Positions 1-64,000 of a stretch of DNA of 64,000 bases are shown one piece after another. Where the stretch lies: NCBI GenBank assembly GCA_963695855.1, contig CAVOHZ010000010.1, positions 64,001 through 128,000 on the forward strand, given 5' to 3'. Position 1 is the stretch's first letter; each line of letters opens with the position of its first letter. Source of the DNA: an uncultured Nitrososphaerales archaeon (GTDB lineage Archaea; Thermoproteota; Nitrososphaeria; Nitrososphaerales; Nitrososphaeraceae). The notes below the pieces were generated by a model. The model did no database searches and was not told the origin of the DNA. It saw nothing but the letters and a program-made list of their open reading frames with translations. Position numbers and translations under genes: made by a program.

Positions 1-437
1 TTTATGGTGAGCGACAAAGGGTTAATGAATCACTAAATTGGAAACCGCTTGTAGCTACATTTGTAAAAAACGTGTTAAGGAAGGAAAATGTAATAATTAA
101 TGGAGACGGCCAACAAACAAGAGATCTCCTTTATGTAAAAGATGCAGTTCAAGGAGTTATTAAGGCAATGGAAGGGTCTACTAATTCTGCTGATGTTTTT
201 CTTTTATCTACAAATACGGAAACTTCTGTCAATAAGGTTTTGGGCGTGATAGAAGACTTAGTTCGAGTTAAGGCAAAGGTAGTTCATTCTGATTTTCTCA
301 AGGGTGATATAATGAGGATGAAGTACAGTTATACCAAGGCAAGAAGAATTCTTGGGTTTAACCCTGCATATTCTCTGGAACAAGGGGTAGGACGTCTTAT
401 AGAACATATGCAGAAGAATTCTCAGATAACCGTATAG
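1..437 (+). CDS. NAD-dependent epimerase/dehydratase, C-terminal part (5'-truncated by window)
   Basis: Frame is open from position 3 (YGERQ...LVATFVKN), then GDGQQTRDLLYVKD and LGFNPAYSLEQG, typical of an extended-SDR C-terminus. Confidence 0.9.
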   Translation, partial: YGERQRVNESLNWKPLVATFVKNVLRKENVIINGDGQQTRDLLYVKDAVQGVIKAMEGSTNSADVFLLSTNTETSVNKVLGVIEDLVRVKAKVVHSDFLKGDIMRMKYSYTKARRILGFNPAYSLEQGVGRLIEHMQKNSQITV

Positions 438-466
438 AATTTTGTATTAGGTGGATTAGTATCTCA

Positions 467-1624
467 TTGCGAATACTTATTTTAGGAAATTTGGCAAATG
501 ACGGTTATTCTGTAGCAAAAGCTCTCTGGAAAATGAATGTAGACGTAGACCTGGCAGTAAATTCTTCCGATTTTGGAATGGCTTTACCTGAATGGGAAGA
601 TGGAGATGTATCTGACACTATTGATCCTTATACTATACATAGAAATGAGATAAAAAATACCAATCTTGGAGATCGAATACGTTATTTTGACTTCCTCAAT
701 AAAGCTCCGAGAAAAAAAAACATGGTTCCCAAACTGATTTCCAGAATTAACCTTATGAGAATGATTCGTGAATATGATATTATAGAGGCACATGTTCCCT
801 ATGTGATCTATTCTCAATTTACTGGCGTTCCAAATGTGGTTTATGATGCTGGATGGATTAGATATTTTCCTTACGATCATGGTATTAGAGCTAAACTTGC
901 CAGAAGAGGATATTCAAAAGCTAAAGGATTAATTATTACCAATCCAGACACATATGCAATTTCAGATACTCTACCATATTTAAATGAGAAACGAATCTAT
1001 TTCAGTCCGTTTGCTATTGATCCTCAAAAATATGTTCCTACTGATATGGAAGATTTACGTTCCAAGAACATTGCCACTAATGATGGTATTCTTCTATTTT
1101 CACCTTCTCGACAGCATTGGTTTGAGAAGGGAAATGATAAAATGATCAAGGCATTTGCAAGATTCGTAAAAGTATTTCCTAATTCTAAATTGGTCATGGT
1201 TGACTGGAGTACTGATGCACAAAAGAGCAAAGATTTAGTAGATTCGCTAAATATTTCTAAAAAAGTTAACTGGATAAAACCAGTTGCAAAAAAACAACTA
1301 ATAGGATATTATAATGCAGCAGATATTATTTTGGATCAGTTTATTCTTGGTAGTTGGGGAACCACTACTCCTGAGGCAATGTCTTGTCAAAAACCTGTCC
1401 TTATGTTTTATAAAGAGGAATATATTAAACGAGCATTCGGGGAAAATCCTCCTATTTTAAACTCCTTTAACGAGCAAGATATTTTCTCGAATCTTGTAAA
1501 ATTGGCAAAGGATCCTGACTTCAGAATTTTATTGGGAAGAAGGAGTAGAGAATGGATAATGAAGACACATTCTCCAGATATTGTTGCAAAAAAACATTTA
1601 GAAATAATCAATCAATGCTTATAG
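467..1624 (+). CDS. Glycosyltransferase family 4 (GT-B fold)
   Basis: MRILILG start, KGNDKMIKAF, YYNAADIILD...TPEAMSCQKPVL; glycan cluster context. Confidence 0.9.
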   Translation: MRILILGNLANDGYSVAKALWKMNVDVDLAVNSSDFGMALPEWEDGDVSDTIDPYTIHRNEIKNTNLGDRIRYFDFLNKAPRKKNMVPKLISRINLMRMIREYDIIEAHVPYVIYSQFTGVPNVVYDAGWIRYFPYDHGIRAKLARRGYSKAKGLIITNPDTYAISDTLPYLNEKRIYFSPFAIDPQKYVPTDMEDLRSKNIATNDGILLFSPSRQHWFEKGNDKMIKAFARFVKVFPNSKLVMVDWSTDAQKSKDLVDSLNISKKVNWIKPVAKKQLIGYYNAADIILDQFILGSWGTTTPEAMSCQKPVLMFYKEEYIKRAFGENPPILNSFNEQDIFSNLVKLAKDPDFRILLGRRSREWIMKTHSPDIVAKKHLEIINQCL

Positions 1625-1697
1625 TAATTTATTCATTGATCATTCTTTAATTTTTTAATTATATCATTTTTTAACTTTAATCCATTTTATTTTTCTT

Positions 1698-2000
1698 ATA
1701 AATTAGACTTATTCAGTTCCTCAAAATGTTCTACAAAACCTAGTGAATATACTATATCAAACAATTGCATGTCTTTATTGAAATTCTCAAAATAAAATTC
1801 TCTCATAAACTTTTATTGGAATGCCTGATGCATTCATATTCTTTATTGTCTGCTCATTGCCAATTTTTGAATAATCCAATGAATGGACATGATATTTAAA
1901 TTTCTTAGTCATGCATATTAAATATCCAACATTCGAACCAGGGATTTCTAGTATATGAAGGGTTTAATTTACTGGGAAATACTTATCCAAGACAACACTC
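1698..2000 (-). pseudogene. Decayed class I SAM-dependent methyltransferase
   Basis: Manual minus-strand translation gives LDKYFPVN*TLHILEIPGS (degenerate motif I) and FDIVYSLGFVEHFEE, broken by stops and frameshifts; boundaries approximate. Confidence 0.6.
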
Positions 2001-2097
2001 CTTGTCTTTGTAAAATAAAAGAGTATAACCGATGTATGGGATAATACATATTAGAGAAATAAAATATATTCAACAGCAAGAATTGAAGATATAAAAT

Positions 2098-3132
2098 AGA
2101 TCGTTTGCGTAATTAGATAAAATCTATTATATATCTTGATGATGCCTTATATTGCTATCATCTTCTGTTGTGTATTATTCGATAATTTACTAAACCAGAA
2201 ACAATATCTGACATTGTATCGTATCTTTTCAATCTGTTTCTGTATTTGTTTCCCATAATACTAAATTTCTTTATTCTACATATAGTATGTTCTACTATTA
2301 CTCTCTGTCTACGATGTCTTTTGTTGTACATTTTCTCTTTTTCTGTAAGGTCAATATTACGTTTCTTCTTTACAGGTAATACTGCTTTGATATCTGGAAA
2401 ATCTTTTTCTACTCCAATATAACCAAGATCAAAATAGTTTTTTACATCTTTTGGTGTTGTCGGATGAACATCTTTGTATACTGTATAGTCATGCTCTCTT
2501 CCTTCTTCATGGTTTGATTTATGTAATATTTCTCCTTTTTTGTTTACCATATACTGTGTCTTTACAGTATGTTTTTTCTTTTTTCCAGAATAGTACTCTT
2601 TTCTTCTTGTTTTGTCTGTAGGTACTGGAATTTCCTGTTCTGTTGAATCTATAAATGCTTTAAATCCTGGAAAATACAGTTCTACTTCATCTACTGTTCT
2701 TAATCTTCTTGTTACGTTGTATATTTTTTGAGGTAGTGGAATACAACTTTTTACTATAGGTTCCATATATCTTACATCTCTATGTACATTGCTCTGATCC
2801 AGATCAAACAAAAATCCTGTTAATGCATTGGTTATGTATAGTTTATAGTACACAAGAAGCATAACAAATCTATCTCTTGTTGTATGTTTGAAATGTCTTC
2901 CAGCTCCTAAATTTCTTTTTCTCTTTCTTTTTGATAGACGTTTTATCTCATATTTTGGATATTTTGATTCTACTTGCTTACAAATAGAATCAAACTCAGA
3001 TAATTCCAATCCTGTAAAGGATCTAAACAATAACGGTTTTTTAGATAAACTATCATAATTGAGCAAATTTATGAGAAATTAGTATAGAAATGAGGAATAT
3101 AGCTGTAAGCTTTCTAATTATGCAATAGATCT
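2098..3132 (-). mobile_element. IS5-family (ISL2-like) insertion sequence
   Basis: 19-bp imperfect TIRs: AGATCGTTTGCGTAATTAG (2098-2116) vs revcomp of 3114-3132 AGATCTATTGCATAATTAG (16/19). Flanked by AAT on both sides (or TA if the ends are moved in 1 bp). Confidence 0.85.
2158..3066 (-). CDS. IS5-family DDE transposase (HTH_Tnp_4 + DDE_Tnp_4 type)
   Basis: FRSFTGL, IDSTEQ, YSGKKKKHTVK, DLGYIG, RVIVEHTICRIKKF. Confidence 0.92.
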   Translation of the reverse strand: MLNYDSLSKKPLLFRSFTGLELSEFDSICKQVESKYPKYEIKRLSKRKRKRNLGAGRHFKHTTRDRFVMLLVYYKLYITNALTGFLFDLDQSNVHRDVRYMEPIVKSCIPLPQKIYNVTRRLRTVDEVELYFPGFKAFIDSTEQEIPVPTDKTRRKEYYSGKKKKHTVKTQYMVNKKGEILHKSNHEEGREHDYTVYKDVHPTTPKDVKNYFDLGYIGVEKDFPDIKAVLPVKKKRNIDLTEKEKMYNKRHRRQRVIVEHTICRIKKFSIMGNKYRNRLKRYDTMSDIVSGLVNYRIIHNRR

Positions 3133-3163
3133 AATAAATACTGAAATAATAAACACCATACTG

Positions 3164-3886
3164 ATGTCAACACAAATAAAATATGAAATTAAAAGAGCAG
3201 GTCTCTTATACTATTTCAAGCTAATTTGTCGGGATATTTTAACTTCTTCAAATGATAAAAAAATGAATTTTCTTGAAATGTTTCAAGATTATGAAGAATA
3301 TCATAAAGAAATTAATACAGGAAAGAAATTCCGCGCCGAATTAATTAAAGGTTGGATTGAAAAAAATTCAACCGTATTAGATGTTGGTATTGGAGATGGC
3401 GTAATAGCAGAATATCTTATGAATGAATTAAATGTTAAAATTCAGGGTCTAGATATTTCAGAAAACGCATGTAAAAAAGCAAAAGAAAAGGGAATCAGCG
3501 CAGATGTTCGTAATATCAATTATGGATTAACCTTAAGAGATGACGAAATTTATGACTATATATTATTGATGGAAGTAATAGAACATACAGTTCAACCAGA
3601 GAAAGTAGTGATGGATGCTGTAAGACATGCAAAAAAAGGTGTTATTGTAACAATACCAAATAGCGGATATATTAAATGGAGAATTCAATTATTAAGAGGC
3701 TATTCACCTAGACAATCTTATACGCATCTACATTTTTGGTCAATTAAAGATTTTGAAATTTGGTGTAAACTTTTAAACATAAAAATAAAATCGTTTACAA
3801 CAATATTGCCTAAATATACTTCAGTCTTTAAGAATCTTTTAGCATGGCAACAATGTTGGTTATTGTATCCTAAAAGAGATTATTGA
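3164..3886 (+). CDS. Class I SAM-dependent methyltransferase (MetW-like)
   Basis: VLDVGIGDG motif I, YDYILLMEVIEH, IVTIPN, HLHFWS. Confidence 0.88.
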   Translation: MSTQIKYEIKRAGLLYYFKLICRDILTSSNDKKMNFLEMFQDYEEYHKEINTGKKFRAELIKGWIEKNSTVLDVGIGDGVIAEYLMNELNVKIQGLDISENACKKAKEKGISADVRNINYGLTLRDDEIYDYILLMEVIEHTVQPEKVVMDAVRHAKKGVIVTIPNSGYIKWRIQLLRGYSPRQSYTHLHFWSIKDFEIWCKLLNIKIKSFTTILPKYTSVFKNLLAWQQCWLLYPKRDY

Positions 3887-4110
3887 TTTATTAAACTTGG
3901 TAAATCGGTTCCATTAACTTCAATATTAAAATTTTTATTGAATATTTATGTTCTTGCATCAGCTATAATAAAATTTTCCAGATTTATTTAGATGAAGGTA
4001 GCAAAGCATAGATACGCAATTTAATTTGTTGAAATTTAACCATAGGCTCTATCTGTAGTAGATGTATGCACAAGTTATAAATCAGAATATGGATTAACAA
4101 TAAAATAGGA

Positions 4111-5007
4111 TTGAAAAACTTACATACTATATTAATTACAGGTAGCAGGGGTTTTGTAGGAGATCATATTTGTAAAAGTTACTTTAAAAATAAATATCAT
4201 CTAATAACAGATAATCCTACCCATAATCAAAGAAATGATATAACAAAAATGGAATATTTCGAGAATTTTGATGACAAAATAGACTTAATAATTCACCTAG
4301 CTGCAAAAACCTCAATAAATGATTCGTTAACAGACCCTTATGAAACTTATTATAAAAATATTGTAGGTACTTTAAATGTACTTGAATTTGCTAAAAGAAA
4401 AAATATTTCCAATTTTATTTTTTTAAGTACATATGTATATGGAGAACCACAATATCTTCCTATAGACGAAAATCATCCTGTTAATCCTCATTCACCTTAT
4501 AATAAAAGTAAAATAATAGGTGAAAGTTTATGCGAAGATTATTCGAAAATATTTGGGATCAATATTGTTATTTTGAGACCATTTTATTTATATGGATATG
4601 ATAGGAAAAAAAATACATTAATTAGATCTATTTTGGATCAAATTAATACTACTGAAATAGTAAAACTTAGTAGTGAAAAAACTAGTAGAGATTTCCTGTA
4701 CATTAGTGACTTCATTGACTTATTAAATAAAATACTAAATCAGTTTCCCTCTGGTTGTAATATCTACAATGTTGGATCTGGCACTAGCTATACTATTACA
4801 GAAATAGCTAGGAAAATTGCAAATTTATTAAATAAAAAAATAAGCATCTGCTATGACGGGTCAATACGAAAACAAGATATAAATGAAATGGTTGCGGATA
4901 TAACCAAAATATCTAAAGAGTTTGATTGGAAGCCTAAAATAGATATCGATCAAGGATTAACATTAACAATAAAAAAAAGTAAAGAAAAAAAAGAAAATAA
5001 TAATTGA
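4111..5007 (+). CDS. NAD-dependent epimerase/dehydratase
   Basis: ITGSRGFVG, IHLAA, SPYNKSK (YxxxK), RDFLYISD. Confidence 0.92.
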   Translation: MKNLHTILITGSRGFVGDHICKSYFKNKYHLITDNPTHNQRNDITKMEYFENFDDKIDLIIHLAAKTSINDSLTDPYETYYKNIVGTLNVLEFAKRKNISNFIFLSTYVYGEPQYLPIDENHPVNPHSPYNKSKIIGESLCEDYSKIFGINIVILRPFYLYGYDRKKNTLIRSILDQINTTEIVKLSSEKTSRDFLYISDFIDLLNKILNQFPSGCNIYNVGSGTSYTITEIARKIANLLNKKISICYDGSIRKQDINEMVADITKISKEFDWKPKIDIDQGLTLTIKKSKEKKENNN

Positions 5008-5046
5008 ATACTATTATTTAGTCAACATGTACGTCTATAACATATT

Positions 5047-5450
5047 ATGAAAGAATTACTTAAAATAAGAAATGGATAAAGATTAGATGGTACTATTTTC
5101 GGCAGGGACATGCTACTTATTTGGCTTTTATGATGACTTTTGCTAATTTTATTACTATTGAATATGCTCTGTTGATCGATGAAGGTCCTATTCTTTCTTC
5201 AATATTTAGCAACATATTGATCTTCGCAGTAATTTTTATCATGATATATTTTCCTCTCACTCTCTATCATAATAGGATATTGGCATAGAAAAAATGAGTA
5301 ATGTGGAACAAGAAGCCTTGTTCAATAATTGTATGATAGATGCAACAATGGTTATATCTGTTTGAATATCTGGAAGGTAAATTGACAGAGCAGGAGAAAA
5401 AAATCTGATGAAAGAAAGATCAATGAAGATTACGGCAGGAAAAAAAGTAT
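5047..5450 (+). pseudogene. Frameshifted two-TM membrane protein (resembles a thaumarchaeal conserved hypothetical)
   Basis: Consecutive fragments in different frames: WIKIRWYYFRQGHATYLAFMMTFANFITIEY..., LSIIIGYWHRKNE*, NVEQEALFNN; end approximate. Confidence 0.6.
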
Positions 5451-5489
5451 TATAAAGTTCTTATTCATAAACATTGATGTAGACAATAT

Positions 5490-6446
5490 ATGAAAATTTT
5501 GCATTTAAATGATCAGGCAGGCGTATCATGTGTACTTGCCAAGTATCAAAATAAGTTAGGAAATGATACCAAAGTAATTAAAGCTAGCGATGACAAATAT
5601 GGTATATATGAATATTATCGTAATTATGTTCAATTAGTTGGACAAGATGAGTTTATAGAAAAATCCTTGGAAGAGGCAAAGCATTATGATATTATTCATG
5701 TGCACAGTTTATTTGGAATGATTTTTTATCTGAGAAAGAAATATGGAACCTCAAAGAAGATAATATTACATTATCATGGAACAGATATTAGAGGAATAGA
5801 TAATTTTGATCAGAGAAAAAGAGCATTTAATGAAAATCTCTTATTATTAATATTGAAAATTATTAAAAATAAAAAAAGGGAAAAAAAAATTAACCGTATT
5901 GCAGCACATAGACTTGCACAGATACTTTCTGATAATGTACTAATATCTCAAAAAGATTTATCAATTTATGTTAAAAATGCAAATTACATTCCGATTCCAA
6001 TTGATATAGATCATTTTTACAAGCATGAAAATCCTAATAAAAGAAAAGCATTACTATTCAAAACAGAAGCGTCTAATATGAAAAAAACCTTAGAAACAAT
6101 TACTAATAATTTTAACTTTTTAGCAGAAGTACATGACAGAATTTCTAATCCGATTAAATATAGCAAAATGCCGGAATTTTTGAATCAATATGAAATGTAT
6201 ATCGATATTAGGTTTATAAAAGAACTTCTTTTGGAAGACCTCAGTACAACCTCATTACAATCCTTAGCATGTGGCTTAAAAGTGATAACTCCACAATTAA
6301 AAATATTGGATACTTTTCCTCTTCAACATAATCCGACACAAATAGTAGATAGATTATTGGCACTTTATAAACAAAAACAAAAACAAAAATCTAGTTTAAG
6401 AATACAAATAATAAGCAACCTATTAAAAGCAAATTATCAAATTTAA
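5490..6446 (+). CDS. Putative glycosyltransferase (divergent GT4-like)
   Basis: MKILHL, YDIIHVHS, HYHGTDIR, IPIPID, LQSLACGLKVI. Confidence 0.8.
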   Translation: MKILHLNDQAGVSCVLAKYQNKLGNDTKVIKASDDKYGIYEYYRNYVQLVGQDEFIEKSLEEAKHYDIIHVHSLFGMIFYLRKKYGTSKKIILHYHGTDIRGIDNFDQRKRAFNENLLLLILKIIKNKKREKKINRIAAHRLAQILSDNVLISQKDLSIYVKNANYIPIPIDIDHFYKHENPNKRKALLFKTEASNMKKTLETITNNFNFLAEVHDRISNPIKYSKMPEFLNQYEMYIDIRFIKELLLEDLSTTSLQSLACGLKVITPQLKILDTFPLQHNPTQIVDRLLALYKQKQKQKSSLRIQIISNLLKANYQI

Positions 6447-6684
6447 GATGCATTGTAAAATAAGCTACAGAAAAGACTGGTATTATATATAGATGACAAA
6501 TTATGAGTTTATTAAATTACCAGAAATATCAAGATATTATATTCAACGATAATGTAATTTAATTATTAATAACTTCTAATGACATTAGATATTCAGCGTA
6601 CTAATGAATTTCATATTTAAATTTAGAAGAATTTTTAATTCATTGATAATCACTTATATATAATTAACAGAATTCTGTTTCTCC

Positions 6685-7653
6685 TCAAAACGTCCATAAT
6701 TCAGATTTAAAGTCTTTGTACCATTCAATCAACATTTCGATTCCGTTTTCAAACGATATCATAGGTTTAAAATTCAATAATTCTTTTGCGCGAGTTATAT
6801 CAGCATATAATCGTTGAACTTCAACAGGACGTGATTCTACGTGTTTTGGTTCCAGTTTCTGGTTATTGTTTATTCCAGATTTATCTATAATTACTTCTGC
6901 TATTTTATTTACAGATATCTCGCTTCCTGAACCGAAATTTATTCCATCTTTGCCTGGATTACCTTTGGTTTTTAGAATCAAATCATATGCATTTATTACA
7001 TCGCTTACGTATGTGTAGTCTCTTGTCTGTTCTCCATTTCCATATATTAAAGGAGGTTTATTCTGTAACACTCTGTTGATAAAAATCGCAATCACTCCAC
7101 CATAACCAGTATCTTTTTGTCTAGGTCCATAAAAATTAAAACATCTAATTATATCTACACCTAGATCATATGTCTCATTGTATGTATAACATAATCTATC
7201 TGCTGCAATTTTGCTAACTCCATATGGATGTTGTGCACCAAGGAAATGTTTTTCATCCATAGGTACATATTGTGCTGAACCATACACCTCACTTGTTGAT
7301 GCAAACAAGATTTTATTAATATCATTAGTTCTACAATATTCTAATAGCTTTAATGTCCCGTTTACATTTATTTCAAAAGTTTCTTCAGGATTAACTATTG
7401 ACCGGTCCACATGAATTTGAGCAGCTAAATGAATAACTGTATCTAGGTCATTTGGAATTTTAGTATATATATCATTTTTTCTGATGTCATCATAAATAAA
7501 TTTAAAATTCTTTTTATGTAAAAGAGTCCTAATATTATTTAAATTTCCATTACTAAGGTTATCAATTCCATATACTGTGTGTCCTTCCCCTACATATTTT
7601 TCTGATAAATGACTTCCTAAAAACCCTGCTGCTCCTGTAATAAGAATTTTCAT
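6685..7653 (-). CDS. NAD-dependent nucleotide-sugar dehydratase/epimerase (dTDP-glucose 4,6-dehydratase-like)
   Basis: ITGAAGFLG, HLAAQIHVDRS, STSEVYG, PYGVSK, GEQTRD. Confidence 0.92.
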   Translation of the reverse strand: MKILITGAAGFLGSHLSEKYVGEGHTVYGIDNLSNGNLNNIRTLLHKKNFKFIYDDIRKNDIYTKIPNDLDTVIHLAAQIHVDRSIVNPEETFEINVNGTLKLLEYCRTNDINKILFASTSEVYGSAQYVPMDEKHFLGAQHPYGVSKIAADRLCYTYNETYDLGVDIIRCFNFYGPRQKDTGYGGVIAIFINRVLQNKPPLIYGNGEQTRDYTYVSDVINAYDLILKTKGNPGKDGINFGSGSEISVNKIAEVIIDKSGINNNQKLEPKHVESRPVEVQRLYADITRAKELLNFKPMISFENGIEMLIEWYKDFKSELWTF

Positions 7654-8110
7654 ACTTCTGAAAAGATAGATAAGAGCTGATTAAAGTATTTTCTTTTTGC
7701 ATAAAAAATTTAATATACTTACTAAAAAATTATTATAATTATCTTAGGATCAGGTCAGGAATATGTATAATCTTTTCTACTCAAACAAAGTAATTCCGTA
7801 TAAAGATATATGTGTTTAATTGGATACGATATCCATTCAATTAACTAGTACTAGTATCATTTATCTGACCAGTTAAATTCCATATCAGTCAAGGATGGTT
7901 CTGCTAGTTGATGATCTATCGTTTTATCATTGGGGTTTTTTTTACCACCGGATCTGCGGAGTATTGAGTTTAGAGCATTGTTGATAGACTTAATATTCAC
8001 AATATTAACTATGTTTGATTTTGCTCTGGCTGTTTGGAACATACCCAATTAAACATAAATAGCTATAAATAATTGATGATAGATAAACATCTAAAATTTT
8101 TAATTAACAA

Positions 8111-8515
8111 TTAACAATAGAAGATATGGACGCTTATTATAAAGATAAATTATCAAATATTTGTCTATAATTTTGTTATTATAAAAAATATAATAGGATT
8201 TTTTAGTTAAGAATAATAGATTAATTGCATATTTAACCTATATAAAACTTTTAGAAGGCTCTACAAGAACATTTCTTAGAAAACGTTTTGTGCACTTTTT
8301 GCCGGCTCATCGTTCTTCTAACATGTCCTGGTTGGGTTGGAAAAGTTATATCTGCCCTCCTACGGTGTCTAGGAGCCAAAGTCACCGTTACCGAAGTCAA
8401 CCCGATAAAAGCGCAGGAAGCGCATATGAATGGATTTAATGTTTCCAGAATGAAAGATGTTACAGGTATAGGATACTTTTTTTCACAACATGTACAGGAC
8501 AAACAAGTATGTATT
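8111..8515 (+). pseudogene. Degenerate duplicate of the ahcY upstream region fused to an internal ahcY fragment
   Basis: 8111-8329 aligns by eye to ~13486-13709; 8329-8515 aligns to ahcY ~14453-14636 (GWVGKVISALLRCLGAKVTVTEVNPIKA vs GWVGKGVSSCLRGLGAKVTVTEVDPIKA). Confidence 0.9.
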
Positions 8516-8697
8516 CAGGTTTCACCCCGTATGCAAGCAACAACAACAAGAAAATATAAAATTACAAAACAAAATTAAATATTTTTGATAAAGCCAAGCC
8601 TGTATACGAATATGCTATAACAAATATTGGTGCTGGAGCGTAATCCAATATAGGAAAAAAATAGTGGTTTTTACCTTATTTCATGGATTTTTTTAGA

Positions 8698-9045
8698 TTA
8701 CAGTTTTTTGACCTTGTCAATTAGACTGAGAGCATCACATCCTGACTCAGTAGTTATATATAGTAAATGACTTTCATCCAAAGGCAGCGTAATACGTTTA
8801 ATCTTTTCATATTCTGCCAGAACAAATTTTCCCTTTCCAATCTTTGGTGCAAGTTTGCTACGTATCTTCCAAGCGTTGAGAGCAAGTTGAAGAGATTCTT
8901 TGCTTTCATCTTTTGATAGTAAATTAGTTACTCCTGATTTATGTTCTGAAAATACGGGTTTCTCTTGTTTGGTATCAAATATTGTTACAAATCGGACGTT
9001 AGGGTCCATGGCCATGATATTTTTTCCTATTTCATTATAATTCAT
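8698..9045 (-). CDS. DUF6659-like (roadblock/profilin-like fold) thaumarchaeal protein
   Basis: DPNVRFVTI...IGKGKFVLAEYEKIKRITLPL pattern of this expanded family. Confidence 0.75.
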   Translation of the reverse strand: MNYNEIGKNIMAMDPNVRFVTIFDTKQEKPVFSEHKSGVTNLLSKDESKESLQLALNAWKIRSKLAPKIGKGKFVLAEYEKIKRITLPLDESHLLYITTESGCDALSLIDKVKKL

Positions 9046-9608
9046 TGTGATAATATAACACTCTTACTTAATAAGAATAGAGTTTTTGTTGTCACGATTG
9101 ATGAGGCATATATCTAATTTTATTAATATTACAACAAAAACTCATGAATACTATATAGTGAATCTGTCGCGGCTTTCAAGTCAATGTGAATAACTCATCT
9201 TTTCTATTAAATAACTTGTATATGAACATTGATAAAAACGGGACCGTCGGGTTGCTAGGCATTTTTGCCTCTATTCAAGAGAATTACATTAGGAAAAAAT
9301 CTTTCAATTACAGAACATCATTTTCCTTTGATATATCTAAATTTTGTTTAACAGGCTTATCCGGCAATTTTGAATAACCCAGATAATCTATAATCTGATC
9401 CTCAGATAATCTTTTTTGTGCTTTTAATCTAAACTTTTAATTCATCTTTATTTGATAATTTATCAGGTATATTTTTTGCATTATTATTAGATGTTATTTT
9501 GATATATTCTATGAAGTTTGGATTATCTATTATCGAACCACTAAAATCTGTATATTTTGGTAAATTTCAAGTTTGAAATTTCACCTGGTATAATTAAGAT
9601 AGAGTTAA

Positions 9609-9929
9609 TCAACTTCGCATCAGAAAAAATTTCTTTAAAAATATACGAGCAACAATTGATCCTTCCAAAGTAAAACACCCAATGCCAATAGTTGCAGCAA
9701 CAAATACAGTATCTGTTACTGATGCAAATGATTCGCCTATGACTGGCATAAATGTTGCAGCTATAAGAATTATAAATCCAATCAATGCGAATAATCCTAA
9801 AACTATGGTCTTAATTTCATGATTTTGAGCATCTCTTTTATAATGATAAGACTTATTCGATATGTTTTCATAAATAAATAGTGTAAAGATGAGATAATAA
9901 TCAAATAAAATGCTATTAGTAGAATTCAT
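9609..9929 (-). CDS. Hypothetical membrane protein (possibly truncated)
   Basis: Two to three hydrophobic segments; no recognised family. Confidence 0.45.
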   Translation of the reverse strand: MNSTNSILFDYYLIFTLFIYENISNKSYHYKRDAQNHEIKTIVLGLFALIGFIILIAATFMPVIGESFASVTDTVFVAATIGIGCFTLEGSIVARIFLKKFFLMRS

Positions 9930-10225
9930 TTATACATTATGCTAGGTAGTAGGAAGCGGATTAGTATATTTAGTCGGATTTTACTACCTTGTATTTAGTT
10001 GTTATTATTAGCAACTTATAATGATAACAAATTAAGAATAATGAGTCCATTAAATATTTTTTAGTAGTGGTATCAGCACGGATGCGTTGGCAGTTGAATA
10101 GGTACGGCTTCCGTGTTCACTAACAGAATATCGCTAGAGTAAAGGATTAATTAATTTGGATGATTAAAAAAGAAAAGAAATATAGTTAAATTTGGTATTA
10201 TGATATGGTAGCAAAAGGTATTCAT

Positions 10226-10694
10226 TCTTGGTTGATAAAGTTGAGGTTGACACATACATTTACCAGGTTTTTATCGAAGTTTATTCGGTCACCAAGTCCG
10301 TTACCATTTTCTGTATTTGCTAGGTCTGCTGCTCCTCCTTCATTTGCTGCTGCCCAAGCAGCAGGGTCTTGAGGTATTTGTGTGATATCTACACCGTTTA
10401 CGTTAAGGTTCTTATTGAAAAATTTTATTTCTTGCTGATTTGCAATTTTTTTATCTTTTTTTGGTTCCGGATAATAACTATTATCATAGTTATCATATCC
10501 ATATCCATTATCGTCGTATCTGCTGTTATCATACTGGTCCCCGTATTGATCACCGTGGGAATATCTATTGTCATAATCTGCATCGTATGGTACTGCCTAT
10601 GCATTTGTATTTGTTGATGGGTTTAGAACCAATAGACCTGTCGCTAGTATTGCTGCCATTATAGAGGCCAACACTTATCTTTTTGTTGCTCATC
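10226..10694 (-). pseudogene. Decayed copy of a multi-copy secreted protein (paralog of 37686-38384)
   Basis: MSNKK/IVLASIMAAILATGLLVLNPS..NA*, a Tyr/Asp-rich tract, then NVNGVDITQIPQD...ANTENGNGLGDRINFDKNLVNVCVNLN, with frameshifts and stops. Confidence 0.85.
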
Positions 10695-11305
10695 GTTTGT
10701 TATTTACAATTTTAATATATCTAAGGTTGGAAGGAACATTATCTAATCTTGTAATATTCTATTATTCTGAATTATTGACAATATGAAGAATAGAAAAGAA
10801 AAAAATGGTGTTTGGGTAGGAAGAGAACTACTTACTAGGACTGCAGGAGTGCTGCAGCAACGAGTACGGGTTCGATGTAATTATTTACATATATGTAACT
10901 AATTGGATTAGAAAATACTATACTATAAATGTCAAAAATAATATCAATAACAACTGTTTCAATAATATTTAAAGTTTAGACATTTCTCTTAGCAAAAATG
11001 TTCTAAAATAAGATTTTGATAGACAGTACCAAAAGTACAATCTCATCTTCGTACATCTTTGTACTATTCATGTATTATCTAGGTGATTGTACAAGAATAT
11101 GTGAAATGGTATTTATTGATTTCACTGATATATGTAATTCAAGCGAAACTATCAACATGGGGATTAGGATTCAAAGGTATTAGCTATATTTGGCGGTGGT
11201 TTCTTTAATTTATTGTTTTTATAATCATGAAATATAATTTTGGGACAGATATTGAGATTAAGTTTTACTTGTATAGCTTTACCATCGTGAAAAATATGCC
11301 TAGTG

Positions 11306-11330
11306 TGGAGGGCATGGGATTTGAACCCAT
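11306..11330 (-). other. tRNA 3'-end fragment (T-arm + acceptor 3' strand); possible att-site relic
   Basis: Minus strand reads ATGGG-TTCAAAT-CCCAT-GCCCTCC-A: perfect 5-bp T-stem, canonical T-loop, 7-nt acceptor strand and discriminator; no 5' half nearby. Confidence 0.7.
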
Positions 11331-11687
11331 TATTCGTATTCACACGTTAATACAATTTATAAATAATCAAGAAAATAAAGTTTATTGATTTTTCTAAATG
11401 TTCCACAATTGTAAAAACAAGGTGCAAACTTACAGACAAAAAAATTGAAATATTGCAAATAATAAACCAGTCATTGTGAGAAAATTGAAACCAGATCAAC
11501 AATAACCAACCAAATTGTAAACTAAACAAATTTGTATGGATATAATGATTAGGATTTGATGTGTTGAGTTATTTTGAGAATGAATTCGCTAGATAAAAAA
11601 TAGAATAAAAAAAGTTGTTGTAGTGATTTAGCCCAAAAAAAGGTTGTGGTAGTGTTGGTGCCACCTTAGTGATGTTCTATCTCTAGT

Positions 11688-13213
11688 TTATGCAGGGCAG
11701 AGATTTATGACAGATACACTATTACTACCAAATGAATTGCCCACATACATTCTCTTATTTACTGGGTCATAGGCTATACCAATTGGGTTATTTCCTACGT
11801 CAATTGTATTGATTACGGTGTTTGTTGTTGTATCAATTACAGAGACTTTACCTGGAACAGAACTACCTTGATTGGTCACATACATATCCCGATTTATGGG
11901 GTCAAAGGTTACAAATACTGGTAGGGCGAATGACGGATCCGTAATTGTTTTAATTACCATGTTTGTATTGGTAAAAATCACAGAGACAGTACCACCACTA
12001 AAATTGGTCACGTACATTCTGTTATTTACTGGGTCATAGGTTATATCAGTTGGTCCATCGCCTACTGTAATTGGACCGGCTACTACTGTGTTTGAATCGG
12101 TATCAATTACAGATACAGTATCATCGTCAAAATTGGTCACATACATTCTTTGATGATCTGGGTCATACGCTACACCCCATGGTCCATTACCTACTGTAAT
12201 TGGGGTTATTCCGTCTCCTACAATTCCATTAGTATCGATTTGAACTGGTGGGTTTTGTGTTGTATCAATTACAGAGACTGTATTGCTGCCAAGATTGGTC
12301 ACATACATTCTTTGATGTCCTGTTTCTGGGTCATAGGCTAAAGTAAGTGGTCTAGGTCCTACTGTAATTGGACCGGGGATTAAAGCTGGTGGGGTCGATG
12401 TAGTATTAATTCTAGAAACAGTAGTACCGCCAAACTCATTAGTGGTCACATACATCTGCTGATGAACAGGGTCATAGGCTATACCAAATGGGTCAGGTCC
12501 CAAACCTGGAATTGGAGTGCCCTCAATTTGTGCGTTTGTTGCTGTAGCAATTACAGATACACTATCACCTCCTTGAGTGACTACATACATTCTCTTATTT
12601 ACTGGGTCATATGCGATATCTTTTGGATTACGAATACTTCAGGTATAGGATTTGGATCAACTGTTACATCACATGGAAATATTGCCGGCAATAATGCTTT
12701 TTCGAAACAGTCAAAGAGACCCTGTACTACTCTATCTATCTCTGTATTTGTTTGAGATTTTACACCATTTTCTATTGCAGCCAATGCAACTTCTGGAGAA
12801 AAACCTAGGTCAAATACTTCATATTTAAGAGCAAGCTCTAGGTTTTCACAAATTTTAGACAGTTGTGCTGTATCATACGGGGCTGAATTTGATCCGGTCG
12901 TTAAACATGTTGCTCCCGAAACTATTGGTGATTTGTTACTACAATTTATATTATCAAAATTGACAATATTTATTGCTTTAATCAATGCATTGAGGAGAGT
13001 CATTGTTTGTGGAGCATTCAAGAAATTTAACCAATATTTTATACATTCTTCACATATTATTTGTTCATCCGTTAATTCCGATTGACTTGCCGAACCTGCT
13101 TGAGCTTGAAAAGTGGATACCGGTATTGCAGATACCTGCATTGGTATACTTGCCGTCGTTGCTAAAAAAAGCATGCTTACCAATGAGAGACCTAATATAG
13201 TTGACTTATGCAT
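11688..13213 (-). pseudogene. Secreted YVTN/YncE-type beta-propeller protein with N-terminal Cys-rich helical domain, split by one frameshift near 12640
   Basis: ORF 12599-13213 carries a signal peptide. The alternative frame reads [19 protein letters not shown] directly into ORF 11688-12590; together 7 AYDP..RMYVTN-type blades. Confidence 0.85.
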
Positions 13214-13769
13214 TAATTGATTGCTATCTTATTATTATATTAGAATTACGAGAAATTTTTATTTGATCTCAATTGGAAGATTATTCTTAACAAGTTCCTA
13301 CAAAATCATTAAAGATACAATATAAGAGAAATATTATAAAGCAATTAAAGTTTGGAATATTCTAGTATTTTCGTTACAATTTTTTTAACTATACAAACTA
13401 TCATAAGATCATAAGTATATTGACAAGTAGAAATTATACAACACAAAAAGGTTTCTAAAATTATCAAAAATATTTAATGAAGAACTAACAATAGAATAAT
13501 ATGCAGGCTTCATATGAAGTTAAATTATCAAATATTTGTCTATCATTTTCTTAATATAAAAAATAAAATAAATAGGATCGTCAAGGTAAGAATAATAGAT
13601 TTATTGTATATTTAACCTTTATAAAATTTTTGAGAGGTTCTACAAGAACTTTCTTTGAAAAACGTTTTTTGCACTTTGCTTCCACTTGATCGTTGTTCTA
13701 ACTTGGCCTTCCTGATGCAAGAGCTTCCTTAAATTTTTATTCTTATCTTTATATTAAAGAATTTAATCT

Positions 13770-15056
13770 ATGGAACCAAAAAAATCAGTTATTTCCGCCA
13801 CTCGTGCAGCAAATGATACGCAATCATCTGATTACAGAAAGGGTGACCAAATAGAGAAAGGAAAACTTTCCTATGAATGGGCATTAAAATCGATGAAAAT
13901 TGTTACAAGGATTATGGGAAAAGAGAGTGGAAAAAAACCACTTTCCGGTCTAAAAGTTGCATTTTGTCTTCACATTACAAAGGAAACATCTGTCTTGGTT
14001 ATGGCAGCTAAAAAACTGGGTGCTAAAGTTTTATTGTGTTCGGCAAATCCCCTATCTGTCCAAGAAGATATTCTTGAATTTCTGAAAAGTAACGATGTCA
14101 CTGTTTTTGCAAAGAAAGATCAAAGTGAAAAAGACTACATTGAAAATATATCAAGAACTGTTGAATGTAGACCCGATTTGATAGTAGATGATGGCTCAGA
14201 GATGCATATTTTAGCACATAAAAAGAAATTGAAAAGCGTAATTGGAGGAACAGAAGAGACAACTTCCGGAATTCACAGGCTAGTTGTCTTGGATCACAAA
14301 AAAAGTCTTTTGTATCCTCTAATAGGCGTAAACAACGCCTATACCAAATATCTTTTCGATAATAGATATGGAACCGGTCAGAGTACAGTAGATGGAATAC
14401 TCAGAACCACGTCTATCTTTATTCCTGGCAAGAATTTTGTTGTATGCGGTTATGGTTGGGTTGGAAAAGGTGTATCATCTTGTCTACGTGGTTTGGGAGC
14501 TAAAGTCACGGTTACCGAAGTTGACCCAATAAAAGCACTGGAAGCTTATATGGATGGATTTAATGTCTCAAGAATGAAAGATGTTGCAGGTATGGGAGAC
14601 TTTTTCATAACATGTACAGGACAAAGAAGTGTCATTAGAAAAGAACATATTGACCAGATGAAAGACGGAGTGTTCATTGCGAACGCAGGACACTTTGATG
14701 TTGAAATAGACATTGATTATTTACATACGAAAGATAAATGTCCAAAACAAGTAAGACCATATGTTCAAAGCTTCAACGTTGGAGGTAAAAAAGTAAATCT
14801 AGTGTCTAATGGCAGGGTAATTAATTTAGTTGGAGCTGAAGGACATGCCCCAGAAGTCATGGCACTTTCTTTTGCAAATCAGCTACTATCCATCATACAT
14901 CTTGCAAAAAATTATAAAAAAATGGAAAAAAGACTTTATCCAGTACCATCAACCATTGATAACAAAATAGCCGAATACGCGTTAGATTCTTTTAGCATAG
15001 TAATTGATAAACTGACTAGAGAACAAATAGCATACCATAAAAAGGCTTATTTTTGA
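13770..15056 (+). CDS. ahcY: Adenosylhomocysteinase
   Basis: CLHITKET, EETTSG, KYLFDNRYGTGQS, GYGWVGKG, NAGHFDVEID, AEGH. Confidence 0.97.
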   Translation: MEPKKSVISATRAANDTQSSDYRKGDQIEKGKLSYEWALKSMKIVTRIMGKESGKKPLSGLKVAFCLHITKETSVLVMAAKKLGAKVLLCSANPLSVQEDILEFLKSNDVTVFAKKDQSEKDYIENISRTVECRPDLIVDDGSEMHILAHKKKLKSVIGGTEETTSGIHRLVVLDHKKSLLYPLIGVNNAYTKYLFDNRYGTGQSTVDGILRTTSIFIPGKNFVVCGYGWVGKGVSSCLRGLGAKVTVTEVDPIKALEAYMDGFNVSRMKDVAGMGDFFITCTGQRSVIRKEHIDQMKDGVFIANAGHFDVEIDIDYLHTKDKCPKQVRPYVQSFNVGGKKVNLVSNGRVINLVGAEGHAPEVMALSFANQLLSIIHLAKNYKKMEKRLYPVPSTIDNKIAEYALDSFSIVIDKLTREQIAYHKKAYF

Positions 15057-15642
15057 TCAAAAATATTAAGAAAATTATAGTCTTTGCTATCTTAATTGTA
15101 AAAAATTTTTTAAAAATAATTTTGATATCATTTCTATTTCTTTTTTTGGTTTTCAACTAAGAAAATCAGGATCAATATTAAATATTAGGCCTACCTAATA
15201 CTAATTCCAGTCAATCAAACAACAACGGAGATGATTCATCATCTCTTCCCTCCTGCCCAATAAATATGATATATCTGAAGAAAAGGATGAGAAAAAATCC
15301 ATAGAGCAAGACCTCATGAGACCAAGCATCAATCAGATATCATCATTTTATCCAATGAAATTCTCTTCTTTTCTGCTTGGCTCGCTTATAATGCTACATA
15401 GAAAAGCAAAATAGTTTTGACATATCAAAAGATCAAAAATACTCTATTTTCTATTTCTTTTTTTTTTTGCTATTACCTTCCAAATCATTCATCTAGACCA
15501 TTCCGAATTAAAAATTCTTCAGTTTTGACTCCTCTCTCTGTCTGTATTGGAGAAAATATCCCAAGCCTATCAATTACAAATTAAGTGAGTAGTTATCTCC
15601 TAATGGCATATATATACAGCAATAAGAATTCTCTTAATAATA

Positions 15643-17355
15643 ATGCGCGATATTGTGACTTCCTCCATTCTAAAAGATAGATTTGAGGATACAGTAATAA
15701 TTACAACAGCATTACCATACGCAAATGGAGAGATTCATTTAGGCCACATCTCTTCTACTTATCTTCCAGCAGATATTTTTACGAGGTTTCTACGACTTTT
15801 AAAAATAAAAGTATACCATGTTTGTGCATCAGACGATTTTGGAACGCCGATCTTGATAAAAGCAGAAAATGAGGGAAAGACACCTGAAGAGTTTGTCGCA
15901 TACTGGAATAAGAGAGATCAGGAAGATTTTAAATCGCTTGAAATTGATTTTGATAAATTCTCTAAAACAAGTTCACCTGAAAATTATGAGTTTGTCAGGT
16001 ACGTGTTTAATCGCCTTAAAGAAAATGGTCACATATATGAAAAGGAAGTGATTCAATTTTATTGTGACTTTGACAAAAAATTTCTTCCAGACAGATACGT
16101 AGTGGGTACATGTCCTTATTGTAAATCAGAGGACCAGTATTCTGACCTTTGTGAGAAATGTGGAAGGGTGCCAGAACAAATCCTAAATCCGAAATGTGGA
16201 ATTTGTGGAAGAACTCCAGTTAAAAAGAGTAGTAATCACTACTTTTTCAAACTTTCAAATTTTTCAAGCCAGTTAAAAGATTGGCTTTCAAATAACGATA
16301 ATCTTCAAAATGACATCAAAAATTATGTTCTAAACTGGGTAGCGGACGGACTAGAGGATTGGGACATTACAAGGGATCTTGACTGGGGCATAAACATTCC
16401 CATCAACGGAGCTGAAGGTAAAGTATTTTATGGATGGTTTGACAATCATCTGTGTTATATCTCAACTTTATTAACATTGACCGGAGAAAAAGAACCTATA
16501 GTAGATGGAAAAGAAGTATGGAATAACTCTACAATTTATCATTTCATAGGAAAAGATATCGTCTACCATCATTTTCTTTTCTTGCCTGCAATAAGAATGG
16601 GAATAAACAATGAATACAAACTACCCGATAATATTCCGGTTAGAGGACATTTAATGTTACATGATAAAAAAATATCAAAAAGTAGAAACTGGTATATTGG
16701 ATTGAAAGATTTTCTTTCTAGATTTAGTCCAGACTATCTGCGTTTTTATATTTCTTCTATCAGTGTTTCAAATCAAGACGATGTAAATTTTGACTGGGAT
16801 ATGTTTTTTAACAAAATTAACAACGAATTGATAGACACTATTGGAAATTTCATAAACCGAACTCTCTCCTTCACCAAAAGGACTTTTGAAGGAAGGGTTC
16901 CAGAACCAAACGAGTATGATGCAGATGACCAGAAAAGCATAGATGAAATAAAAAATATAGCATGGGAAGTGGGATCATTTCTTGAAAAGACAGAGACTGA
17001 CAAGGCCCTGAAAAGTATTTTGAGATTTGCAAGTTACTTTAATCAGTATTTTCAAAAGAAAGCACCTTGGAGTAACAAAGAAGCAGCACCCACCACACTA
17101 TTTATTTCAATAAATGCAGTCAGATCACTTGCAATTTTATTATTACCTTTCATCCCACAATCTGCAGAAAAAATATGGATGCAGTTGATGGGAACGGCTG
17201 CTGCTGCAGAAAATCAATCTCTTTGCCAACAAAACTGGGACGACATTGCTGAACTGAAAATAAAACCAGGGCACCAGATAGGAGAGATCAAACCATTATT
17301 TAGGAAAATAGAGAAGAAAGAGATAGAGATAGAGAAAACAAAATTAGGAGCGTAA
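15643..17355 (+). CDS. metG: Methionine--tRNA ligase
   Basis: TALPYANGEIHLGH, Zn-knuckle cysteines, FIGKDI, KISKS (KMSKS-like). Confidence 0.97.
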   Translation: MRDIVTSSILKDRFEDTVIITTALPYANGEIHLGHISSTYLPADIFTRFLRLLKIKVYHVCASDDFGTPILIKAENEGKTPEEFVAYWNKRDQEDFKSLEIDFDKFSKTSSPENYEFVRYVFNRLKENGHIYEKEVIQFYCDFDKKFLPDRYVVGTCPYCKSEDQYSDLCEKCGRVPEQILNPKCGICGRTPVKKSSNHYFFKLSNFSSQLKDWLSNNDNLQNDIKNYVLNWVADGLEDWDITRDLDWGINIPINGAEGKVFYGWFDNHLCYISTLLTLTGEKEPIVDGKEVWNNSTIYHFIGKDIVYHHFLFLPAIRMGINNEYKLPDNIPVRGHLMLHDKKISKSRNWYIGLKDFLSRFSPDYLRFYISSISVSNQDDVNFDWDMFFNKINNELIDTIGNFINRTLSFTKRTFEGRVPEPNEYDADDQKSIDEIKNIAWEVGSFLEKTETDKALKSILRFASYFNQYFQKKAPWSNKEAAPTTLFISINAVRSLAILLLPFIPQSAEKIWMQLMGTAAAAENQSLCQQNWDDIAELKIKPGHQIGEIKPLFRKIEKKEIEIEKTKLGA

Positions 17356-17365
17356 TTTATCTAAT

Positions 17366-18013
17366 ATGAAGCATATTGACAAAGTAGTGACAGAGAAAGG
17401 TAGCGAAACAAGAAGAAGTAGAAGAAGAAAAACAAGAACAAGAAAAGAGACCAAAACAAGTCTTATTATAGGTAGATTTCAGCCCTTTCATAAAGGACAT
17501 CTAGAGCTTGTCCGACAGGTCCTAAAAGATTCTGATAAATTGATAATAGTGATTGGCAGTTCTCAATATAACTACATTTTTAAAGATCCCTTTACAGCCG
17601 GAGAAAGAATTGAAATGATTCACGATACCCTCGTCTACGAGGGAATCGATCTTTCTAGGATCCATATTATTCCTTTATCAAACATTGAAAATAATTCAAT
17701 GTGGATAGCATATCTACAATCTATGACTCCTGAATTTAACGTTATTTACTCTGGCAACGAATTTGTGTCTACTTTGGCCTCTGATAGTAGTAGTGGATAT
17801 AGAAAAAAGAGTGAATTGAATTTAGAAGTAAGAAGGCCAATCTTCAATAAAAAGGAAATGTATAATGGAGAAAATATTAGAAATCTCATAATATCTGGAA
17901 AAAAATGGCAACATTTAGTACCAAAACAGGTAATAGATGTAATTGAAAGGATTGATGGTGTTGAAAGGATAAGAGTAATATCCAGAACTGATTCAAATCC
18001 ACAAAAATGGTGA
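17366..18013 (+). CDS. nadM: Nicotinamide-nucleotide adenylyltransferase (archaeal type)
   Basis: GRFQPFHKGH, IGSSQ, PFTAGERIEMI. Confidence 0.93.
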   Translation: MKHIDKVVTEKGSETRRSRRRKTRTRKETKTSLIIGRFQPFHKGHLELVRQVLKDSDKLIIVIGSSQYNYIFKDPFTAGERIEMIHDTLVYEGIDLSRIHIIPLSNIENNSMWIAYLQSMTPEFNVIYSGNEFVSTLASDSSSGYRKKSELNLEVRRPIFNKKEMYNGENIRNLIISGKKWQHLVPKQVIDVIERIDGVERIRVISRTDSNPQKW

Positions 18014-18019
18014 TCATGT

Positions 18020-18151
18020 ATAGCCAAAAAGAGAATCTGTCCGATATGTTCTTATTGCGGATCAAAAAAATTTAAAATCATCGATAGAGACGATAAACAT
18101 AATAAAGTAATACTTCAATGTATAAAATGTCTTGGTTTAACAAATTTATAA
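18020..18151 (+). CDS. Small Zn-ribbon protein (43 aa; ATA start or read-through), absent from ORF track
   Basis: IAKKRICPICSYCGSKKF...LQCIKCLGLTNL*; in frame with the nadM stop. Confidence 0.6.
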   Translation: MAKKRICPICSYCGSKKFKIIDRDDKHNKVILQCIKCLGLTNL

Positions 18152-18328
18152 AAGATATACGAACGATTGATCGGTCTTGCGTAACAGAATAAACTTTCTT
18201 TCCTATCCTATAATTTGTCTGTTATATATTTCATATATTCTACAGCATAAATAAACATGATAGATAATGAAAATATTATTGACCAGTTTTGTTTTCAACG
18301 TCTATTCAATTATACTAATTGATTACTA

Positions 18329-18694
18329 TTATTCTTTTTCTATTTCTGTCTTTACGATTTTTACCAAGCCGTCTATGGATATAGGTTTTTTAATAAAAGA
18401 TTCCGAAAGTTCTTTAACTTTTTCATTATCCCAGTCATATGCCGTTAAAAAACATATTTTGATCTTTTTATCTTTCTCTCTAATTTTTTTAAATAATTCT
18501 ATCCCATCCATTTCTGGCATTCTTAAGTCTAATAATGCCATATTGTAATATCCTGGTTTAAATTTTGCTAGTGCCTCTATTGGATTAGTAAATACATCAA
18601 CTAAAAATTCATTATGTTGCAATCCAAGATTAAAAGATAAAGCTATATCCTTATCGTCATCTACGAGCAAAATTTTTTTATCGCTGCTCATCAT
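18329..18694 (-). CDS. Stand-alone response regulator receiver
   Basis: ILLVDDD, LLDLRMPEMDG, FLTA, IKKP. Confidence 0.95.
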   Translation of the reverse strand: MMSSDKKILLVDDDKDIALSFNLGLQHNEFLVDVFTNPIEALAKFKPGYYNMALLDLRMPEMDGIELFKKIREKDKKIKICFLTAYDWDNEKVKELSESFIKKPISIDGLVKIVKTEIEKE

Positions 18695-18752
18695 TTCAAT
18701 TATTAACTTGTTGATTATTTATCCATTTTTACTATTATCAATCATGACAAAC

Positions 18753-20618
18753 TCATTCAAGTTCTTTCTCTTGTTTGGTTACATTGCTTAATAATGGTAT
18801 GGTAAAATAAAATGCTGCTCCACTTCTGCCATCTTTATCATTGTTCTCTGCCCATATCTTACCACCATGAGCTTCAATTATATTTTTAGAAATATACAAT
18901 CCTAATCCTATTCCTTGAAAGGATTTTGTGATAAACTTTGAAAATAACTTTGGAAATATTTCTGAATCTATCCCTTCACCTGTATCCCTTACAGTGACTA
19001 GAGCGTATCTGTCATCTTTTTTCTCTGCATTAACAAATATCTCTCCTTCTTTTGTAAATTTTATGGCATTACTTATAAGGTTAGAAATTACTTGACTAAT
19101 TCTTTCTTTATCTGCCTCCACGATTAAAGTTTCTTTAGATGGTTCAGAAAATAACTTGATATTCTGCCTACCGTCATCTTCTATCAGTGTACAATAGTCA
19201 TTTACGACCGTTGATAATAGATCATTTAAATTGAAAGGTTCCTTTTCCAACTTTAGTGATTTGCTTTCAATTTTAGTAACATCCAATATTTCGCTAGATA
19301 GTCTTTGAAGTCTAGTGGCATTTCGTTGTATCCCTTCTATGAACACTTCTTGTTTTTCAGGATGCATTGACAAGAGCTGTGAATAGCTCAGAATGGATTG
19401 AATTGGTGTCTTTATCTCATGGCTTGCTACGTTAATAAATTCACTTTGCATTCTATCTTGAACTTTTAGCTCTTCATTAACTCGGGAAAGCTCTTTATTG
19501 GACATTAAAAACTGTTTGTTAGAATGTTCTAATTCTTTAGTTCTTTTCTTTACCAGATTATTAAGAATAAGATTCCACTTTACTAGAAATATTACTAGAG
19601 CAATGATTGCAACGATACTACCTATAATTAATGAAAGCGTTTTTATTTTCTCTCCAAGTAGCACACTATTAATTTCTGAATATAACGAATTAGTAGGAGT
19701 AACTACCATAATAAAATATTCTGGTATTTCACTTATCAAAACTGGATAGGTAGTAGTCAGTCTTTCTCCCCTACCATAGTCATAAACAGCATACCTGGGC
19801 TTGCCTTCTAACAGGTCTTGTGTAATGTTCTCTAATATAATATTATGATTTGTGAAATTTTGTACTGTTTCACCAAAAAAATGTTTTCCAACGAGATTCT
19901 CATCTGCACCAACTGCGAGTAGATTAGCATTATTATCATATACAACCAAAAATTGAGAGTTAATGTCATGAACATTTCCATGATGTTCAAAAAATGATTC
20001 GGTAGGAATTTTGGTTTCTACTAGACCCATATATTGCCCATTATCTTGGTTTATTATTGGAGCAGCCAGTGCTATCTTAAATATATTATCTGTTCCATTA
20101 AATCCATTTGAAAAAACTGGTTGAAGGGTATTTTTTGTCTCCTTTATGTATTCTCTTAATGAAATATCCTTGTTAACGAGACTTTTTTTTCCTTCAGCTA
20201 CTCTATCATATGTTACTATGCCATCTTTGTTAACAAGGTAGAGGCCGTCAACTTTGGTAATTTTATTAAGGACCAGATATTTATCTTCAAAAAATTTTTT
20301 AAATCTATCATCATATGATTTACCATCTTGAAGCGAAGTTATATCTGCTACTGCCTGAACATTTGACATAATCAATTCAAGCTCTGAGCTAATGTGGTCA
20401 GCCATAACGTGTGTCGACTCCATTTGATTGTCTCTGAACTTGTTAAATATGCCTTGTTTGATATTCACTTCTGTAATATTCTGTTGATAAAAGAACAAAC
20501 CAAATGTAAAAATGATTATAAACACTATTGAAATAATTCCTATCTCTTTCTTCTTTCTAGAGAGAAGATTTTTGTTGTGAGTTATCTTTTCTTTGGTATC
20601 CAATAATAAATTATACAA
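18753..20618 (-). CDS. Membrane sensor histidine kinase with extracellular Cache-like domain
   Basis: Two TM helices, H-box ASHEIKTP, N-box NLISNAIKF, G1 DTGEGI, G2 GIGLGL. Confidence 0.95.
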   Translation of the reverse strand: MYNLLLDTKEKITHNKNLLSRKKKEIGIISIVFIIIFTFGLFFYQQNITEVNIKQGIFNKFRDNQMESTHVMADHISSELELIMSNVQAVADITSLQDGKSYDDRFKKFFEDKYLVLNKITKVDGLYLVNKDGIVTYDRVAEGKKSLVNKDISLREYIKETKNTLQPVFSNGFNGTDNIFKIALAAPIINQDNGQYMGLVETKIPTESFFEHHGNVHDINSQFLVVYDNNANLLAVGADENLVGKHFFGETVQNFTNHNIILENITQDLLEGKPRYAVYDYGRGERLTTTYPVLISEIPEYFIMVVTPTNSLYSEINSVLLGEKIKTLSLIIGSIVAIIALVIFLVKWNLILNNLVKKRTKELEHSNKQFLMSNKELSRVNEELKVQDRMQSEFINVASHEIKTPIQSILSYSQLLSMHPEKQEVFIEGIQRNATRLQRLSSEILDVTKIESKSLKLEKEPFNLNDLLSTVVNDYCTLIEDDGRQNIKLFSEPSKETLIVEADKERISQVISNLISNAIKFTKEGEIFVNAEKKDDRYALVTVRDTGEGIDSEIFPKLFSKFITKSFQGIGLGLYISKNIIEAHGGKIWAENNDKDGRSGAAFYFTIPLLSNVTKQEKELE

Positions 20619-20828
20619 ATGGGCTGGGTGATAATTATTTTATTATTTTATTCGCTCAAATAATAAATAAAATACATTTTCCAAAATGGTACAAGACCCT
20701 CTTATTTTAGATCTTTTTACAGGTTTTGATATGTATAATTTTCAGTACCGAGATTCTCAAATATCGTCAAGAATCAAAATTATAACTTATAACATTTTTT
20801 GTTTATATCTGTAAGCTTGTAAATACCA

Positions 20829-22253
20829 TCACATTAAAAGTATCATAATAGTTAAAACAAGGGAACCAGTTGCTACTGTTATTAACATAAAGGGGAAACC
20901 TACCTTGAACCATTTCAAGAAGCTGATTTTGTTTCCGTATTTTAAAGATATACCTGCTGCTACTACACCTGCACTAGAACCTATCAGGGTCCCATTACCA
21001 CCAAGGTCTGCACCAATGGCAAGTGCCCACCAAAGTGGGCTATACTGCAAGGTACTAAAGTCTTGATCCATATTCACATTTAGGTTCAAATTCTCAATTA
21101 TTGGTACCATGGTCGTGGTAAATGGAATATTGTCAACAAATGCGCTAGCCAAAGCAGATAACCATATTATCGAATGAAGAGTTACCCATGGATCGCCTCC
21201 AGTAATCCCCAAAGTTAGAATAGATAGGGTTTCAATCAAACCTGATTTTTCTGCAACTCCTACCACAACAAATAATCCTGCGAAGAAAATAAGCGTTGAC
21301 CAATCTACTTCTTGAAGGATTTTATCCACGTGTGATCTACTTATCGTTAGAAGAATTGCAGATCCTCCAAGGGCGATAATTGAAACTTCAAGATGAAGAG
21401 ATCCATGAAAAGAGAAGAGAAAAATTACTCCAAAAAGAACTCCAAGACTTTTTAAAAGCAGAGTTTTATCTCTTATTAAAGATTCTTCGTCTACTGATCT
21501 GAACTTGTTAGAAATATTGATCGTCCCTTGGAGATCATTTCTAAAAATTATCTTGATTAAAAACAAAGCTACGACAAACGTAACTAAAGAAGGCGGTCCC
21601 ATGTGAATTATAAAAGCATTAAAATCAATATTGGCGGCAGAACCAATTATGATATTTGGTGGGTCACCTATCAAAGTTGCAGCCCCTCCGATATTAGAGG
21701 ATAAAGTTTGTGCCAAGATGAAAGAGATTGGAGAAATGTCCAGTGCTCTACATATTGATATTGTGACGGGAACCATTAGCAAAATGATAGTAACATTATC
21801 GACAAACATTGAGGTGATCGCTGTAAATGAACATAATATCAGCATAAGTTTCCAAAGATTGCCTTTACTTAGTCTAGTCGCCTTCAAACCTACCCAGTTA
21901 AATACACCTGTTTCTCCAATTATTGCAACAATTATCATCATGCCAAGTAGCAAGCCTATCGTGTTGAAGTCTATGAGGTCAATGATTACATCCAGTGCTT
22001 CTACAGGTTGTACAACCTCAAAAAAAATACCAGTGACAACTATCGCTAATGCGCCTACTAATGCTAGTGAGGTTCTATGAAGTAACTCGAAAGATAATAC
22101 AATGTAAATTGTGATCATTAGGGAGGCAGAAAACAACATGGCAGGATTGATTTGTTTCCCAATAATTGATGGAATACTGAAAATGATTAATGATAACGCA
22201 AATATTATTATTAATGCAAAAATGTTTTTCTGTGAAAAGTACAGTCTTACCAT
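20829..22253 (-). CDS. ArsB/NhaD-family (P-protein-like) anion permease
   Basis: Multi-TM; FVDNV, NIGGAATLIGDPPNII, GGNGTLIGSSA. Confidence 0.9.
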   Translation of the reverse strand: MVRLYFSQKNIFALIIIFALSLIIFSIPSIIGKQINPAMLFSASLMITIYIVLSFELLHRTSLALVGALAIVVTGIFFEVVQPVEALDVIIDLIDFNTIGLLLGMMIIVAIIGETGVFNWVGLKATRLSKGNLWKLMLILCSFTAITSMFVDNVTIILLMVPVTISICRALDISPISFILAQTLSSNIGGAATLIGDPPNIIIGSAANIDFNAFIIHMGPPSLVTFVVALFLIKIIFRNDLQGTINISNKFRSVDEESLIRDKTLLLKSLGVLFGVIFLFSFHGSLHLEVSIIALGGSAILLTISRSHVDKILQEVDWSTLIFFAGLFVVVGVAEKSGLIETLSILTLGITGGDPWVTLHSIIWLSALASAFVDNIPFTTTMVPIIENLNLNVNMDQDFSTLQYSPLWWALAIGADLGGNGTLIGSSAGVVAAGISLKYGNKISFLKWFKVGFPFMLITVATGSLVLTIMILLM

Positions 22254-22417
22254 GTTTCATCAGTTTTTACAGGATTATCATCATAACCTTTTAAATTGGT
22301 CTGATCGTATTTTATAAACTTTTAAGTTTGAAAAAAAGGACATTGTGATATGTAATCTCGGCAGAGATAATGAAAATATTGCTCGTTGGAGAAAAACGAA
22401 TTTTTTTTAATCTAAAT

Positions 22418-22828
22418 TCAATGTTTTTTTACAATACATTTTTTGCACAATATTTCAAAATCGTAAACGTTTTCAGTTGAACTATCAAGATAACATAAAA
22501 GTTTTCCACAATTATTACAGTGAATTTCTATCCATCCAAAATATTTCCCAGAGATCACTGCGTTATAAAATTCTGGTGTTTCACAATCACAGCATTTTCT
22601 TTCAGGTGGTTCCATGGCCTGTGTTAGATCTTCAATACCGATCTTTTCTTGTTCTTCTTTGTCTTCTTGTTCTTTATCTTCATTCTCGTTGTCTTGTTCT
22701 TCTAAACAAAAACTACACTTAGGATTATGCAAGGAAATTTTATGCTGGCAATGTTTGCATAGAATTTCAACTTCTTCTTCATCACCATCATCACCAGATG
22801 TTGTTCTGTTTTGTGAATCGTCTATCAT
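22418..22828 (-). CDS. Cys-rich putative multi-Zn-finger protein with acidic linkers
   Basis: CKHC..H..CSFC, CCDC, HCNNC, CKKC. Confidence 0.6.
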   Translation of the reverse strand: MIDDSQNRTTSGDDGDEEEVEILCKHCQHKISLHNPKCSFCLEEQDNENEDKEQEDKEEQEKIGIEDLTQAMEPPERKCCDCETPEFYNAVISGKYFGWIEIHCNNCGKLLCYLDSSTENVYDFEILCKKCIVKKH

Positions 22829-23055
22829 TCTTATTCTGGCCCCTTAGAACCCAGCAATAGCAAGGATATTTTTTCCACGAGATAATAACAACTATTACAT
22901 GATGTTTCAATATAAGCATTTTATTTTAGCTTGATGAAATAACACAGTTAATAGAAAATTAAATATAAAATAGATTTCTGGAAAAAATGATTCTCGTTTT
23001 TATGATTAATCTCTTAAAACAGGTATTTATTAAACTCCAAAAATAATAGTTTAAC

Positions 23056-24051
23056 ATGGTTCAAAAATGGAATGATGACGATGTTAAACTTGACATACTT
23101 AAAGATCAAAGCATTGCAGTAATTGGTTATGGAATCCAGGGAAGAGCACAGGCTAATAATCTTAAAGATTCTGGATTGAATGTAATAGTTGGATTAAGAA
23201 AAGGCGGTAACTCTTGGAAAATAGCTGAGGATGATGGACAAGTTGTTATGGAAATTTCTGATGCAGCAAAGAAGGCTGATATTATTCATATTCTTGTGCC
23301 AGACATGGAACAGGGCGATATCTACGACAGAGATATCAATACATACGTTACTGAAAATAAGGCACTTTGTTTTTCCCATGGTGCAGCTATTCACTGGAAA
23401 TGGATACAGACACCAAAAAACGTGGATGTTATCATGGTTGCACCAAAAGGTCCAGGTCAAAGAGTTAGGGAACTTTACCAGGAAGGATTTGGTACTCCGT
23501 CTCTTGTAGCCGTCTACCAGGATTATACAAATACTGCATGGGATAGAGTTCTTGCTTTGGCAAAAGGAATTGGCAGTACTAGGCCAGGGGTTATTCAGAC
23601 CAATTTTAAGGAAGAAGTAGAAACAGATTGGTTTGGAGAACAGGTGGATCTCTGTGGTGGTGCTCATTCAATGGTTATGAAAGCATTTGAGACACTTACT
23701 GAGGCTGGATATCAACCAGAGGTAGCCTATTTTGAATGTCTTCACGAACTAAAGTTAATTGTAGATCTCATTCAAAAATATGGGATTACTGGAATGTATA
23801 CAAGAGTAAGTGAAACTGCAAGATACGGTGGTTTAACGAGGGGTCCAAGAATAATGGATAATTCTGTTAAAGAGAAGATGAAAAGCGTTCTTTCTGATAT
23901 ACAATCAGGTGAATTTGCAGAAGAATGGGTTAGCAGATATAAAAAAGACGGAAGAAATTCATTTAATATGTTCATGAGAGAGATTGAAAGCCATCAAATA
24001 GAAAAAGTGGGAAAAGAGATGCGAAAAATGATGTGGCCCAATGAACAATAA
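23056..24051 (+). CDS. ilvC: Ketol-acid reductoisomerase
   Basis: IGYGIQG, VAPKGPG, ETDWFGEQ, YFECLHELKLIVDL, SETARYG. Confidence 0.97.
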   Translation: MVQKWNDDDVKLDILKDQSIAVIGYGIQGRAQANNLKDSGLNVIVGLRKGGNSWKIAEDDGQVVMEISDAAKKADIIHILVPDMEQGDIYDRDINTYVTENKALCFSHGAAIHWKWIQTPKNVDVIMVAPKGPGQRVRELYQEGFGTPSLVAVYQDYTNTAWDRVLALAKGIGSTRPGVIQTNFKEEVETDWFGEQVDLCGGAHSMVMKAFETLTEAGYQPEVAYFECLHELKLIVDLIQKYGITGMYTRVSETARYGGLTRGPRIMDNSVKEKMKSVLSDIQSGEFAEEWVSRYKKDGRNSFNMFMREIESHQIEKVGKEMRKMMWPNEQ

Positions 24052-24301
24052 AAATAAAAATAACAATAAAAATAACAAATGCAAAAGGAACGACAAAAAA
24101 TAATAGCAATGATTATTTCCTTAAATCCGTTATCTCTTATTTTTTATTCTAAATACAATAATGATTTTTAAGAGTCTGATTCCAATAATCGGAAGTTAAA
24201 TAAAAGATATTGTGAAAATAAAAAATAGTTGCGGCTAAAGTAAGTATTTATATCATAAAAAAGGTAATATTACCAGGTTTTATTAAAAAAAGGAGAAAAC
24301 A

Positions 24302-25400
24302 ATGGTAGAAGTAAGTACGATAATTGGATTAGTTTTTACTATAATTATGATTGCGGTAATTGGATATCAGATTTATAGGCGAAGATATGCGTCGAGGAGT
24401 CCATTTGGTGGGTTTGGCAAGTCTTATCCCTCTGACAGGAGAGTAACTCCGGAAGGCGAGCCGCTAGAATCATATTCACCCATGAGTTTTAGTAAATCTA
24501 TGATGCGTGTTATTATTCCTGCAATCATAGCAATAATTATTGTCATAGTTGTTTTAACATCAAGTGTCAAAATAGTAGACGCAGGATATCGCGGAATATT
24601 GTTAAACTTTGGTGCAGTAGATACAACAAGATCGCTTGAAGAAGGACTGCATTTTGTTGTTCCGTTTCGAGATAATGTAGTTCAGATGGAGGTCAGGACT
24701 CAAAAGGTTGTTGTGAGTTCCACATCAGCTTCTAAAGACTTACAGGATGTTAGTACCTGAGGTTGCTGTAAACTATCATCTTCGACCCGAATTTGCACAA
24801 ATACTTTACCAACGATTAGGTTTAGATTATGCAAATAGGGTCATCCAACCAACGATTCAAGAAACTGTGAAACAGGTAACTGCAAGGTTTAACGCCGAAG
24901 AATTGATAACAAAAAGAGAGATCGTTAAGGACCAGATTGAAGAACAGATAAAAACCAGGTTGGGGAACTACAATATCGACGTTGACGCAGTATCTATTAC
25001 CGAGTTTAGATTTTCTCAACAATTTACGAAGGCAATTGAATCTAAAGTAGAGGCACAACAAAGAGCACTTCAGGCACAAAATGAACTTAGAAGGATTCAA
25101 ATCGAAGCCAACCAGACAGAAGCAAAAGCGATAGGAGAACAAAGGGCCGCTATTGCACAAGCAACTGGAGCTAGACAAGCAAATATCTTGAAAGCAGAAG
25201 GAGAATCTGGAGCTATAAAAATAATAGATGAACAACTTAGACAGAGTCCAACGTATCTTCAATGGCTGAAAACCCAGAGATGGGATGGAAAATTACCGTT
25301 AGTGACTGGCGGAGGTAGTGGTAATGAAGGTGGAGTTACTCCATTCATAGAAATACCCACTGAAAGATACGGTCCCTTTGAAAACGCCACGCACCAATGA
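24302..25400 (+). pseudogene. Prohibitin/SPFH (band 7) protein split by a +1 insertion near 24756
   Basis: SKDLQDVST continues as EVAVNYHL in the next frame (agtacctgag; removing one C restores ST-E). Confidence 0.88.
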
Positions 25401-25593
25401 TGATAGGATATACAACAACAAGATCTTTTCTTATTTTTTAAAAATTTTTTTTATTTCTAATTCGAAGACAAATTAATTAATCTTGCATTATTAATATTAA
25501 TAACAAGTAGAAAAAACAAAAAGTAGAAAAAACAAAGAATGAATCTAGACAAAAATGGGACCGATTGTTATGGACGATATCCTGTACTTACAG

Positions 25594-26040
25594 TTATAGT
25601 TCTCTTTTCTTTTTGATGTTTTTCTTAATATGGTCAATTATGATTTGTAAAGGTGTCCCCGGTCCAAAATTTCCAGTAATGCCTTCATTTTCCAAGTGCT
25701 TTTTATCACCTTCAGGTATTACTCCCCCTCCAACTAAAAGAATATCATCTATCCCTTGATTTTTCAATATTTTTGATACCTTAGGAAAGAGTGTCGAATG
25801 GGCTCCGTTGAGAAGACTCATGGCAACAGCATCTACGTCCTCATCAATAGCAGTCTTAGCAACCTGTTCCGGAGTACAGAATAGTCCAGAATAAATAACC
25901 TCCATTCCAGCATCTCTTAATGCTCTACAAATTACGAGTGCACCCCTATCATGCCCATCCAAGCCTAATTTGGCGACAAGAACTCTGGTTCTTTTTAACT
26001 GTTGTTGACTTTGATCTTTAACAGTAGAAGCAATTGTCAT
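25594..26040 (-). CDS. mcmA2: Methylmalonyl-CoA mutase, cobalamin-binding small subunit
   Basis: KLGLDGHDRG (DxHxxG), GGGVIP. Confidence 0.95.
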   Translation of the reverse strand: MTIASTVKDQSQQQLKRTRVLVAKLGLDGHDRGALVICRALRDAGMEVIYSGLFCTPEQVAKTAIDEDVDAVAMSLLNGAHSTLFPKVSKILKNQGIDDILLVGGGVIPEGDKKHLENEGITGNFGPGTPLQIIIDHIKKNIKKKREL

Positions 26041-26362
26041 CAGTATATTGAAATACTTTTTATTTTAATAACTTTTCTCATTATAATATAATATTTTATT
26101 TATGAAATATATTTATTATAAGAATTAATCATAGAGATTTTTTAAAAAGGATCATCTAAATGAAATAAGCCCATCGATTAAAGGTTGCGTGGATTTCAAG
26201 TACATATAATATAGATGTTTAAAGACATGATGAATATTTAATTGATAAATTGTTGTATAACAGAAAAATTTCATAAAGTTAATGACTGACATACAAAAGC
26301 CGTAAATGCAGAAAATAAATATTATAACTATTAATATGAAATAAATAACAAATTCGTCATAA

Positions 26363-27298
26363 TTGCTCAAAATAGTTGAAGGTATTCTTAAAGGGGACAG
26401 ACGTTCCTTGTCCAGAGCTATATCGATAATTGACAATGAAGAAGGAGAATATCAAGAGATAATTCGTCAGATTTTTAAAAAAACTGGCAAGTCTACCACT
26501 CTAGGATTCACAGGTCCAGGTGGAGCTGGAAAGAGTTCCTTGATAGGAAAACTTGTTCCAGAATTTAAAAACCTTGGATACAAAGTCGCCATAATTGCTG
26601 TAGATCCTACTAGTCCTATCACCGGTGGAGCTATATTGGGAGATAGAGTGAGGATGCAAAGTAACATAATAGAAAATTCAGATGTATTTATGAGAAGCAT
26701 CGCATCGAGGGGTGCAGTTGGAGGGATATCAAATTCTTTGAGAAATATAATTAGAATTCTTGACGCGGCTGGATACACATTGATAATAATAGAAAGTGTA
26801 GGTGCAGGACAACTCGAAATCGAAGTATCCAAGGTTGTAAATCTCACTCTAGTTATATTTACACCAAACACTGGAGACAAAGTGCAAGCTGTTAAGGCAG
26901 GACTAACTGAGATCGGCGATGTCTATGTCGTCAATAAAGGAGATTTGGAAGGTGCAAATTCTCTCTATCTTACTTTAAAGGACTTGATAGGCGAGACAGA
27001 AAGGAAACCGATGGTTTTAAAAGTATCTTCAAAAACAGGCAAAGGTGTCAAAGATCTTGCCGAGAAAGTTGACCGATTACTCAAAGAAAGAATAAACCTC
27101 TTTCAAGATAAAGAACATTTAATGTTAGAAAATGAATTAAAAGATATGATTTTAAATATAATGCATAACAAGATAATAAGAATGTTAGATGACAACAAGT
27201 CATTTGATAATTTTATTGAAAAGATACAAGATAAGAGAATCGATCCATTTAAAGCTGCAGAGGAGCTCTCGGTAAAGATTCTGGAGAGCAAGAGATAG
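26363..27298 (+). CDS. meaB: Methylmalonyl-CoA mutase-associated GTPase MeaB/ArgK
   Basis: TGPGGAGKS, VDPTSPITGGAILGDRVRM, ESVGAGQ, NKGD. Confidence 0.95.
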   Translation: MLKIVEGILKGDRRSLSRAISIIDNEEGEYQEIIRQIFKKTGKSTTLGFTGPGGAGKSSLIGKLVPEFKNLGYKVAIIAVDPTSPITGGAILGDRVRMQSNIIENSDVFMRSIASRGAVGGISNSLRNIIRILDAAGYTLIIIESVGAGQLEIEVSKVVNLTLVIFTPNTGDKVQAVKAGLTEIGDVYVVNKGDLEGANSLYLTLKDLIGETERKPMVLKVSSKTGKGVKDLAEKVDRLLKERINLFQDKEHLMLENELKDMILNIMHNKIIRMLDDNKSFDNFIEKIQDKRIDPFKAAEELSVKILESKR

Positions 27299-27324
27299 AC
27301 AATTGGAGGAGTGGAAGAACAACA

Positions 27325-29073
27325 ATGGTATCCAAAAAAATTGCAAGCAAAATGAAACCTAGTAAAATCATCAAAGGATCTAAAAATGAAAAAGCCAAAT
27401 CTAAGACAAAAAAATTAGAAACGGCTACAAAAAGACCAATAAAAACAGAAGTTAAAAGAATAAAATCACAGGAAAATAAAAAAGAAGTAAAAAAGCAGGA
27501 ACTTGTCACGGATTCTGGATTTCCTGTAAAGGTGTCATATTATAGAAATGATATTTCCAAAAGGAATACTCAAGATGAAAAAGCTGGAAAGCATCCATAT
27601 ACCAGAGGAATTCATGATACAATGTATCGTGAAAGATTCTGGACAATGAGGCAGTACAGTGGATTTGGAAGTGCTGAGGAGACAAATAACAGATTTAAAT
27701 TTCTCTTAGAACATGGCCAAACTGGCCTTTCTCTTGCTTTTGATTTGCCAACCCAAACAGGTCGTGATTCCGACGATGTGCAGTCAGAGGGAGAAGTTGG
27801 AAGAACTGGAGTAGCCATCAGTTCTATTGACGACATGTTGACGTGCTTTAATGGAATTCCGTTGGACAAGGTCAGCAGTTCTATGACAATCAATTCCACA
27901 GCTGCTACTCTTCTGGCATTATATGTTAGTGTTGCTGAATCACAAGGTTTTCCTCCTACGGAACTGAGAGGTACTACCCAAAACGATATTTTGAAAGAAT
28001 ACAGTGCAAGAAATACATACATCTATCCACCAAAACCGTCGATAAGACTCATAGGAGATATGATCCAGTACTGTTCAAAATATGTTCCTCAATGGTATCC
28101 TATCAGTATTTCTGGTTACCATATTAGGGAGGCAGGTTCAAACGCAGTACAAGAACTTGCCTTTACATTTGCTGATGCTATTGAGTACGTACAGACTTGC
28201 ATTGATAGAGGTATGAAAGTAGATGATTTTGCCCCTCGTCTTTCTTTCTTTTTCTGCGGTACCATGGAATTTTTTGAAGAGATAGCAAAATTTAGGGCAG
28301 CTAGAAGAATTTATTCAAGGATAATGAAAGATAGATTTCATGCTAAAGACACAAAATCGTGTACTTTGAGATTTCACGTACAGACAAGTGGAGAATCGCT
28401 AACCGCCCAACAGGTAGATAACAACATTGTGAGAGTTGCAACAGAAGCTATGTCTGCGGTTTTAGGTGGATGCCAATCTTTACATACAAATTCAAGAGAC
28501 GAAGCATTGGCATTACCCACAGAAGAATCTGTAAAGATAGCTCTGAGGACACAACAAATAATCGCCACAGAAACTGGTGTAACAAAAACGGTAGATCCAT
28601 TGGCCGGGTCATATTATGTAGAGTACCTTACTAACAAAATAGAAGACGAGGTTGAAAAGTATCTTAAAAGGATAGATAGAATGGGTGGAGCACTTGCTGC
28701 AGTTGAGAAAGGTTTCTTCCAAGATGAGATAAGGACAAACGCGTATAAGCTAAAGAAGGAGATAGATGAACAAAAGAGAATCATTGTCGGCGTAAACAAG
28801 TATCAAGACCCACATGACATAGAACCCAAGCTAAATGTTATAGATCAAGCTATAGAAGATAGGCAGATAGTAAGACTAAAAGAGTTTAAAAGATCAAGAG
28901 ATAATACCAAAGTAGAACATGCAATTTCTCTTTTGATAACAAATGCAGAAAAAGATGATTCAAATTTGATGCCACACATCATAGATGCTGTTAAAAACAA
29001 GGTCACATTGGGAGAGATAAGTACGGCATTTCAATCAGTATTCGGAAGATATGAACCAAAGATATCTTTCTAA
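27325..29073 (+). CDS. mcmA1: Methylmalonyl-CoA mutase, large (substrate-binding) subunit
   Basis: PYTRG, WTMRQYSGF, QNDILKE, SISGYHIREAG, QSLHTN. Confidence 0.96.
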   Translation: MVSKKIASKMKPSKIIKGSKNEKAKSKTKKLETATKRPIKTEVKRIKSQENKKEVKKQELVTDSGFPVKVSYYRNDISKRNTQDEKAGKHPYTRGIHDTMYRERFWTMRQYSGFGSAEETNNRFKFLLEHGQTGLSLAFDLPTQTGRDSDDVQSEGEVGRTGVAISSIDDMLTCFNGIPLDKVSSSMTINSTAATLLALYVSVAESQGFPPTELRGTTQNDILKEYSARNTYIYPPKPSIRLIGDMIQYCSKYVPQWYPISISGYHIREAGSNAVQELAFTFADAIEYVQTCIDRGMKVDDFAPRLSFFFCGTMEFFEEIAKFRAARRIYSRIMKDRFHAKDTKSCTLRFHVQTSGESLTAQQVDNNIVRVATEAMSAVLGGCQSLHTNSRDEALALPTEESVKIALRTQQIIATETGVTKTVDPLAGSYYVEYLTNKIEDEVEKYLKRIDRMGGALAAVEKGFFQDEIRTNAYKLKKEIDEQKRIIVGVNKYQDPHDIEPKLNVIDQAIEDRQIVRLKEFKRSRDNTKVEHAISLLITNAEKDDSNLMPHIIDAVKNKVTLGEISTAFQSVFGRYEPKISF

Positions 29074-29462
29074 TTTTTTATTTATTTTGATTTAGTTTTT
29101 TTTTTTTGCTTTATGTCTTTTTTTGTACCGATAGCGAATTACTATTCCAATATATGGTATAATAAACCTGTAATTTTTCAGATTTCACCTTTTTAATAAA
29201 CAACATAAGAGGCTATATTACATTGTCTAATTCATTTATATTTACAAGAAATTGATCTGTATATGGTAGCACAAGTATACTGACGTAATTTTACTACTAG
29301 GTCAGATAAAAATCGTATTTGTTCATATTTGGGATACCAGACTATCCCTTCATCATGAGGTTCATTTTTACGGAAACTGGTATACATATTTCGTGTATCG
29401 GAATCTGTAGAGCAATTTATAAAGTATAATAAGCATGATATGGAAAGGTCCGATACAATTGC

Positions 29463-29978
29463 TTATCCTATATATGATACATTTTTGTTATCAAATTTTT
29501 TAACTTGCATAAAATTTCTATCAAAATCTCTATTACGCATCTTGGGGATATGAGGAAATGCATTTAAAGGATTGTTTGCAAATTTGGTCGTAGTATGATC
29601 TACTCCAAAAAGACGCAAACATAGTTTATAGGTTAAATTTCTTACTTGATATTCATCAACTATACCTAGACTGTGAAGGTATTCATGTGCCAAAACTGCA
29701 AAAACATAGGAATTGTACGCCTCTTTAGAATAAGTACTTTTAATATATTCTAGCAGATATCTGTTAGCAACTATAATATTTGAACCGAGAACATGATAAG
29801 CTCCTAAATTAGTTGGCATTCCTTGTAAAATTAGGTTCAATCCAGTTCTATTCATTTGAAAGACTGCAGATACACAATATTTCACAAATTCAAATATTTC
29901 ATTAAAATCCTTCAACTGATCTAATTTTATTTTATTATTTGTTAGGTCTAAAAGATCGTTCTTTATTTTTATATCCAT
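29463..29978 (-). CDS. Conserved hypothetical protein with zincin-like HExxH motif
   Basis: LGAYH, LAHEYLHSLG. Confidence 0.75.
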   Translation of the reverse strand: MDIKIKNDLLDLTNNKIKLDQLKDFNEIFEFVKYCVSAVFQMNRTGLNLILQGMPTNLGAYHVLGSNIIVANRYLLEYIKSTYSKEAYNSYVFAVLAHEYLHSLGIVDEYQVRNLTYKLCLRLFGVDHTTTKFANNPLNAFPHIPKMRNRDFDRNFMQVKKFDNKNVSYIG

Positions 29979-30593
29979 AAAATAAATGTCATCTTTAGTA
30001 TATAAATTATCGTATCGTTACTAGGTTCTTATCCAATTTGAAGCAACTAAACCAATTAATAATATTAGTTCAATCAAAGAAAATAAAAACTATAAAATTA
30101 AAGAATAATAACTGACCTTTTGCAACAAAAACTAAATTTGGTAGCTGAATCTACGCGTCATCTGTGTATTAAATCGGTTCATTAGCCTCGGCAACAAACA
30201 ATTAGAAAATAGGATTTATTTTCAGCATAAAAGATAGGATAGAATAGAAAAAGAAAAGGTGTAGGTTGTAACCATAGAAATTCACTCATATTTATTGGAA
30301 ATATATTAGAATAATTGTTTTTATAAATACTGAATAGATCTAATAATAATTTATATAAGTAATTATGTTTTTTCTAGTTGTTCTTACGTCCATAGTTTTA
30401 GGATCGTGTTTTGACGAATGTTTTTCTGAATTAGAAAATACATATGTTTGAAAAAGTGAGTATCAATCCAATATCCAAAAGATTGACTGTGGGGGAATCA
30501 AATTATGCTTCAGATTTAAGTAAAGTTTATTCTATATTTAGATAATGTACTATGAATATTAAATAGAAGAATCGAGTAGTATATATCCTAAAA

Positions 30594-30776
30594 TTGTATG
30601 TAGAAAAAAATAAAATCAAAAATTATGCCACGATAGTTATCATAGCCTTGATTGTACTGTTTATTTTGACAATAGGTGTAATATCAGTATATGATCTAAT
30701 AGTTCATGATATTACAAATAATTTTAATGAACTATGTGCAAGATATGGCTTCCTTATATCTCCTGGATGTTTTTAG
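30594..30776 (+). CDS. Small single-TM protein with C-terminal Cys pair
   Basis: Hydrophobic helix and CARYGFLISPGCF; a decayed paralog at 34348-34530 supports coding status. Confidence 0.65.
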   Translation: MYVEKNKIKNYATIVIIALIVLFILTIGVISVYDLIVHDITNNFNELCARYGFLISPGCF

Positions 30777-31003
30777 TTGATTTGATATTTTATAATGTAT
30801 TGACTGATATTTAATAGGAAAAAATTTTTCTTGTGAATATTCTTCTATCTAAAATAGTAATATTTTTTTTATTATTGAATAGTTACAGTGAAGATTTGTC
30901 CAAAAATTCTGAAATAGAAAAAAATGAAAAAGAATTATAGTCACGCTTTTACTATATCAATAATGACCCCTAAATTTAAATTAGAATTAATAGTTGTGAA
31001 CCT

Positions 31004-31912
31004 ATGAATTGTAGAAGAAATTATTATGTTGAAGGTGGAAAATTATGTATAATTTCGTTATTGACAATATCTTTGATTTTTTCTCTTGCAAGTGCTTTCT
31101 CAATCACGGATTCAAATCTCGATAATGAAAATGAAAAAAAAGACAATAGCATATCATCAAAACTAACAACAATAAGAGCAAAACTCAACCTAAACAATAT
31201 AACAGACATTCAAAGCTATGATCGTATCAAGGTAGTTGGTTATCTTAATGGCGAAGGACAAATTTCCTATGTAGACCTGAAAGATAATCAAAAGGAAACA
31301 GAACAGCAACCAAATCAAAACTTAAACGTCGATCTAAAGTTTAATCAAAGTAACTACATTTCCAGTGTGATGGTTGATGATGAATATTATGTTTGTGCAT
31401 ATCTGTTAGATGATAAACAGATGGATAAAACAAATCTTCCAATATATGATTGTGATGAAGGAAATATAGGACTATCGACTGATTTAGATACAGTTACGCT
31501 TTTTTCGACGATGAAAAAATACAGTGAATCCAATGCGTTTTATAAAACAAGACAAAGTTCAGTAGATGACAAAATGCCAGAGAAAATAAAAATCACTATA
31601 AAGGTTCCCATATTTGATGCTAAAGATATTGAGGACATGGATGTGGTAGGAATGATCAAGGGTGAATATCAAATAAAAACAATTAATGTACAGGATGAGT
31701 TAAACAAAGGAATCAAAAACGAGCGAATTTCGGTACCATTTATCTTCGATAGGCAGACAGAATTGGGACCAATAGAACCAGGTGATATGTTCTTTGCGTG
31801 TGTCACATCTGATGAATTTCCTGATCAAAATTCAGATTGTGAAAAAAGAATCCTGAAAAATCTAAAGGGATCGAATCCAATATGTGCTAGAATAGACAGT
31901 ACTTGTAAATGA
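31004..31912 (+). CDS. Secreted hypothetical protein with an internally duplicated Cys-containing beta domain
   Basis: Signal peptide; VVGYLNGEGQI..DEYYVC..DCDE vs VVGMIKGEYQI..DMFFAC..DCEK. Confidence 0.75.
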   Translation: MNCRRNYYVEGGKLCIISLLTISLIFSLASAFSITDSNLDNENEKKDNSISSKLTTIRAKLNLNNITDIQSYDRIKVVGYLNGEGQISYVDLKDNQKETEQQPNQNLNVDLKFNQSNYISSVMVDDEYYVCAYLLDDKQMDKTNLPIYDCDEGNIGLSTDLDTVTLFSTMKKYSESNAFYKTRQSSVDDKMPEKIKITIKVPIFDAKDIEDMDVVGMIKGEYQIKTINVQDELNKGIKNERISVPFIFDRQTELGPIEPGDMFFACVTSDEFPDQNSDCEKRILKNLKGSNPICARIDSTCK

Positions 31913-32605
31913 TAGTAGTTGTTAATTTTTTTTAGGAAACAGTAATCGATAATGTGTATTGTTGATCGTAGGTTCAAAGCATTAGAAGTCTTGTACAATG
32001 TGATAACGTAACAATCCCAATGTACTTCCAGCGAAATAATAAATTCTAAAACTCAAACGATAGATATTCTTCTCTTATATTATATTAAAAAATTATATCA
32101 GAATTCTTTTGGTTATCAAAAAAGATCGTTAAATCTACAAGATTGTATTGAATACTTAAGCCATGGTTATATTCAGATTTGATATAATATTTGTCAGATT
32201 ACGTCATATAGAGGAGGTAGTTACATTTTATTATAACTTTTCATTGTAAAAAAATTATACAAAACGGTCATAACCTTTTCATGTTGTGTAGAGTATATTA
32301 GGTCAATTAAAAAGAACTGTGGTAATATTGTTAAGTATATAAAATCATTGAATTGGTTATTTAGGCAATAATATGCTTAAGATGAAGAACAATGAATTCA
32401 AATATTGACTGTGAGATATATGGTATCATATGTTAGATGATTTAAATACTAATAATTTAATCGGATGAATAATAGTAATGATCTACAATCATTTTTTTAT
32501 AGTTTATAATAAAAGAAAATGTTAACAAATACTTAATTACAAAATGTCCGGTAATGAAAGTGCTATAGGAAAATTAAAAATAGTCTAGTTATTTTATTTT
32601 TCGTT

Positions 32606-33172
32606 ATGATACAACCATCTATAACATTAGTAGAATATTTAACACTGAAGACTGCCAATGGTCAAGTTGATAATACCATTCCTTATTTCGATAAATCTAT
32701 TCCAACTGAAAAACCAAAAATAGATGTAGATATCGAAGGAACTGATAACGATGATAAGATTAAGGGTGGTGATGGAGAAGATAAAATAGAAGGAAGACTA
32801 GGTAATGATAAATTAGCTGGGGGAACAGGTAATGATAAGATCAATGGTGGAGAAGGCCATGATACGCTGAAAGGAGAACATGACGATGATAAGAGTAAAG
32901 GCGGACTTGGAAATGATAAGCTCAATGGAGAAAGAGGTAATGACAAACTTGATGGCGGGAAAGGAGATGACATCTTGTTTGGTGGAAGGAATGATGATGA
33001 GCTTGATGGAGGTGAAGGAAATGATGAAATGATTGGCGGACCGGGATCTGATACCTTTACTTGCGATCGGTTTGATGTAATACTCGATTTTAACTCTAAC
33101 GAAGGTGATCAAGTAAATGAATCATGTTCACCAGAAAATAAAGCCAAAGCAGAAAACAATATTAATAAATGA
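32606..33172 (+). CDS. Hemolysin-type (RTX) Ca-binding repeat protein
   Basis: About 11 GGxGxDxLx nonapeptides. Confidence 0.88.
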   Translation: MIQPSITLVEYLTLKTANGQVDNTIPYFDKSIPTEKPKIDVDIEGTDNDDKIKGGDGEDKIEGRLGNDKLAGGTGNDKINGGEGHDTLKGEHDDDKSKGGLGNDKLNGERGNDKLDGGKGDDILFGGRNDDELDGGEGNDEMIGGPGSDTFTCDRFDVILDFNSNEGDQVNESCSPENKAKAENNINK

Positions 33173-33609
33173 AAAATCTGTTATGGATGTTATCAATTTT
33201 TAAAATTAGGTATATACTCAAATATACTCAATGAAAACGATATGCTTCATACAACAAATCGATATCTGTAAATTGCACTGATAATAATATTACTGGAACA
33301 AAATTTTCCGATTTATTTTGATGACTTTTTATTAATGATCAAACATAATTTTAATCTAATCGATCAGAATAACTTAGAAAATGAACATATTAAAAAATAC
33401 TTAAATGTTATAATCAAACAATGTATATCTTTTTTTAAAAACTAACTTGGAAAATTATCCAACGAGCTAAAAAGTAACAACATCTACTTATCTAAAATAA
33501 GTTTATTCAATAAGACTCAATCTTATTGACTACGAAAATTTCTATTCTCATTCTATACACTGAAAACAAACATCTATTTTAAATTCATTTTCGATATCTT
33601 TCTAATTCA

Positions 33610-34020
33610 ATGAATATCAAATATACGAATTTTATCTGGACCGTATTAATCGTTATGGGTTTAGGCTCATATTCATCTGTAAATCATGTATCTTACATAA
33701 ATGCTCAAGAGGATAAAGACCCGTTAGAAATGGTAAAGAATATTAGAAATTTATTAAATCAAACAATGACAGAATATAAAAATGCAAATTATACAGGTGC
33801 ATCTGATCTCGTAGACATAGCATATCTAGATAATTATGAATATATTGAAGACCCATTGAAAAAGCTAGATAAAGATTTAATGGAAGAAACCGAAGTATTG
33901 ATTAGGGTAGATTTTTCAAATGCAATAAATGATCAAGGTTCTATCGATAATATAAACAGCATGTATAGTAAAATTCAGGACAATCTTGATTTGATAGAGA
34001 ATCTATTCAGACAGAATTAA
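33610..34020 (+). CDS. Secreted helical-bundle protein (AYLDNYE domain as in FTR1/iron-permease-associated proteins)
   Basis: Signal peptide; ASDLVDIAYLDNYEYIEDPL...ETE..IR. Confidence 0.7.
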   Translation: MNIKYTNFIWTVLIVMGLGSYSSVNHVSYINAQEDKDPLEMVKNIRNLLNQTMTEYKNANYTGASDLVDIAYLDNYEYIEDPLKKLDKDLMEETEVLIRVDFSNAINDQGSIDNINSMYSKIQDNLDLIENLFRQN

Positions 34021-34347
34021 AAATTACTATATTCTAAATTTTAAAGCGAATTCTAATTTTTATTTTATCAGGTACATTTTATTACCCTAACGATATATTG
34101 GCAGTGAATGATTGTTAATAAATTAAAAATTATTGCAATTGATTGTAGATAACTTCACCTATGCAATTAATTAAACAATCATTGCACGGAATTATTGAAT
34201 AATCATTCTCATTTTTGATTCCAATTCCGTCGTAGAAGTGATACCAATACAATTCCTTCCTTTGTTATGTTTTACGTAAGCACCACACATTCTAAATCTG
34301 AATAATGTACCATAAAGCAAATAGAAGAATCGTATAGCATATCTAAA

Positions 34348-34530
34348 TTGTACGTAGAAAAAAATAAGATGACATTACTGTACAATATTTATCATAGTCT
34401 AGATTGTACTTTTCGTTTATGGATTAGCCATAATATCTATATATGATCTTATATGCCACGACATATCAAATAATATCACCGATACGTGTGCAAAATATGG
34501 TTTACTGGTTTCGCCTGAACTTTGGAATGA
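34348..34530 (+). pseudogene. Decayed paralog of the small TM protein at 30594-30776
   Basis: ttgtacgtagaaaaaaataag... and tgtgcaaaatatggt...cctg match the intact copy; frameshift and stop; about 50 bp of upstream sequence also conserved. Confidence 0.8.
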
Positions 34531-34645
34531 ATTTCTAGTAAATAACGCAGGTTCTCAATATCTTTTTCTTTTAAACTGGACAAGATTCTCTAAATGGAGA
34601 AATACTGGCAGATTTATTAATTGATACAGAGAGATATTTTGCCAG

Positions 34646-35662
34646 GTGTTCAATCGTTATTATCACTACAATTATTCCATTTTCATTTTTTTATTTGCAG
34701 TTTTTTCTTCAATCCAGATGTCTGTAAATGCTGAAAAAATAAACCCACCTATCGAAGATGAGATTAATATTGTAGCGGCAGGAGATTAGTACTGTAATGA
34801 AGAAACTAAAAAAACTATAGCGAATATTGTCTCTGTAAAACCAGAAATAATAATTACAACTGGAGACCATGTTAAGGAAGAAAAATCCGCAGATTGCTGG
34901 ATTAAAATGTCTAAACCAATTCATGATAAACTGTTTATAGCAATAGGAAATCATGATGCGGAATTTAAAAAAATATATAAACAGATTGTTGATCATCATG
35001 ACCTGGAAAGTCCTTATTATTCACACGATTTTCAAAATATCCATCTTATCAGTTTATCATCTGAGCATCCTTTCGAAAATGGAACTAAACAATATGAATA
35101 CATAAAAAAAGATTTAGAACAGATTTCAAAAAATCCCAAAATTGATTGGATAATGTTGCATCAGCATAAGCCTTTTTACTCTAGCAAACAAGATAAGGGT
35201 CAAGCAGAAAATTTAAGAGATACATTTTTACCATTATTTGAAAAACATGGTGTTGACCTAGTAATTTCAAGTCATAATCAGTACTATGAGAGAACATATC
35301 CTATCTGGTATAACAAACCAATAGAAATTGTAACAGATGAGCAAGTGATACCAGAACAAATAATCACTGATAAGTCAAAAACCAACTATAACAACCCTAG
35401 AGGAATCATATTCTTAACAGTTGGTACAGCAGGAGATAAACTAAACAAGGTCAGGGAGAATCATGATTATTTTATAATACAGGAAGATAAGTTTGGTTTT
35501 CTTAATATGAAATTACAAGATGACGGCAGAACTTTAATTGGAGAGTTTCGTACAAATGATGGAAAAATAATAGACCATTTTGAAATAAGCAAAAAGATAC
35601 TATTATCAAATGTAGTCGATCAAAAAAGTATACCATCATATGATGTCGATTTACAGACTTGA
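34646..35662 (+). pseudogene. Secreted purple-acid-phosphatase-like metallophosphoesterase with in-frame TAG at 34787
   Basis: GTG start and signal peptide, NIVAAGD*YC, TTGDH, GNHD, HKPFY, SHNQYYER, all in one frame. Confidence 0.85.
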
Positions 35663-35781
35663 ATATGCAACGCCATTCTAGTAATCGAAAAATGAAATAT
35701 TTCATATTATCCTCTACAAAATGTATGAATGATATTTAAGTAAGAAATGATAATTACTACTAAAACAAATAAAGAGGGTAA

Positions 35782-35824
35782 ATCTCAGATGTAGATCATA
35801 TACTTATCCATCTACATCTGAGAT
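35782..35824. repeat. Perfect 15-bp inverted repeat with 13-nt spacer
   Basis: ATCTCAGATGTAGAT-N13-ATCTACATCTGAGAT. Confidence 0.9.
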
Positions 35825-36006
35825 CATGTCGAATGACTGGGTGTAGTCTATTTACAGTGACAATGCCAACGTCTTCCAGACGTCGATATAGTTAGGTTAA
35901 CCTAATATATAATGATATATCAAATTCTAATCTTGGAAAATAAAAAGAAGTTATTAATCAATTCTTTTTTTGTTTCTTACTTTTTGGCTAAAGAATATTT
36001 GTCTTA

Positions 36007-36912
36007 GAGCCTATCGCAAAAATAGATAGGAATATAGCTCATTGGTTTCTTATCATATCTGATAATGCTTAATAAAAAGTATGGTAGAACAATCATACGC
36101 ATTCCAGATGATCTTTGGAATGAAATTTAAGATATTTTACCAGATGAGAAACCGGAGAACACTATAGATAGTCCAATTGTTCCATACAGAAAAGTCCTTG
36201 ATGGAATAATGTTTATACTAAGAACTGGATGTCAGTGGAAAATGTTACCCAAAGAATATGGTTCTGGTTCAACATGTCATAGAGGATTTCAAGAATGGGT
36301 ACAATCAGATATATTTGATAGAATCTGGACAAGATTGCTACAAATATATGATTTAACGAAGGGAATCAAATGGAACTGGCAATCACTTGACAGCATCTCT
36401 ATAAAGTCACCTTTAGGGGGGCGAGGACAGGCCATAATCCTACTACAGATAGAAGCAAATTAGGCACCAAAAGACATATTCTTACAGATAAAGATGGTAT
36501 TCCTCTCTCTACTGTTATAACATCTGCGAATACTCACGATGTTACTGTTGCAATTGATACAGTTGATAGCATTGTAATCAAAAGACCATCATCATCTCCC
36601 AAAGTAAAGCATAACCAGAAGAAACAAAATCTGTGTCTTGATAAAGCATATCATTCCAACGAAGTAGAACAAGAAATGGTCAAGAGAGAGAGGATACATT
36701 CCACATATCCGACACAGAAGAGAAGAAAAGATATTTTGTAGAAAACATCCTTTAAGACGATGGGTTGTCGAGAGAACAAATTCATGGCACAATAGATTCA
36801 GGAAATTATTTACAAGATATGAAAAAAAAGAAGGATGAGGAGAACTATCTAGGTCTTGTACAATTAGCAAATAGCATTATTATCTACAGGAGGATAATTT
36901 TGGGATAGGTTC
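36007..36912 (+). mobile_element. Decayed IS5-family (IS427/IS1031-like) element
   Basis: TIRs GAGCCTATCGCAAAA vs GAACCTATCCCAAAA (revcomp), TTA duplicated on both sides. Transposase from 36065 has IPDDLW, LRTGCQW, DSISIK, GTKRH, DKAY, RWVVERT, with a TAA at 36128 and frameshifts. Confidence 0.9.
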
Positions 36913-36969
36913 TTAGTATAAAAAATTGTATAAAAGTTAAAATATATACATCATATTTACAGAAATAAC

Positions 36970-37395
36970 ATGAAAAAAACTTTGTATTCGCTTATAGCGA
37001 GTCTAGTAGTACTTACTGTTTCTGTTCCTTCATTTGCTGGGGATTCAGTATTTGCACAAAATACAACAAAAGCCATAGGTGCATCAATGCCTTACTATCT
37101 CTTTCCAGCACATATTGAAGGAGTTGAAGAAGGAATTTTAAAAATCCCGCATCATGCTTTTTCATTGCAAACAATTGTTGCAAATAAAGGCGAGAATGTA
37201 ACTATTAAATTCTATAACACTGAAGCATATGAAGCACATACATTCACTTTAGACGCTCCATATAATATTAATAAAGATCTGATAGGAGGACAAAATTCAA
37301 CAATTAATTTTGTTGCTGATAAAGAAGGAATATTCACCTACTATTGTGTATATCATCTGCCAACTATGACAGGAAAATTGGTTGTATTACCATAA
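36970..37395 (+). CDS. Secreted cupredoxin (type 1 Cu site) protein
   Basis: Signal peptide; HTFT ... YYCVYHLPTMTG (H,C,H,M ligands). Confidence 0.9.
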   Translation: MKKTLYSLIASLVVLTVSVPSFAGDSVFAQNTTKAIGASMPYYLFPAHIEGVEEGILKIPHHAFSLQTIVANKGENVTIKFYNTEAYEAHTFTLDAPYNINKDLIGGQNSTINFVADKEGIFTYYCVYHLPTMTGKLVVLP

Positions 37396-37685
37396 CAATA
37401 ATTATTAAATTATTTTTTTAAAACCTTTAAATTTATTTTATTTAAGCTATGAGTATAAATTATAATTATTGTATGAAAGTTGGGTATAATTGAGCGCATG
37501 TATCATAGATTATATATTTGAAACATCAGTCATATAGAAATTTCTATCGTATACATATTTCACTTTGTACCTAAACATCATTTTCTATTCTTCTTATAGT
37601 CAATAATTCAGCATGATAAAATATTACGAGATTAAATAATGTTCCTTCTAACCTTAGATATATTGAAATCGTATTTAACAATGTA

Positions 37686-38384
37686 ATAGCCAATAAAAAG
37701 ATAGTTCTGGCTACTATCACCGTGATAGTAGCCGCAGGTCTACTGGCTCTAAACCCATCGATGATAGGATACGCACAAGCGCAAATGTACGACAATCAGT
37801 ACAGACACGACAATAACTATTACCAAGACGACAATAGATATAGTTATGATAAAAACGATCCAAAGAGTTCTCAAGTAGATATACAGAAAATAAATTGTGT
37901 GAACAGTAACATAAATGTCAATGGTGTAGATATTACCCAGATACCCCAAGACGATGCTGGCATAGGAGCAACAAATGAAGAAGCAGGTCCAGATGGAGCA
38001 AACACACAGAATGGCAAAGGGCTTACAGATATAATAAACTTCAAGAAGAAGCTTGTCAATATATGTGTAAATGTGAATGACAACGAAAAGGTAAAAGTTA
38101 CTCCTCCAGAAGAATAAGGAGACCAAGGATGTGAAGACTGTTTTAGGAATAATCTAGATGCAGATCAAATCGATTTACTACTGGAACGTGCAGTGATAGC
38201 ATTGCAAATCGTCAGAGGAGATATATCCCTTGAAGACCTATGCACAATACTAGATCTCATTGAAAATGGCCAAGATGAAACCCAAGCATTAAGCAGAATA
38301 ATAAATTCGATTGATGACTCCAAGACAAGCACAATACTGAATTGCTTGGTACAATTGCGATTAATTCACCCAATACAACCCTGA
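37686..38384 (+). pseudogene. Multi-copy secreted protein with C-terminal four-Cys domain; ATA at start position and in-frame TAA at 38115
   Basis: ORFs 37722-38117 and 38193-38384 share a frame; reading through gives PPEE*GDQGCEDCF...LEDLC...ILNCL; IANKKIVLA extends the signal peptide upstream. Confidence 0.82.
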
Positions 38385-38543
38385 AATCTTTTTTTCTTTT
38401 TTTTTAACATGAATAGTGTGATTAATCTATTATTACTCTAGCGCTATTGCTACCCCCAGCAATAAGATAAGTCGTAGAAGATTTTTTTCTTGCCTGATTT
38501 CTTAGTGTTGTCGTCTACGTTATAACTTTAGACAATTTAACAT

Positions 38544-39767
38544 CTATCTTTTTAGAATAATTTCTAATTCATCATCATCAAGTTTACTAGAGACAATTCT
38601 CATGTTCAGAGCAGCCAATGGCAAAGTAACAATATGGGTAATATATCTCAGGTCATGTTCTATGCTTATAATTAATTCATCATATTTTTTTTTAATGTCT
38701 AGTTGAGCATTACTTGCAAAAGGAATTTTGAACTTGATGATTATTGAATCCTCTTTTTCTTGTATAGAATAGACTTTTCCTTCAAAAAAAATGGTAGATG
38801 GATCATCATTGCCAAAAATCCCTAGACCGTGTTCTCTTAACATTTCAATACCTTGTAGCTCTTCTTTTTGATATTTTGCTTCTTTACAAGGTAAAGGAAA
38901 AAAATTTAATTTTATTTTTTCTGAGGTTATTCTCTTTGCTTCTTGATCAAAATCTACTTTATTTATTACCACAAGATCAACATTTATTCCAAATATATTT
39001 GCTGACATTAAAGAGCGTTTAGCATTTTTTACACTAAAATTATCTGGATTAGTTACTAGTCGTAAACTAGTGACCCCTTGATTGGAAATTACGCTAAATA
39101 AGTTCTCAAGGCGTTTTAGTATATCGGTTTGAGCTATGATAGAATCTAAATTGGTATTGTAAGGTGAGAATGGTTGAAACATTTTGGCGAATCCCGCAAA
39201 TAAATTACTCAATCCAGTAGTATGTCTTCTCATCGATCCAATTATTTTTGGAAGATAGAGAAAACGAAGCGCTTCTCCAGAAGCTGGCATATCAAGTATA
39301 ACGACGTCATAACTATCTTCTTTAATTACTTCTTCAATTTTAAGCAAGGAAAAAAGTTGGGTCATTCCAGGCAACATTGCTATCTCATATTCGAGATTTG
39401 ATTCGAGTCCTTTGCCAAAAAATGAGGTACTCATGGTGGAAACAATATCAAGGTATTTTTCACTGATTTCTACTATTGGATCGATTTCAATTGCCTCAAG
39501 ATTTGAAAGGACATTCTTGATCTCATACCCAATATCCACACAGAGAGCATCACTAAGTGTGTGCGCTGGATCTGCAGACATCAAAAGTGTTTTATATTTT
39601 CGTTCTGCCAAATTAATAGCAGTAGCACAAGAGGTGACAGTCTTTCCTGTTCCGCCCTTACCTGTATAGATAATCAGTCTCAACTCAATTAATTTACCAT
39701 TATCAATATTTATCTGCTTAAGTTTAAAGGTAGAAACAACAAGATAAAATATAGTTTTATTGAACAC
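38544..39767 (-). CDS. ArsA/Get3-family ATPase with C-terminal HSP20/alpha-crystallin-like domain (true start probably near 39683)
   Basis: GKGGTGKT, SADPAH, DMPASGE, VVINK; C-terminal KIPF..LDIKK..ELII..VTLP..SKL..LEI. Confidence 0.88.
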   Translation of the reverse strand: MFNKTIFYLVVSTFKLKQINIDNGKLIELRLIIYTGKGGTGKTVTSCATAINLAERKYKTLLMSADPAHTLSDALCVDIGYEIKNVLSNLEAIEIDPIVEISEKYLDIVSTMSTSFFGKGLESNLEYEIAMLPGMTQLFSLLKIEEVIKEDSYDVVILDMPASGEALRFLYLPKIIGSMRRHTTGLSNLFAGFAKMFQPFSPYNTNLDSIIAQTDILKRLENLFSVISNQGVTSLRLVTNPDNFSVKNAKRSLMSANIFGINVDLVVINKVDFDQEAKRITSEKIKLNFFPLPCKEAKYQKEELQGIEMLREHGLGIFGNDDPSTIFFEGKVYSIQEKEDSIIIKFKIPFASNAQLDIKKKYDELIISIEHDLRYITHIVTLPLAALNMRIVSSKLDDDELEIILKR

Positions 39768-40385
39768 TAGTAAAAGATCATTATAGTTATTCTTTTCGGG
39801 TATCTATTCTCAAATAGTTAACGTACCTGCCTCCTATTATGTTCCATCTCTATTAAAGCAATACTTCTATTTTGATGAATTTCATTATATTTGCATGATT
39901 TACCCTTTGAGACTACTATAAGATTTGACGGATATTTTCTTAGCTTTGTTCAACTGATTTCTTCTGTTGTTTGTGAGAATATTGGAAAGAATAGTAAATG
40001 TGATGAGATAATAAAGATAGAATTAAAAAAATAAAAAAACTGTATCGTTAACAAACCACGATACTAGAAAAACTTTGCACTATAGCCAAAAAGATCCTCA
40101 TGTTATACAGTATTATTCATCAATTACAAATCTCATAATAAAGTATCTAATTATTATCATCAAAAATATTCTACCTGTGTATTAGAATCCCTGCTTTTGG
40201 AAGGTGTCATCTAGCACAAATTAATCGGCATATATTAATATTAATATATTCACATTGAAAAATAGTATATTAATCTAATTTATCTTCAAATCTTAAATAG
40301 TAATTTCATTTTCATTTTAGTATGTAATCGTTTATTAGACGTTAGACACAATTTACCAAATCGATATCAAAATTTTGAAGATATC

Positions 40386-41276
40386 TCACTCAATTCCCGT
40401 AGAAAATTTCATAGACTCAATTTTGTCGGCCAATTTGTTCATCTCTAAACTAAATTCATGGGTAGGATTTTTTAAAACAGTTAAAAATTCTCGACTGTCA
40501 AATTGAATATCGCAGTAACATGGAATGCTGGATATTATTTCCATGTCCATTTCCTTTCTTAGTCTTGTTATTCTTTCAGATTGTTCGTAGAACAACTTAG
40601 GCAAATTGGTGTAGTCAGCCTGAAATTTTACTGCATCATCTGATGTACGACAAAAACCAGCTATTCGATTAAGTAATAGAAACGATCTAGTTCCATGGTT
40701 AGTCAAAACATCATAAATTTCTGTTACCATCCTACCAGTACATTCCATATCTATTCCATCCATCTTCAAGAACAAAATAATAACATCAGCAATCGCTAGT
40801 GAATTTATAGACCAGTATCTTATACCTGTGCTAGTATCAAGGATAATGTAATCAGTATCTTGTTTGGAAGCCATTTCCTTAATTTTAATGAATTTTCTAA
40901 GTAATTCTATCTTTGAGACATTATCTCTAAGAGCATTATCTAATTTTGTGATTTCATTTTTTGATGAATTCGAAAAGGAGACATAGAATTTTCCCCTCTG
41001 GGCTCTATTTCCAGACTGGGATGAAATAAATTGATCAAATACAGAATTAACATTATAAATCACATCGTCAAAATCTGAGGCATTGAATAGAAAGTCATTT
41101 ATCCATTTTTTTGGATCTTTGTCAAAATATGTCTGCAATGTTGGAGCATATACATCCATATCTATCAACAGAACATTGTTACCGCGCAGTACCAACAAGG
41201 CAGAGATATTGGAGGCGATTGTAGACTTCCCCGTTCCGCCTTTGTAAGAATGTAGTGCAATACATTCTTTGAGCAA
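40386..41276 (-). CDS. MinD/ParA-family ATPase
   Basis: HSYKGGTGKS, LIDMD, ILDTSTG, IPCYCD. Confidence 0.88.
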   Translation of the reverse strand: MLKECIALHSYKGGTGKSTIASNISALLVLRGNNVLLIDMDVYAPTLQTYFDKDPKKWINDFLFNASDFDDVIYNVNSVFDQFISSQSGNRAQRGKFYVSFSNSSKNEITKLDNALRDNVSKIELLRKFIKIKEMASKQDTDYIILDTSTGIRYWSINSLAIADVIILFLKMDGIDMECTGRMVTEIYDVLTNHGTRSFLLLNRIAGFCRTSDDAVKFQADYTNLPKLFYEQSERITRLRKEMDMEIISSIPCYCDIQFDSREFLTVLKNPTHEFSLEMNKLADKIESMKFSTGIE

Positions 41277-41335
41277 TTCATATAAACTAAATACTTTATT
41301 ATATTTATTTTTTTATGATTATAATCAAAGTTATA

Positions 41336-42058
41336 GGCTGTGTTAACTTAAGACTGTTTCACCTCCAATTTTGAATACAATATTGTTTCTGATTTTTGCG
41401 TTATACAGATAAACAAATAATTTGATCCAATTGTATACATGCTGTAGATCACAATTATTCTTACTCTTAACAAAACATGGATAGTAATCATCAAAACATT
41501 CTGTTCTATCCTTGAAATACTGCATTACTCTTTCGATAAGGCTCTTCTCTAAAGGTGAATGCAACCTATGTTTCAGATTTAAAAAGTTGCATGCTTGTGG
41601 ATACCATGTACCTCCATCTGTGTATACAGTATGTTTTCCATACCTTGATACAAGCGATCTGATAAAATTTTCTGCTACAAACATGTTTCTCTCTTCTGAA
41701 ATATAGATTCCAAGTACAGATTTGTCAATTGGTTCAATACAGATCCACAACCAAAAATGTTGATTACCAATCTGAATTATAGTTTCATCTATGATGAACG
41801 CTGATACTCTTTTTCTCTTGTAAATCTGCAATGAACCAAACCGTTGAATCCATTTCCAAACAGCAACATAACTCCTTTTTTGGTCCTTAAACAGTTCCAA
41901 TGCTTTGGATGTATTTCGTAGACTGAGACCAAGAAAGTACAAATAAAGAGAATACATTACTATACATGTGGATGTTCTATTTCTGACAAATCTTAACAAC
42001 ATATGTTGTTAGAATAGAACCTTCACAGCTGTAGCTCTTTCCTTAAGTTAACAGGACC
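41336..42058 (-). mobile_element. IS6-family insertion sequence with 8-bp TSD
   Basis: TIRs GGCTGTGTTAACTTAAG / GGTCCTGTTAACTTAAG (revcomp); AAGTTATA at 41328-41335 and 42059-42066. Confidence 0.95.
41343..42002 (-). CDS. IS6-family DDE transposase
   Basis: GLSLRN, IDET, YTDGGTWY, IERVMQYFKDRTE. Confidence 0.93.
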   Translation of the reverse strand: MLLRFVRNRTSTCIVMYSLYLYFLGLSLRNTSKALELFKDQKRSYVAVWKWIQRFGSLQIYKRKRVSAFIIDETIIQIGNQHFWLWICIEPIDKSVLGIYISEERNMFVAENFIRSLVSRYGKHTVYTDGGTWYPQACNFLNLKHRLHSPLEKSLIERVMQYFKDRTECFDDYYPCFVKSKNNCDLQHVYNWIKLFVYLYNAKIRNNIVFKIGGETVLS

Positions 42059-42583
42059 AAGTTATATATTGCATATTTTTGATTAACCTACTAAACATTA
42101 TGATATTTTATTTTAATCAACAAGACAAATTATTTGGTGAATATAATTAAAATATTAACTTTTTTCATTCTATAAATAACTTGCTTTAACTCTTTATTCT
42201 ATCTAATGGATTTTTTGCTCATGCTAAATTTTGTTCTCAATTTTTGCATCTTTGCGTCCGCATTAAATGATCTGCTTACACAACAAAAAATTGTTATGTC
42301 TTAAATTTTGATTTATTATTGAAAACTTCAAGAAACTTCATAAAGATACCGGTCTTTAGAGAAATTCATTCATTTCAATATAATTTTAAAGGGATGAACA
42401 ATCTAAAGTAGTAAATCTGAATATTTTAATTAAAAATAAATGGATAGCAAAGATAGTATTGATGATTATTATGTTTTATAATATATGAATTTAAAATTTA
42501 TCTAAAATTATGAATATTAAAAATTAAGACTATTGAAAAAATAAATATAAAAGATTTTTGGGGTTATTTTACCCCTAGTTGTG

Positions 42584-45034
42584 TTACTTGAATGTCGGTA
42601 TTACATTAGGGAAGGATGGAGTTAATGTGGGTATTATATTAGGGAAGGAGGGAGTTATGCTGCCTACATCTAAGGAACTTGAATCTTTCTTTGCATTCTG
42701 TGTATCTATATCATTAAGATTTAATTGATTTTGTTCTTGTTGTTTTTGTTGCATTATTGCACTACCAGAATTCAATAGTCTAGTATCTTTTTGTTGTTGC
42801 ATTATTGCACTACCAGAATTCAATAGTCTAGTATCTTTTTGTTGTTGTTCTTGTTGCATTATTGCACTACCAGAATTCAATAGTCTAGTATCTTTTTGTT
42901 GTTGCATTATTGCACTACCAGAATTCAATAGTCTAGTATCTTTTTGTTGTTGTTCTTGTTGTTTTTGTTGTTGTTTTACAGGTTGTTCTTGTTGTTTTGG
43001 TTGCATTATTGCACTACCAGAATCCCACATTCTAGTATCTTTTTGTTGTTGTTCTTGTTGTTTTTGTTGTTGTTTTACAGGTTGTTCTTGTTGTTTTTGT
43101 TGTTGTTTTACAGGTTGTTCTTGTTGTTTTGGTTGCATTATTGCACTACCAGAATCCCACATTCTAGTATCTTTTTGTTGTTGTTTTTGTTGTTGTTTTA
43201 CAGGTTGTTCTTGTTGTTTTTGTTGTTGTTTTACAGGTTGTTCTTGTTGTTTTTGTTGGATTATTGCACTACCAGAATTCAATAGTCTAGTATCTTTTTG
43301 TTGTTCTTGTTTTAATTGTTCTTGTTGTTGTTTTAATTGTTCTTGTTGTTTTTGCTGTTGTTTTAATTGTTGTTGTTGTTGTACAAGCTGTCCTTGTTCT
43401 TCTAATGAATTAACGGGGGATACTTGGTCTATGTCATTAGCTTCTACTTGGAAAACAATATTATTTTGTTCCGCTATACAGTTGATTATTGCCAAAATCA
43501 CTAAGCCAATATTATCTCCATTAATATTTCTAGGAGCTCCTTGGTAATTGGCAATATTTTCCTCTACATTATTTGCCCAGCTGATTAGTAAGCTAGATAA
43601 AGCACTAGATTTATTATCAGAAGACAATAACTTTGCTATCGCTTCACATATTTCCCAAAGATTAGCAGAATCGAATAAGGGAATCTGTTTTTGTGTAGTC
43701 AATTGGTCTAAATTAGCTCCATTTTCATTTAAAGTATTGATTAGCTCTTTGTAGGCTACTGTTATTTCATCTCTTGTCAGGAAATCCATATAGAAAAGAT
43801 AACAATCATCACATAAGTTTACTGGATCATTGTCTCCTGAAATTGTTCTAAATTTTACATTATTTTTACTATCTTTGTTATTTTCGCTATTTGATCTTAA
43901 ATTCTCTTTCTTGATTTTTTCCTCATCGTTTGTCTTGAGATTTTTTTCTTCAGATTTATCATTATCCTGTTTTTGATTCTGAGAAGATTCAGTTTCAGTA
44001 ATGATATCATCATCCTGTTCGGTATTGTTTTTATCTAATTTTATTTCAGCAATATTTGTACTTTTGGGATTAAGTTCTATTTCATCATTAATTTGCTTAT
44101 CTTCATTGATGTCATACGAATTTACCTTGTTTTTATTTCCTTCGTTGTATTCTTTCATGCCATCACTGTTGTATTCTTTCTCCTCATCACTGTTGTAGTC
44201 TTTCTTGTATTCTTTCTCATGGTCTTTGTTGTATTTGTATTCTTTCATGCCATCACTGTTGTATTCTTTCTCCTCATCACTGTTGTAGTCTTTGTTGTAT
44301 TCTTTCTCATGGTCTTTGTTGTATTTGTATTCTTTCATGCCATCACTGTTGTATTCTTTCTCCTCATCACTGTTGTAGTCTTTGTTGTATTCTTTCTCAT
44401 GGTCTTTGTTGTATTTGTATTCTTTCATGCCATCACTGTTGTATTCTTTCTCCTCATCACTGTTGTAGTCTTTGTTGTATTCTTTCTCATGGTCTTTGTT
44501 GTATTTGTATTCTTTCATGCCATCACTGTTGTATTCTTTCTCCTCATCACTGTTGTAGTCTTTGTTGTATTCTTTCTCATGGTCTTTGTTGTATTTGTAT
44601 TCTTTCATGCCATCACTGTTGTATTCTTTCTCCTCATCACTGTTGTAGTCTTTGTTGTATTCTTTCTCATGGTCTTTGTTGTATTTGTATTCTTTCATGC
44701 CATCACTGTTGTATTCTTTCTCCTCATCACTGTTGTAGTCTTTGTTGTATTCTTTCTCTCTATCATATACGTTGCCGTTTTGTGAAAAGTAATTATCGGG
44801 ATTTACTTCAGGATCCCCATAGTTATTATTTTGTTTATAATTTTCATAAGTGTCTTCATATGACCCGTATTCGTTATTAGAATTTTTTTCATTCATGTAA
44901 TAATCATATTTTTTTTCTTTCTCATCGCTAGACGCTATCACATCATTAATAATAAATGTTGGAGATGCAATATTGATAGCACCGGCTAGCAAAATAGCAG
45001 CTAAAAACACTGCTGTAATCTCTGACTTGTGCAT
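42584..45034 (-). CDS. Large secreted low-complexity repeat protein with central four-Cys helical domain
   Basis: Signal peptide, 30-aa Tyr/Glu/Lys repeats, CDDC..ICE..NCI domain, Gln-rich repeats. Confidence 0.85.
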   Translation of the reverse strand: MHKSEITAVFLAAILLAGAINIASPTFIINDVIASSDEKEKKYDYYMNEKNSNNEYGSYEDTYENYKQNNNYGDPEVNPDNYFSQNGNVYDREKEYNKDYNSDEEKEYNSDGMKEYKYNKDHEKEYNKDYNSDEEKEYNSDGMKEYKYNKDHEKEYNKDYNSDEEKEYNSDGMKEYKYNKDHEKEYNKDYNSDEEKEYNSDGMKEYKYNKDHEKEYNKDYNSDEEKEYNSDGMKEYKYNKDHEKEYNKDYNSDEEKEYNSDGMKEYKYNKDHEKEYKKDYNSDEEKEYNSDGMKEYNEGNKNKVNSYDINEDKQINDEIELNPKSTNIAEIKLDKNNTEQDDDIITETESSQNQKQDNDKSEEKNLKTNDEEKIKKENLRSNSENNKDSKNNVKFRTISGDNDPVNLCDDCYLFYMDFLTRDEITVAYKELINTLNENGANLDQLTTQKQIPLFDSANLWEICEAIAKLLSSDNKSSALSSLLISWANNVEENIANYQGAPRNINGDNIGLVILAIINCIAEQNNIVFQVEANDIDQVSPVNSLEEQGQLVQQQQQLKQQQKQQEQLKQQQEQLKQEQQKDTRLLNSGSAIIQQKQQEQPVKQQQKQQEQPVKQQQKQQQKDTRMWDSGSAIMQPKQQEQPVKQQQKQQEQPVKQQQKQQEQQQKDTRMWDSGSAIMQPKQQEQPVKQQQKQQEQQQKDTRLLNSGSAIMQQQKDTRLLNSGSAIMQQEQQQKDTRLLNSGSAIMQQQKDTRLLNSGSAIMQQKQQEQNQLNLNDIDTQNAKKDSSSLDVGSITPSFPNIIPTLTPSFPNVIPTFK
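42739..43380 (-). repeat. Coding Gln-rich repeat array with 7 KDTR(LLN/MWD)SGSAI(M/I)Q units
   Basis: Recurring attattgcactaccagaat...ctagtatctttttg among ttg runs. Confidence 0.9.
44147..44758 (-). repeat. 90-bp coding tandem repeat, about 6.8 near-identical copies
   Basis: Unit recurs at 44161, 44251, 44341, 44431, 44521, 44611, 44701; encodes EKEYNKDYNSDEEKEYNSDGMKEYKYNKDH. Confidence 0.95.
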
Positions 45035-45339
45035 TAGTTAGTGAACGATACAATCAATTATATGAAATTCTAAGAATTCTTTGAGGTATTTCTTTAAATG
45101 CTTTGTTGTAGTTTATACATATTGATTTTTTTATAAATCGATTATTACCTACGAATGTAGATTTTCTTTAATATAACATTTTTATGAATCATTTAACTTT
45201 GAAATTTGTATTTATATTTATATTGTGTAAATTTTTTTATCTTTCATGATAGCATGGCCATAAAAATAACTTAATTAAATACTTTTCATTGTATTTCTCC
45301 ATTGCAATGTTGTCCTCTTGAAAGGACATTTAATACCTA

Positions 45340-45815
45340 TTCGCACTTATGTTCCTATTGGGAAACAATTTTGGACTAATGCCATAACTGTATAAAGTCT
45401 TTTTGCTGAGATTAAATGATGATGTGTTATCTATCACAAACAACGATAAATCTTTTGAATCTTCTTCTCTTACTATCTTTTGATGCTATTTAGATGATTT
45501 ATGAAATACTTGCCATTTCCTGATTCGCGTGTTGTAAATCCGATTACGTTTAGTGGATAAAAAAGTATGATGAATTCATTGACCTTATTATTATTGAATT
45601 TCTTGTGAAATATCTTATGTTGCTCTGCTCTTTTCATGTAGGTTCTGGTTACGTATTTCCCTGTATACCACCACGTTTCATCTTTAAATCCCACTAGAAT
45701 CTTTTTTTAAAAGAACAAGTGATACTTTCTTGTATCTGTCTATCTTCCTCTTTGCTCATAATTTTCCGTTTTTTCAGTTCAAGTTTAGGTTTTTTTCCAT
45801 ACTATCTTACTTTGC
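45340..45815 (-). mobile_element. IS630-family transposase remnant
   Basis: KIVWKKPK, then TTTTAAAAAAAG slippery run, then in the -1 frame KILVGFKDETW, and a later IDN-like motif; multiple lesions; boundaries approximate. Confidence 0.6.
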
Positions 45816-46107
45816 TTTGAATATACCGGATACAGATAGTGTAAAATTGGCTGTGTCATACATTGATAAAAACGGAAACAAGAATCACGGTGTATCAATT
45901 GATCTTATGAAAATCCAAAAAATAATCAACAACCAAGCATTGTTTACAATTGAATTAGATGAAAAAATGACCGGTAAAAATCCAGTGTCAGACAAGAGTC
46001 ATACCTTGGGAAAAATAAATGGACTAGCCTTATACAATCATGGAGACAAAACGATAACATTCAAGTCAGGTAATATGGCTGCACTCACACCAGCATTATC
46101 AAAATAA
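45813..46107 (+). pseudogene. C-terminal fragment of a probable secreted beta-rich protein, 5' end replaced by the IS630 remnant
   Basis: The first ~28 codons of ORF 45730-46107 are antisense to the transposase remnant; the rest (NIPDTDSVKL...INGLALYN..NMAALT) looks like real protein. Confidence 0.5.
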
Positions 46108-46247
46108 CCTCACTCTTTATTTTTATCTTTTTGAAACTTAGACCCTATTCCAAAATACATAGAATATAGCTCGTTGTTTTCTCATTACATCAAAATTTGT
46201 ATTAAATATCAGGGTAATATTTCATATATTATCTAACAATGATGTAT

Positions 46248-47144
46248 CTATCTCATTTTATAAAATTTGTAAAGGCCACCACTTTCTCTATTAATATACT
46301 TCCAGTCTTTATCATCAGTTATAACTTCATTGAATGAAGGTTGGATTCTAGGATGTAATAACTTGTATAAGTTTTCACCTACAGACACCTTATTTGCTTC
46401 GGTAAGAGATGTTATCTTTGCAGTTACATTCATACAATAACCAAGGACATCAATCGGAGAGCTCTTGTCGTAACCATACTGTACAATTACATTTTCTCCC
46501 ACATCAATTCCAATTTTCACTGCAAGATTGGGATAATCATAATTCTTTAAAATAGGATTGAGACCTTTCGTTATTGTATCTATCATTGATTTTCCACACT
46601 GGACAGACTTGTCACATACTAGAATCTTGTTAAATCCTATTGGAAAAAAAGAAATTATTGCATCTCCAGCATACTTTAACACGAAGCCATTATAACTTTC
46701 AATAACTGAAGACAATTCATGTGAAAAAGCTCGAATTATTGTGACCATTTGTTCTGCAGGTAATGTCATACTCATCTTTGTAGAACCAACAAGATCAGCA
46801 TACAGAACGACGAGTTCAATCTTAGAATTAACATGTTTGAGAAGAAAATTTTGACCTCTCATTATGGATGTATTATATTGGTAACGTTCTTCTAATGCTT
46901 GCCAAAATCGATCTTTCCTCTGAGCAAAGAGAGTTTGCAAATCGACAAGATTATTAACGCTGGATTCAGCCATCGAGTTATCACTATAGTATTGATTACC
47001 TATCATTCTATTTAGAATCCTTGTTTTGTTTGAATCTTGGGCTGTCTTCAATTTTTCTTCTTTTTTTAACTTTAATTTTTCTATATCTTTATTAATTCTT
47101 GTTTTCTTTGAACCCTTTTCTTTACTAATTTTTCTTGAAGACAT
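46248..47144 (-). CDS. Class III adenylate/guanylate cyclase
   Basis: LYADLVGST, KYAGDAI, KIGID, DVLGYCMNVTAKI. Confidence 0.92.
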   Translation of the reverse strand: MSSRKISKEKGSKKTRINKDIEKLKLKKEEKLKTAQDSNKTRILNRMIGNQYYSDNSMAESSVNNLVDLQTLFAQRKDRFWQALEERYQYNTSIMRGQNFLLKHVNSKIELVVLYADLVGSTKMSMTLPAEQMVTIIRAFSHELSSVIESYNGFVLKYAGDAIISFFPIGFNKILVCDKSVQCGKSMIDTITKGLNPILKNYDYPNLAVKIGIDVGENVIVQYGYDKSSPIDVLGYCMNVTAKITSLTEANKVSVGENLYKLLHPRIQPSFNEVITDDKDWKYINRESGGLYKFYKMR

Positions 47145-47269
47145 TTGTTTTTAGATGTTTTAGAGAACCAGATACATATAAGATTTTCAAGTAATTTTAA
47201 TACAATATTCTTTTTCTAAAATTTTTTTTTAAAAAATTGGATGGCTATACGCCAAACCTCAAGGGAACT

Positions 47270-47875
47270 TTATTTCCACTCCCAAATATTACTTGTAGTA
47301 GTTCCATTTGGATAATATTTGTATACATATATCCCTACCAAATTATTAAGAAATGCTAGCTCTCCATCTGAATCGGTAATAAATATTTGGATTCCTCTAA
47401 ATGTTTCAGTTTCATTTTCATTCATTATACCTACATCGTTTCCAGCATAGGTAGCTATCTCCCCATTAGCAGTCGTCATAATTCCTTTTCCGGTACTTGT
47501 AGAAATACCATCCAGCTTGTGTGTGGTCAAGTATGTCGCTTTATCTGTTACGTTTCCAATATTTTTTAGGTGTCCATAAGCGATGTACGAATCTTCAGTT
47601 ATAATCGAATTATCAACATCTTCTACGATAGAACTTGTTCGATTATGTATCCATTCTTTGTAGATAGGTTCACCAAATATTTTAGTTAAATTGGTGATAG
47701 AAGCTTGCGAAGATTTAGAGTTTATCTCTGAAATTAAAGGCAAAGGTGTTTTGGTGTAAGTTTCAGATTTTTGTGAATAAGAGTCATTTATTTCTAAATA
47801 TCCGAATAAAAATACTGAACTCAAAATAAAGGTTATCATATAAAATCTGGTCTTGTTATATCCATTTTTTTTCAT
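47270..47875 (-). CDS. Secreted thaumarchaeal hypothetical protein (C-terminal WEWK)
   Basis: Signal/TM segment; GNVTD, GKGIMTT.NGE, LAFLNNLVG, IWEWK. Confidence 0.75.
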   Translation of the reverse strand: MKKNGYNKTRFYMITFILSSVFLFGYLEINDSYSQKSETYTKTPLPLISEINSKSSQASITNLTKIFGEPIYKEWIHNRTSSIVEDVDNSIITEDSYIAYGHLKNIGNVTDKATYLTTHKLDGISTSTGKGIMTTANGEIATYAGNDVGIMNENETETFRGIQIFITDSDGELAFLNNLVGIYVYKYYPNGTTTSNIWEWK

Positions 47876-48120
47876 AGCTCGTATGTGATTTATAGTTTAA
47901 TAAATTTTTATAATTGATTTAGTTTATTCCTATATCAAAATTCAAAATGTAATTAAATTATTTTTATTAGATTTTTTAGCAATATTTCCTTTTCCAGCTA
48001 ACAGACATCAGAAAGATAAATAACAGAATGAATCAACTAATAATGTGAATTTTTAAGATACATTTTTGAGATTTGAATTTGATAGACTTTTTATATATGA
48101 CTAGATAAAAAAATTGTAAA

Positions 48121-48525
48121 ATGAGAGTGGATCATATTGCAATTGCTGTAAATAACGCTGAATCAGCTCTTAAGAATTATCAAAATATTTTGAAAATTGA
48201 CAAGGTAGAGATTGAAGAAGTTCCCAATGAAAAGGTTCGTGTTGTTATGCTCAATTTAGAAGATACTAGAATTGAGCTGTTGGAGCCAACGGCTGACGAT
48301 AGTCCAATATCCAAATTTTTAAAGGAAAAAGGCGAGGGAATTCATCATATTGCAATCACTGCAGATGACATTGATAATGATGTTGCAAGGGCGGAAAAAA
48401 ATGGTATGAGGTTCCTAGGTGGAATTAGAACAGGATCATATGGAAGAAAGATAACTTTTATTCATCCAAAATCACTAAATGGTGTATTAACAGAATTCTG
48501 TCAAGCCGCTCCAGGAGCAGAATAG
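48121..48525 (+). CDS. mce: Methylmalonyl-CoA epimerase
   Basis: DHIAIAV, IELLEP, GEGIHHIA, FIHPKS..GVLTEF. Confidence 0.94.
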   Translation: MRVDHIAIAVNNAESALKNYQNILKIDKVEIEEVPNEKVRVVMLNLEDTRIELLEPTADDSPISKFLKEKGEGIHHIAITADDIDNDVARAEKNGMRFLGGIRTGSYGRKITFIHPKSLNGVLTEFCQAAPGAE

Positions 48526-48538
48526 AAAAGATTTTGTA

Positions 48539-49576
48539 TCAAAGTGAGGTTCCTGACAGTTCTTTTACGACTAGGTTTGTAAATTCGTCGGTAAAAAGAT
48601 TACCTCCAATATCCTTTGTTTTTTGATTTTTCTTTAACAAAGAAATAATTGCATCTTCAATATTCTTTCCCTGGCTGTATAAATTAGGATGATCAGATTT
48701 TTCTGCAAGCCATTCTATCATCATCTTAGTGCTAAGTAAAATGGAACAAGGATTAGCAACGTTCTTTCCAGCTATGTCAAAGGCAGCACCATGAACTGGC
48801 TCAAATAAAGAAAAACTTTCTCCGATATTTGCGGCAGGTCCCATCCCCAATCCGCCAACAACTTGTGCTGCTTCATCAGAGAGAATATCTCCAAATAGGT
48901 TTGTGGTTACAATTACATCAAAATCTTCAGGTTTTCTGATAAGATTCATAGCAGCAGCATCGACATAAAGCTCGCTATAATTTATGTCAGGGTATTTTTT
49001 TGAGACATCCTCACAGACACTTTTGAAGAGACCGTCACTTTTCCTTAAAACGTTTGCCTTATGCACTGAAACAACTTTTTTCTTCTGGTTCCTCATTCGG
49101 GCTGTTTTGAAAGCGTACTCTGCTATTCTTCGTGAGGCCTTTTCAGAAATAACTCTTAAAGCAACTATCGTGTCTATATCTACATTGAATTCCCAGCCCA
49201 AATATACATCCTCTGTATTTTCTCTTGCTATTACAAGGTCAACATTTTCGGAAAGTGATTTTATATTTGGATATGACTTGGCAGGTCTTACATTAGCATA
49301 AAGATCAAAGAATCTCCTTAATACGATTATAACATCAGCAGCACTCTCTCCCACAGGTCCCTTCAAACATACATCACTTTTTTTGATTGAATCTAATGTA
49401 AAGTCAGGTAGGGCTTTTCCGTATTTAGAAAGTGCTGAATCTCCAGCAACAACCTCAATTATATCAAATTTAAAACTAGTATTATCATTTAGAAACTCAA
49501 GGATCTTACTAGCACTTTTGGTCAATTCTGGTCCGATTCCATCCCCCGGGATCAAAGAGACCTTGTATCTACTCAT
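48539..49576 (-). CDS. leuB: 3-isopropylmalate dehydrogenase (isocitrate/isopropylmalate dehydrogenase family)
   Basis: PGDGIGPE, RENTED, HKANV, NLFGDILSD, EPVHG; lies downstream of ilvBN-leuA. Confidence 0.88.
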   Translation of the reverse strand: MSRYKVSLIPGDGIGPELTKSASKILEFLNDNTSFKFDIIEVVAGDSALSKYGKALPDFTLDSIKKSDVCLKGPVGESAADVIIVLRRFFDLYANVRPAKSYPNIKSLSENVDLVIARENTEDVYLGWEFNVDIDTIVALRVISEKASRRIAEYAFKTARMRNQKKKVVSVHKANVLRKSDGLFKSVCEDVSKKYPDINYSELYVDAAAMNLIRKPEDFDVIVTTNLFGDILSDEAAQVVGGLGMGPAANIGESFSLFEPVHGAAFDIAGKNVANPCSILLSTKMMIEWLAEKSDHPNLYSQGKNIEDAIISLLKKNQKTKDIGGNLFTDEFTNLVVKELSGTSL

Positions 49577-49728
49577 TTTGACTCTATCAGAAAAGAAATA
49601 GTATTAGTCTTTTTAAGATTTTATTTTATTTTGTTATATTTTATTGATCTATACAAAAAAGTTTGAACACAAAAACACCATAATAGGTAAAAAATTAATT
49701 GATCAGTATTTTCGTGATTTCCTGTTTT

Positions 49729-50382
49729 TTAGACACCATTATTTTCAGTTTCTTTAACTTTAGGCGCACCTTTGTCTTTATATTCACATTCTCCAGTGAT
49801 CTTATCTCCTTGTTTGGAATTGAAATCTTTGATTGTATCGCCAAAATCACATACAAAGGTATCCATCCCTTTTCCTCCAGTAAGTGTATCATTTCCTACA
49901 CCTCCATTAATATTATCATTGCCAGCACCCCCCTTCAGAACATCATTTCCTCGGGTACCACTCAGATCGTCGTTACCCTCTCCACCATTCAAATTATCAT
50001 CTTGGTTACCGCCTTTCAAAATATCATTACCCTCTTCTCCGTCAAGTGTATCGTCGCCGTTACCACCCTTCAATGTATCATTACCTTCTCCACCAGCTAT
50101 ATCGTCATTTCCATGAGCACCGTCTAACGCATCATTTCCTGGTCCCCCAGAAATTTTATCATCGCCGTCACCTCCTTTTATCTTGTCATCATTTTCTGTT
50201 CCTTCTATCACAACATTGACTTTCGGCCTGGGGATTTCACCTGGAGGAAAAGCTTCCTGATCATTACCATCATCATTACCATCATCCTTTTGCGAATAGA
50301 CAATACCTGTTACCTGAAAGATATTTAACAATAATGTAAAAGAGAGTAGAAAAACGTAAACTGGAATCGTATTTTTATCCAA
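49729..50382 (-). CDS. Secreted hemolysin-type (RTX) Ca-binding repeat protein
   Basis: N-terminal signal; about 13 GGxGNDxLx nonapeptides; paralog of 32606-33172. Confidence 0.9.
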
Positions 50383-50436
50383 GGGATGTTAATTTATTAT
50401 CTCACCATCTATATATTTATCCGCGAGTAGTCCCTA

Positions 50437-50458
50437 TGATCTGCTTTAATGCAGATCA
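50437..50458. repeat. 8-bp inverted repeat between leuA and the RTX gene (hairpin or operator)
   Basis: TGATCTGC-TTTAAT-GCAGATCA. Confidence 0.5.
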
Positions 50459-50509
50459 CTTGCCAAGAAAAATGTTCAAAATCGATAATCTATTATAAAT
50501 TGGAAAATA

Positions 50510-52057
50510 TTAAGCTTGTAAAACTTTTCTCAGCATTACCTTGTTTATTGCATCCATCATGGCCTGAACTGATGCTACCACTACATCTGCGCCTGATTTT
50601 CTTGCTGAAACCACGTTTCCGTTAATGTCCTCTACCCTTACCGACACCTCTGCGAGAGCATCTGAGCCACCTGTAATTGATTCCAGTCTATATTCACGGA
50701 TCTTAATTTTTGCTACTTCCACCGCGATCTTTTGTATTGCCTTTAGAGCAGAATCTACAGGCCCTACACCAATTTCAGAAGCAATGTAGTCTTTTCCTCC
50801 AATATTCAACCTGATAACGGCTGTTGGTGTTATATTTTGACCGGTGACAATATGGAAATCCTGCAACTTGAATTTCTCTTCAAATTTCGAGTTACCCATT
50901 ATCTGACCAGATATGGATAATAAATCCGCAGTTGTTATGGATTTTCCAGCATCTGCAACAGTTTTTTGTCTTTCTACTATTTCTTTTAGCTGTTCCTCTG
51001 TTGGTTTTATACCAAAATCTTGCAACATTGCTTTAATTCCATGAGCTCCTGCATGCTTTCCTGCCTGTAACCATCTCTTTCTTCCCACTAGCTCAGGACT
51101 AATCGGCTCATATGTTAGTGGATTGTTAATTATACCATGTGTATGAATTCCAGATTCATGACCGAATGCATTTTCACCTATGATTGCCTTGTTTGGCTGT
51201 ACGATTATTCCCATGGTATTGGATACAAATTTTGATGTCTCATAAAGCAGCTCAGATTTGATATTTGTTCTTCTATTATAAAGACAATGTAATGACATTA
51301 CAAATTCCTCTAGGGATGCATTGCCTGCCCGCTCTCCGATTCCATTGATTGTTACATGTGCACAACTCGCTCCAGCATTTATTCCAGCAAGTGAATTTGC
51401 TACTGCGTGTCCAAAATCATCATGACAGTGCATACTTATTGGTACAATGATATTGTCTGCGACTTCATGTACAAGACTTGAAATGTATTCAGGAGTCGCA
51501 TATCCTACTGTGTCAGGGATATCGATTCTATCAGCCCCTGCCTCCTGAGCTGCTTTTAAGACTTTGATCAGAAACCCTCTATCAGAACGTGTTGCATCTT
51601 CTGCTGAAAATTCAACCTGAACCCCGTGTTTTTTTGCATAATCTACTGCCCATATAGCTCTTTCAAATACTTGATCTGGTGTCATGTTCAGTTTATACTT
51701 CATGTGGATTTCCGAGGTAGCTATAAATGTATGTATGTATTTTAGGTCACATTTTAATGCAGCATCAATGTCTGCCTGGACCGTCCGCGCCAATCCACAG
51801 ATTTCGGATTTTAATCCTTGCTTTACTATTGTCTTTATAGCTCTTACTTCTCCATCTGAAACAATAGGAAAACCTGCTTCGATAGCATCTACTCCGAGTT
51901 CGTCCAATTTGATAGCAATTTTTACTTTTTGTTCTGCATTTACGGAAACCCCTGGTGTTTGTTCTCCATCACGTAAAGTGGTATCAAATATACGAACTTT
52001 TTGCAAGTTATCTGGGTTTTTGTTATTTATGTTGATATAACTTGTTGAATTAGTCAT
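50510..52057 (-). CDS. leuA: 2-isopropylmalate synthase (LeuA/CimA family)
   Basis: [29 protein letters not shown]-terminal regulatory domain with GPVD. Confidence 0.9.
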
Positions 52058-52066
52058 CTTGATTAT

Positions 52067-52603
52067 TTATCCTCCTCTTCGCAGAGCAGAAATTCCTGTC
52101 CTCGCAATCCGGACTACTCCATAATGAGTGACAAGGTTTATGAATGCATCTATTTTATCGGGGGTCCCAGTTAACTCTACTATCACGGATTCTTTACCTA
52201 TATCCAAAATTTTTGCCCTAAAAATACCTGCAAAGTGAGATATTTCCATTCTAGTTGTAGGATCAGGTGCCTTCATTTTGATAAGCGCCAATTCCCTAAA
52301 AACGGTATTATGTGTGTCCAATACTCGGACATCAATAACATCGATCAACTTTTTCAACTGTTTTACAAGTTGGTCTAGCGTTCTGGAATCACTTTGTGTT
52401 GCAATTGTCATTCTAGATAGATCTTTTTGTTCAGTAGAACCTACAGTAATGCTAGCGATATTAAAGTTTCTGGCCCTAAATAAATTTGTAATTCTAAACA
52501 AAACTCCTGGTTTGTCTTCTACCAGTACCGATAGTATTCTATAAGGTAACTGGATTTCTTCGTTTTTATCTTCATCATCAGAATTCAAATAGAGATTAGA
52601 CAT
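52067..52603 (-). CDS. ilvN: Acetolactate synthase small (regulatory) subunit
   Basis: LVEDKPGVL..F.R.FNI, RELALIK, RTG. Confidence 0.95.
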   Translation of the reverse strand: MSNLYLNSDDEDKNEEIQLPYRILSVLVEDKPGVLFRITNLFRARNFNIASITVGSTEQKDLSRMTIATQSDSRTLDQLVKQLKKLIDVIDVRVLDTHNTVFRELALIKMKAPDPTTRMEISHFAGIFRAKILDIGKESVIVELTGTPDKIDAFINLVTHYGVVRIARTGISALRRGG

Positions 52604-52616
52604 ATCTTTTCTTTTT

Positions 52617-54305
<1,689 letters not shown>

Positions 54306-54484
54306 AATGTTTCCCCAATCTTTTATAATATCAGTTGGATAAATTCTAATCTAAATTACTACTGAAAATTTTCTAAATTAGTACGGGTTACAAAATTTCT
54401 TATTTCTAAAGGATCAAAAAATATAAAAATTGCAAAAACTTTTGGATCTAAAATTTCCTGTAGAAGAATCCAAAAAAATCACTC

Positions 54485-56080
54485 TTAATTATCGCTGTTG
54501 TCATCACTATTATCATCTTCATTACCTTCCATGGGTACACATTCAAATTCATCTACTAATCCATCAACATCATTATCTATTTCATCTTCACAGATTTCAA
54601 CTGGCTCAACTTGACTTTTCTTTTTGTCTTCTTTGGTTTGGTCCTCTTCATCTACTTGCTCTTCTTCGTCTTGATCATCTTTTGCTTGTTGTTGTTTCTC
54701 TTCAGCTACTTGTTGTTTCTCTTCAGCTACTTGTTGTTTCTCTTCAGCTACTTGTTGTTTCTCTTCAGCTACTTGTTTTTCTTCCTGACCTTTTAATTCC
54801 GTACATTCTTCTTCATCAACCAGTCCATCTAGATCATTATCTTGTTCATCATCGCATATTTCTTGTGGTGCTAATTGACCTTCACCTATTTTATCCTGTG
54901 TGGAAATTCCTTCTTTTGCTTGTTGTTGTTTCTCTTCAGCTACTTGTTTTTCTTTAGCTAATTGTTGTTGTTCTTCTTCGTCTTGATCATCTTTTGCTTG
55001 TTGTTGTTTCTCTTCAGCTACCACATCACCTTCCACTTCTGCAATAGGCGGTTCTTCTCCTGCTGTCTCCTCCACCGTACCAGTAGTTTCATTGCCTATG
55101 GAAGTTTGGTTCTCCATTGGGCTTGGCACTTCCACAGGTGGAGTGATTTCTTGAGGTACTTGTGATGGTTGTGTTTGTCCCATTTCTTCAGTAGTTTGTT
55201 CCGACTCTGTAACAGCCTCACTGACTGTTTCATTTATGGGTACCTCTTCTGTCGGTATTTTTGTACCTGCAGGTTCTCCAGCCGTTGTTTCGTTTGAAAT
55301 TGGTGGAACGGTTTCTTCTGGTATTTCTTCTGATGGCTGCTGCTCTTGAATACCCGGACCCTGTATTGAAGGTGGGATGGATTTGGAAGCATTTATTACA
55401 GTTTGATTAACAAACTCCAAGACCTGTGTGTCTGGTGTCTCAGTCTCAGATATTACATCTTCTTCTTCGGTCTCTTCAGTAGCATTGACAGGCACCCCGG
55501 TTACATTTGCGCCAGTTGGTCCGCCTGGTAACGTTGTTGTGGTCTCATTTGTCACATCCGTCGCAGCCTGCTGTGCTGTAAATAATTGATCTAATCTTTG
55601 TTTTTCAAATTTAATATTAGAAGTATTAAAAGCCACCGTACCAGCATCATCACTAATAATTGACTCATTCTTGATTATTTCCTCGACGACACTCTTTATC
55701 GGATCCTCAAATGATGTAGCGTTTGGAATAATGGTTAAAGATTTTGTCTGATCTGTTTCATTATCAAAGACAAATTCTTGAAATTCCCTTTCAGTTAATG
55801 GAGGTAGCGGGTCTCTTTCTCCCTCGATAGCCGCCTGTTCTTGATCTAAAACTTCTTCCTCCGCCTCATCGGTAGGCGGAAGATCCCCTACTGAAATGGC
55901 ATCACTAGGGGGGGTTTGGGGTCCTCTTTCTGTTGTCGGTGGAGGAACAAAAGGAGCTATATCTCCCTTGAAGGATTTATCATTTTCTTGAGCCCAAATC
56001 GTATCGTAATTGGGGTTATTTATTAAAAGAATTGATAACGTCGCAAATATCAGAGATATAATAGTTAATCTTTGTCTCAT
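54485..56080 (-). CDS. Secreted acidic low-complexity protein with two MopE-like putative metal-binding motifs
   Basis: Signal peptide; EICDDEQDNDLDGLVDE and EICEDEIDNDVDGLVDE; QQVAEEK 21-bp repeats. Confidence 0.8.
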   Translation of the reverse strand: MRQRLTIISLIFATLSILLINNPNYDTIWAQENDKSFKGDIAPFVPPPTTERGPQTPPSDAISVGDLPPTDEAEEEVLDQEQAAIEGERDPLPPLTEREFQEFVFDNETDQTKSLTIIPNATSFEDPIKSVVEEIIKNESIISDDAGTVAFNTSNIKFEKQRLDQLFTAQQAATDVTNETTTTLPGGPTGANVTGVPVNATEETEEEDVISETETPDTQVLEFVNQTVINASKSIPPSIQGPGIQEQQPSEEIPEETVPPISNETTAGEPAGTKIPTEEVPINETVSEAVTESEQTTEEMGQTQPSQVPQEITPPVEVPSPMENQTSIGNETTGTVEETAGEEPPIAEVEGDVVAEEKQQQAKDDQDEEEQQQLAKEKQVAEEKQQQAKEGISTQDKIGEGQLAPQEICDDEQDNDLDGLVDEEECTELKGQEEKQVAEEKQQVAEEKQQVAEEKQQVAEEKQQQAKDDQDEEEQVDEEDQTKEDKKKSQVEPVEICEDEIDNDVDGLVDEFECVPMEGNEDDNSDDNSDN

Positions 56081-56267
56081 TTCAATAACTAAAGAATAGA
56101 AGTATACATCATTAATATAAATAATTCTTGATAATTGTTAAAGGAAGTTCTCGATTTACACGCCATTTATTTTTTATTTTTAGTACAGTCTCAAGCCAAA
56201 GAATACAAAAAAATGTTTCTCCGTAAATAAAAACTGCCTTAAAAAGAGTAAAAATTGTTAAACTATT

Positions 56268-57020
56268 TTAGAATACCTCACAATTTTTAGATTTTGTATC
56301 TCCTTCAAATTTGATATAATCAATGATAATATCGAATCCTTTTCCACAATGAAATTCATCTCCTCCTGGACCTCCTATCAATACATCTTTACCGGATTTT
56401 CCCCAGAGAATATCATCTCCAGAACCACCTATTAACAAGTCACGGTTATTTCCCCCATTTATCCAATCATCTCCAGCGTTACCTTCAATTCTATCATCGT
56501 CATCTTCTCCGTAGATTGCATCCTCTCCTTTGTTTCCTTGGATAATGTCATCGCCATCAAAACCTAAAATTTCGTCATCGCCAGAATTTCCCTGAATTAG
56601 ATCATCACCATTGTATCCATCAATGTAGTCATTTCCGCTGTTACCTTCAATTTTATCGCTTCCAGAATCCCCAAAGATATTATCTTTCCCGCTGTTACCT
56701 TCAATTCTATCTTTTCCAGAACCACCATCAAGATAGTCACCCTTGTCCCTTCCCCATATTTTGTCACTGTCTTCCAACCCAAAGATAGAATCTTTTTGGT
56801 TGGTCCCCTTAATCCTGTCTTCATCATCCGTACCTACGATAATTGCTCCATACGCTGATACGATGAATAGATTCATGCTGGTTAGCCCTAAAATTAGAAA
56901 TGTAAAGCCTATCAGTGAAAATGTTAACAAGGTTTTTTTTATCAAACTATAATCTACTACTCTAAAATCAATTTCAAAAATATAAAGATATTCATAGGCT
57001 ATCTTTGATTCCTTCGCCAC
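56268..57020 (-). CDS. Hemolysin-type (RTX) Ca-binding repeat protein (start may be downstream)
   Basis: TM/signal segment followed by many GxxGxDxIx nonapeptides. Confidence 0.88.
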   Translation of the reverse strand: MAKESKIAYEYLYIFEIDFRVVDYSLIKKTLLTFSLIGFTFLILGLTSMNLFIVSAYGAIIVGTDDEDRIKGTNQKDSIFGLEDSDKIWGRDKGDYLDGGSGKDRIEGNSGKDNIFGDSGSDKIEGNSGNDYIDGYNGDDLIQGNSGDDEILGFDGDDIIQGNKGEDAIYGEDDDDRIEGNAGDDWINGGNNRDLLIGGSGDDILWGKSGKDVLIGGPGGDEFHCGKGFDIIIDYIKFEGDTKSKNCEVF

Positions 57021-57106
57021 CGTATCTGTTAGAATGTTAAAATCCAGCCAAAATTGAAATTTTTAATTTAAAAGATAATTGAAAAAATAAAAGATACCCT
57101 ATTGTG

Positions 57107-57925
57107 TTATCTTGTTGTTATTGTTGTACTTTTTTGTTCCCTTTTCTTTTCTTTTGTAAAAAGATCGTATGCTTCCTTTACCTGATAATTCTCATGAACT
57201 ATAGATTTGACTGCTTTGATCATTGCTACTGGATAATCTGATTGCCAGATATTCCTTCCCATATCAACACCTGCCGCTCCATCTCTAATTGCTTTGAATG
57301 TAAGTTCTAGTGCATCGATTTCCTTTTCAAGTTTTTTTCCTCCAGCTATGATAACTGGAACTGGACATCCTTCGACAACTTTCTCAAAATTGTCGCAATA
57401 GTAGGTTTTAACAATATGTGCTCCTAATTCGGCGGCCACCCTGCATGCCAATCCCAGGTATCTTGCATCTCTGACCATATCTTTTCCAACTGCCGTTACC
57501 GCGAGAACTGGAATTCCATATTTTTCACCACAATCTACCAAGTTAGCTAGATTCGTAAGTGTCTGATGTTCATATTTTGAACCTACAAAAATAGACAGAG
57601 CAAGACATGAAACATTCAGCCTGATTGCTTCTTCTATAGATGTTGTGATTGTCTCATTAGCAAGATCCTGGCCTACAATACTTGTTCCCCCAGAAACTCT
57701 TAAAACGATTGGAACATCTGTACTAGGGTTTACTGATGTCCGTAGGACACCTCTTGTCAACATAAGTGAATCTGCATATGGTAATAATGGTTTGATAGTT
57801 CTATTAGGTACTTCCAACCTTTCCGTTGGCCCAAGAAAATAGCCATGATCGACCGCTAGCATCACGCACCGTCCATCATTTGGTTTGATGATCCTCGAAA
57901 TCCTATTTTTCATTCCCCAGTCCAT
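57107..57925 (-). CDS. lsrF: LsrF-family class I aldolase / 3-hydroxy-5-phosphonooxypentane-2,4-dione thiolase
   Basis: MDWGMKNR, LAVDHGY, AELGAHIVKTYY, IAGGKK, GVDMGRNIWQ. Confidence 0.88.
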   Translation of the reverse strand: MDWGMKNRISRIIKPNDGRCVMLAVDHGYFLGPTERLEVPNRTIKPLLPYADSLMLTRGVLRTSVNPSTDVPIVLRVSGGTSIVGQDLANETITTSIEEAIRLNVSCLALSIFVGSKYEHQTLTNLANLVDCGEKYGIPVLAVTAVGKDMVRDARYLGLACRVAAELGAHIVKTYYCDNFEKVVEGCPVPVIIAGGKKLEKEIDALELTFKAIRDGAAGVDMGRNIWQSDYPVAMIKAVKSIVHENYQVKEAYDLFTKEKKREQKSTTITTR

Positions 57926-58179
57926 TTAAAAATTCAAGATCCAGTTTTGTTTTATAACTATTTATATCTTATTTAGGCGAATTTTGAGCTTTACCCGTCA
58001 TTTTTTGGTCGACTAAAGACGGAGTTTCTGGAAAAAGATTATGAAAATTTCAGATATCAATTTTGTAGCAAATGAACTTAAACAATTGAAGAATTGAAGA
58101 TTTTAAATACATTACGAAAAGAAATGAGATTAAATATGTGAAAAATTAAATTGAAGGTTTTTCTCGTCCCAGAAAAAGG

Positions 58180-59223
58180 CTATTTTGATATAATAATTAC
58201 TTTCATGCAATCTTTTGCCTTGTGTGCACAATTGAAAGCATCTTGTGAATGGTCTAAATCAAATCGGTGTGTGATGAGAAAATCCAGATCGACTATTTTT
58301 TCTGCCAACAACTTAAGGGCTTCCTTGGTATCTACATCAGAAGCCGCGTAACTTGTCAAAAAAGAGAGTTCATTAGAATAGATTTTGGCAACATCGAATT
58401 GGAATTTACTTCCTTTCTTAGGGACTCCAAACAACATGACGGTTCCACCTTTTCTTACAATATCATAGCTGTTTGAAAGGGCATGCAAGCTACTTGTTGC
58501 TACGATAGAGAGGTCTACTCCTCTATTTGATATGTGTTCGTTTATAATCTCCACAAAATTTACTTGTTCAGGATTTATTGTAATAACATCCGGAAAATTT
58601 TTTTTGCAAAAATCAAGTCGAAACTGGTTTAAATCCAAAATAAATATTTTTCTGAAATCGTATAGCCTTGCAAGAGCGACAAGCATAAGCCCAGCTGGCC
58701 CTGCTCCAAAAATTGCTATAGAATCTCCTTTGTTTGAAGATTTTATCTTCTTAAAAGCCCTGATGCAACAGGCAAGTGGTTCAATTAAAGAAGCCTGTTC
58801 ATAGCTGACAGCATCTGGTAATTTAAGTACACCACCTCTGGAAACATTCCATTCAGGAACAAGGAATTCATTGGCCAGACCGCATGGTTCGAAATTACTT
58901 TTTTGGTAATGTTCGCACATTGTAAAATCTCCGTGTCGACAAAGGTGACAGGAATTACAACTGACATGATGATGGACAAAAACCCTATCACCAGGTTTGA
59001 AATCTTTAACATTTTCTCCTACTTTTACGATTTCACCTGCCGGTTCATGACCTAGCCTTGCTGAAGACATGCCATATCTTCCAAATACCTTCTCGAGATC
59101 AGAACCACAGATACCACAAGCTTTCATCCTGACAATTATATCTCCAGGAGAAGAAAGTTTTACCTTTCCATTTGAATTTGTTATACTTACAGTTCCATTT
59201 CCAGAAATTATTACGGATTTCAA
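58180..59223 (-). CDS. Zn-dependent medium-chain dehydrogenase (sorbitol/iditol dehydrogenase-like)
   Basis: CGICGSD, GHE, CxxCxxC..C structural Zn site, IEPLAC, GAGPAG. Confidence 0.92.
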   Translation of the reverse strand: MKSVIISGNGTVSITNSNGKVKLSSPGDIIVRMKACGICGSDLEKVFGRYGMSSARLGHEPAGEIVKVGENVKDFKPGDRVFVHHHVSCNSCHLCRHGDFTMCEHYQKSNFEPCGLANEFLVPEWNVSRGGVLKLPDAVSYEQASLIEPLACCIRAFKKIKSSNKGDSIAIFGAGPAGLMLVALARLYDFRKIFILDLNQFRLDFCKKNFPDVITINPEQVNFVEIINEHISNRGVDLSIVATSSLHALSNSYDIVRKGGTVMLFGVPKKGSKFQFDVAKIYSNELSFLTSYAASDVDTKEALKLLAEKIVDLDFLITHRFDLDHSQDAFNCAHKAKDCMKVIIISK

Positions 59224-59412
59224 GTGTTAGGTATCTTATCTTCAGACGACGGGATATAAAAAATATAGAATTTACTTCTTGTTTTTTGTTTTTATTTTTT
59301 ATTCGTTGTGATAATTTTCGCTTAGTCCACAAGGGAAAAGAAATTAGAAATACAAATAGAGCTCAATAAAAATGTGAATATTTGTCAACGAAAAATGCTC
59401 AATTTTAGAATT

Positions 59413-59559
59413 CTACACTTTGTCTTGATATTTTTTAGGCTTTCTTTTAAATATTCCCTTACAGCCCTCACAACAAAAGAAATATTTTTTATTTTGGTGT
59501 TCAAGAGTAACTGCTAAGTCTTCATCCATTTCTATACCACAGACAGGATCGATTGGCAT
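59413..59559 (-). CDS. YHS-domain small metal-binding protein (48 aa), absent from ORF track
   Basis: MPIDPVCGIEMD...KYFFCCEGCKGIFKRKPKKY. Confidence 0.9.
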   Translation of the reverse strand: MPIDPVCGIEMDEDLAVTLEHQNKKYFFCCEGCKGIFKRKPKKYQDKV

Positions 59560-59793
59560 ATAATACTAGTTATCATTTTGTTTGTATTTATTTTTTTATG
59601 ATCCATTTTTTCTGTTGATAAAAATACAATTCTATGAAAAAACTGCATAAAATCAATTAATAAATTAAAAAAAATAAAAAAATAAAACTATTCTAAATAG
59701 GCAAAAAAGCTTTATTGTTTTAATTACCAAAATCGTCAACAATATTTTACAAAAAGAATATTAAGCGGATATGAGATCGTTTTAAGATATAAA

Positions 59794-59964
59794 ATGTCTT
59801 ATCCATGTATTGAAATTGTTTGTGAAAAGTGTGGTTCAACCCTAAACAGGATGATAAATTTAAAATCCATAAAGGATAGCATAAGACCTTTCAGCGGAAG
59901 GTGCAACAAATGCGGTGTATCAATGAATCCTTCTGACTTTACTTTAAAAGCCACTAAACAATAA
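59794..59964 (+). CDS. Small Zn-ribbon protein (56 aa), absent from ORF track
   Basis: MSYPCIEIVCEKCG...GRCNKCG... Confidence 0.8.
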   Translation: MSYPCIEIVCEKCGSTLNRMINLKSIKDSIRPFSGRCNKCGVSMNPSDFTLKATKQ

Positions 59965-60059
59965 TATCATTTTTCTCTTTTATTTGATTTTGGTATTTCC
60001 CAAACAGATGACCATTATATGTTTCTAATTTAGCAGAAATAAATAAAATATTTTTTCAA

Positions 60060-60968
60060 TTACTGTTTTACCAGGCTAAAAAAAATTCCAAGCACATATG
60101 TCAGACAAAGACAGACTCCAAATAACCTGGAGAATGCAATGGTATTGGAAATGGAATTTACGGTTTTTTCTATATTGTTGTAACCATCCTTTAAATAAGT
60201 GACGGCCCTTATTGCAAAGGGAACTGTTATAAAAACTGAAAAAGCAAATACAGGGATATAATTCAAAAAAATTCCAATTACAGTCAAAGCATAAATTGCA
60301 CAGAAAATGCAGGGAAATATCATGGATCCTTTTTCTCTCCCAAAAAGAATAACCAAAGTTTTTCTACCCTTCGTCTTATCTGCATCATGGTCTGGAAATG
60401 ATGCGATAAATAATACAAGAGACGATAGCATTCCTATTATAAAACCCAAAAGTACAATAGAACTATCTATGATCTCGGTTTGAACATACGAAGTTCCTAC
60501 TACTATCATAGAACCTTTTATAGCAACGAGGGTCTCTCCAAGTCCTACATTAACGATTTTAGTAGAGTAGAAGTAAATTGAAAATACTGCGATAGCCAAA
60601 ATAACTGCTATTATGATTCCATTCTGAATAACAAAATAACTTCCTATTGAAAGTCCTACTATCATAAAAAAAAGACCAGCATTGTAAACATCTTTTGGTA
60701 CTAATTTTTTTTCTGGTAATACCCCTGTTCCTCCACTGTATTTGGTTCTTGTTGTGGTAGTATCTATCCCACGTTTATAATCCCAGTAGTCATTAAATAA
60801 ATCTACACTAGCATGTAAAAAAATAACTCCAATATAGGTTAAGAGAGCAGATAGCCAATCAAACTTTCCATAAGAATAAAAAGAGAATAATAGCGCGACA
60901 GTTATTCCAATTATTGAAGCAAGCAAAAATTTTATTCTAATGATCCGTAGCCAAACAGATAATATCAT
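60060..60968 (-). CDS. menA: UbiA-family prenyltransferase (1,4-dihydroxy-2-naphthoate prenyltransferase-like)
   Basis: NDYWDYKRGID, GLGE, DHDADKTKGRKTL; multi-TM. Confidence 0.88.
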   Translation of the reverse strand: MILSVWLRIIRIKFLLASIIGITVALLFSFYSYGKFDWLSALLTYIGVIFLHASVDLFNDYWDYKRGIDTTTTRTKYSGGTGVLPEKKLVPKDVYNAGLFFMIVGLSIGSYFVIQNGIIIAVILAIAVFSIYFYSTKIVNVGLGETLVAIKGSMIVVGTSYVQTEIIDSSIVLLGFIIGMLSSLVLFIASFPDHDADKTKGRKTLVILFGREKGSMIFPCIFCAIYALTVIGIFLNYIPVFAFSVFITVPFAIRAVTYLKDGYNNIEKTVNSISNTIAFSRLFGVCLCLTYVLGIFFSLVKQ

Positions 60969-61048
60969 GTGTTGGATAGAATAAAGAAAGAATTTGTATT
61001 AATTGTTTTTAAATTGATCTTTTTAAAAGAAATAAAATACTTATCAAT

Positions 61049-61348
61049 TCAATCTTTATCATATTCGTCAACTGTTTTTTGAAATACAGCTAGTCGGATA
61101 TTTTGTGATAGAATCTTGTCTACAAGTCTTAAGAGATCGTTGATCTCATTTTCATTCACAACATTCTTGAGAGAATCCTGCAAATCTGTAATAATATCAG
61201 AAATTTCAAAATCTTGTCGATGTAGCACAATTACGACATAGCCGTATTTCTGAATGTTATTTGTTGAATTAGCAATAAACTCATCTACAGGAATCTTTAT
61301 TCTTGTCTCCTTATCAACACTATGATGATGGAAAAGAACCGTAGCTCG
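61049..61348 (-). pseudogene. Start-less remnant of a hypothetical protein
   Basis: About 99 open codons with protein-like composition (RIKIPVDEF...DEYDKD*); upstream part broken by stops. Confidence 0.35.
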
Positions 61349-61740
61349 TCAATGTTATAATGAATTCTTTCTATCATTTTTTATTTCAGTGGATACCATT
61401 GTCTGATTTTTTTGACTTGTTTTCGAGAAAAAATTACTTTTGGTTTGGTGAAATTTAGTTTCTTAAAGTATATCGCTAATTATTTTTAAATCTAAATCGG
61501 TCATTACATTTTAGAGTCGAAGTAATAAGAAGAAAATATGACGGGATAACTCCGTCAGAGGTCAGCAGAATAACAAAGAAACTTCATTTCTTGAAAATAT
61601 CATATGAAAAAGCTTTAGAAACCTAAGACTTGGCAATATTTGAACAAAAAATCACAAAATTTTAGAAAAATAGGGAATGCTTTACGTTTTGAAGTGTTTG
61701 CAATAATATATAAATTATCTATATTCTATAGGGAAAAATA

Positions 61741-62166
61741 TTGATGTTTACCCATTATACTTTAGATAGAGCAAATTCTGTTTTACCCGAAGTAAGAAGG
61801 AAATTTAATGAGACGTTGTTGCAAAAAACCAAGGTCATCAATATTCAGGAGGAATTGCAAAATGTTATTGATTCCGAATCAGGATTTGAAAAGTATTTTA
61901 AAAAGAAGCAGGAACTAAATCATGCTGTTACTATTCTTTATCAGAAGATTGAGGAGATTGAGGATATGGGTATAATGATAAAGAGTGTCGATGAAGGTTT
62001 GCTAGATTTTCCTTCCATTAAGAATGATGAGGAGATATGGCTTTGTTGGAAGTATGGAGAAGAAAGGATAAAATTTTGGCACCGAAAGGATGAGGGTTTT
62101 AAGGGAAGAAAACCTATACCACAAAAAGGATTTAACCTTATCGATGATTTGGCAGACCTAAGATAA
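61741..62166 (+). CDS. DUF2203-family protein
   Basis: YTLDRAN..LP, GLLDFP, LCWKYGE, WH..EGFKGRKP. Confidence 0.9.
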   Translation: MMFTHYTLDRANSVLPEVRRKFNETLLQKTKVINIQEELQNVIDSESGFEKYFKKKQELNHAVTILYQKIEEIEDMGIMIKSVDEGLLDFPSIKNDEEIWLCWKYGEERIKFWHRKDEGFKGRKPIPQKGFNLIDDLADLR

Positions 62167-62274
62167 CCATAATAATATTATTGAACATAAAAAGACACAG
62201 ATAATCGTAATAAATAAAAAAAGAAAGAAAAAATATAAAAACGATTTTTTAACATGTTAATGCAGTATAGATAA

Positions 62275-63831
62275 ATGCAGATTCAAAATAAAATACAATT
62301 AGTTCGTCAGCATGGACACTTTGAATCATTCAATATCTGCATGTCTGCATTGGAAGCAGCTTTGCAATCTGTGGATCCCTATGAATTAGTAAAAAAATCT
62401 GTGCATATTAAAAAAAATGTCAAAAAAAATAATAAAGAAACTGCAAAGAACAATGATAACAATTTGTTAATCATAAAAGATGTAAATTCTAAGGAGTTTA
62501 AGTTTGATCTTACAGCCTTTGACTCCATTCATGCTGTTGGGGCAGGGAAAGCAACTGCCAGGATGGCCATAGCTATAGAAGACATCCTAGATGAAAAGAA
62601 CATAAATTTGAATTCAGGAGCAATAAATGTACCATACAAAGAAAAGAGTAGACCAAAAAAGATCAAAGCGACTTTAGCTTCTCATCCTGTGCCAGATGAG
62701 AAGAGCACACAGGGTACAAAAACCATAATTGATCTACTTGGGAAAATTAAAGGTAGACCTCTTGTGTTTGTATTGATTTCAGGAGGCGCCTCTTCGTTAC
62801 TTTGTTATCCTATTGACGGATTGGATCTAAAATCAAAACAAGAGATAACGGAAATGTTATTAAAATCGGGAGCCTCTATCCATGAAATAAACATAATAAG
62901 GAAACATCTTTCCAAGGTCAAAGGAGGCAATCTTGTAAGGTATGCAAACGATAATGCTATCCTCGTGACTTTGATTTTGTCAGATGTAGTAGGAGATGAT
63001 TTAAACATAATTGGGTCCGGACCGACAGTGGGAGATGATTCCACTTACAATGACGCGATAGAAATCTTGAAAAAATACAAATTATGGGATCCTATTGACA
63101 AGAGAAAGAAGATCAGAAAGATAAGAACTATTCTTGAAAAAGGATCTCTGGGTCTTATTCCAGAAGTACCAAGGCAACAAGATCCAATATTTAAGAAAGT
63201 CAGCAATATTTTGATAGGAAATAATGAAATTGCATGCAGAGCAGCGGTTTCAGACATTAGAAAATATGGAATAAATCCAATATATTTGGGATCACAATTT
63301 GTGTCCGAAGCCAAAATATTTGGAAAAGAACTAGCAAATATTCTGTTAAATAGGAAAATAGAGGATAACGTCCCTGAAGGTTATAACGAAATAACAGCAC
63401 ATAGAAAATCGAAAGTAAATATAGCTGCATTCGTTCTTGGGGGTGAGACGGTTGTTAAAATAGAGTCACCTGACAGCAAAGCAAACAAGGATGTTACAGG
63501 AATAGATAAGAAAGAGAATATTTTAACGGGAATAGGAGGAAGAAACCAGGAGGCAATTCTTGTGGCGTCACAATATTTGAAATCGATGAACCTGTCTGAT
63601 TTTACCATACTCTGTTGTGGCACAGATGGAATAGATGGAAATTCAGATTTTGCCGGCGGTATAATTACTCCTGCAACAATAGACTTTATAAACAGAAAAA
63701 AAATCAATCTTGATAAATATTTACAATTTCATGACAGTAGCTCATATCTTAAGAGGGTGAAGTCAGATATAAAAACAGGAAGGACAGGAACAAACGTAAA
63801 CGATATAGCTATAATTTGTAGAATAAAATGA
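62275..63831 (+). CDS. Glycerate 2-kinase (MOFRL/DUF4147 family)
   Basis: GAGKA, HPVPD, ISGGASSL, RKHLSKVKGG, GGRNQE, TDGIDG, TGTNVND. Confidence 0.94.
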   Translation: MQIQNKIQLVRQHGHFESFNICMSALEAALQSVDPYELVKKSVHIKKNVKKNNKETAKNNDNNLLIIKDVNSKEFKFDLTAFDSIHAVGAGKATARMAIAIEDILDEKNINLNSGAINVPYKEKSRPKKIKATLASHPVPDEKSTQGTKTIIDLLGKIKGRPLVFVLISGGASSLLCYPIDGLDLKSKQEITEMLLKSGASIHEINIIRKHLSKVKGGNLVRYANDNAILVTLILSDVVGDDLNIIGSGPTVGDDSTYNDAIEILKKYKLWDPIDKRKKIRKIRTILEKGSLGLIPEVPRQQDPIFKKVSNILIGNNEIACRAAVSDIRKYGINPIYLGSQFVSEAKIFGKELANILLNRKIEDNVPEGYNEITAHRKSKVNIAAFVLGGETVVKIESPDSKANKDVTGIDKKENILTGIGGRNQEAILVASQYLKSMNLSDFTILCCGTDGIDGNSDFAGGIITPATIDFINRKKINLDKYLQFHDSSSYLKRVKSDIKTGRTGTNVNDIAIICRIK

Positions 63832-64000
63832 TCATGTTTTACAATTTTTTATAGTATTTTCGCTATTCTCTTTTGCAATTATAATTATTTTGATCTATAT
63901 GGATCTAATTGTTTTAAATTATATTTTTTACTATACTGACTAACTAAACTTTGTAGATATACTTTTAGCTAACTGTTATCTATAGACATTCAATAATTGA

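Follow-up and report, generated by a model that had tools for sequence, protein, structure and literature searches.

The stretch analysed here, referred to as the window, comprises 64,000 nucleotides of contig CAVOHZ010000010.1 (positions 64,001 to 128,000, forward strand) from the genome of an uncultured Nitrososphaerales archaeon (assembly GCA_963695855.1). It harbours three copies of a small module built around a CxxC motif, which an earlier note on this DNA had described as a four-cysteine helical unit shared by three secreted proteins. ORF and sequence checks recover all three segments with the positions and strands given there, and the CxxC...C...C pattern is real in every copy. The count of four cysteines holds for copies 2 and 3, but copy 1 has six conserved cysteines within the module. 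The features of the locus are the following.

11688..12638, minus strand: YVTN beta-propeller frame, open from stop to stop, once the C-terminal portion of the host of copy 1 (TIGR02276, E 9e-45 in 7 stretches)
12599..13213, minus strand: 204-aa ORF, host of copy 1, with MHKS signal peptide, long-form module and a short out-of-frame tail
12626..12641, minus strand: zone in which the coding frame shifts from the module ORF to the propeller (tblastn alignments of P0006 and P0010 pass from frame -1 to frame -3)
about 12671-13066, minus strand: copy 1, long-form module with five predicted helices; its six conserved Cys are those of the CxxC, a pair in the loop, C3 and C4
about 13127-13213, minus strand: MHKS signal peptide of the copy 1 host
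37722..38117, plus strand: 131-aa ORF with N-terminal hydrophobic segment, Tyr/Asp/Asn-rich stretch and NVNGVDITQIPQD constant region (NVNGVDITQIP), ended by a TAA at 38115-38117
38118..38384, plus strand: copy 3, short-form module (four Cys), an 88-codon open frame that adjoins the TAA and keeps the same phase
38389..38405, plus strand: T-rich tract immediately past the TGA of the module, composed of 7 T, C and 9 T; none follows the TAA
42584..45034, minus strand: 816-aa ORF, host of copy 2, with MHKS signal peptide, Tyr/Asp/Lys repeats, module, Gln-rich repeats and conserved C-terminal tail
43436-43828, minus strand: copy 2, mid-form module with four Cys

Both hosts with an intact leader, the 204-aa and the 816-aa ORFs, begin with MHKS, as had been pointed out before. 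Leaders in the family are hydrophobic N-termini, often with MHKS at the start, and based on these the hosts would be secreted or extracellular proteins. In copy 1 the extra Cys pair is located within a loop of roughly 30 residues, and a seventh Cys follows immediately past the module. Residues 1-191 of the 204-aa ORF are 86% identical to the orthologue P0006. The 816-aa protein has four Cys in total, all of them inside the module. It contains tandem repeats with a 90-bp unit (6.8 copies at 44145-44758, 99% identity) and further tandem arrays at 42735-43382. Comparison with P0015 and P0016 aligns residues about 395-540 at 62% identity (blastp, E 1e-50 to 5e-55). Across genus-level orthologues strong conservation of this protein is confined to the module, and the leader and the C-terminal tail match weakly. 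The tail (42584-42660, minus strand) reads like PSFPN[IV]IP[ST]FK, is duplicated (33-bp unit, two copies) and is also found in the orthologues P0014-P0016 and in L008; it might serve as a signal for sorting or anchoring. A 219-aa ORF (41343-42002, minus strand) adjoins the 816-aa gene and by eye resembles the transposase-like ORF of L007.

In this assembly a frameshift interrupts the host of copy 1 and the in-frame TAA that of copy 3, which leaves one of the three window hosts unbroken. The earlier note had named a YVTN propeller, Tyr/Gln repeat arrays and the NVNG constant region as partners of the module. The Tyr- and Gln-rich arrays are indeed joined to copy 2, but the propeller and constant-region fusions are broken here and intact in relatives. 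In the orthologues P0006 and P0010 the module continues into the propeller in one frame. The frame of copy 3 has no start codon upstream of its CxxC; a one-frame tblastn alignment of the intact paralogue P0045 spans the TAA, and P0045 and a 224-aa paralogue in L004 show the unbroken fusion of constant region and short module. The fusions are real for the gene families and broken in this assembly, and both the frameshift and the TAA may be either genuine or assembly errors. The position of the T-rich tract fits a single transcription unit running through copy 3, of which it would be the putative terminator.

Three NVNG paralogues have a TAA in frame within their Glu-rich linker, immediately ahead of the module or of a module remnant (window 38115-38117, G000:C10:1235458-1235460 and G000:C10:335097-335099); the sequence reads GAA TAA in the two cases for which the DNA was inspected. 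Since one substitution turns GAA into TAA, these linker stops call for no more than the ordinary decay expected in a family of surface genes that evolves fast. Several genomic copies of the module are decayed, showing frameshifts, internal stops or loss of the CxxC, and some of the decayed and interrupted copies may lack function.

We then compared the copies on the basis of local alignments of 40 modules, which fall into three size classes: long (16 modules, represented by copy 1, six Cys), mid (11 modules, copy 2, four Cys) and short (13 modules, copy 3, four Cys). Pairwise BLASTP gives E values of 4e-4 for copies 1 and 2, 7e-4 for copies 1 and 3 and 0.76 for copies 2 and 3. These matches are weak, so the case for one family rests on profiles. 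Profile-profile alignment with hhalign clearly connects long and mid forms (98.5%, E 3.3e-15, 108 columns) as well as mid and short forms (90.9%, E 1.2e-6, 84 columns, with all four Cys in register), while the direct long-short comparison yields E 0.0036 over only 28 columns. With thinner alignments the E values are 4.5e-12, 0.005 and 0.009, the last for the long-short pair. Among 16,336 six-frame ORFs of the source genome the mid HMM matches long modules at E 1.7e-9 to 4e-7, and no cross-matches were found there between the short HMM and the long or mid HMMs. Since the direct long-short comparison is weak, copy 3 is tied to copy 1 indirectly, through the mid form, the shared architecture and the predicted topology. 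A profile built from the three segments, the check proposed in the earlier note, recovers six places in the source genome at E 3e-56 to 9e-7. A further candidate from this search, L007 at E 0.22, turned out on inspection to be a chance match. The three segments are copies of one family.

Structure prediction with AlphaFold2 yields a helical bundle, as had been anticipated, with five helices in both models obtained. The model of copy 1 has a pLDDT of 94.6 and a pTM of 0.89, with helices at residues 4-17, 22-41, 73-90, 95-107 and 112-133; that of copy 3 is of moderate confidence (pLDDT 70.3), with helices at 2-12, 15-28, 38-50, 55-64 and 67-79. Dissimilar predicted folds would have spoken against a common module; the two models agree in the order of the five helices and in the helices that bear Cys. 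Helix 1 carries the CxxC, helix 3 the third Cys and helix 5 the fourth. Fold searches with the two models share 7 entries among the best 50 of 48,161 chains.

All 16 long modules have six Cys in the identical six columns, all 13 short modules have four, and 8 of the 11 mid modules have four, the other three missing only the third Cys (replaced by S, A and S). The last helix contains one conserved Cys in 40/40 modules, and the extra loop Cys are present or absent as a pair. Inside the CxxC the residues are EE in half of the modules (20/40), and the next residue is F in 22/40. The median net charge per module is -17 in the long, -14 in the mid and -14 in the short form. Disulfide stapling, which the earlier note had suggested, is plausible in view of the signal peptides, Cys numbers that are even, loop Cys that are gained as a pair and the 816-aa host that has no Cys outside the module. 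Under a disulfide model the three mid modules lacking the third Cys are left with an odd Cys.

The view that the module is shuffled among different secreted architectures is borne out in the source genome and in relatives, where its partners differ. Besides the YVTN propeller and the NVNG constant region, they comprise collagen (PF01391), Tyr/Asp/Lys and Gln repeats and a further module placed in tandem. The places newly found by the three-copy profile in the source genome are two 263-aa proteins, in which a long module is joined in tandem to a short one and collagen is absent, and a 467-aa protein that has collagen repeats followed by the module. The collagen triple helix is the commonest partner in relatives and had been missed in the earlier note; a Pfam scan and the ORF translations reveal no collagen in the three window hosts. 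We counted G-x-y triplets in 61 sequences (P0001-P0060 and a 469-aa ORF of the source genome, a set that includes 4 window pieces and 3 false positives). At least five triplets are present in 20 of the 61, and in all 20 the module is C-terminal to them. In the 15 cases with a long or mid module the CxxC begins 3-11 residues past the last triplet, and in the 5 cases with a short module the module lies 40-43 residues past the triplets. P0049, P0052 and P0053 are examples of a short module after collagen.

A second conserved motif, roughly YPTxDKKYECxTGPFEGFFVSSVEFCK, is located upstream of the collagen repeats in many members (P0008, P0009, P0011, P0012, P0025, P0030, P0031, P0035, P0042, P0044, P0052 and P0053); Pfam reports only Collagen for those carriers that were scanned.

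The NVNG constant region occurs in 24 ORFs of the source genome, 11 of which contain the module in the same ORF, and it has no match in Pfam or NCBIfam. This family of about 24 genes can be defined by KCVNSNINVNG[IV]DITQIP ... NLVNICVNVN and includes, for example, window 37722-38117 and L004 180-1013 and 2268-2942. Its C-terminal ends vary: some members carry a short module there, some a beta-rich TLTVAK...CTATNSITI domain, and others neither. A paralogue with NVNGVDITQIP at window 10228-10596 (minus strand), a 124-aa frame whose N-terminal part is 53% identical to P0045, ends naturally after the constant region and has no module.

Taken together, we consider it probable that the module is a lineage-restricted extracellular domain that would serve as a disulfide-stapled, strongly acidic head or connector of surface-matrix proteins in a soil ammonia-oxidising archaeon of the Nitrososphaeraceae. 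In such a domain two putative disulfides would tie helix 1 to helices 3 and 5 of a compact five-helix bundle, and in the long form a third, formed by the extra Cys pair, would close the loop of roughly 30 residues. The module would form the folded head or connector on extended, fast-evolving stalks such as collagen, the Tyr/Asp/Lys and Gln repeats and the NVNG region, or would sit beside the YVTN propeller. Its job is most likely non-enzymatic, that of a stable interaction knob through which surface or matrix proteins may bind each other or a wall component, and the knob might possibly bind cations as well. The present data show the family with its rarity and taxonomic range, the modular architectures, the predicted fold, the conservation of the cysteines and the acidity; secretion, which is read from the leaders, the disulfides with their pairing and the binding role are predictions.

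In 20 family members a signal peptide, a G-x-y stalk that varies in length and, next to it, a folded domain outside the collagen make up a layout reminiscent of the Bacillus exosporium nap protein BclA and the streptococcal proteins Scl1/Scl2. The end domain of BclA has a C1q-like beta fold, and the V domain of Scl is a two-helix unit N-terminal to the collagen. The module, in contrast, is predicted to be a Cys-stapled five-helix bundle, and the three window hosts have no collagen.

Prokaryotic collagen-like proteins generally need a neighbouring trimerisation domain, and the module might be just this, a collagen-associated trimerisation or registration domain that nucleates and caps the preceding triple helix, with the CxxC perhaps engaged in interchain disulfides where the helix ends and the collagen-free hosts of the window trimerised too. 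Its invariable position C-terminal to the triplets and the close spacing of the CxxC in the long and mid cases would suit such a function, and the free Cys of the three-Cys variants could bond between chains. However, neither the window hosts nor the 263-aa proteins with their two tandem modules have any collagen, the short forms are set well apart from the triplets, and in the model the CxxC is located within helix 1 of a monomeric bundle. We consider this explanation unlikely.

A metal-binding module is about as improbable. Here the four Cys, contributed by three helices, would surround a structural or functional Zn or Cu ion, and cations would be captured with the help of the acidic surface in a copper-dependent ammonia oxidiser. 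The combination of a CxxC with two distant invariant Cys fits a site of this type, the strongly negative net charge is in line with it, and the three-Cys variants, which retain C1, C2 and C4, would be better tolerated by a metal site than by a disulfide pair. Cys4 metal sites are, however, unusual outside the cell, and the hosts carry secretion leaders. Furthermore, the long form gains its Cys strictly as a loop pair (16/16), which is disulfide-like, and scans against Pfam and NCBIfam reveal no match of the module to metal-binding families.

The statement of the earlier note that no named family is recognisable stands, as none was found in Pfam, NCBIfam or PDB sequences. The best Pfam E values are 0.012-0.1 for the three copies and for 13 modules, all under the cut-offs; the best NCBIfam E value for the module is 0.15, and a profile search of PDB sequences reaches E 0.37 at best. 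Foldseek and VIA-align name no family or fold for the module either. Structural scores against death-fold domains (PYD, DED, CARD, DD) fall into the range given by the tool as noise in the case of helical bundles. The module differs from these domains in having five predicted helices rather than six and in being putatively extracellular and Cys-stapled. In CHCH domains (twin CX3C/CX9C), helices are likewise locked by disulfide pairs from Cys spaced along a helix face. These domains are two-helix hairpins with symmetric motifs in the mitochondrial intermembrane space, while in the module, part of a protein secreted by an archaeon, a single CxxC helix would be linked to two others within a bundle of five; there is no sequence relation. 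Literature searches on Nitrosocosmicus, ammonia-oxidizing archaea and Thaumarchaeota returned no description of the module or of collagen-like proteins of this clade. Two supplements of PMC11559005 do not contain the terms 'collagen', 'YVTN' or 'triple helix' and list NHL propeller rows only.

The resemblance to a reduced saposin-like fold put forward in the earlier note is not supported by these searches. Of the six Cys of a saposin, the first and the last helix hold two each. The module shares with saposin-like proteins (SAPLIP; SapB_1/SapB_2) that it is small, secreted and all-helical, with a helix-1 CxxC braced to later helices and six Cys in the long form, and this loose likeness would favour a lipid- or membrane-binding domain. 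It is, however, a very acidic five-helix unit with one Cys in the last helix, and the mid and short forms have four Cys in total. No SapB match was detected for the three copies at E<=1 or for the 13 modules at E<=10, and saposin chains are absent from the best 50 rows of either wide fold search (48,161 chains). A saposin-like role appears very unlikely. No more credible is the idea that the short form, copy 3 included, is an unrelated helical domain mimicking the Cys pattern, with two families in the window: although it would account for the non-significant direct long-short profile comparison, the lack of cross-matches in the source genome in both directions and the BLASTP result for copies 2 and 3, it is at odds with the mid-short profile alignment and its Cys register, with the same order of five helices and with the same architectural slots, after collagen and in tandem after a long module.

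The extracellular head or connector domain that we favour is rare. A profile of 13 modules matches 35 of 1,835,955,588 representatives at E<=1e-3, 10 of them at E<=1e-10. Three of the 35 (P0034, P0036 and P0043) are zinc-finger or LRR proteins and were rejected as false positives, which leaves about 32 true family representatives among 1.84 billion. A word-indexed search of 5.8 billion proteins returns 8 hits for the 263-aa protein and 17 for the short module. Named relatives come only from 'Nitrososphaeraceae archaeon' and 'uncultured Nitrososphaerales archaeon', and a related-locus search with one module alignment finds 2 loci, both in one MAG of an uncultured Nitrososphaerales archaeon. Among 61 genomes of the family Nitrososphaeraceae the three-copy profile matches 4, namely the source genome and three of five genomes of the same genus, and none of 55 genomes from 17 other genera. 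The short-form profile reaches 9 of the 61 genomes, which belong to 3 of the 18 genera, and a single genome can contain as many as 10-11 matches.

The source genome contains about 20 modules, comprising 3 long modules, 2 mid modules along with two degenerate copies in a protein of 2154 aa, and about 14 matches of the short form. The 2154-aa ORF (G000:C10:25529-31990, plus strand) is located about 32 kb upstream of the window, is Cys-rich and looks secreted. It ends in two degenerate tandem long modules with fewer Cys (hmmsearch E 1.3e-4 genome-wide), for which the alignment of the loop region is too ambiguous to derive the disulfide pairing from them. Sequencing runs that contain the stretch do so only in part and are soil metagenomes, the best share of 0.44 being too small to indicate habitat.

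With 3.55 Mb, a single Amt gene, a G+C content of 0.29-0.38 in the window and relatives in the Nitrososphaeraceae, the source genome can be compared with Nitrosocosmicus, for which PMC11559005 describes low G+C, a single Amt gene and similar genome traits. According to the same article, S-layer genes are missing in Nitrosocosmicus, the wall is thick (about 18 nm), the hair-like filaments measure about 30 nm, and the composition of wall and filaments is given as unknown. These parallels provide circumstantial evidence that the source organism belongs with an S-layer-less clade of the Nitrosocosmicus type.

A bolder and rather doubtful proposal is that the module proteins, i.e. collagen stalks with acidic heads, matrix proteins rich in repeats, fusions to the propeller and the NVNG family with its approximately 24 genes, build the thick wall and the hair-like coat of roughly 30 nm that ammonia oxidisers of the Nitrosocosmicus type have in place of an S-layer. 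The module would then be the common connector, and its dense negative charge might concentrate ammonium or copper. Based on a rise of 0.286 nm per residue in the triple helix, the collagen runs of the family (21-147 residues) would span about 6-42 nm if triple-helical. This span brackets the filament length given in PMC11559005.

What is new here is a domain family without a name, with a predicted fold that has no solved match; modular secreted surface proteins are a familiar kind of system. Ammonia oxidisers of the Nitrosocosmicus type are important soil nitrifiers, and the module family offers a concrete candidate gene set for a coat of unexplained composition. This gene set is rare and lineage-restricted, present in many copies, extracellular as judged by its leaders, and has in common one domain that is predicted to fold well. 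The module deserves a domain-family entry, which would end the bare annotation of these genes as hypothetical proteins, and, being small and predicted with high confidence, it is a straightforward target for structure and disulfide work.

A minor observation concerns the start of NVNG genes. The start MTHQTK of other paralogues reads ...VITHQTK... or ...VIANKK... in L004 2268-2942 (minus strand), in L016 and at window 37690-37725. These paralogues have an Ile codon instead of ATG, and the called start lies inside the hydrophobic leader; the Ile codon at the usual start position could be a near-cognate start or a sign of decay.
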